DNA from: Opitutales bacterium
Lineage (GTDB): Bacteria; Verrucomicrobiota; Verrucomicrobiia; Opitutales; PNEW01
Assembly: GCA_965219535.1 (NCBI GenBank)
Contig: CBDCNV010000002.1
Location: forward strand, 930,001-962,000
DNA length: 32,000 nucleotides
Direction: 5' to 3'
Shown here piece after piece: positions 1 through 32,000 of this stretch. The notes below the pieces were generated by a model. That model ran no database searches and was not told where the DNA came from. It saw only the letters and a program-made list of their open reading frames with translations. Position 1 is the first letter of the stretch. Each line of letters starts with the position of its first letter. Made by a program: the position numbers and the translations under genes.

Positions 1-580
1 TCCATTCAGCTATCTCCTTTTCCAAAATTATAACCGGTCTTTCATCATCCATTCTTCTCAGACATGCATTTAGTCGATGTTGACTATCCTGTGGTCCAAA
101 GACCATGGGCATTCTGAGGATGGTTCCCGAAATTGTAGGGTGCGACATGACTCTTTTTTCCACCGCATTTTTATTATCACCCTCGAGCGGAGATAGGCGC
201 AGTGGTGATTCTTCTGTAAGGGGAGTATCAAGAATTTCAGAAGGGCCAGGTGCAGTTGCAATTTCAAAAGCCCGGTAAATATTTCCGCTGCTTATGACGA
301 CAACTCTATCTACAAAACCCTCTGCGATTTCCATCAGCACAGAAGCGTGCTCATCAGAATGGGCAATCATATGAATGATTACCTCTGGAGCAAAAGCAGC
401 AAATTCACTTTTGTATGATTTTAAGTTATCACGATCGCCGATAATTCTCATTGCTGCACACCCGTCTAAATTATCGTGCTCCCCTCGATGAAAAACACAG
501 ACATCATGCCCCTGGCTGATCAGGATCTTAACAGCACAGGCTCCCATGAAGTTGGTCCCACCGATAAACAGAATTTTCAT
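1..580 (-). CDS. NAD-dependent epimerase/dehydratase family protein (extended SDR/NmrA-like). Only the N-terminal 193 codons are present; the C-terminus lies beyond the window start.
   Basis: Absent from the ORF track because the frame is open at the window edge. Hand translation from the ATG at 580-578 gives MKILFIGGTNFMGACAVKILISQGHDVCVFHRGEHD..., with a Rossmann GxxGxxG at residues 7-13. An AGGAGG Shine-Dalgarno (complement of 589-594) lies 8 nt upstream. There is no stop down to position 1. Confidence 0.8.
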   Translation of the reverse strand, partial: MKILFIGGTNFMGACAVKILISQGHDVCVFHRGEHDNLDGCAAMRIIGDRDNLKSYKSEFAAFAPEVIIHMIAHSDEHASVLMEIAEGFVDRVVVISSGNIYRAFEIATAPGPSEILDTPLTEESPLRLSPLEGDNKNAVEKRVMSHPTISGTILRMPMVFGPQDSQHRLNACLRRMDDERPVIILEKEIAEW

Positions 581-719
581 TACTTTGACCTCCTGTATCG
601 CTAAACAATTTAGGCTTAATTAAAATTCTGTTTTAAATATTCCAGAATGTCATCATCCAATTCATCCAGTGATTCACCCATCCGGATTAACTTCGGTCTA
701 AAAGCGAACTGAGATGAGC

Positions 720-1751
720 CTAATAGGTAAGAAGTGCTTTTACCACTTTGAGCTGACTGACGGCTTCTAAGGCATCATTAATTCCATCGATGGGAAAGCG
801 ATGGGTGATGAAATCATTTCCAGAGATCCTGCCCTCGCGCACCCAGTTGGAGAGTGTCTCCTGTGCTTCTTTCTCAAACAACCGCGTGGGCCACTGGTGG
901 ACGAAGATGTTGTAGTTAAAGTCACCTAGTGCATTCGGAACGATGAATTCCTTGGCTCCAGCATAAAACCCGTAAACACACATGGAGCCACCGCGCTTCA
1001 AGAGTGGCAACCCCGCACTAACAAGCTCAGGCACACCAACCGCATCGACCACGGCATCGAGTTGACGTTCTTTGCTTGCTATCTCCGGGGAATCGCGATC
1101 GAAAACATCATCAGCGCCGAAACGTTTCGCACGTTCGCGTTTTTCGGGATGTCGATCAACCAGGCCGATCCAACCGAGCCCAAATAACCGGCCTATTTTG
1201 ACAAAACTTTGTCCCACGGGTCCACCTCCGTAGATCAAAACGTCATCACCCGGTTTTAGATGGAAATCGCGAAAGGCGCCCAACACTTCGCGCCAGGTGC
1301 AAAATAAGACAGCATCTTCGGAGGCAATGTCACTGGCGACAGGGGTCTGAATCTCATAAACCTCAACCCAGCCGTGTTCTTCATCCGCCACTCCATCCTG
1401 CACCATGGCTTCGTGATCATTTGCCAACACGTATTCACAAAACCCACCCCACCCAGATTCTATGCCGTCCACGCCAAGATCAAAGACCAATCCACTGACT
1501 GCACGTTCATTTACTTTGAAATGGCGAACTTTCGCACCGACTTCTTGAACCAGGCCGACGCTCTCATGCCCCAAGGCAAAGGGAAACGCTTTCTCCATAC
1601 CCGGAAAATGACCATTGACGAGTTCGCCGTCCGTTTTGTTGCAAAGGCATGCTACTTCTGTTTTCACCAGTGCCTGGTAGGGGCCCGGTCTGGGAATCGG
1701 CGTGTCGGTAATCTCAACTTGGTTGGGTGCGGTGACAATGACGGTTTTCAC
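720..1751 (-). CDS. Zinc-dependent alcohol dehydrogenase (MDR superfamily)
   Basis: 343-aa ORF with a GTG start. It has a GHESVG catalytic-zinc motif region, a C..C..D N-terminal GroES-like part and a GGGPVG Rossmann motif. Confidence 0.9.
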   Translation of the reverse strand: MKTVIVTAPNQVEITDTPIPRPGPYQALVKTEVACLCNKTDGELVNGHFPGMEKAFPFALGHESVGLVQEVGAKVRHFKVNERAVSGLVFDLGVDGIESGWGGFCEYVLANDHEAMVQDGVADEEHGWVEVYEIQTPVASDIASEDAVLFCTWREVLGAFRDFHLKPGDDVLIYGGGPVGQSFVKIGRLFGLGWIGLVDRHPEKRERAKRFGADDVFDRDSPEIASKERQLDAVVDAVGVPELVSAGLPLLKRGGSMCVYGFYAGAKEFIVPNALGDFNYNIFVHQWPTRLFEKEAQETLSNWVREGRISGNDFITHRFPIDGINDALEAVSQLKVVKALLTY

Positions 1752-1836
1752 GCCGTTAATTCAAATTACAATCGATATTATTACAAGCTTTGATCCTGGA
1801 GCGAACGGGCATGGCATCTAAGAAGGATAAAGACTT

Positions 1837-2307
1837 TTACAGGTCACATACCATGATGTAATTCAGAAACTCTACGCCATTACGCTCTACTTTATTGTCG
1901 CGACTATAGACGAATCCATGGCGTTCGAAAAACGTCCTGGCGGTAATTGACACCTCAGAATAGAGTTGGTTTACACCAGTCTCTTTCGCTATTGATTTTA
2001 CGTGATTCATCAACTGATGCATGGCTCCCTTTCCCGCAAAGGCCGGTGAAACATAAGTTTGGTCTATATGACCGTCAGGATCCATCTCGATATAACCGAT
2101 CAATTGACCCTCGTATTCGAAAACATAAGGTTGTTTTTCCTCACACCTTTTCCGCCAGGCATCGAGATCATAATTGTACGGAGCCCAAGCTTCGAGCTGT
2201 TTGAGATTATAGTCTTTAGCCGCCAGTTCATGGATCGCATTGTGGAAAATTATAGCGATCTGTTCGTAGTCCGGGTCGCGGTATTTTCTAATCGTTCCGT
2301 TAATCAT
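1837..2307 (-). CDS. GNAT family N-acetyltransferase (YafP-like)
   Basis: 156-aa ORF with the GNAT motif A region VSPAFAGKGAMHQLM and a C-terminal FFERHGF. Size is typical of a single-domain GNAT. Confidence 0.85.
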   Translation of the reverse strand: MINGTIRKYRDPDYEQIAIIFHNAIHELAAKDYNLKQLEAWAPYNYDLDAWRKRCEEKQPYVFEYEGQLIGYIEMDPDGHIDQTYVSPAFAGKGAMHQLMNHVKSIAKETGVNQLYSEVSITARTFFERHGFVYSRDNKVERNGVEFLNYIMVCDL

Positions 2308-2343
2308 CTTTCGTTATAGTTAGCGACAATCTTACATCACACT

Positions 2344-2739
2344 TTATTTAAGTTTGATCAACCCTGCTTCTGTATGGCGAAAGCCACACGTCTGATAGAA
2401 ATCTCTATACTCAGGTTCATAATCAACATGCAGCCATGTTATTCCAGCTTTTTCTGATTCTTCCACTGCTACCCGCACACACTCGGATCCAATTCCTTTG
2501 CGGCGGCACTTGGGATCTACGCTGGTGTTGAGTATAAAGGCGTGATCACTCCCATCCCAGGCAACATTGACAAAGCCTACAAGCTTAGCATTGATAAACG
2601 CGCCAACATAAGTCAATGATTGCTTGAGCATGGGTTGAAAATCTTCATTTGTATCCTCCTCCTTAAACCATGCACGGTTCATCAGGGCATTAAGCTCACC
2701 ATTTTGAAGAGTTGGTTTTACTCGGTATTCAATCGGCAT
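2344..2739 (-). CDS. GNAT family N-acetyltransferase
   Basis: 131-aa ORF with VDPKCRRKGIGSECV (R-x-x-G-x-G motif A) and a C-terminal FYQTCGF. Confidence 0.85.
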   Translation of the reverse strand: MPIEYRVKPTLQNGELNALMNRAWFKEEDTNEDFQPMLKQSLTYVGAFINAKLVGFVNVAWDGSDHAFILNTSVDPKCRRKGIGSECVRVAVEESEKAGITWLHVDYEPEYRDFYQTCGFRHTEAGLIKLK

Positions 2740-2835
2740 TGTACTGCATTTCAGGTCTTCAGGGTCTAAAGAGCTATTCGCAGGTCATGGGAAACTACGC
2801 ATTCAGATTCTTCAGTATCACAGTTCTATTGTAAT

Positions 2836-3246
2836 TTAATCTGGTAGCTTTGCTCCGACCTTTTGAACTTCTTCATACGGCTGCAGCCATGCAGTTGATT
2901 CATCATGTATGTCTACCACTTGAATCCTGTTTCCCCAGGGATCACGGAAGTCGCAACGAAACGGCGGTATCGTTTTAATTTCATATTTCTCACTGATCTT
3001 CTCACGAATTTCGGCAACTTGCGCGTCATCTCGAACCATGAGGCCGAAATGTCTGTGATTGTCGACATGGGGTTCATCAGACTGAAAAAGAGCCAGGAAC
3101 TGGTGATTGCCGAGTTGGAAAAAAGCATCACCTTCACCTTCATTCTTGGGTTCGAGATTAAAAACATCGGTGTAAAATTCGATTGCTTTGTCGAGATCAC
3201 CTACTTCGAGAACGATATGATTACAGCCAAATACGCGTACAGCCAT
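2836..3246 (-). CDS. VOC family protein (glyoxalase/bleomycin-resistance/dioxygenase fold)
   Basis: 136-aa ORF. N-terminal CNHIVLEVGDLDKAIEFYTDVFN and C-terminal DPWGNRIQV are typical VOC beta-alpha-beta-beta-beta module signatures. Confidence 0.85.
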   Translation of the reverse strand: MAVRVFGCNHIVLEVGDLDKAIEFYTDVFNLEPKNEGEGDAFFQLGNHQFLALFQSDEPHVDNHRHFGLMVRDDAQVAEIREKISEKYEIKTIPPFRCDFRDPWGNRIQVVDIHDESTAWLQPYEEVQKVGAKLPD

Positions 3247-3362
3247 GGGTTTGTTTCCTATTATTGAGTGATTATTGATGACATCGTTATGCAGTCATAA
3301 TTAAGATTGATTATTATAATTATCGATTCATTAAATCTAAAATAGGTATTGTTGGATAAGGG

Positions 3363-4421
3363 TTAGGACAGATTACGCCCGTACCAAAAAGCTACCGATC
3401 GATAGTAGGCTTCGCAGTCGTTGGCATGACCGTGCTCGATTGAGGCGTGTAGTGATTTTTCGAATGTTATCGGATCGTTGAGGTGTAAGCGATACACGGT
3501 GAAGCGTCCATCGGTCTGGTCGCTGTCTGCTTCGTTCTTGTCTAAATAGGTGACTCCGTATTCGGGTCGACATTCCACTTGTCTGAATCCCCAGGCCAAA
3601 TTGAAATAGTCTTCGGTCCCCGTTCCATGGAGGCGGGGAGGCCACGGTTCACCGTCGATCACAAACATATCGTCACCTTCCCACCATTTTCCTGCACTTC
3701 CAGGTTTGCATTCTACATTGAGCCCTGTCCCGACATAATGTCCCTCCACCCCATCGATCTCAAAGAAGGTATAATTTTCCTCCCAACTTTTATTGACGAT
3801 ACTACCATCACCCTTGCCATGGGGTTGTGGAGCTTGACCTGCCGGTGGGGTAGTGTGCTCTTCATTCAGGGTCGCGTGAAAATGTAATAGGGGATTGGGA
3901 AGAGTCTCGTAGGCTTCCCAATCAATGTAATAAAAAAATATAACTGGCGTGTCGCCGGTGTTCCGGATCTCGATCGCCGCTATTTCCTTAAAGGGCATGG
4001 GAAACAGACAGTTCAGTCCGCCCCGAAAGGGTTTCTCCGTAATGTGAGGTTGCCTGGATACCTGAATGGGAGCCGCGTTCACATCGACAAGCAAGCCATG
4101 ACCAAAGAGGAAAAAGTCTGCGAAGGGCATATCGATTTGCGGCATGGCGGCATCGTCAAATCGGAGCACGAACTGAAGTTCACGATAAATATCTGACGAT
4201 GCACCATTCATCGTCAACCAGATGTGGCGGATAATTCCGGGGCCGGAAAGGGGAGGGACACGGTGGGTCTCACCGGCATCAATTTGCACATAGTCGGCAT
4301 TGGCGCCCAACTGATCATAACTGCTTTCGCGCTTTCTCTTGAACCGTTTGTGTGCGTGTAGATCTTTTAGAATCGGGCTATTCTCCTTCTGGCATAAATA
4401 TGGCAGGTAGCGTTTACGCAT
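3363..4421 (-). CDS. DUF2961 domain protein (GH172-like glycoside hydrolase family)
   Basis: 352-aa ORF. Signatures match my recollection of DUF2961: GPGIIRHIWLT, WEGDDMFVIDGE and HGTGTEDYFNLAWG. Confidence 0.8.
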   Translation of the reverse strand: MRKRYLPYLCQKENSPILKDLHAHKRFKRKRESSYDQLGANADYVQIDAGETHRVPPLSGPGIIRHIWLTMNGASSDIYRELQFVLRFDDAAMPQIDMPFADFFLFGHGLLVDVNAAPIQVSRQPHITEKPFRGGLNCLFPMPFKEIAAIEIRNTGDTPVIFFYYIDWEAYETLPNPLLHFHATLNEEHTTPPAGQAPQPHGKGDGSIVNKSWEENYTFFEIDGVEGHYVGTGLNVECKPGSAGKWWEGDDMFVIDGEPWPPRLHGTGTEDYFNLAWGFRQVECRPEYGVTYLDKNEADSDQTDGRFTVYRLHLNDPITFEKSLHASIEHGHANDCEAYYRSVAFWYGRNLS

Positions 4422-4569
4422 CTCCCAATAGGATCAAGAGAAATTGTGAATATGTGGGCCGAAACCTGTAGAGCTCGACCTCTCTATGTCCGTCAATGTT
4501 GCAAATGGAAATGAATAAAAATGCGTTCCGGGGAATAGAATTAATAATGTATACTCTTAACTTTAATAT

Positions 4570-5550
4570 ATGAAGACACTGAAATTCGAACAGTGTTACT
4601 ACACACTTTGGCTCACCCTCATTCTGGTTGCACCGATCGCGTACGGTGCGTCGACAAAAAACGGTTTTGACCTGAGCAATGCCACCATCCCAATAAAAGA
4701 AATTTTAGGGGGTGGTGTGAAGCGGGATGGCATACCTGCTATTGACCGGCCCAGATTTATAAGCCCGGACGCAGTCGATTATCTTAGGGGTGATGATCTG
4801 GTAGTTAGTGTAGAAAGCGGCGGGGTTTACCGGGCTTATCCTATACGCATTCTCAACCATCACGAAATCGTCAACGATTCAATCGGAGAGGATCACTTTA
4901 CCGTGACTTATTGTCCCCTCTGTGGAACAGCGATGGTTTTTGACCGCATGATCGAGGGACGTGTTGTTGATTTTGGTGTTTCCGGTTTGCTCTTCCAGAG
5001 TGATGTCCTGTTATACGACCGCGAGACGGATAGTCTGTGGTCACAACTGGGGATGAAATCAGTGGCCGGACCGATGGTCGGTAAGGAGCTTAAATGGAGA
5101 GTCAGCGAGCACATGACGTGGGAGGAATGGAAGAAGAATCATCCCGATGGTGAGGTGCTTTCTGAAAGAACTGGTTACCAGCGACCTTATTATTTAAATC
5201 CTTACGATAGTTACGAAAAGTCTCGTGGGACGATGTTTCCCGTATCCATCTACCGCAAAGAACTCAGTCCTAAAACCTGGGTGTTGGGAATAAAAGTCGA
5301 TGGGCACCCCGCGGCTTATGAGCTGGCATTATTTCCACCAAACACATTGGTCAAGGACAGTGTCAATGGAGTAGATATCACCATCGAGTATGACCCGAAA
5401 AAGAAAAAGGCGGTAGTTACGCATGCAGATACCGCGGAAGTTATCCCCTCAGTATTTTCATACTGGTTTGCCTGGCAGGCTTTTTATCCCCGAACGAAAT
5501 TAAGTATGGCTCCGAAGGTAAATAAGCAGAAAAAAAAGAAGGGTGGTTAA
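4570..5550 (+). CDS. DUF3179 domain protein, secreted, with a Lys-rich C-terminal tail
   Basis: 326-aa ORF with an N-terminal hydrophobic signal-like segment. It carries the DUF3179 hallmarks DGIPAIDRPRF and YCPLCGT. The C-terminus is KVNKQKKKKGG. Confidence 0.8.
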   Translation: MKTLKFEQCYYTLWLTLILVAPIAYGASTKNGFDLSNATIPIKEILGGGVKRDGIPAIDRPRFISPDAVDYLRGDDLVVSVESGGVYRAYPIRILNHHEIVNDSIGEDHFTVTYCPLCGTAMVFDRMIEGRVVDFGVSGLLFQSDVLLYDRETDSLWSQLGMKSVAGPMVGKELKWRVSEHMTWEEWKKNHPDGEVLSERTGYQRPYYLNPYDSYEKSRGTMFPVSIYRKELSPKTWVLGIKVDGHPAAYELALFPPNTLVKDSVNGVDITIEYDPKKKKAVVTHADTAEVIPSVFSYWFAWQAFYPRTKLSMAPKVNKQKKKKGG

Positions 5551-5794
5551 TTAACCTCGATTGATTTTTCGAAGAGGATACGATAGCCACAAGCAGAGCG
5601 AAGCGTGATCTTCCAAAGACACAAAATGAGTTTTGTTCTAGAAATGCCATTAACATATATCAAATTGTACCGATTAGATTTATATAGATTAATATTGCAC
5701 CCAACGGGTGCATAGGTTGATAGCCAGAGGTGTAGCAAAGCGAAATCTCTGGACATAGGATGATAACACATCCCGCCCTTAAGGGGGGGAGTCA

Positions 5795-6259
5795 ATGCCC
5801 ATTTCGATGCCTGGAACTTTTAGTAATCTTCAGTACCATCTCGTCTTCAGTACAAAACACCGCCAACCCCTAATATACGATGAATGGCAACCACGATTAT
5901 ATGAATACTTTGGCGGTATACTTCGTGGAGAAAGTGGTGTGCTTTTTGAAATTGGTGGAATGCCAGATCATATTCACCTCCTATTTGGCTGGCGGACTAA
6001 CAAAGATCTAGCCTCCCTTGTTCGCAGTCTCAAAAGTAATTCATCGAAATGGATACACAGCACATTTCCCCAGAGTCGCAAGTTTCAGTGGCAATCTGGA
6101 TATGGGATATTTTCAATTAGCGAATCAGAGATTGAAAAGGTAAGTATGTACATACGAAATCAACGGCAACATCACGCACGAAAAAGTTTTAAGGATGAAT
6201 TTATTGAACTGTTGCGAGTACATCAGATTGAATATGATGAAAAATATATTTGGGATTAA
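5795..6259 (+). CDS. IS200-like Y1 (HUH) transposase / REP-associated tyrosine transposase (RAYT)
   Basis: 154-aa ORF with the HUH motif DHIHLL (H59-I60-H61) and a C-terminal SMYIRNQ motif. That motif is comparable to the catalytic-Tyr helix (QYIENQ) of IS200/IS605 TnpA. The gene is flanked by hairpin repeats. Confidence 0.9.
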   Translation: MPISMPGTFSNLQYHLVFSTKHRQPLIYDEWQPRLYEYFGGILRGESGVLFEIGGMPDHIHLLFGWRTNKDLASLVRSLKSNSSKWIHSTFPQSRKFQWQSGYGIFSISESEIEKVSMYIRNQRQHHARKSFKDEFIELLRVHQIEYDEKYIWD

Positions 6260-6272
6260 TCACCGCTTTGCC

Positions 6273-6297
6273 CGCGCCCCTTCAGGGCGCGTTTTTT
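6273..6297 (+). terminator. Intrinsic terminator-like hairpin (module D) 14 nt after the RAYT stop
   Basis: CGCGCCC-cttca-GGGCGCG followed by TTTTTT. Confidence 0.7.
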
Positions 6298-6376
6298 ATA
6301 ATACCTATTACCAGGGGTTAACACCCCTGGTTAAATGCCTTCACCCCTGCGGGGTGAAAGATTGACTAAAGCTCAC

Positions 6377-6775
6377 TGCGCCCAATGGGTGCAAAGGTAA
6401 TAGCCAGAGGTGCAGCGAAGCGAAATCTCTGGACCGCTGCACCCAACGGGTGCAAAGGCAATTAGCCAGAGGTGTAGCGACGCGAAACCTCTGGACAATA
6501 GATTATAACATATCCCGCCCTGAAAGGGCGGCGGTAATTGCGTATCGTTTTAGAATAAAAATGTAATTGTTACCCTGGCGCCCCTTCCGGGCGCGTTTTT
6601 TATAATACCTATTACCAGGGGTTAACACCCCTGGCTAAATGCCTTCACCCCTGCGGGGTGATAGATTAACTAAAGCTCACTGCACCCAACGGGTGCAATG
6701 GTTAGTAGCCAGAAGTGTAGCGAAGCGAAACCTCTGGACAATAGATTTATAACATACACCGCCCTGAAGGGGCGG
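6377..6775 (+). repeat. Gene-less tandem copies of the RAYT-flanking hairpin modules, in the order A-B-A-B-C-D-E-F-A-B-C
   Basis: A 6377-6393, 6438-6454, 6681-6697. B 6404-6432, 6466-6494, 6709-6737. C 6515-6531, 6759-6775. D 6578-6602. E 6615-6634. F 6645-6661. The D-to-D period is 305 bp. Confidence 0.9.
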
Positions 6776-6849
6776 AGGTAAATACCTATCGCTATGGGAT
6801 ATAATTACTATTTTTTCCCTACGTCCTCTTATAATTATTACAAGATTGA

Positions 6850-6953
6850 GGTGGAACGCGGTGTCCTCACCGCGTTTCTTCAGTTACAGTTAATAATAGA
6901 AGCGCGCTAGGGACCAACCTTCGCCAAGGCTATGGCAGGCAGCTCGCTCCACC
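6850..6953. repeat. GGTGGA...TCCACC mini-element bounded by inverted repeats, with internal hairpins
   Basis: It starts GGTGGAACGCGGTGtcctCACCGCGT and ends GCGCGCTAGGGAC...CTCGCTCCACC. It is related to the element at 20477-20560. Confidence 0.6.
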
Positions 6954-7009
6954 TAATTGCAATAAATTAATTATCGGATTAAGACGAAGAGTCTTATAGG
7001 ATATAGGGG

Positions 7010-7804
7010 TTATGGTTTTGAAGCTTCAACCTCAAGTCTGAGCATGCTGAGATGGGTCATGCCGTCTTCATCTGGAGGGTGGCGATGGAGATACTCGTCA
7101 ATAGCCTGTTGAAGAAACTTGTCGCGCTCACTCTCGGGAACTCGCTGGGTGTAGGGTAACCATGTTGTCCTCACCCAACTTTTAAATCCCGGGATGTCAT
7201 GGACCATGTCTTTTGGAATCAATTCAACGCGCTTAACAGCGAAACCGGCTTCGGACAGCCAGGGATAATAGTCATCAGGATCATAGAAATTGTATGGAAA
7301 TGTGAAGTCATTGAAGTACTCACGCCAGGGATCCATCTCAATTAACTGCTCAAATACGCTGACCATGTCGGCCGCGTTACGTTTGCCTCCACCCATCTGC
7401 AGCAGCATCTTGCCACCAGAGCAAAGACTGCTCTCTATGCCTTGCAATACTGAGAGATGATCTTTTACCCAGTGAAGTGCGGCGTTTGAGAATACAAGAT
7501 CGAATTCATTATTGAATGGCAGGTCGCGAGCATCGTGCTCGGCGAAACTAATATTTGAACGCTCGCTATTTGCATAACGGTTTTGAGCGAGCTGGATCAT
7601 TTCATGAGAGCTGTCGATACCCACGATCGATCCCTCTTTTATGATGTCCGCGATTTCAGCTGTGACCTTGCCGTCACCACACCCAACGTCGAGCACCCGC
7701 TCGTCACCTTTCAGATCGAGCTTCGCGATAAGTTCACGCGCCCACATCTGCTGTATGGAGGAACTTTGTTCATAGTCTGATGCGTCCCAGGTATACTTAT
7801 CCAT
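7010..7804 (-). CDS. Class I SAM-dependent methyltransferase (trans-aconitate methyltransferase-like)
   Basis: 264-aa ORF with the SAM-binding motif I VLDVGCGDGKVT and the N-terminal WDASDYEQSSSIQ typical of Tam-like enzymes. Confidence 0.85.
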   Translation of the reverse strand: MDKYTWDASDYEQSSSIQQMWARELIAKLDLKGDERVLDVGCGDGKVTAEIADIIKEGSIVGIDSSHEMIQLAQNRYANSERSNISFAEHDARDLPFNNEFDLVFSNAALHWVKDHLSVLQGIESSLCSGGKMLLQMGGGKRNAADMVSVFEQLIEMDPWREYFNDFTFPYNFYDPDDYYPWLSEAGFAVKRVELIPKDMVHDIPGFKSWVRTTWLPYTQRVPESERDKFLQQAIDEYLHRHPPDEDGMTHLSMLRLEVEASKP

Positions 7805-8519
7805 TAGAACTAAAAATATATCGTTTTAGGTCTTTGGTTTTTTTGCATTTTATCGAACCGTAAGTCTCAGACCAATAGTCGGCATCGATAATTTCAAACC
7901 CACTTGATTTAATCATCCCTTCTAATATCCAGGAAAAGGTACTGAACTCTTCGTTAACGTGAACTTCAAACGCCTCTCTGGACCAGGCTCCCCTGGATGT
8001 GACTTTTTCTATCCAGGAATCAATAGAGGTTTGATAATTTTCCGGATGAAAGGAAAAAATAACATCAACGAGATAGAAAATTCCTCCGCCTCTGAGATTT
8101 TTATTTATCTTCAAAAGGGCAATTGCTTTCCAGAAATCAGGAAGATGGTGAAGGGTGAATTTTGATAAGACAAAATCTACCGCATCCTCCTGGTGTTCAT
8201 AAGATAAAAAACCGGCATGATGAGTAGAGATATTCTTAATACCCTGCTTCTGAGCGGAACCAGCGATATAATCGAGCATGGCCCTGGAAGTATCGATAGC
8301 AAAGACCTGATTGCATTTTTCAGCTAACGCAATACTGAGAGCGCCCGTGCCAGGGCCATATTCAATAACGGTATGATTGCTGTTGATTCCCAGTTTCTCA
8401 ACGAGCTCTCTCTCGTTATCTATGTTTGACCCTTGATTTTTATCATAGCCCGCGACCACCCTAGGGTTAGTAAAATCAATAGTTTGCTCAGTGAATTCGT
8501 TGAATGTATATTTGCTCAT
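7797..8519 (-). CDS. Class I SAM-dependent methyltransferase
   Basis: 240-aa ORF with the motif I VIEYGPGTGALS. Its 3' end overlaps the start of the downstream methyltransferase by 8 nt. Confidence 0.8.
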   Translation of the reverse strand: MSKYTFNEFTEQTIDFTNPRVVAGYDKNQGSNIDNERELVEKLGINSNHTVIEYGPGTGALSIALAEKCNQVFAIDTSRAMLDYIAGSAQKQGIKNISTHHAGFLSYEHQEDAVDFVLSKFTLHHLPDFWKAIALLKINKNLRGGGIFYLVDVIFSFHPENYQTSIDSWIEKVTSRGAWSREAFEVHVNEEFSTFSWILEGMIKSSGFEIIDADYWSETYGSIKCKKTKDLKRYIFSSNG

Positions 8520-8520
8520 T

Positions 8521-9024
8521 CTATGTAACTAACTTGAAACGTCTAATCCTTTGACCTTTAAACTTCTGCCCATACTTTCCGTCATTTATTATACTTTCAA
8601 TTTCATTGAATCCATTTTTTTCCAGTACTCGGCATGAAGCTGGATTGCCTTCCCAGCATAGGCTGAATACTGTAGTCATTTCTAATTCCTTAATCGCATA
8701 TTTGACTGCTAAGCTCACAGCCTTGGTCATAATTCCCCTGCCCCAAAAGGGAACACCGAGCCAGTAATCAACCAGAATAGTTCGCTTTTGGAAGTCGGGT
8801 TCATTTAATCCGATAACGCCCACAAAATTTCCATTGAGTAAGATCGCTGAGGGAAATCGCTTCTTCTTCTGTCTGTCTTCAATCCCCTGTTTGACGAACC
8901 TCTCACCACCATTTTCCGGGTAGGGATGCGGGACGTTACATGTCCGTGCAAGCTGTTCGTCAGAAGCATAGCGCTGTACAGCTTCTGCATCACCACTCTC
9001 GATTGGTCTGATAGATACATCCAT
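8521..9024 (-). CDS. GNAT family N-acetyltransferase (RimJ/RimL-like, Acetyltransf_3 type)
   Basis: The track ORF is 8521-9069. I prefer the internal ATG at 9024 (MDVSIRPIESGDAEAV...), because the 15 codons upstream (MLCRCCREQYVGGNT) look non-native. Supporting motifs are WGRGIMTKAV and RVLEKNGF. Confidence 0.8.
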   Translation of the reverse strand: MDVSIRPIESGDAEAVQRYASDEQLARTCNVPHPYPENGGERFVKQGIEDRQKKKRFPSAILLNGNFVGVIGLNEPDFQKRTILVDYWLGVPFWGRGIMTKAVSLAVKYAIKELEMTTVFSLCWEGNPASCRVLEKNGFNEIESIINDGKYGQKFKGQRIRRFKLVT

Positions 9025-9091
9025 TGTGTTCCCCCCAACATATTGCTCACGACAACACCTGCACAACACAAATAGAAGGGATAGCGCTGAG

Positions 9092-9514
9092 CTACCGCAA
9101 CTTTTTCTTCAAGAAATGCTTAGTCACCCGGTCTGGAAAACCGGAAACCACACCCATGGTTTCGTATCCAAATTTAGAATAAAACTCTGGAGCTTGAAAA
9201 CTGTAAGTATTAGTAACGATGTTATGACATCCTTTATCGTCAGCTATCCGTTCCAGCTCCATGAGCAATTTGGATCCTAGACCTTTGCCCTGTTCATTTT
9301 TATCTACCCATAGATATTCCAATTCGAGACCAGCACCCCAGAGCCAGGCGACAATACCTGCAATGATCGAGCCATCGTCATTTTTTATCGTCAACACGAT
9401 ATTTTCACCATCATCTATTGTTGATTGGGTAATATTCCAGTTCCCGAGGTTTTTTCTTATTGTGGAAATAGTTTTATCAACAGCCTCGGTCTCCCTGTGA
9501 ATTTGGTAATCCAT
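9092..9514 (-). CDS. GNAT family N-acetyltransferase
   Basis: 140-aa ORF with the motif A VDKNEQGKGLGSKLL and a C-terminal FYSKFGY. Confidence 0.85.
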   Translation of the reverse strand: MDYQIHRETEAVDKTISTIRKNLGNWNITQSTIDDGENIVLTIKNDDGSIIAGIVAWLWGAGLELEYLWVDKNEQGKGLGSKLLMELERIADDKGCHNIVTNTYSFQAPEFYSKFGYETMGVVSGFPDRVTKHFLKKKLR

Positions 9515-9535
9515 ATTTTATGCAACAATGGGTAA

Positions 9536-9940
9536 CTAACGTCTTAGCCAGTTGCCGACGACTTTGGCGAAACCAATATTATCACGCGTATAGCCTAAAC
9601 TTGTGTAAAACTCAGCGGCGGAATCGGTGAAAAGATAAATATGCTGTCCATCGAGTTCCCGTTCTATCAGGCTCATGAGTTTTGTCGCAACACCCTTATG
9701 GCGAAAATCAGATTGCGTCCAGACATCGACGACATAGGCATTGCAGACCCTATCAGATAAGGCGCGTGCTTTACCGATCACTCTGTTCCCAGACCAGGCA
9801 AAGGCAACGGCCTGGCTGTTCTGAAAAGACAGCTCCAGTTCTTCAGCGGTTCTCCCATTGTTGAAATTGTCTTTTACAAGGTCAGCCACTAGATCATCCC
9901 AAGTTACATCATCGACGGTGGTGGTGTACTTAATTTTCAT
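9536..9940 (-). CDS. GNAT family N-acetyltransferase
   Basis: 134-aa ORF with the motif A DFRHKGVATKLM and a C-terminal FYTSLGY. Confidence 0.85.
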   Translation of the reverse strand: MKIKYTTTVDDVTWDDLVADLVKDNFNNGRTAEELELSFQNSQAVAFAWSGNRVIGKARALSDRVCNAYVVDVWTQSDFRHKGVATKLMSLIERELDGQHIYLFTDSAAEFYTSLGYTRDNIGFAKVVGNWLRR

Positions 9941-9975
9941 TAGAATTTGAAAACATATAGGGTAGGGTATTGATA

Positions 9976-10749
9976 TTAAGTCTTCTCATATTCTAATAAT
10001 TTAAAAGTTCTTTCCATTTTGTAACCTAATTTACGCGCCAAAGCGACTGAGGCCGTATTCTTTTTACCCGTACTCCATCGGGTCTTAAAACCTTTTTCAA
10101 CACATTGTGTAATTAAATAAGCCATTGTTGTGTAAGCATAACCCAACTTCCTGTAATTTTCGTGAGTGATGCCACCAATTTCAGCGTGGCCCGCTCCCCA
10201 GAACGGTACATAAGCCTCTACTACTATTTCTGTCCCTTTCATAAGACAATAGCCAAGGCCATTGCTTAAAAAATTATCAATCGTACCACAGAAATCAATA
10301 ATATGGTCATGCCACAGACAGTGTTTAATAAGTTCACGGTCAATACGGTGAATATTGCAATTAATGGGAACATTTTGTGATACCAATTTTAAGTGCTCAA
10401 ATTCATGGGCGAGATCAAAAAATTCCATTACTTCTATTTCCCCGGATGAAGAGGGCGGTGGTTTTAATTCTCCAAATCCCTGGGATGGCCAGTATAAATT
10501 GATTTCCGTTCGCTTACTAAGAAATGATACACCCTCATTGAGAGACTCCTGATCAAATTTACCTCCAATACAGACCGCGTCATCATGGGGCAACAAGGCC
10601 AATGCCCGTCGAGGATTTTTGGCATTATCGACATAAATATTACCAGGATTTCTTCCCTCAAGGATTGAAAAGATCCTTGGGTTATTCGGGATTGTTTTTT
10701 CGAAGAGCGCGCGGATTTTAGAGAGTTGTTCAGGAGGTAGATCAATCAT
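9976..10749 (-). CDS. Two-domain GNAT acetyltransferase (resembles the PF12746 'GNAT_acetyltran' type)
   Basis: 257-aa ORF. The C-terminal half has EIGGITHENYRKLGYAYTTMAYLI and SVALARKLGY (GNAT motifs A/B). The N-terminal domain is unassigned. Confidence 0.7.
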   Translation of the reverse strand: MIDLPPEQLSKIRALFEKTIPNNPRIFSILEGRNPGNIYVDNAKNPRRALALLPHDDAVCIGGKFDQESLNEGVSFLSKRTEINLYWPSQGFGELKPPPSSSGEIEVMEFFDLAHEFEHLKLVSQNVPINCNIHRIDRELIKHCLWHDHIIDFCGTIDNFLSNGLGYCLMKGTEIVVEAYVPFWGAGHAEIGGITHENYRKLGYAYTTMAYLITQCVEKGFKTRWSTGKKNTASVALARKLGYKMERTFKLLEYEKT

Positions 10750-10796
10750 GTGAGTATTGTTCAGGATGCATTGTCCCTTTAGAATTCACGAATAAA

Positions 10797-12092
10797 TTAA
10801 TCGATAGTTTCTCTCTCCGTGCCCATCGCCCGTACCACGGGAGTTAGCGCAAAGATTATCATAATGACGATAAGGAGGCTACCTGATCCAACAAATAATA
10901 ATTTAGTATTAATTGCGACCACGGCTCCTGCAATTACCTGTGAAATGGGTTGCACCCCAAAATTCGCAAGCGATAGCAAACTCATAATTCGCCCCATCAT
11001 TTCTTTTGGTGTGCGCCTTTGCACCCATGAATGAAAGGAGATATAGGCATAGGCATCTATTGTCCCCATCATCAAGGCTATGATTGCTGCCATGGAAGTT
11101 GAATATACATTGTAAAGCAAAATCAATCCAACGCCATGCATGCAAATGAGCAGGGCTAAGATTGAACCGAGCCAGCGCGGCCCAGGTCGTGGTATTACAC
11201 CCGCAAGGAGAGCACCTAATAACCCGCCACCCCCTAAAGCTGACATGATAATGCCAAATGCTGTTGACCCTTGAGAAAAGCGTGTATCAGCGAGGAAAGG
11301 TACACCAATTATCAAGGGACCGGTAAAGAGAAGGCAGAGAGCTATGATAATAAAAAACCAGGCACGTAAGGTAACGTCTCTCCACATGGTGACAAAACCT
11401 GCCTTAATCGATGACCACACATTTTTATCTTCTTCAGAGTTTCCCCGGACAATTTTGAATTTCATCATCCAAAGCGTTATTACTGAAATCAGAATCATTA
11501 TTCCCTGGATAATAAAAGAGAATCCAAGACCCTGAGCATCCGGCAATACAGCGGATTGATTACTGGTTTGCGTAATACTATTTCCAAAATAACTAATCGT
11601 AATGCCCGCCAATGCAGGACCTATTAATTGGCATACTGATGAAGTTCCCATGATTACCGAGTTAGCCGATTGAATAAGTTCAGACTCAACGATGAATGGG
11701 ACAATCGCTGAGCGCGCGGGTATAACGAAAGCACTCGTTAATCCGACGCAAAATGCAAAAACATAAATCATCCAAAGTTCAACCACTTGCGTAAGCACGA
11801 GTATCGACATTAATAAGACTAAAAACAGTCGAATGCTATCAGCTATAATCATGACAAATCGCGGTGAAGAGCGGTCGACTAACGCACCTCCAATTAATAT
11901 AAATAAAGCACGAGGGATTCCCCATACAGCGAGGACGGTACCCATAGCAAAGGCATCGCCCGTTAATTTCAGCACCAGCCAGGGTAGAGTTATTATATCA
12001 AAGGCGCTCCCTAATTGCGTCGCACCTTGACCGATCCAAAGTAAACGAAACACTCGCTTACGAAGCATTTCTAAAATCAATGATATTTTCAT
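10797..12092 (-). CDS. MFS transporter (efflux-type, EntS/macrolide-exporter-like)
   Basis: 431-aa ORF that is hydrophobic throughout, with about 12 predicted TM stretches. The loop 2-3 motif is GALVDRSSPR (the MFS D-R-x-x-R-like motif). Confidence 0.85.
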   Translation of the reverse strand: MKISLILEMLRKRVFRLLWIGQGATQLGSAFDIITLPWLVLKLTGDAFAMGTVLAVWGIPRALFILIGGALVDRSSPRFVMIIADSIRLFLVLLMSILVLTQVVELWMIYVFAFCVGLTSAFVIPARSAIVPFIVESELIQSANSVIMGTSSVCQLIGPALAGITISYFGNSITQTSNQSAVLPDAQGLGFSFIIQGIMILISVITLWMMKFKIVRGNSEEDKNVWSSIKAGFVTMWRDVTLRAWFFIIIALCLLFTGPLIIGVPFLADTRFSQGSTAFGIIMSALGGGGLLGALLAGVIPRPGPRWLGSILALLICMHGVGLILLYNVYSTSMAAIIALMMGTIDAYAYISFHSWVQRRTPKEMMGRIMSLLSLANFGVQPISQVIAGAVVAINTKLLFVGSGSLLIVIMIIFALTPVVRAMGTERETID

Positions 12093-12138
12093 TTAAAGAG
12101 GTAGCGATTCAGGCTCTACACGTTTACCACTAATCTAA

Positions 12139-12771
12139 TTAATCGTCCGACATTTCAGCCAGCCTCTGGAAAGCCGTGGGGACAGGACCCTCTTTGAGGT
12201 GCTGCAGGATTACTGCAGCACATTCATCCGGGCTCAGAGACGAGGTGTCAACTTCGAGATCGTAGATGCCCGGAGTATGCACTTCATGTTCCCACTGGTG
12301 AACAATTTCAAGCGGTGGCATGTCTTCAGGAATATTTTTTTCTTTCAGCCACGTATTTCTTCGGCGTTCCCAAACAATAGCGGTAGGGCAGCGAACGCCG
12401 ACGAACAATACGGGCAACCCCACCAGACGCCGTGCGCTAACGTAAAGTATCCCTCGGGGTATAGAATAGGAGTCATGGTGCCCCACGTCGGTAACTACAT
12501 TTAACCCCATTCGACTGTGGTCGGCTATAGATTCATACATCGCTGCGTAAAACAAAACAATCCAGGGTTCAAGGTCCGGGCGCTCACCGCCGGGTCGAAG
12601 ACCTATCCCGGGACTGAATCGCTGAGAGATAAGATTTTTGAATTTATCGACCCCCAGGTTCAACCAGGGGCCTTCAAATTTTTCCATGATTACTGCGGCG
12701 ATACTTGATTTACCCGAACGGGGTACACCATTTAAGATTATAATTTGGCCGTAATCATTTGCTCGTGTCAT
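12139..12771 (-). CDS. Chloramphenicol phosphotransferase-like (CPT family) P-loop kinase
   Basis: 210-aa ORF. IILNGVPRSGKSSIA (Walker A), PWLNLGVD, VLFVGVRC and YDLEVDTS line up with motifs I recall from Streptomyces venezuelae CPT. Confidence 0.85.
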   Translation of the reverse strand: MTRANDYGQIIILNGVPRSGKSSIAAVIMEKFEGPWLNLGVDKFKNLISQRFSPGIGLRPGGERPDLEPWIVLFYAAMYESIADHSRMGLNVVTDVGHHDSYSIPRGILYVSARRLVGLPVLFVGVRCPTAIVWERRRNTWLKEKNIPEDMPPLEIVHQWEHEVHTPGIYDLEVDTSSLSPDECAAVILQHLKEGPVPTAFQRLAEMSDD

Positions 12772-12891
12772 TACACTCCCGGTGTGCTTTTATCAGCCTT
12801 CGCAAGCAGGTTATCATATCGACTTTGATGATTTTAACATCTCGCCACGAGCAGCAATTATAAATATCTGTACTTAGTTAGTTACTCTCCA

Positions 12892-13701
12892 TTAACGAGG
12901 GACCCCTTGCCACCAAACTTCAGTATAGGCGATTTGCAGACCTGCTCGAAGCATATTGCGAAAACTGGGCGTTCCGAAGTCCGCCGCTCCCACGATAAAC
13001 TTGCATCCGATTTCCTCGGCGAGCCTTATGCGTCGATTGATAAGTGCTATATGACAACCCCTGCCTCTTAATGAAGGCCGCGTTTGAGCACTGGACAAAA
13101 GGGCGAACTTATCTTTTTTATAGAGAATACCAGTTGCCGCCGGTTCCCCTTTAAATATTGCATAAAACCAGTGCGTGTTCAGTAAATCGAGGTGAAGGCG
13201 CAAGCGTGGTTTCAAACGTTTCCATGCTTTTTTCGGAGCACCAAATCCTTCAAGTGAAGTTTCTACGGCATATTCCAGATTATTCGAGCTGACACGGTTA
13301 ACTTTTATCCCGGGGGTTGAAGTTAATCGGGCTCGAGAGGGACGGCGAATGAATTTTGTGTGGTAGCCTGCGGGTTGTAATCCATGCTTGATGAGGAATT
13401 TTGAGACTTTTTCTGAAAAATCACGGGGGTTTAAGGTGACCCAATAGGTAGCATTATGACGCTTATAGAAGTTGTTGATTCGAGGAAGACAATCAATGGT
13501 CTCAGTACTGAGCTTGAAGACGTGATTGAAGTGTGGATCTTCTGGATAAAGGGTAGCGATGACATCACCGAATGTCTTGATGCGAATGTTGTAGGGATTG
13601 CCGGGTAGAGACTCGCAGGCCGTTAGATAAGAAACAGATTCTTCGGTGTAGATAGAATCGATCGCCCTAAAGATTTTATCGTTCAAGACTACGGTACTCA
13701 T
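12892..13701 (-). CDS. GNAT-domain protein with an N-terminal extension
   Basis: 269-aa ORF. The C-terminal part has the motif A TRPSLRGRGCHIALI and FRNMLRAGL. Confidence 0.7.
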   Translation of the reverse strand: MSTVVLNDKIFRAIDSIYTEESVSYLTACESLPGNPYNIRIKTFGDVIATLYPEDPHFNHVFKLSTETIDCLPRINNFYKRHNATYWVTLNPRDFSEKVSKFLIKHGLQPAGYHTKFIRRPSRARLTSTPGIKVNRVSSNNLEYAVETSLEGFGAPKKAWKRLKPRLRLHLDLLNTHWFYAIFKGEPAATGILYKKDKFALLSSAQTRPSLRGRGCHIALINRRIRLAEEIGCKFIVGAADFGTPSFRNMLRAGLQIAYTEVWWQGVPR

Positions 13702-13857
13702 AATTCAAAATGGTTTGAAGTGATCAAGGCCTCTCAACTGTCTAGCCTATGCGCTTATCTTGTTGGAAACGTTTTAAATTGCAAAACTATTACCCGCGTG
13801 CATTCAGGGACCGACTTTATTATTCCCATGGACAGTTCGCAATCGACAGTGCCCTTA

Positions 13858-14319
13858 TCACTCACCGTGAATCGCATCACGTATTATCTGTCGAATAACT
13901 TCGCTTTTGCAGTAGTCGGAATTCGCAAGGTCCTCAACGGTACCTTCCTCGGTGGGATCTCCGATCACGGCTAAAGGGTTTGCTCCCTTGGATAAGAGAT
14001 AGCGAACAACTTCAATGTAATTTGCTTGTATTGCTTGACTCAGTGGGGTCCATCTCTGAGAGGTCCACGGTTCATTCAGCACCCAGGGTTCAGCATCTAT
14101 GTGTTCAGTCAGCGAAGCCAAATCTCCCTCTGAGGCATAGTGCTGCGTGCGAAAAATGTCAGCCAGCTTTTCAAATTGAATGTTGTTAGGATTCTCGACC
14201 GTGTACCAGTCATAATTGCAGGAGGCGATCTCCTGCATTTTTTCAAAATCATTGCCAAGGCAAGCTTTTCTAAATTCTCCAAGACGGGGCCAGCGTTTTT
14301 CGTCGAATTCAAAATGCAT
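13858..14319 (-). CDS. Hypothetical protein with one ankyrin-like repeat
   Basis: 153-aa ORF. TPLSQAIQANYIEVVRYLLSKGANP matches the ankyrin consensus. Its start is 4 nt after the stop of the upstream membrane-protein gene. Confidence 0.65.
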   Translation of the reverse strand: MHFEFDEKRWPRLGEFRKACLGNDFEKMQEIASCNYDWYTVENPNNIQFEKLADIFRTQHYASEGDLASLTEHIDAEPWVLNEPWTSQRWTPLSQAIQANYIEVVRYLLSKGANPLAVIGDPTEEGTVEDLANSDYCKSEVIRQIIRDAIHGE

Positions 14320-14323
14320 TTGT

Positions 14324-15007
14324 TTAATCGGTGTTAGAGGCGCTATCTTGTTCAGGGTTTATTTTCGTCACTTTATAGTGTGCACCATCCTTGTCGACAT
14401 ATGTTCCCGCTTCGTTTTTTGATAGGACCAAAATATCAACGACGTTATAGATCCCTTTTCTCATCTTCATTAATATGGGAATCACTAGAGTAAAGAGAAC
14501 GACAACGATAGAGACTACGGCCAGCAATCTATAATAAGCTTCGTTATCAATCTCAGCCCACACTGCACCAACAATCTGAATGGACAGAATTCCAATGCCG
14601 ATAGATGAAGCTTTTTGTGTCCATCTGTGTTTCAAGTCCAGATCAGGTAAAACGAGGAGGAAGGCATGAGCGAGTGCTATGCTCAGCACGATAAATGTTA
14701 TCGCACTTTTCCAGAACACCTCCCCTTCTAATTCGATCCAAACTGCAGCTATCACCAACGCGGCAGAAATAGTCGCACAAATTATTCCAGCGATCCCCAA
14801 CGCACTTCTTTTTCTTTTTTCAATAAATGCCGCGCATGACATCGAGCAAATGCTTGCGGTTGATATGGTAAAAGTTGTCGCGAGGATTTTTACCTGTATG
14901 TCACCGAATTCGCCGATTAAAACGGAAAAAATAGCAACCAAGGCGGTCAGACTCAAGAAGCCGATAAACAACTTCAGGAATACTTTTTTTGCATCTGAAT
15001 AATTCAT
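14324..15007 (-). CDS. Hypothetical integral membrane protein with three 2-TM repeats
   Basis: 227-aa ORF with six hydrophobic segments arranged as three similar units of about 58 aa, followed by a soluble C-terminal tail of about 45 aa. Confidence 0.65.
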   Translation of the reverse strand: MNYSDAKKVFLKLFIGFLSLTALVAIFSVLIGEFGDIQVKILATTFTISTASICSMSCAAFIEKRKRSALGIAGIICATISAALVIAAVWIELEGEVFWKSAITFIVLSIALAHAFLLVLPDLDLKHRWTQKASSIGIGILSIQIVGAVWAEIDNEAYYRLLAVVSIVVVLFTLVIPILMKMRKGIYNVVDILVLSKNEAGTYVDKDGAHYKVTKINPEQDSASNTD

Positions 15008-15140
15008 TTGTTGTAAAATGTAAAAACTCAGCGACGCGACATTCCCACGGAGCTCTAAGTTTTTTCAACATAGCACCAGCGATAGCGCACCGACAACAGG
15101 AAAATTATGAATGTTATTATTTGGCATGCCAAGATTGCCT

Positions 15141-15192
15141 GCGCCCCTCAAGGGCGCAATTTTTTTCCTTTTCCAGGGGTTAACACCCTTGG
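15141..15192 (+). repeat. Dispersed copy of RAYT-array modules D and E
   Basis: GCGCCC-ctcaa-GGGCGC (15141-15157) followed by AATTTTTTT, then CCAGGGG-ttaaca-CCCTTGG (15173-15192). Order and orientation match 6273-6330. Confidence 0.85.
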
Positions 15193-15356
15193 CTATTGGA
15201 AGATGTCGGACTGCGTCCTCGGTAGCCTTCAACCCTCCGGGTTTTAGGAAACGGGAAGTCCAATCTTTGCGTTTTGATTGTGTTGCGCCGCTGGGGCTAA
15301 CGGAACTGGGTTTGAATCTTGTACAATAAAGCTTTGTCCACGTCTTTGTCAATCTT

Positions 15357-15422
15357 GTCATTGCGAGGGAGGCTATCAGCGGACCGCGGCTACCGAGCGC
15401 AGCGACATCTTCCATTCCAGGG
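15357..15422 (+). repeat. About 66-bp 'GTCATTGCGAGG...GCTACCGAGCG...CATTCCAGGG' repeat, copy R1
   Basis: Related copies lie at 15582-15646 (inverted), 24996-25061 and 25085-25124 (inverted, partial). Confidence 0.85.
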
Positions 15423-15581
15423 AGATAGTCATTATGGTTACGACAGAACCTCGCGGCTGCGGGGGCGCAGGTTGTTCGTAGCTGCTATAATACATGAATT
15501 ACTTTTTGTATAATATAGATCGGCAATCGTACTACTGAGTGAAACCTAGCACCCATGGACTGTGATTACGCAACAGACTTT

Positions 15582-15646
15582 CCCCTGGAATGAAAGATGT
15601 CGCGATTCACGCTCGGTAGCTTCGTCGCTTCACTCCTCGCAATGAC
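15582..15646 (-). repeat. Same repeat family, inverted copy R2
   Basis: The reverse complement reads GTCATTGCGAGGAGTGAAGCGACGAAGCTACCGAGCGTGAATCGCGACATCTTTCATTCCAGGGG. Confidence 0.85.
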
Positions 15647-15749
15647 AATTGGGTGAAGGACGAAGACGAAGATGTTAGCTGGAGCCCGCGCTGACTTGGA
15701 TTAACTGGACAGGTAATGAAATAAACTCCCATGAACGTAGAATACGGTC

Positions 15750-15777
15750 TTGACCACCGCTCTCTGATGGTTAGGAT
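15750..15777 (+). promoter_or_regulatory. Sigma70-like promoter candidate, TTGACC-N16-TAGGAT
   Basis: Hexamers at 15750-15755 and 15772-15777. The candidate lies upstream of the SD and sORF at 15820. Confidence 0.35.
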
Positions 15778-15819
15778 GTCTACTTATTTAATCTTTACCT
15801 AAGAAGGGAGGCGGAACCT

Positions 15820-15876
15820 ATGCATGATACAAATTACAGTTTAAATATCTTGATTGCCGCCTCTGCCTATCGTTGA
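15820..15876 (+). CDS. Candidate 18-aa small ORF (MHDTNYSLNILIAASAYR)
   Basis: A GGGAGG SD at 15806-15811 lies 8 nt before the ATG. A promoter-like hexamer pair lies upstream and an intrinsic terminator 30 nt downstream. No homology evidence is available. Confidence 0.25.
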   Translation: MHDTNYSLNILIAASAYR

Positions 15877-15906
15877 GACGTACCGTAAGTCTTTAACCGT
15901 TAATGT

Positions 15907-15939
15907 AGCCGCGGCAATCTAGGAAGTCGCGGTTTTTTT
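15907..15939 (+). terminator. Intrinsic terminator
   Basis: Stem AGCCGCGGC / GTCGCGGTT (7 GC-rich pairs plus wobbles), a 10-nt loop, then TTTTTTT (15933-15939). Confidence 0.6.
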
Positions 15940-16111
15940 CTGTACGGATTACGTGTCAGGTTCTTCAACCGAGCCTACTCCGTGTGTGGAGAAACCTGAT
16001 TCCGTCAACCTGTTAGCTCCATACGGCTTCCATTTAGATTCTTCAGACTCGCAGATCACAATGCCAATTCGAACAACGAATCAGAAAACCACAATCTAAC
16101 CTATCCACATA

Positions 16112-17269
16112 ATGCAATACACACTCAACCAACTGGGCTGGGATAACCATTGGCAGAATCTTTTCGAAAGAAACACTGCGCCGTATCGGAATTCGATCCC
16201 GGCCCGCATCGCTCGCGTCAATCGCAGCGAATACATCATTCTTAGCAAATTCGGTGAAGGAAGGGCATTTCTGTCCGGTTCCTTTATCGATTCTTGTCTG
16301 GATAACTCCGAGTTTCCCACCATCGGTGACTGGATACTTGTCGATGGCACTAAGGATCTACACACTCCTTTCAGGGTGCAATCGCTTCTCCCTCGAAGGA
16401 ACGCCTTTACAAGGCAGGTGACCGGGCGAAACAACGAGGGACGGCGCAGCTCCAGTCAGATTGTAGCCAGCAACGTCGATTATTACCTGCTCTTGTTTGG
16501 ACTCGATCGCAAAATCAGTGTTAGACTCGTAGAACGCTATCTGACTCTGGTCACGAGCAGTGGATCACAGGCAGTAATCGTTCTTAGCAAATCCGATTTA
16601 CAATCGGATCCGGAAGAATGCTCAGATATGCTTCGTCCGATCGCGGGCGATGCTCCGATCTGTACCGTAAGCGCTCTTAATAACGGGAGACTGGACAGCA
16701 TCTCCCCATACATCAGGGAAGGAAAGACAGTTGCCTTTCTGGGATCTTCCGGGGTGGGAAAAACAACTCTCATCAATGCAATCCTGGGAGGGAATTTTTT
16801 GAAAACTGGAGCCATCCTGCAGAAGGATTATCGGGGTCGGCACACCACCACCTGGCGGGAAATGATCGTCGTTCCGCAGGGTGGAATCATCATCGATACG
16901 CCGGGAATGAGAGAAGTAAAACTGCACGGTGATGAATCGTCTCTCGAGCAAAGCTTTTCCGATGTTCATGAGATATCGAGCCGGTGTCATTTCGCAAACT
17001 GCTCACACCATGGCGAACCGGGTTGCGCCATCGAGGCCGCTCTGCGTGAAGGCACGCTATCGGCCTACCGCTACGAAAGTTTTCTGACTTTGAAGAATGA
17101 AACACGGTTCGCCCACAAACAGGAAAGTACCAGGCATTTCATGCAGACGCAGAGAGCCAAGCGCAAAAAGAAAGAGCGCGCCCAAAGGAAAGATCGAAGC
17201 GAACGCCGGACATCGAAAGTGATCATGCGAAATTTCAAGGTCGAAGAGTACGATGATGATAGTGACTAG
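16112..17269 (+). CDS. rsgA: Ribosome small-subunit-dependent GTPase A (RsgA/YjeQ) with a charged C-terminal extension
   Basis: 385-aa ORF with the circularly permuted GTPase motif order: LSKSD (G4) precedes GSSGVGKTTLIN (G1) and DTPGMRE (G3). It also has RGRHTTT and the zinc knuckle CHFANCSHHGEPGC. Confidence 0.93.
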   Translation: MQYTLNQLGWDNHWQNLFERNTAPYRNSIPARIARVNRSEYIILSKFGEGRAFLSGSFIDSCLDNSEFPTIGDWILVDGTKDLHTPFRVQSLLPRRNAFTRQVTGRNNEGRRSSSQIVASNVDYYLLLFGLDRKISVRLVERYLTLVTSSGSQAVIVLSKSDLQSDPEECSDMLRPIAGDAPICTVSALNNGRLDSISPYIREGKTVAFLGSSGVGKTTLINAILGGNFLKTGAILQKDYRGRHTTTWREMIVVPQGGIIIDTPGMREVKLHGDESSLEQSFSDVHEISSRCHFANCSHHGEPGCAIEAALREGTLSAYRYESFLTLKNETRFAHKQESTRHFMQTQRAKRKKKERAQRKDRSERRTSKVIMRNFKVEEYDDDSD

Positions 17270-17287
17270 GCCTGGATTTCAGTCTGA

Positions 17288-17495
17288 TCAAGTGAGCAGC
17301 CCCTCATTGTCAATCAGCCACTGCACCGATTCACACACAGCTTGCAATGAAGAGTAACGCTGTTGATAATCGATCAAGCGTTTGGCTTTCGCGATGCTGC
17401 CAACTGACTGAAATTACTTCGTGACCCGCTTCGATCAAACGAGGAACAAGGTAAGTACTTACATGCCCCGATCCGCCAATTATTACGACTTTCAT
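17288..17495 (-). pseudogene. Internally deleted NAD-dependent epimerase/dehydratase remnant
   Basis: The ATG at 17495 gives MKVVIIGGSGHVSTYLVPRLIEAGHEVISVS (a Rossmann N-terminus). About 31 codons in, the sequence continues in another frame as SIAKAKRLIDYQQRYSSLQAVCESVQWLIDNEGLLT*, a typical SDR epimerase C-terminus. About 250 central codons are missing. Confidence 0.7.
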
Positions 17496-17505
17496 ATTAT
17501 CTTAG

Positions 17506-18168
17506 TTACTCGTTGGTGTTAATTACCTTGTTATCTGGTTTTCCATTTTTTGCATTAATTCTATGAGCGAAAAGAAGAAACACACCTGGACCGAATGACA
17601 GCAAGGCTATAGCTAGACCTGTAGCTATTCCCAATAATGTAAAGGGTGGTGCACAGCAGTCTTCTCGCTGTCGCGAGATGATATGACTTGGGATGGCAAC
17701 GAGAATTTCAAGTATGCTCCCACGTAATAACCAGCGGGTAATGTAGGTGGTGAAAGCATTCGGGTCTTCGCTCGCAGAGTTCCGGTAAAATACACTCCCC
17801 CAAACGAGCCAGAAAATGGCAAGAATAAGGAGAGCTGGCCAAGCATATAAATAATTATCAACTGCATCTTCACCCCAAATCATAAGGGCGATGCAGCCAA
17901 AGAAACCGAGAGCGAGAGCCGCCATGGGGATTGCCCCAATAACTGAGGAGATGACAATATTGCGTCTTTTTACAGGTCTTTCGCGAATGACAGCGCACGG
18001 CACGAGCAATAAGACTCCCTGAACTAAAAGTAAAACGGGGAAAAACCAAATGTAGAAGAATTGAAGCAATCCTTTATCACCACCGGAGAATGCTAAAAAG
18101 AGGGGTACGACGACGATGGATAGACAAAGGCTATAAAGTAAAAGTGTCAGCAGCACCCAGCGTTTCAT
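17506..18168 (-). CDS. Hypothetical integral membrane protein (about 6 TM)
   Basis: 220-aa hydrophobic ORF. I recognise no family. Confidence 0.65.
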   Translation of the reverse strand: MKRWVLLTLLLYSLCLSIVVVPLFLAFSGGDKGLLQFFYIWFFPVLLLVQGVLLLVPCAVIRERPVKRRNIVISSVIGAIPMAALALGFFGCIALMIWGEDAVDNYLYAWPALLILAIFWLVWGSVFYRNSASEDPNAFTTYITRWLLRGSILEILVAIPSHIISRQREDCCAPPFTLLGIATGLAIALLSFGPGVFLLFAHRINAKNGKPDNKVINTNE

Positions 18169-18327
18169 TCAAACTCCTCAATAGCGGTTTTAATTATCAT
18201 CATACGTATGGCAATCAGCGTCAGTAGATTGGATATCCTATTCTTCAAAACTATAGGGTCAAAGAATTAATGTTTTTAGTTTGCAGAGGGACTTTATCCG
18301 GGATTAGTTTCCAGCCTCTTATAATTT

Positions 18328-19077
18328 ATGGCAACTTTTCGGCAGCGTGTTCTCAAGAGGGAAATTCTCAAAGGCACATTTATTAATTTAGGATCATCTA
18401 TAACAGTTGAGATAGCGGGCAAGGCCGGTTTTGACTGGCTGCTGATCGATTTGGAACACGGTGTGGGAGATCACGAAACACTGGTTCATCAATTACAGGC
18501 GACCGGTAACACCAATGCGCAGCCGTTTGTGCGTATCGCGGCAAATGAAACGCCCCGCTATAAACGTGTTTTGGATCTGGGCGCGCGCGGGGTCATGGTT
18601 CCCTGGGTGAGCAATGTGGAAGAAGCCGAACTCGCGGTAAGATCGATGCGCTATCCGCCGCAGGGAATCCGGGGTGTCGCAAGCCTTAACCGGGCCTGCC
18701 AGTTTGGACAGGATTTTGATAATTATTATGCCACGGCGAATGAAGAGCTGGTGACGGTAGTGCAGATCGAAACGGTAGAAGCGGTGGAAAATGCCGGGGC
18801 AATGGCAGCCATAGACGGTATCGACGTGCTTTTTGTCGGGCCAACGGATTTGACAACGAACTATGGTATCAGCCGTCAATTTGACCATCCGACCTATCGA
18901 GATGCAGTCGCCAAAGTAAACGCGGCCTGTTTTAGTGCGGGGAAAGCGGCGGGAATTCTGCTCGCCAACACCAGCCAGATCAAACAGGCGAAGGAAGACG
19001 GCTTTACCTTTATCGCAGTCGGTTCGGATGGCGGGGTCCTGGCCAATGGGATGAAAAATCTAGTTGAAGCGTTCTAG
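18328..19077 (+). CDS. HpcH/HpaI family class II (pyruvate) aldolase
   Basis: 249-aa ORF. GFDWLLIDLEHG, VRI..N, LDLGARGVMVPWV and RYPPQGIRG match 2-keto-3-deoxy-acid aldolases (HpaI/GarL/YfaU). Confidence 0.88.
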   Translation: MATFRQRVLKREILKGTFINLGSSITVEIAGKAGFDWLLIDLEHGVGDHETLVHQLQATGNTNAQPFVRIAANETPRYKRVLDLGARGVMVPWVSNVEEAELAVRSMRYPPQGIRGVASLNRACQFGQDFDNYYATANEELVTVVQIETVEAVENAGAMAAIDGIDVLFVGPTDLTTNYGISRQFDHPTYRDAVAKVNAACFSAGKAAGILLANTSQIKQAKEDGFTFIAVGSDGGVLANGMKNLVEAF

Positions 19078-19099
19078 GCAACCCGTAGGGTGGGGAGAT

Positions 19100-20065
19100 A
19101 TGATTAAAATATGGTCTGATAGAGCAATCCCTGATAAATATGTCCCTTTATTGGACGGCGTGGCCGAAGAGACCGGCGCACGCGCGGAAACACCGAACGA
19201 GTCCACAGCCAGTTTACCTGGAGCTGATGGAGCTGTAGTGTCCGCAAGAATACAATACAATGGAGAATTATTTGACCAGGTTCCCACCTTAAAAGTTATT
19301 TCACGCACGGGCATAGGATACGACAATATCAATATTCCCGATGCCACGGCACGCAACATTGCCGTCTGTCATACGCCGGATGGGCCTACTATCTCCACGG
19401 CTGAACTTACGATTGGCCTGCTTCTCTCGATTACGAGACAGATTAAAAAATGTGAAGCCGATATGATCGAGGGGCGTAAGATGGAATACATGTATACTTA
19501 TAAAGGCTGGGAACTAGCCGGTAAGACTCTGGGGCTTGTCGGGTTGGGCCGCATAGGGGGCCACGTCTCAAAAATTGCGCGCGGCATAGGGATGGAGATC
19601 ATCGTTTACGATCCCTTTATTTCTCCTGATCGTGCGGTAGAACTGGGGGTTAAATTGGTCCCCACACTTGAGGACGTATTAAAATCCGCGGATGTTGTTT
19701 CTTTACACCTGCCATTATCCGATGACACGCGCTACACGATTAACACTGATAATATAGGGTTGATGAAGAAAGGCGCGTATCTCTTAAATTGTGCACGTGG
19801 CGGATTATTGGAGGAAAAAGCTTTGCTCGGTGCTCTCGACAGTGGTCATTTAGCAGGAGCAGGCATCGATGTCTACGAGAAGGAACCGGCACCACCTGAC
19901 CACCCCTATTTAAATCGTCTTGATATTGTCGCCACACCCCATGTTGCGGGTGTTACCGATGTAAGCAGAGACAGCTTATGGACGACCGCGATTAAACAGG
20001 TGATACAGGTATGCCAGGGTGAAAAACCGGCACACCTTTTAAACCCGGAAATTTGGAAAGATTAA
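19100..20065 (+). CDS. D-isomer-specific 2-hydroxyacid dehydrogenase (glycerate/phosphoglycerate dehydrogenase-like)
   Basis: The track ORF starts at 19064, overlapping the aldolase. I prefer the in-frame ATG at 19100 (MIKIWSD...), which is preceded by GGGGAG. Motifs are GLVGLGRIGGHV (NAD binding), CARGGLLEE, GIDVYEKEP and TPHVAG. Confidence 0.88.
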   Translation: MIKIWSDRAIPDKYVPLLDGVAEETGARAETPNESTASLPGADGAVVSARIQYNGELFDQVPTLKVISRTGIGYDNINIPDATARNIAVCHTPDGPTISTAELTIGLLLSITRQIKKCEADMIEGRKMEYMYTYKGWELAGKTLGLVGLGRIGGHVSKIARGIGMEIIVYDPFISPDRAVELGVKLVPTLEDVLKSADVVSLHLPLSDDTRYTINTDNIGLMKKGAYLLNCARGGLLEEKALLGALDSGHLAGAGIDVYEKEPAPPDHPYLNRLDIVATPHVAGVTDVSRDSLWTTAIKQVIQVCQGEKPAHLLNPEIWKD

Positions 20066-20415
20066 CCAACACAGTAAATAAGTTAAAGATGAAGCAGAAA
20101 AATCTAGAGGAAGCAAAAGCAGTAGAAAACCCACCCGGTGTCGTTCGCAAAACACTGGCTTATAATAAAGAAGCGATGTTGTGTCACTTTACTTTAAAGA
20201 AGGGGGCCAAGATACCCTTACACAATCATCCCCCGGTGCAAATTGGATACGTGGTTAGCGGGCACGCCCGTTTTCTCGGGGACAATGAGTTTGAGGCGAA
20301 AGCCGGAGAAGCTTATTGCATCGAAGCAGGTGTGACTCACGGAACCGAGGCCTTAGAGGACACGGTCTACGTTGAAGTGTTCAGTCCCTCCCGTGAAGAG
20401 TACGAAGATTTTTAA
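20053..20415 (+). CDS. Small single-domain cupin protein
   Basis: 120-aa ORF with the cupin motifs HNHPPVQIGYVVSG and GVTHGTEA. An alternative start lies at 20089. Confidence 0.8.
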   Translation: MERLTNTVNKLKMKQKNLEEAKAVENPPGVVRKTLAYNKEAMLCHFTLKKGAKIPLHNHPPVQIGYVVSGHARFLGDNEFEAKAGEAYCIEAGVTHGTEALEDTVYVEVFSPSREEYEDF

Positions 20416-20476
20416 AGAGCGAATACACGTGAATGCGGATATGCGGTGAAGCGAAAATGTGCGTATGCGGAGAACT

Positions 20477-20560
20477 GGTGGAACGCGCTGTCCCTAGCGC
20501 GTTGTTTAAAATTTATATGAGAATTATGAAAGAAGCGTGCTAGGGACAGCCCGCTCCACC
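20477..20560. repeat. 84-bp mini-element with about 25-bp terminal inverted repeats (GGTGGA...TCCACC family)
   Basis: GGTGGAACGCGCTGTCCCTAGCGCG, then a 34-nt AT-rich core, then CGTGCTAGGGACAGCCCGCTCCACC. Each arm also folds on itself (ACGCGCT-gtccct-AGCGCGT). Confidence 0.8.
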
Positions 20561-20606
20561 TTATAAATAAATGAGAATTAATAGAGAGGAATAGGAGAGG
20601 CTGGAG

Positions 20607-22505
20607 ATGAGTGCGCAAAGAAAATCGAAAAAGATTCGCCTGACGACAGCTCAGGCGATGGTGAAATATCTCCAGGTTCAATACAGTGAAATGGACGGGG
20701 AGAGGCGGCGTTTAATTGTCGGGATCTTTGGCATATTCGGGCACGGTAATGTGACGGGTCTGGGGCAAGCCCTGGAGGAATGCGGAAAAGAATTACCTTA
20801 TTTCCAGGGGCGCAATGAGCAGGGGATGGTACATGTTGCCTCCGGTTTTGCGAAGGCCAGTAAACGCTTATCCACATTCGCCTGCACCTCATCCATTGGA
20901 CCCGGCGCGACTAATATGATAACCGGTGCCGCCACCGCCACGATCAATCGTCTTCCTGTGCTTCTCATTCCGAGCGACTATTTCGGAACGCGTCACCAGG
21001 GCCCGGTTCTTCAGCAATTGGAACACCCCATTTCAGCTGATGTTAGTGTCAATGATTGCTTCCGACCGGTCAGCCGTTTTTTCGACCGCATCTTACGACC
21101 TGAACATCTTCTCACCGCCTTGCCGAATGCCATGCGTGTGCTTACCGATCCCGTGCACACGGGCACAGTAACCATTGCATTTCCTCAAGACGTCCAATCG
21201 CACGCCTACGATTATCCGGCACATTTCTTTGAGAAAAGAATATGGCGGATTGAGAGAGCGTTGCCACAGCCGCAGCGTATTGCCGAAGCGACACAGATGA
21301 TAAAGAAAGCTAAGCGGCCGATGATCATTGCAGGCGGCGGCGTCCATTATTCCGATGCCAGTGGTGAATTACAAAAATTCGTGGATACCTTTGGCATCCC
21401 TGTAGCTGAGACCTTCGGCGGTAAAAGCTGCATTCGCAACGCGACTCCCATGCTCTTAGGCGGGAACGGGGTGGAAGGTACTTCAGCCTCCGTGGAAATA
21501 GCAGCTAAGGCTGATTTAATCCTGTGCATCGGTACGCGGATGGGTGACTTCGCCACCGGATCTCAAACGATGTTTCACCATCCGGAGGTTAAATTTATCG
21601 GAATCAATCCAGCCGGGTTCGACGCCTTTAAAGAGGGGGCCCTTCCAATTATTGCAGATGCGAGGGAAACGTTGAACGCATTGCATAAATCCTGCCGCAG
21701 CGCGGGAGTCAAACCCCGCTCCGCTTATGCAAATGATATCAGTAACGCGATTAGCAAATGGAAAAAAATTACGGCAAAAGAATCTACACGTACATTTCCT
21801 AAAGAGGCGATGAGCCAGGGCCATTTAATCAAGACGCTCAATGACGAAGCTAAAAACGGAGATACGGTCGTTGCCGCAGCCGGCGCGCCACCCGGAGACA
21901 TGCTTAAATTATGGGATTCAACAAGTGGTCGGCGCTGTCTTTTGGAATTCGGTAATTCCTGTATGGGTTGGGAACTGCCCGCCGGATTGGGGATAAGGAT
22001 GACGCAGCCCAAGGGGGAAGTTTATGTCTTTATCGGCGATGGTACCTACCTGATGAATCCGACGGATATTGTAACTGCGATACAGGAAGACTTAAAAATA
22101 ACAGTTGTTGTTTCAGATAATCACGGGTTCCAGATAATCCGGCGATTGCAGATGTGGCGATCGGGAGTCAGCTTCGGCAACGAGTTTCGCAAGCGCGAAA
22201 GAAAAAAAGGAGGGCGTCTAGAGGGCGATTACCTGGAAATTGATATTGCTGAGAACGCGAAGAGCATGGGGGCGCGCGGTTGGCATGTGAGCAATGAAAA
22301 AGATTTAAAGCAGGCCTTGCGTGAAGCGCGGAAAGAAAAACGCAGTTGTGTAATTGTCGTTGAAACGGAAAAGCATCGCTATGCAGCGGGAGGGGGCGCA
22401 TGGTGGGACGCCGCACCAGCTGAAGTCAGCAAGTCACCGGTAACAAAAAAAATACGCGCAGAATATGAATCCGGCCGGAAAAAATGGCAGCGATTCCATT
22501 ATTAA
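20607..22505 (+). CDS. iolD: 3D-(3,5/4)-trihydroxycyclohexane-1,2-dione acylhydrolase (TPP-dependent, IolD)
   Basis: 632-aa ORF. The N-terminus RLTTAQAMVKYLQVQY...GIFGIFGHGNVTGLGQALEE closely parallels Bacillus IolD. The TPP motif is IGDGTYLMN. Confidence 0.92.
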   Translation: MSAQRKSKKIRLTTAQAMVKYLQVQYSEMDGERRRLIVGIFGIFGHGNVTGLGQALEECGKELPYFQGRNEQGMVHVASGFAKASKRLSTFACTSSIGPGATNMITGAATATINRLPVLLIPSDYFGTRHQGPVLQQLEHPISADVSVNDCFRPVSRFFDRILRPEHLLTALPNAMRVLTDPVHTGTVTIAFPQDVQSHAYDYPAHFFEKRIWRIERALPQPQRIAEATQMIKKAKRPMIIAGGGVHYSDASGELQKFVDTFGIPVAETFGGKSCIRNATPMLLGGNGVEGTSASVEIAAKADLILCIGTRMGDFATGSQTMFHHPEVKFIGINPAGFDAFKEGALPIIADARETLNALHKSCRSAGVKPRSAYANDISNAISKWKKITAKESTRTFPKEAMSQGHLIKTLNDEAKNGDTVVAAAGAPPGDMLKLWDSTSGRRCLLEFGNSCMGWELPAGLGIRMTQPKGEVYVFIGDGTYLMNPTDIVTAIQEDLKITVVVSDNHGFQIIRRLQMWRSGVSFGNEFRKRERKKGGRLEGDYLEIDIAENAKSMGARGWHVSNEKDLKQALREARKEKRSCVIVVETEKHRYAAGGGAWWDAAPAEVSKSPVTKKIRAEYESGRKKWQRFHY

Positions 22506-22532
22506 ATTAATTAGTCAATTAAAGGATAGAAG

Positions 22533-23420
22533 ATGAATGTTATGATTGGAACAGGACCGGATTCCTGGGGCGTGTGGTTTGGTGAAGATGAGAAACAGAC
22601 GCCATGGCACCGTTATTTAGATGAAATTGTTGAAGCGGGTTACGAGTGGACCGAACTGGGACCATACGGATACTTACCGACGGATTTTGATACGCTAAAA
22701 TCTGAGCTCGACAAAAGAAACCTGAAAGTGAGTGGGACTTTCGCGATGGAGTTTCTCGATGATCCCGAGTACTGGCCGAGCTTGGAAAAGCAAGTGATGG
22801 GTGCGGGAGAGAATCTCGCGAAGCTGAACTCAAAATACCTTGTCCTCATCGATAACACTTATACCAACCTATTTACCGGTGAACTGATTAAACCCGCTAC
22901 CCTTGATGATGACGGGTGGAAACGATTGATTGATACAACGCATAAAGTTGCGGGAATAGTTAAAGAAAAATTTGGTCTCACGCTGGTTTTTCATCCCCAT
23001 GCGGAAACGCATGTTGAGTACGAAGATCAAATTGAGAGATTTCTTGCCGATACGGACAAGGATCTAATTTTCATTTGTTTCGACGTTGGACATCACGCAT
23101 ACCGGAAGGGTGACCCCGTGAATTTTATGCGAATGCATCATGAGCGAATTCCCTATCTTCATTTGAAAAGTGTCGATGCCGATTTGCAAAAGAAAGTAGA
23201 AATGGAAAATATTCCCTTTGCTGAAGCGGTGGGCATGGATATGTTCTGCGAACCATCCAAAGGAGCGGTCGATTTTATCGCCTTTCGCGACCTTTTAAGA
23301 GAAATCGATTACGAAGGATTCGGAATCGTCGAACAAGACATGTATCCAGCACCATTTGACAAGCCCTTACCCATAGCTAAGCGAACAAGGGAATACCTAA
23401 AGGAAATAGGAATCGGATGA
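22533..23420 (+). CDS. iolE: Xylose-isomerase-like TIM-barrel protein, probable inosose dehydratase (IolE)
   Basis: 295-aa ORF with the AP_endonuc_2-type pattern ([16 protein letters not shown]). It sits between iolD and iolA, and its stop overlaps the iolA start (ATGA at 23417-23420). Confidence 0.7.
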
Positions 23421-24886
23421 TCACATTTCAAAATTTTATCAATGGCCAATGGGTCGATTCGTCAGCTGTCCAAACACTAAGCGTCAATAATCCCGCGACC
23501 GCGCAGACAATCGCGGAAATTCCCGTGACTCCCGCTGGCGAAGTGGATGAAGTCGTGCAGCGCGCGCACCAGGCCTCGGAGGTATGGATGCGAACACCGG
23601 TGACGGAGAGAATCCAGTTTCTTTTTAAACTAAAATACCTCTTTGAAGAAAATATCGAGGACCTGGCACATGCGATTACTGAAGAGTGCGGGAAGACCAA
23701 AAGTGAAGCTATTGGTGAACTACGCAGGGGAATTGAAAATATCGAAGTAGCCTGTGGTGCACCGATACTGATGCAGGGGTACAATAATGAAGATATTGCG
23801 AGCGGCATTGATGAGCATATGATTCGCCAACCTTTAGGCGTAGTTGTTGCGATAACACCGTTCAATTTTCCCGGTATGATACCCTTCTGGTTTTTGCCTT
23901 ATGCCATAGCATGCGGGAACAGTTTTATATTAAAGCCGAGCGAGAAACTGGGGCTGACAGCGCATAAAATCTTCGCCCTGCTCGAAGAGACGGGTTTACC
24001 TGCGGGTGTCGTACAACTGGTGCAAGGCAATAAAGAGACAGTAGATGCCTTAATCGATCATCCCCTGGTCAGTGCGGTGTCCTTTGTCGGTTCGACTGCA
24101 GTTGCTAAATACATTTACGGCCGTGCAACGGCAAACGGTAAGCGTGCTCAATGCCAGGGCGGCGCCAAAAATCCAATCATCGTATTGCCGGACGCTGATA
24201 TAGAAATGACGACGCAAATGGCGGCGGACAGCTTTTATGGCTGTGCCGGACAACGGTGCCTGGCGGGCTCGGTGGCAATCGCAGTAGGCGATAAGGGCAA
24301 CGAATTTAAGGATGCGATTATCGATGTAGCGAGAAATCGGAAAGTTGGGTACGGTTGGGATGAAGGAATAGAAATGGGGCCCGTAATCTCCGCTGAGAGC
24401 AAAACTCGAATCGAAAACTTTATTGACCTGGGGGCCAAAGAGGGAGCGAAAATAGTCGTCGATGGGCGCGGGGCCAAGGTTAGTGGATACGAGAACGGTA
24501 ATTTTATTTTACCCACGGTAATTGACGAGGTAAACCCGCATGGAGAAATAGCGAAAACAGAAATATTTGGTCCGGTCTTAAGTCTTATCAATGCAAAGGA
24601 TATCGAAGAAGCAATCGCCCTCATCAATAGCAACCGATATGGCAATATGGCTTGTCTCTTTACCTCAAGTGGGGCGGCAGCGCGAAAATTCCGCCATGAA
24701 TGCATAGTGGGAAATATTGGAATAAATATCGGTGTCGCAGCCCCAATGGCGTTTTATCCATTCAGTGGTTGGAAAGATAGTTTTTTCGGTGATCTTCACG
24801 CGCAGGGACGTCACGGCGTGGAATTCTATACGCAGACAAAAGTTGTTGTTGAGCGCTGGCCAAAAGAGTGGAACCGCAAATTTTGA
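23417..24886 (+). CDS. iolA: CoA-acylating methylmalonate/malonate-semialdehyde dehydrogenase (IolA/MmsA)
   Basis: 489-aa ALDH-family ORF with [29 protein letters not shown], catalytic Cys in the GQRCLA context, and [11 protein letters not shown]. Confidence 0.92.
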
Positions 24887-24995
24887 CGAGGAATAATCAG
24901 TGAGTGATATTGTCGGCACCCACACGGATATTTACTACAGTATCAGGGAGTTACGCGCTGGTGAAATTAAAGTTGATCACGTTGTCTCGAATCTT

Positions 24996-25061
24996 GCCAT
25001 TGCGAAGGAGGCGTAGCCGACTGTGGCTACCGAGCGTAGCGACATCTTCCATTCCAGGGGG
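24996..25061 (+). repeat. 'GCCATTGCGAAGG...GCTACCGAGCG...CATTCCAGGGGG' repeat, copy R3
   Basis: Near-identical to R1 over GGCTACCGAGCG(C/T)AGCGACATCTTCCATTCCAGGG. Homology extends about 20 bp upstream (CACGT..TGTC..AATCTTG). Confidence 0.85.
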
Positions 25062-25084
25062 CTGTTAATTACGTGTCCGACATT

Positions 25085-25124
25085 CCCCTGGATCGCCACG
25101 GCAGACAAGCAGCCTCGCGATGAC
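25085..25124 (-). repeat. Partial inverted copy R4, forming a doublet with R3
   Basis: CCCCTGGA...CCTCGCGATGAC is the reverse complement of the repeat termini. A 23-nt spacer separates it from R3. Confidence 0.7.
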
Positions 25125-25263
25125 AATATGGAATTAATTAAACTTGGCTGATCCCCTTTCAACCCGCTCCACTTTGATGTATAGGATTTACAAAACAAAT
25201 ATTTCGAAATATACATCAGAGACGTAGACAAAGAGACTGACGAAGACGAAGATACGTACGAAG

Positions 25264-25980
25264 ATGAATATAATTCTTATGGGTTGCGAGTATGTGGGGA
25301 AATCAACACTCGCTAAAGAAATAGGGGAATGGATTATAGAAAAGACGGGGACACCTTACGTTCGCTGGCACGATCATTTTGTATTGCCGCAAATTGATCA
25401 CCACCTGGTAGTAAGGAAGGGGAACGATGAGAGCATCGTTGTTCCAGGCGAGAATAAGGAGCCGATCACCGAAATCGAGGAAGAGCAGTTACTGTCTTTA
25501 TCACCTATCCTTCGCGAGCAATTTCATCGCTACTTAATTTGGCGCCACCTTCACACTGACGTGTTGCTGGAAGAGGATTACCTCTTGATAAATTTTTACT
25601 ATGCTGACGCGGTGTATGCGACGCTCTATTACGGCTTTGGTGAAGCGGGTAGTTTTTCCGACCGTCGTGTAAGAGCTCGAGCATGGGATAGAGAATTCTT
25701 GAAACTGGCGCCGGACACCCTGCTTGTTTTAGTGAAAGCTTCACCAGAAGTCGTTGTATCCCGTATGAAAGAGGATCCGCGTCCTCGCTGCCTATTAAAA
25801 GAGGAAGATGTGCCCGAAGTGCTTAATCGTTTTGAAGAGGAGTATAACGATTCGTTAATTCGAAATAGATTTGTCCTGGATACGACGGAAGATTCACCGC
25901 GCGAATCCTTTAACCATTTTCCCCAGCAGATCGAGAGTAAACTCACACCCAAAGACCATAAACGTTTAGTTAGCGGATGA
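25264..25980 (+). CDS. P-loop NTPase / putative small-molecule kinase (unassigned family)
   Basis: 238-aa ORF with Walker A at the extreme N-terminus (ILMGCEYVGKST). Its stop overlaps the next start (ATGA at 25977-25980). Confidence 0.65.
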   Translation: MNIILMGCEYVGKSTLAKEIGEWIIEKTGTPYVRWHDHFVLPQIDHHLVVRKGNDESIVVPGENKEPITEIEEEQLLSLSPILREQFHRYLIWRHLHTDVLLEEDYLLINFYYADAVYATLYYGFGEAGSFSDRRVRARAWDREFLKLAPDTLLVLVKASPEVVVSRMKEDPRPRCLLKEEDVPEVLNRFEEEYNDSLIRNRFVLDTTEDSPRESFNHFPQQIESKLTPKDHKRLVSG

Positions 25981-26999
25981 AAGCGATTGTTACAGCTAGG
26001 CCCGGAGATTTCAGTCTGATTGAAAGGCCGGTCCCTGAACCGGCTGAGGATGAAGTTCGTTTAAAGATAGCTAACGCGGGAATTTGCCGGAATGATTTGC
26101 GAATCCAAAAAGGAATTCACGATTCGATAAATTATCCACTTATACCCGGTCATCAATTTTCAGGTGTGGTTGATACCTGTGGCTCAGCAGTTAAATTAGC
26201 TAAACCGGGAGATAAAGCTGCGGTTCATTCCTATGTCGTATGCGGGCAGTGCGCAGCGTGCCACATCGGGGACACCCATTATTGTGATACATTAAAAACC
26301 CTCGGTTTTACTCTCGACGGGGGCTTTGCGCAATACGGTGTTTTACCCGAGAGAAATCTATTTAAGCTTCCCGATAATGTGAATCTACTCGAGGGAGCGA
26401 TGGTCGAAAACCTGGCTAACGCAGTTGCGGTGATTGGTCAGTCGAATCTCAAGACGGGTGATAGTGTGGCAATCATCGGAGCGACCCCTATTGGATTAAT
26501 GGCGTTGCAGGTTGCGCGATTATCTTCACCTTCAACAATAGTTTTAGTCGGGAGTGGAATTAATCGATTAAGATTGGGACAGGGCCTGGGAGCGGATCAT
26601 ATTATCGATGTAAATAAGAGTGGATATGCTGAGGATCTTAAAGAAATTATTAAAGGTTTCGACGTCGTCATCGTATGCGGAAAAACCAAAGATGAACTAA
26701 AACTCGCCATGGATATCGCCGGGTGGCGCGGGCGGATTGTCGTTGAAGGCCATTACGATCCGGATGTCGAAATAGATTTTTCACCCTTTAAACTCCTGGT
26801 AGAACATGCGGTGAGTCTTCAGGCAAACTGTGGCTGGCTGACGCCCGATTTTCATCGGGCACTCCAATTGCTGGAGAGAGAAGAGATAAATGTTAAATCA
26901 ATTATCACGCACACTTTTCCTTTGGAGGATTGGGAAAAAGGGTTTAATGTATTCTCCAGTGGGGAAAATCAATCCATTCAAGTGATGTTGAGTATGTGA
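25977..26999 (+). CDS. Zinc-dependent alcohol/polyol dehydrogenase (MDR; sorbitol/threonine dehydrogenase-like)
   Basis: 340-aa ORF with catalytic zinc ligands in context (GICRND, GHQFSG), the structural-zinc cluster CGQCAACHIGDTHYC and a Rossmann IIGATPIG. Confidence 0.9.
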   Translation: MKAIVTARPGDFSLIERPVPEPAEDEVRLKIANAGICRNDLRIQKGIHDSINYPLIPGHQFSGVVDTCGSAVKLAKPGDKAAVHSYVVCGQCAACHIGDTHYCDTLKTLGFTLDGGFAQYGVLPERNLFKLPDNVNLLEGAMVENLANAVAVIGQSNLKTGDSVAIIGATPIGLMALQVARLSSPSTIVLVGSGINRLRLGQGLGADHIIDVNKSGYAEDLKEIIKGFDVVIVCGKTKDELKLAMDIAGWRGRIVVEGHYDPDVEIDFSPFKLLVEHAVSLQANCGWLTPDFHRALQLLEREEINVKSIITHTFPLEDWEKGFNVFSSGENQSIQVMLSM

Positions 27000-27042
27000 T
27001 CCAAATCGAAAAAAATTAAAAACGTATATACTGAAATTATAA

Positions 27043-27903
27043 ATGTTTATAAATTTATCACCTGGGGCATTAGGTTTGAAAGTAAACTTGGCGGAGACGA
27101 TCCGACTCGCGAAGGATCATGGTTTCGAAGGGATTGATCTACCACTCAAGGAGGTCGCAGCCTTACCGCACCCTGAGCAAGCCGCTGAACAAGTACAGGC
27201 AGCGGGACTTCAATGGGGTGGATTTTCTCTCCCCGTCAATTACCGCAAGGACGATGCGACGTATGATGCTGACATGGCTCGCCTGGAAAAATGGTTACCC
27301 CTCGCGCAACAATTCGGTTGCACACGGTGTTTCACCCCAATAAAGCCAGGTGATGATGAATTAGATTATAGCGCTTGTTTTGATTTGCATGTCAGACGCC
27401 TGAAACCGATAGCTGCTCTTCTGGCGCAGCATGAAGTCCGTTTTGGCCTGGAATTTATTGGACCCAAAACACTGCGCGACGAAATGCGTCATACTTTTAT
27501 TTACACGATCGGAGGGATGCTGGAGTTGTGTAATGCAATCGCGGTAGACCCTCAGTATAACAAAGAACTGATCGGTGTTCTGCTCGACAGCTATCACTGG
27601 TGGACAAGTGGGGCGACAGAATCAGACCTGCTGGATTTACTTAATAATGACAATATTGTCTACGTTCACGTCAATGACGGTCGCCCCGGCCGCAGCCGCG
27701 ATGAACAGATGGATCTTGAAAGAACGCTACCCTGCGAGAGCGGACTGATCGACTCAGCCACATTCATACGCTGTCTCAAGGAGCTGAATTACGATGGCCC
27801 ATTGACGGCCGAGCCATTTCTACCGGAGTTGGTAGAAATGGACATCGACGCAGCGGTCGAGCGTACGGCTCAAACGATACGGCAAATGATGGCAACTGCG
27901 TAA
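27043..27903 (+). CDS. Xylose-isomerase-like TIM-barrel sugar (phosphate) isomerase/epimerase, IolI-like (inosose isomerase family)
   Basis: 286-aa ORF. GLEFIG, IGVLLDSYHWW, VYVHVND and GPLTAEPF resemble Bacillus IolI segments as I recall them. It lies directly upstream of iolG. Confidence 0.7.
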   Translation: MFINLSPGALGLKVNLAETIRLAKDHGFEGIDLPLKEVAALPHPEQAAEQVQAAGLQWGGFSLPVNYRKDDATYDADMARLEKWLPLAQQFGCTRCFTPIKPGDDELDYSACFDLHVRRLKPIAALLAQHEVRFGLEFIGPKTLRDEMRHTFIYTIGGMLELCNAIAVDPQYNKELIGVLLDSYHWWTSGATESDLLDLLNNDNIVYVHVNDGRPGRSRDEQMDLERTLPCESGLIDSATFIRCLKELNYDGPLTAEPFLPELVEMDIDAAVERTAQTIRQMMATA

Positions 27904-27923
27904 GCAAACGACACCTGGGTGCT

Positions 27924-28946
27924 ATGTCAAAAATTACTGGTTCACTGGGAATTGGCGTCATAGGTACCGGGGGTATGGGAGGGCGCCATGCCGGTAATAT
28001 ATACGAGAGAATAAACGGTGCACATCTCGCGGGTGTGTTTGATAATGATGGGGAGAGAGCGAATACAGTCGCGTCCACCTGCGGTAATGTTCCCGTTTTC
28101 GCATCTGGGGAAGACCTGATTGAAAATGAACATGTCGATGCGGTACCCATCGCGACACCCGATGAGACACACGCAGCAATAACCTTACTCTGTATTGAAG
28201 AGCGTAAACCGGTACTCTGCGAGAAACCTCTAGCCACTGCTATCACGGATGCAAGCAAGGTGATTGATGCTGAATGCGCTGCACAAAGGAGATTAGTCAT
28301 GGTCGGATTTATGCGCCGATTCGATGCTCCACACTTCGCGCTCAAAGAAGCCATTGATCGGGGAGAAATTGGCAGACCCATACTCTTCAAGGGAGTCCAT
28401 CGCAACCGTGAGGCACCCTCTGATTTCAAAAGAGAGATGCTATTCTATCAGTCAGCGATCCATGATATCGACTCTATGCGATGGCTTATGGGATGTGAAG
28501 TAGAGGAAGTCACGGTTCGTGGAACGCATGTCGATCCGAGCGTCGATGCAAACGCAAGGGATATAGCATTGATAACGATGACATTGCGCGGTGGTGGATT
28601 GGCGACAATCGAAGCATACGTTTCAGCGAGTTATGGCTATGAAGTATCTGCGGAAGTTGTCGGCGATGAAGGGACGATTACCACCAATCAACCCGATCAA
28701 GTTCTTAAACGAACAAAAGGGGCACGCTTAGTTAAAGTCCCGGAGGAATGGCTGGCTCGTTTTGATTTGGCTTACATTAACGAACTGAATCATTGGGTGA
28801 AATCCCTGAGGGAAGAAACGACGGTGGGTGCGAATGCCTGGGATGGCTACACCGCGTTGCTTGTTGCCGATGCCTGCATTCAATCACTGAACTCAGGACA
28901 ACCCGTTAGTGTTTCAATTCCCGAGAAACCAGAAATTTATCATTAA
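27924..28946 (+). CDS. iolG: myo-Inositol 2-dehydrogenase (Gfo/Idh/MocA family, IolG)
   Basis: 340-aa ORF. GIGVIGTGGMGGRHA, CEKPLA, VGFMRRFD, HRN, YGYEVSAEVVGDEG, AWDGY and a C-terminal EKPEIY track Bacillus IolG along its full length. Confidence 0.88.
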   Translation: MSKITGSLGIGVIGTGGMGGRHAGNIYERINGAHLAGVFDNDGERANTVASTCGNVPVFASGEDLIENEHVDAVPIATPDETHAAITLLCIEERKPVLCEKPLATAITDASKVIDAECAAQRRLVMVGFMRRFDAPHFALKEAIDRGEIGRPILFKGVHRNREAPSDFKREMLFYQSAIHDIDSMRWLMGCEVEEVTVRGTHVDPSVDANARDIALITMTLRGGGLATIEAYVSASYGYEVSAEVVGDEGTITTNQPDQVLKRTKGARLVKVPEEWLARFDLAYINELNHWVKSLREETTVGANAWDGYTALLVADACIQSLNSGQPVSVSIPEKPEIYH

Positions 28947-29043
28947 TTAGGGGGAGAAAAAATCTCCGAATAATAGCGGATAACACGAGAGGAAAAAGGG
29001 GTCAGCTGATAGTGAACGAAAATATGAATGGAGAATTAATACT

Positions 29044-29856
29044 ATGAAATGGGAGAAATTAAGCGCGGAAGAATTTGAAGCAGGAGTCAATAAATGTGGC
29101 GGGATGTGTATTCTACCGATTGGTGTGTTGGAATACCATGGTGCGCAGCTGCCGCTGGGGACGGACTTGTATCGAGCGCACGGTATGGCTTGTGCGGTCG
29201 CTGCCGTGGAACCGGCAATTGTATTTCCGAAATATCCATTTACGGCAAATTTTGAAACAAAAGCCTATCCCGGTGGGATCGTCATCAATAATCGATTGAT
29301 TTTTGAACTACTGGAAAACGTTTGTGACGAAATATCCCGCAATGGTCTGCATAAGATACTTCTCATTAGTGGACACGGCGGCAATAAATGGTTTTTACCG
29401 CAATTTGTCATGTCGATGTTGGATAAAAAAAAGGATTACATTCTTTATTACGCTGACGCGCGCGGACAAGACCCCGATGCCGTGGGTGGCTACATGGACA
29501 AGGATTTATTTAACGCAACTTTCGATTCGGTAGATTACGGACACGCGGATGAGTGGGAGGCCAGTGAAATGCTACACATTCATCCAGAGCTTGTGCATAT
29601 GGATAAAGCAGCCGAGGTGAATGAGCCCCCTCGCGATCGCTTGAAGCATTTGCCCAATACTTACACTTCGATGGACTGGTTTTCACGCCAACCCGATTTG
29701 ACGCGAGGGACACCTGGTCTCGCGACGGCAGAGAAAGGGAAAATATTCTGGGAACAACAGATAAAAACGCTCGCTTCCCTGGTCAAAGCGATAAAGGAAG
29801 ACAAAGTTGCAAAAGAACTTTACGAAGAATTTAATAAACGAATATATCGAAAATAA
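29044..29856 (+). CDS. Creatininase-family metal-dependent hydrolase
   Basis: 270-aa ORF. LPIGVLEYHGAQLPLGTD and ISGHGGN are creatinine-amidohydrolase family signatures. Confidence 0.85.
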   Translation: MKWEKLSAEEFEAGVNKCGGMCILPIGVLEYHGAQLPLGTDLYRAHGMACAVAAVEPAIVFPKYPFTANFETKAYPGGIVINNRLIFELLENVCDEISRNGLHKILLISGHGGNKWFLPQFVMSMLDKKKDYILYYADARGQDPDAVGGYMDKDLFNATFDSVDYGHADEWEASEMLHIHPELVHMDKAAEVNEPPRDRLKHLPNTYTSMDWFSRQPDLTRGTPGLATAEKGKIFWEQQIKTLASLVKAIKEDKVAKELYEEFNKRIYRK

Positions 29857-29863
29857 TCAGCGC

Positions 29864-31279
29864 TTATCCTTCGATTTCGCTTTCATCTTTGAGCATGCGT
29901 ATGGTTTTACGAAAAGCATCGACCGTAGTTTTCCTGTCCTCGTCAGTGTGGACAGCAGAGACCGGAGCCCCCGGCCAAGACTGAATTTCAACGCCGTGCA
30001 AAAGTATACCGATCCGTAATTTTTTTAGCAGAGTTGGTTTCGCCGGGGCGCGCAAGGTAAAATAATCAAATTTACCCGACTCAATTTCTTCGCGGCTCGT
30101 TTCGATATTGTCAGGGTTGAGAAAGACATGGAATCCGCCGTAAGTTCCATAGGATATCCAGTTCAACTCTTCTTCTTTGAATACCTGGTTTAATTCATCT
30201 TGCAATTGTCTTCCGTAATTGATGGCGCGCTCGCAAACATCCGTGGATTTCACAATCTCGAGGGCCGCAATTCCCGCAACGCAGGAAGTAGGCATTGCGT
30301 TATAGGTGCCTTGATGTCCGATCTTTTCAATATTCGCATTTTTTGCGTGTTTGAAATCCAGGAGATCGAGGATATCTTTTCTTCCCACGATAGCGGCGCC
30401 ATGCATACCTGCCGAGATAATTTTCCCCAGCGAGGTCAGGTCGGGTGTGATTCCCAATGCACCTTGAAGGCCGCCGGGGGAACAGCGGAAGCCGCAAATG
30501 ACCTCATCAAAAAAAAGTAGGATATCTCGTTTTGCTGTTATTTCGCGCAACGATTGAAGAAAAGCCTTGGTTACCGGTACCTGGCCCCAGCTTGAACCAG
30601 TCGGTTCCAGGATCACGGCTGCGATATCATCATGTGATTCAATAATACGTCGCGTCTCTTCGATATCCCAGGGGGGTGCAATAACTACATTATCCGCAAT
30701 TTCAGGTAATATGCCGGTTGTGGGTGTGCCATCGAAATGAGAAGCAAATCCGAACGACACATGATCTTGCCAACCGTGAAAATGGCCAGTGAAGCGAAGA
30801 ATTTTATTGCGACCGGTGAAAGCGCGCGCCAAGCGCAATCCTAAAAGCGTTGCTTCGGTTCCAGAATTAGTGAGACGCACGCGTTCGGCGCAGGGTATCA
30901 TTTCCTGGATAAGTGTTCCCCACTTTACTTCCAATTCATGAGAGGCCCCGTAGTGTGTTCCATTACCTATTTGCTTTTCAACGGCTTCGACTAAGGCTGG
31001 ATGGGCGTGACCCAAGAGCAGGGCACCGTGACCTCCGGTATAATCGACATATTCATTTCCGTCTACATCCCACTTGTGTGAACCTCGAGCGCGGTTTACA
31101 TAAATGCCATAGGGCTCGACATTGCGTACATCGTGAGTGATACCGCTGGGAAAAATCTCTCTCGCGCGTTCAGCCAACTGCGCTGAACCTGGGGTCTTTC
31201 GGCAATACTCTTCGACGATAGGGGAGTCGATTAAATCTTCCGGTACCAGTGGGGACAAGGGTTTTGTGATAGAAGCCAT
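29864..31279 (-). CDS. Class III PLP-dependent aminotransferase (glutamate-1-semialdehyde aminomutase-like)
   Basis: 471-aa ORF with GGHGALLLGHAHP, TNSGTEATLLGLRLAR, DEVICGFR and SLGKIISAG (PLP lysine). Confidence 0.88.
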   Translation of the reverse strand: MASITKPLSPLVPEDLIDSPIVEEYCRKTPGSAQLAERAREIFPSGITHDVRNVEPYGIYVNRARGSHKWDVDGNEYVDYTGGHGALLLGHAHPALVEAVEKQIGNGTHYGASHELEVKWGTLIQEMIPCAERVRLTNSGTEATLLGLRLARAFTGRNKILRFTGHFHGWQDHVSFGFASHFDGTPTTGILPEIADNVVIAPPWDIEETRRIIESHDDIAAVILEPTGSSWGQVPVTKAFLQSLREITAKRDILLFFDEVICGFRCSPGGLQGALGITPDLTSLGKIISAGMHGAAIVGRKDILDLLDFKHAKNANIEKIGHQGTYNAMPTSCVAGIAALEIVKSTDVCERAINYGRQLQDELNQVFKEEELNWISYGTYGGFHVFLNPDNIETSREEIESGKFDYFTLRAPAKPTLLKKLRIGILLHGVEIQSWPGAPVSAVHTDEDRKTTVDAFRKTIRMLKDESEIEG

Positions 31280-31289
31280 GATGCATCCT

Positions 31290-32000
31290 TTATTTGCCAG
31301 CTATTTGTTTTTTAATTTTATCGATTTGATTTTTAAATTCGTCGCGCGCTGCAATGCATTTCTCTTTTGTGGGGTTATCACTTTTCACCGTTTCAAGGAT
31401 TACTCCCTCTGCAGCGATAAAATCACCCGCTACATCGGCAACTTCTGAAGCGATCTCAAGAGGAATGGTCGTGACGCCATTATGATCACCGTGGATAAGA
31501 TCATTGGGATTGATCACCGTGCCACCCACTTTGATTTGCACACATATTTGAGGTATTTGTCCATAACCATGGGAACAATTAGTGCCATTGGTGAATACGG
31601 GGAAGCCAATTTCTCTAACCTGATCCAGATCACGACCAGCTCCGCTTGTTACAAGCCCCACCGCGCCAAAAGCTTTATAGGTATTACACATAATGTCACC
31701 AAATGTCGCGGCGACGGTGGGTACATCCAGGTCCTGAAAGATAATGACTGCGGGCCCGGATAATTCTTCGAACCGATCGATCTGCTCGAGCAATTTATCA
31801 TAGGGTCCTCTATCATTATGAGGCGCAGCTGAACGATAAGTCGCGGTAGAGGCAAAACCTACCATGGGGGGGAGTTCATGGAAACAGGATTTTATGCCCT
31901 GGTCCATGTATCCCGCGGTAAATGGGCGGACATCGAATAGCTCGATGACGTTGCAAATTGTGGCAGTGTCGATCTGGCGTAATTTATCTAAAACATTATT
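31290..32000 (-). CDS. RraA-like protein (RraA / HMG-CHA aldolase / oxaloacetate decarboxylase family). The N-terminus lies beyond the window end.
   Basis: The track ORF is 31290-31907, but the frame stays open to 32000. Hand translation gives ...NNVLDKLRQIDTATICNVIELFDVRPFTAGYMDQ.... The family motif is GAVGLVTSGAGRD. Confidence 0.82.
   Translation of the reverse strand, partial: NNVLDKLRQIDTATICNVIELFDVRPFTAGYMDQGIKSCFHELPPMVGFASTATYRSAAPHNDRGPYDKLLEQIDRFEELSGPAVIIFQDLDVPTVAATFGDIMCNTYKAFGAVGLVTSGAGRDLDQVREIGFPVFTNGTNCSHGYGQIPQICVQIKVGGTVINPNDLIHGDHNGVTTIPLEIASEVADVAGDFIAAEGVILETVKSDNPTKEKCIAARDEFKNQIDKIKKQIAGK

Follow-up and report, generated by a model that had tools for sequence, protein, structure and literature searches.

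What is a solitary transposase gene doing in the midst of a tandem array of hairpins? The question is raised by a stretch of DNA from an Opitutales bacterium (GCA_965219535.1, contig CBDCNV010000002.1, positions 930,001-962,000 of the forward strand), whose 32,000 nt we refer to as the window. Here tnpA, a plus-strand gene at 5795-6259, encodes a 154-aa HUH/Y1 transposase (Pfam Y1_Tnp, PF01797, E=4e-30, 105 bits). An earlier note on this DNA had recognised the gene, with an HIH motif at residues 59-61 and a YIRNQ motif, and had placed it among six different hairpin modules, A to F, at positions 5696-6775. A pattern search of the window recovers all of these hairpins: A at 5696, 6377 (where the stem includes a G-T wobble), 6438 and 6681; B at 5724, 6404, 6466 and 6709 (this last copy, B4, with an A-C mismatch); C at 5773 (one position to the right of where it had been placed, and with a G-G mismatch), 6515 and 6759; D at 6273/6274 and 6578, each followed by a T-run; E at 6311 and 6615; and F at 6341 and 6645. 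Dinucleotide shuffles yield about 0-0.06 matches per window for each pattern, so that the observed counts are far higher than expected by chance. The order along the window is likewise as first described, A-B-C, gene, D-E-F-A-B-A-B-C-D-E-F-A-B-C.

The number of modules, on the other hand, has to be halved. A covariance model (R1) trained on 89 D-E-F units, and on nothing from A-B-C, matches 5689-5794, 6431-6536 and 6674-6780 over its full length on the minus strand, at 34-49 bits. Because a model that knows only D-E-F finds A-B-C on the opposite strand, A-B-C is the reverse complement of D-E-F in diverged form, with A equivalent to inverted F, B to inverted E (its loop enlarged) and C to inverted D. 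There are, therefore, three modules in two orientations: the gene sits between inverted copies of one three-hairpin unit of about 100 nt, and further units in alternating orientation follow downstream.

Read from left to right, the locus begins with a leader (5631-5688, plus strand) 5' of the left unit. This is where the block common to a sister species (L003) begins, sequence farther upstream not being common to the two; 5631-6439 is 95.8% identical (blastn) to L003 9836-10647. An empty-site relative departs after ...TAGAAAT, at approximately 5644 (alignment A3). The left unit, A1-B1-C1 (5689-5794, minus strand; R1 34.1 bits, E=7e-7, full-length), abuts the start codon, and a Shine-Dalgarno-like GGGGGGGAG lies inside the 3' arm of its hairpin C. 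Folded as single-stranded DNA, its plus strand gives z=-3.8 and its minus strand z=-2.75. Ten nucleotides past the stop codon begins the right unit, D1-E1-F1 (6269-6364, plus strand; R1 73.2 bits, E=1e-16; fold z=-6.1), where hairpin D1 and its T-run form a terminator-like site (6273-6291, then TTTTTT). A shortened inverted unit lacking the C hairpin, A2-B2 (6370-6428, minus strand), follows; it is identified by pattern matches, its R1 score being weak (10.1 bits, E=0.62). Next comes a minus/plus doublet without a gene, made up of a left half, A3-B3-C3 (6431-6536, minus strand; R1 49.3 bits, E=1e-10; fold z=-4.3 on both strands), a linker to which no strand is assigned (6537-6572), and a right half, D2-E2-F2 (6573-6668, plus strand; R1 79.7 bits). 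The linker belongs to a repeat family (D4) and recurs at L003 9456-9499 and in a further Opitutales genome, the MAG OY829953.1 (locus L007). A last inverted unit, A4-B4-C4 (6674-6780, minus strand; R1 41.3 bits, E=1e-8), closes the array. The units are not confined to it: a solo D-E-F unit with an insertion of about 30 nt between E and F (15136-15250, plus strand; R1 52.3 bits) lies between a 227-aa gene and rsgA.

We considered whether the linker and the trailer beyond the final unit might be fused remnants of the ends of tnpA. Local alignments of 6532-6577 and of the trailer to the 5' and 3' ends of the gene are not significant against shuffles (the 3' half reaches p~0.05, the 5' half and the trailer show nothing), and we make no such claim. 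A scan for sigma-70-type promoters upstream of tnpA, which may not suit the host phylum, found none, and CRISPR, miRNA and other Rfam matches around the locus are all far below threshold.

Every unit folds as three hairpins in single-stranded DNA, with z between -2.8 and -6.1. Each comprises a GC-rich hairpin D beside the gene, an 8-bp central hairpin E, and a second GC-rich hairpin F. Hairpin E starts with CC, ends with GG, encloses a tetraloop and is followed directly by CTA. This tag is conserved family-wide. On B it reads TAG at the 5' base of the stem, and all four B copies in the window carry it. Across the 89 units the next base is C, T or A but never G, so that the opposite strand reads GTAG in 38%, ATAG in 35% and TTAG in 26%, with one unit lacking the tag. 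Selection acts on the structure of the unit. Although neither hairpin D nor hairpin F served to select sequences, pairing reaches 80% in D and 77% in F, and compensatory changes are numerous; the covariation score is 0.453, whereas shuffles give 0.138 and slid partners no more than 0.083. The E stems vary among loci and usually agree on both sides of one gene. GTAG also occurs within three of the four B loops, as the earlier note had observed in likening it to the tag that the E. coli RAYT requires. We reject this candidate, given that canonical E loops contain no GTAG and that it is the TAG at the foot which is conserved family-wide; the loop GTAG is probably irrelevant. As an aside, counts of G-T versus A-C mismatches, which might have revealed the folding strand, are contradictory (3 versus 20 in D, 18 versus 7 in F, 2 versus 4 in E); they are in part an alignment artefact, and the asymmetry identifies no strand.

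To which group of Y1 enzymes does TnpA belong? Its Pfam core stops at residue 123, and its motifs are DHIH (58-61), W99-Q100 and Y119-IRN-Q123-RQ-H126-H127, which includes YIRNQ at 119-123. In an alignment of 36 sequences (A1), H59, H61, W99, Q100, Y119, Q123, H126 and H127 are invariant and D58 is nearly so. A C-terminal tail of about 30 aa is helical in an AlphaFold model (pLDDT 89), with helices at 123-129, 132-142 and 149-152, and classical IS200 proteins align to residues 12-126 only. By these sequence features TnpA fits TnpAY1 subclass 1.2, with the signature DH[IV]H, WQ, Y---Q--HH (Quentin, Siguier, Chandler & Fichant 2018, PMC6006769); its 154 aa also agree with the size given for that subclass, about 148 aa made up of a short core and a C-terminal domain of about 30 aa. 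Subclass 1.2 is proximal to IS200 and was reported, mainly from Cyanobacteria and Bacteroidetes, as low-copy and without partner repeats; at 1.7 copies per genome and 36% identity between copies, it was described as not IS-like (PMC6006769). It is probably the same as the 'IS200 Group 3' of Bertels et al. 2017 (PMC5581495), for which plentiful flanking 16-mers were noted. Full-length homologues of our protein are nearly absent from plasmids and phages, and its gene may likewise be low-copy with divergent paralogues: database look-ups place tnpA at one site per assembly, and the protein database holds no homologue of 57-98% identity.

The layout around the gene, by contrast, had not been part of the subclass as published. 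We scored units at E<=0.01 in 72 metagenomic tnpA homologues (39-56% identity) for which both flanks were available. In 41 of them a minus-strand unit abuts the start codon and a plus-strand unit the stop codon; 18 others have just one such unit and 13 have none, while adjacent units in the wrong orientation were seen four times upstream and six times downstream. Of the control loci, one from Persicobacter has the same layout (50 and 46 bits) and one from Bernardetia matches it weakly (16.7 bits, E=0.0036; 11.8 bits, E=0.057). Hosts named among the loci and protein matches include Opitutales, Planctomycetota, Bacteroidota, Acidobacteria and Cloacimonadota. Minus unit, gene, plus unit is thus the general architecture of subclass 1.2 across phyla. 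The earlier proposal of a single-copy Y1 gene bracketed by repeats conserved in structure is supported. The arrangement is not peculiar to this genome: it recurs across phyla, and the core of the unit was already in Rfam.

This core, hairpins E and F, is the Acido-Lenti-1 motif (RF01687) and has its shape: an 8-bp CC...GG hairpin followed by GGCUA and, some 9 nt farther on, a GC hairpin of 5 bp. The best match in the window, in D2-E2-F2 (6615-6660), reaches 34.3 bits (E=1e-5) against a gathering score of 37, and neither the window nor loci L003 and L007 contain a match at gathering level. Many units beside the tnpA genes of relatives do exceed that score, at 37.2-57.2 bits and in both orientations. 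Rfam lists RF01687 as an sRNA class with no function assigned, sometimes found near group II introns (Weinberg et al. 2010, PMC2864571), and about 55 copies in its seed alignment come from Lentisphaera araneosa. What differs here is that the motif makes up two-thirds of a larger unit, which is found beside a transposase gene in both orientations. The literature that we searched contains no link between Acido-Lenti-1 and any transposase; the arrangement ties this orphan motif to a transposase subclass reported to lack partner repeats.

Might the units simply act as RNA, as terminators, stabilisers or regulators of tnpA and its neighbours, rather than as DNA substrates of the transposase? The Rfam match and the covariation would fit such a role, in the judgement of Weinberg et al. 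the motif is a probable RNA (PMC2864571), hairpin D with its T-run resembles an intrinsic terminator, and hairpin C overlaps the Shine-Dalgarno sequence. However, the units beside the gene occur in either orientation and are equally conserved in each, so that one member of every pair would be antisense to tnpA transcription, an arrangement that argues for a role of the units as DNA. Moreover, most relatives lack the T-run after D, the association is limited to a single subclass of transposase, one with relatives that recognise hairpins in single-stranded DNA, and copies without a gene are dispersed, arrayed and polymorphic, like mobile DNA. We regard a purely RNA-based explanation as distinctly unlikely.

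If the units are DNA substrates, the obvious precedents are the REP/RAYT systems of E. coli (TnpA-REP) and Pseudomonas, and the earlier note had read the locus as REP/RAYT-like. In its logic the likeness holds: a single-copy Y1 gene lies between inverted palindromic repeats, as in a REPtron; a short tag stands at the base of the hairpin, GT[AG]G in REP elements and DTAG in these units (GTAG in 38% of those in the family); there are inverted doublets without a gene and BIME-like arrays of alternating orientation; and the stems covary with the associated gene. It does not extend to the protein. TnpA scores 29.8 bits against the cutoff of 80 for NCBIfam REP_Tyr_transpos (NF047646), its tyrosine motif is not the Y---NP of the RAYTs, which form class 2, whereas TnpA falls in class 1, on the IS200 side, and the E. 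coli RAYT structure (4ER8) is the weakest Y1 match to the model (Foldseek, rank 30) and is missed by phmmer at E<=1. Nor is the repeat the same, a three-hairpin unit of about 100 nt here as against one palindrome of 20-40 nt there.

The closest enzymes, in sequence and in fold, are instead those of IS200, IS608 and ISDra2: TnpA exceeds the cutoff of the NCBIfam IS200 equivalog (NF033573; 76.1 versus 55 bits), and the nearest PDB structures are ISDra2 and IS608 TnpA (E~1e-9, Foldseek). Is the locus, then, an ordinary IS200-group insertion sequence with the usual subterminal hairpins and tandem, MITE-like deletion derivatives, and with nothing RAYT-like about it? An element of about 680 bp (some 0.7 kb) with hairpins near both ends is what one would expect, as are a ribosome-binding site sequestered in a hairpin and a terminator-like hairpin, both known from IS200, and doublets without a gene. 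Yet the ends here are inverted copies of one unit rather than left-end and right-end hairpins read on the same strand, and the unit model gives no significant match at the three classical IS200/IS605 loci that we scanned. An IS of this group is also usually present in many near-identical copies, and such paralogues were not found in the database look-ups; the reported low copy number and divergence of the subclass and its near-absence from plasmids and phages speak against ordinary IS behaviour as well.

Evidence of mobility comes from five species-level relatives with about 92-94% nucleotide identity. At the same locus these sisters carry tnpA with its units, or one plus/minus doublet without the gene, or nothing; the gene is missing in at least three of the five. 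The two carriers, in which it is syntenic, are not each other's closest relatives. Between them tnpA has a dS of 0.056, where ten neighbouring genes range from 0.08 to 0.58 (median about 0.22), and a dN/dS of 0.15. This roughly four-fold deficit in synonymous divergence disfavours strict vertical descent, although exchange by recombination, instead of transposition, could in principle explain it. The empty-site relatives do not place the element's ends or its target site, their spacers being too remodelled and a second type of repeat interfering.

Copies without a gene are found elsewhere. The same doublet, linker included, is present in OY829953.1, for which the protein database contains no tnpA homologue above 57% identity; its two repeat loci (L007 and L026) show no synteny with the window. 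There are three exact E matches in the 4.5 Mb of this genome, far below classical REP abundance, two unit loci in our 32-kb window, and at least 14 dispersed copies without a gene in one Cloacimonadota MAG. The solo unit at 15136-15250 has orthologues at the same intergenic site in sister species, one with the insertion (L123, 51 bits) and one without it (L122, 33 bits). The modules thus do occur beyond the gene, in the window and in relatives, and tnpA does not belong to a large set of identical copies; neither of the two sequence-based outcomes that would have spoken against the earlier note has therefore arisen.

These observations bear on both precedents. Presence/absence polymorphism and low dS are what an ordinary IS200 would produce, while the persistence of solo units at orthologous sites across species is not; taken with the inverted ends and the single copy, it leads us to consider that explanation unlikely. 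A classical domesticated RAYT with a REP/BIME cluster, vertically inherited, incapable of moving itself and maintaining a large REP population, would account for persistent solo units, for a single-copy gene syntenic in two species, and for its dN/dS. It sits badly with a gene absent from most sisters and shared by carriers that are not closest relatives, with the low dS, with the low number of repeat copies observed and with the family assignment of the protein. Unlike a RAYT, the gene-bearing element has apparently moved or been exchanged recently. We therefore hold this alternative to be highly unlikely.

The explanation that we favour, and consider probable, is a low-copy mobile Y1 element of subclass 1.2 with structured, inverted three-hairpin ends and derivatives without a gene; its best reading is REP/RAYT logic on an IS200-type enzyme. 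The anatomy, the family-wide association, the covariation and the polymorphism among species are direct observations, whereas binding of the hairpins by TnpA, the sites of cleavage and the strand used are inferred. The hairpins would extrude once the DNA becomes single-stranded, for example at a replication fork; TnpA would recognise hairpin E with its CTA/TAG tag, and cut and rejoin nearby through its HUH and Tyr119 site. It may move the gene-bearing element rarely and mobilise doublets or single units in trans, in which case the alternating units downstream of the gene would be non-autonomous copies, resembling a REPtron/BIME cluster. Hairpin D may also serve as a terminator after tnpA, and hairpin C, the inverted D, may sequester the ribosome-binding site. 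Note that the same-strand, peel-and-paste geometry of IS608 and ISDra2 is not directly transferable to this element because its ends are inverted.

A bolder version, which we put forward tentatively, is that Acido-Lenti-1 is not an sRNA at all but the single-stranded DNA recognition module of a distinct, phyla-spanning class of Y1 elements, subclass 1.2, with inverted three-hairpin ends and progeny without a gene. If this is true, the inverted symmetry of the ends implies a cleavage geometry unlike that of either IS608 or E. coli TnpA-REP. Two orphans would then explain each other, a motif in Rfam of no known function and a transposase subclass described without partner repeats or IS-like behaviour. 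In practical terms, Acido-Lenti-1 matches beside small IS200-like genes would be annotated as the ends of elements rather than as sRNA genes, and hairpin E with its CTA/TAG tag, together with the flanking D and F, offers biochemistry a concrete candidate substrate. REP/RAYT-type logic would take in the IS200-like part of the Y1 family, along with further host groups that include Verrucomicrobiota, Planctomycetota and Bacteroidota. In this family one could also study how a Y1 element turns from selfish into a resident gene that maintains repeats, a question raised for IS200 Group 3 by Bertels et al. (PMC5581495): elements of subclass 1.2 would, if this version is true, be a living intermediate between selfish IS200 and domesticated RAYT/REP systems.

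Every hairpin copy listed in the earlier note around the Y1/HUH transposase gene tnpA (5795-6259) was recovered by pattern search, against a chance expectation of about 0-0.06 matches per window, and the proposed order A-B-C, gene, D-E-F-A-B-A-B-C-D-E-F-A-B-C is correct. The first C hairpin is likewise present, with a G-G mismatch and with its start at 5773, one base beyond the position given (5772). The modules are not limited to 5696-6775, with an additional D-E-F at 15136-15250, and the reading of six hairpin types gives way to three modules in two orientations. According to a repeat finder, A and the first half of B together are complementary to F and the second half of E, as C is to D. 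We then used a covariance model, R1, trained on 89 D-E-F-type units from the window, relatives and unrelated genomes, with A-B-C sequences left out. Searched with filters off, the window gave plus-strand matches of 73-80 bits to the D-E-F blocks and full-length minus-strand matches to A-B-C blocks at 5689-5794 (34 bits), 6431-6536 (49 bits) and 6674-6780 (41 bits). Because a model built from D-E-F alone detects A-B-C on the minus strand, A is the reverse complement of F, C that of D, and B that of E with its tetraloop grown to about 15 nt.

The locus thus opens with a minus unit ahead of tnpA; the gene is followed in turn by a plus unit, a truncated minus unit, a complete minus unit, a 36-nt linker, a plus unit and a last minus unit. 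Folded on both strands as single-stranded DNA, as the earlier note had proposed, every block of about 100 nt forms three hairpins on either strand (z -2.8 to -6.1). The enlarged loops of the second and fourth B copies (6404-6432 and 6709-6737) include GCGAAGC, which we take to be the unusually stable DNA mini-hairpin d(GCGAAGC), and a small apical stem forms there in the single-stranded folds. Hairpin D with its T-run is terminator-like, and C, which is D inverted, overlaps with the Shine-Dalgarno sequence of tnpA, an arrangement that recalls the regulation of IS200.

The 154-aa product (HIH at 59-61, YIRNQ at 119-123; Pfam Y1_Tnp, E=4e-30) had been taken for a REP-associated tyrosine transposase (RAYT) but lies on the IS200 side of the Y1 family. 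It scores 76 bits against NCBIfam IS200 (cutoff 55) and 29.8 bits against the REP-associated family, below the cutoff of 80; its closest PDB sequences are ISDra2-type, IS200 and IS608 TnpA, and the same search gave no match to E. coli RAYT. An AlphaFold model (pLDDT 89) matches ISDra2 and IS608 at E of about 1e-9 to 1e-8 and the RAYT 4ER8 at 2.5e-5 only. The motifs DHIH, WQ and Y119---Q123--H126H127, together with length and helical C-tail, are those of TnpAY1 subclass 1.2 (Quentin et al. 2018, PMC6006769), and the motif residues are invariant in an alignment of 36 homologues. This subclass is IS200-related yet low-copy, at 1.7 copies per genome at 36% identity (PMC6006769), and is probably the "IS200 Group 3" of Bertels et al. 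2017, which has no duplicates, no plasmid members and abundant flanking 16-mers (PMC5581495). Consistent with this identity, full-length homologues among 72,556 plasmids were confined to two Bacteroidota megaplasmids, and the phages searched held none.

Is the association of unit and gene general? Among 80 metagenomic loci fetched by tnpA homology (39-56% identity), 72 had both flanks; in 41 of these a minus unit abuts the start codon and a plus unit the stop codon, so that the arrangement is family-wide and more general than the earlier note had supposed. One unit was found at 18 loci and none at 13 (R1, E<=0.01). Gaps between unit and gene are mostly -10 to +20 nt, and wrongly oriented units are rare (4 upstream, 6 downstream). 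Among the controls, the minus/gene/plus layout recurs in Persicobacter (50 and 46 bits) and, weakly, in Bernardetia; the unit model gave no significant match at any of three classical IS200/IS605 loci. The inverted three-hairpin architecture is specific to this transposase subclass. Hairpin E was sought in species-representative genomes and found at 32 loci, where a rough estimate of chance gives about 9, in Planctomycetota, Cloacimonadota, Acidobacteria, Bacteroidota, Opitutales and others; nearly all have a GC-rich hairpin on both sides of E, and a tnpA homologue adjoins E in three. On one metagenomic contig (L111, 584-3027) about three copies of the whole minus-unit/tnpA/plus-unit element follow one another head-to-tail, one of them fragmented; the period is about 955 nt. 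Another tnpA locus (L062, 2122-3317) has two E-stem types, CCACGGGT and CCCCAGGC, in alternating orientation, recalling the Y and Z REP types of E. coli BIMEs.

E stems vary among loci (CCAGGGGC, CCACGGGC, CCCACGGC, CCGGTGGC, CCCGGCAA and others), usually being alike on both sides of one gene, and CC...GG followed by CTA is constant. Near-perfect pairing of E follows from how sequences were selected; the pairing of D and F, which played no part in that selection, is 80% and 77%, and compensatory changes are numerous. Covariation of the units scores 0.453, compared to 0.138 when shuffled and at most 0.083 in slid controls. All three stems are under selection, in line with the earlier suggestion of selection on structure. 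On the other strand the conserved tag reads GTAG (38% of units), ATAG (35%) or TTAG (26%), never CTAG, and is comparable to the GT[AG]G found at the base of REP hairpins. Such variation may account for the report of no REPs in subclass 1.2, which came from a search based on GT[AG]G.

In Rfam the E-F core corresponds to Acido-Lenti-1 (RF01687). The best score in the window, 34.3 bits, is under the gathering score of 37, and units beside relatives' genes reach 37-57 bits in both orientations. For Weinberg et al. the motif was no more than a probable RNA of Acidobacteria and Lentisphaerae, in some cases close to group II introns (PMC2864571); their seed alignment contains about 55 Lentisphaera araneosa copies, some arranged in tandem. 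The motif's function is still given as unknown in a 2026 preprint, and our full-text literature searches found no paper tying it to a transposase.

Presence/absence polymorphism is visible in the DUF3179/methyltransferase spacer, which varies among five species-level relatives about 92-94% identical at the locus. The window and a sister species (L003) have tnpA with differing unit arrays; L120 and L121 have a single plus/minus doublet without the gene; L116, L117 and L119 have no unit; and L118 (6177-9013) has, in place of these, an integrase of phage type together with a transposase of the IS3 family. Insertions appear to recur in this spacer. The two tnpA carriers are not mutual nearest relatives, and between them tnpA (dN/dS 0.15) has a dS of 0.056 compared to 0.08-0.58 in ten neighbour genes (median about 0.22); exchange or movement of the element thus postdates the split of their lineages. 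Gene-less derivatives also occur in the Opitutales MAG chromosome OY829953.1, whose RsgA and DUF3179 proteins cluster with those of the window at >=90% identity: a minus-linker-plus doublet with identical linker lies at a non-syntenic locus, and we infer that this genome has no tnpA homologue above 57% identity in the protein database. A second repeat of about 107 nt, GAGGTGGAACGCGGTGTCC...CAGCTCGCTCCACCT, unrelated to the units (6848-6955, also 20475-20493), has imperfect 15-nt terminal inverted repeats; relatives have it in the same spacer (L119 in the same orientation, L116 in the opposite), and it lies near the repeat cluster of L007, a locus of OY829953.1.

The solo unit at 15136 is present in the matching intergenic position of two sister species, which shows that a unit can be retained over species-level times. 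In the window this unit has an insertion of about 30 nt between E and F (15197-15228), whose first 12 nt are perfectly complementary to 15403-15414, 194 nt downstream; one of the sister copies has the insertion and the other (L122) lacks it. A related insertion occurs in an E-insert-F variant at L026, a non-syntenic OY829953.1 locus. In L003's genome, the spacer upstream of rsgA contains a unit (L124, 1944-2043) that is well preserved (73 bits) and has another E stem, CCCACAGC. This spacer, between the 227-aa gene and rsgA, is the counterpart of the one that contains the solo unit in the window, with an otherwise unrelated sequence; the two units lie on opposite strands. Several unit types thus coexist in the genus; the differing stem implies a second type of unit, perhaps with a cognate tnpA of its own.

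The finding of the earlier note is real but was parsed wrongly: rather than a RAYT with six types of hairpin, the locus is best read as a Y1 element of subclass 1.2 that ends on each side in a copy of a single three-hairpin unit (Acido-Lenti-1 core), the two copies being inverted, with non-autonomous units alongside. By analogy with IS608/ISDra2 TnpA and E. coli TnpA-REP (PMC6006769, PMC3479197), TnpA would recognise hairpin E and its tag in single-stranded DNA and would cut and rejoin DNA nearby; with inverted ends, one cannot take for granted the same-strand geometry of IS608. Belonging to the IS200 side of the family, the element probably behaves as a low-copy mobile element and would work like a REPtron. 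It links two orphan entities, the Acido-Lenti-1 motif and the subclass-1.2 transposases, in a way that is directly testable.
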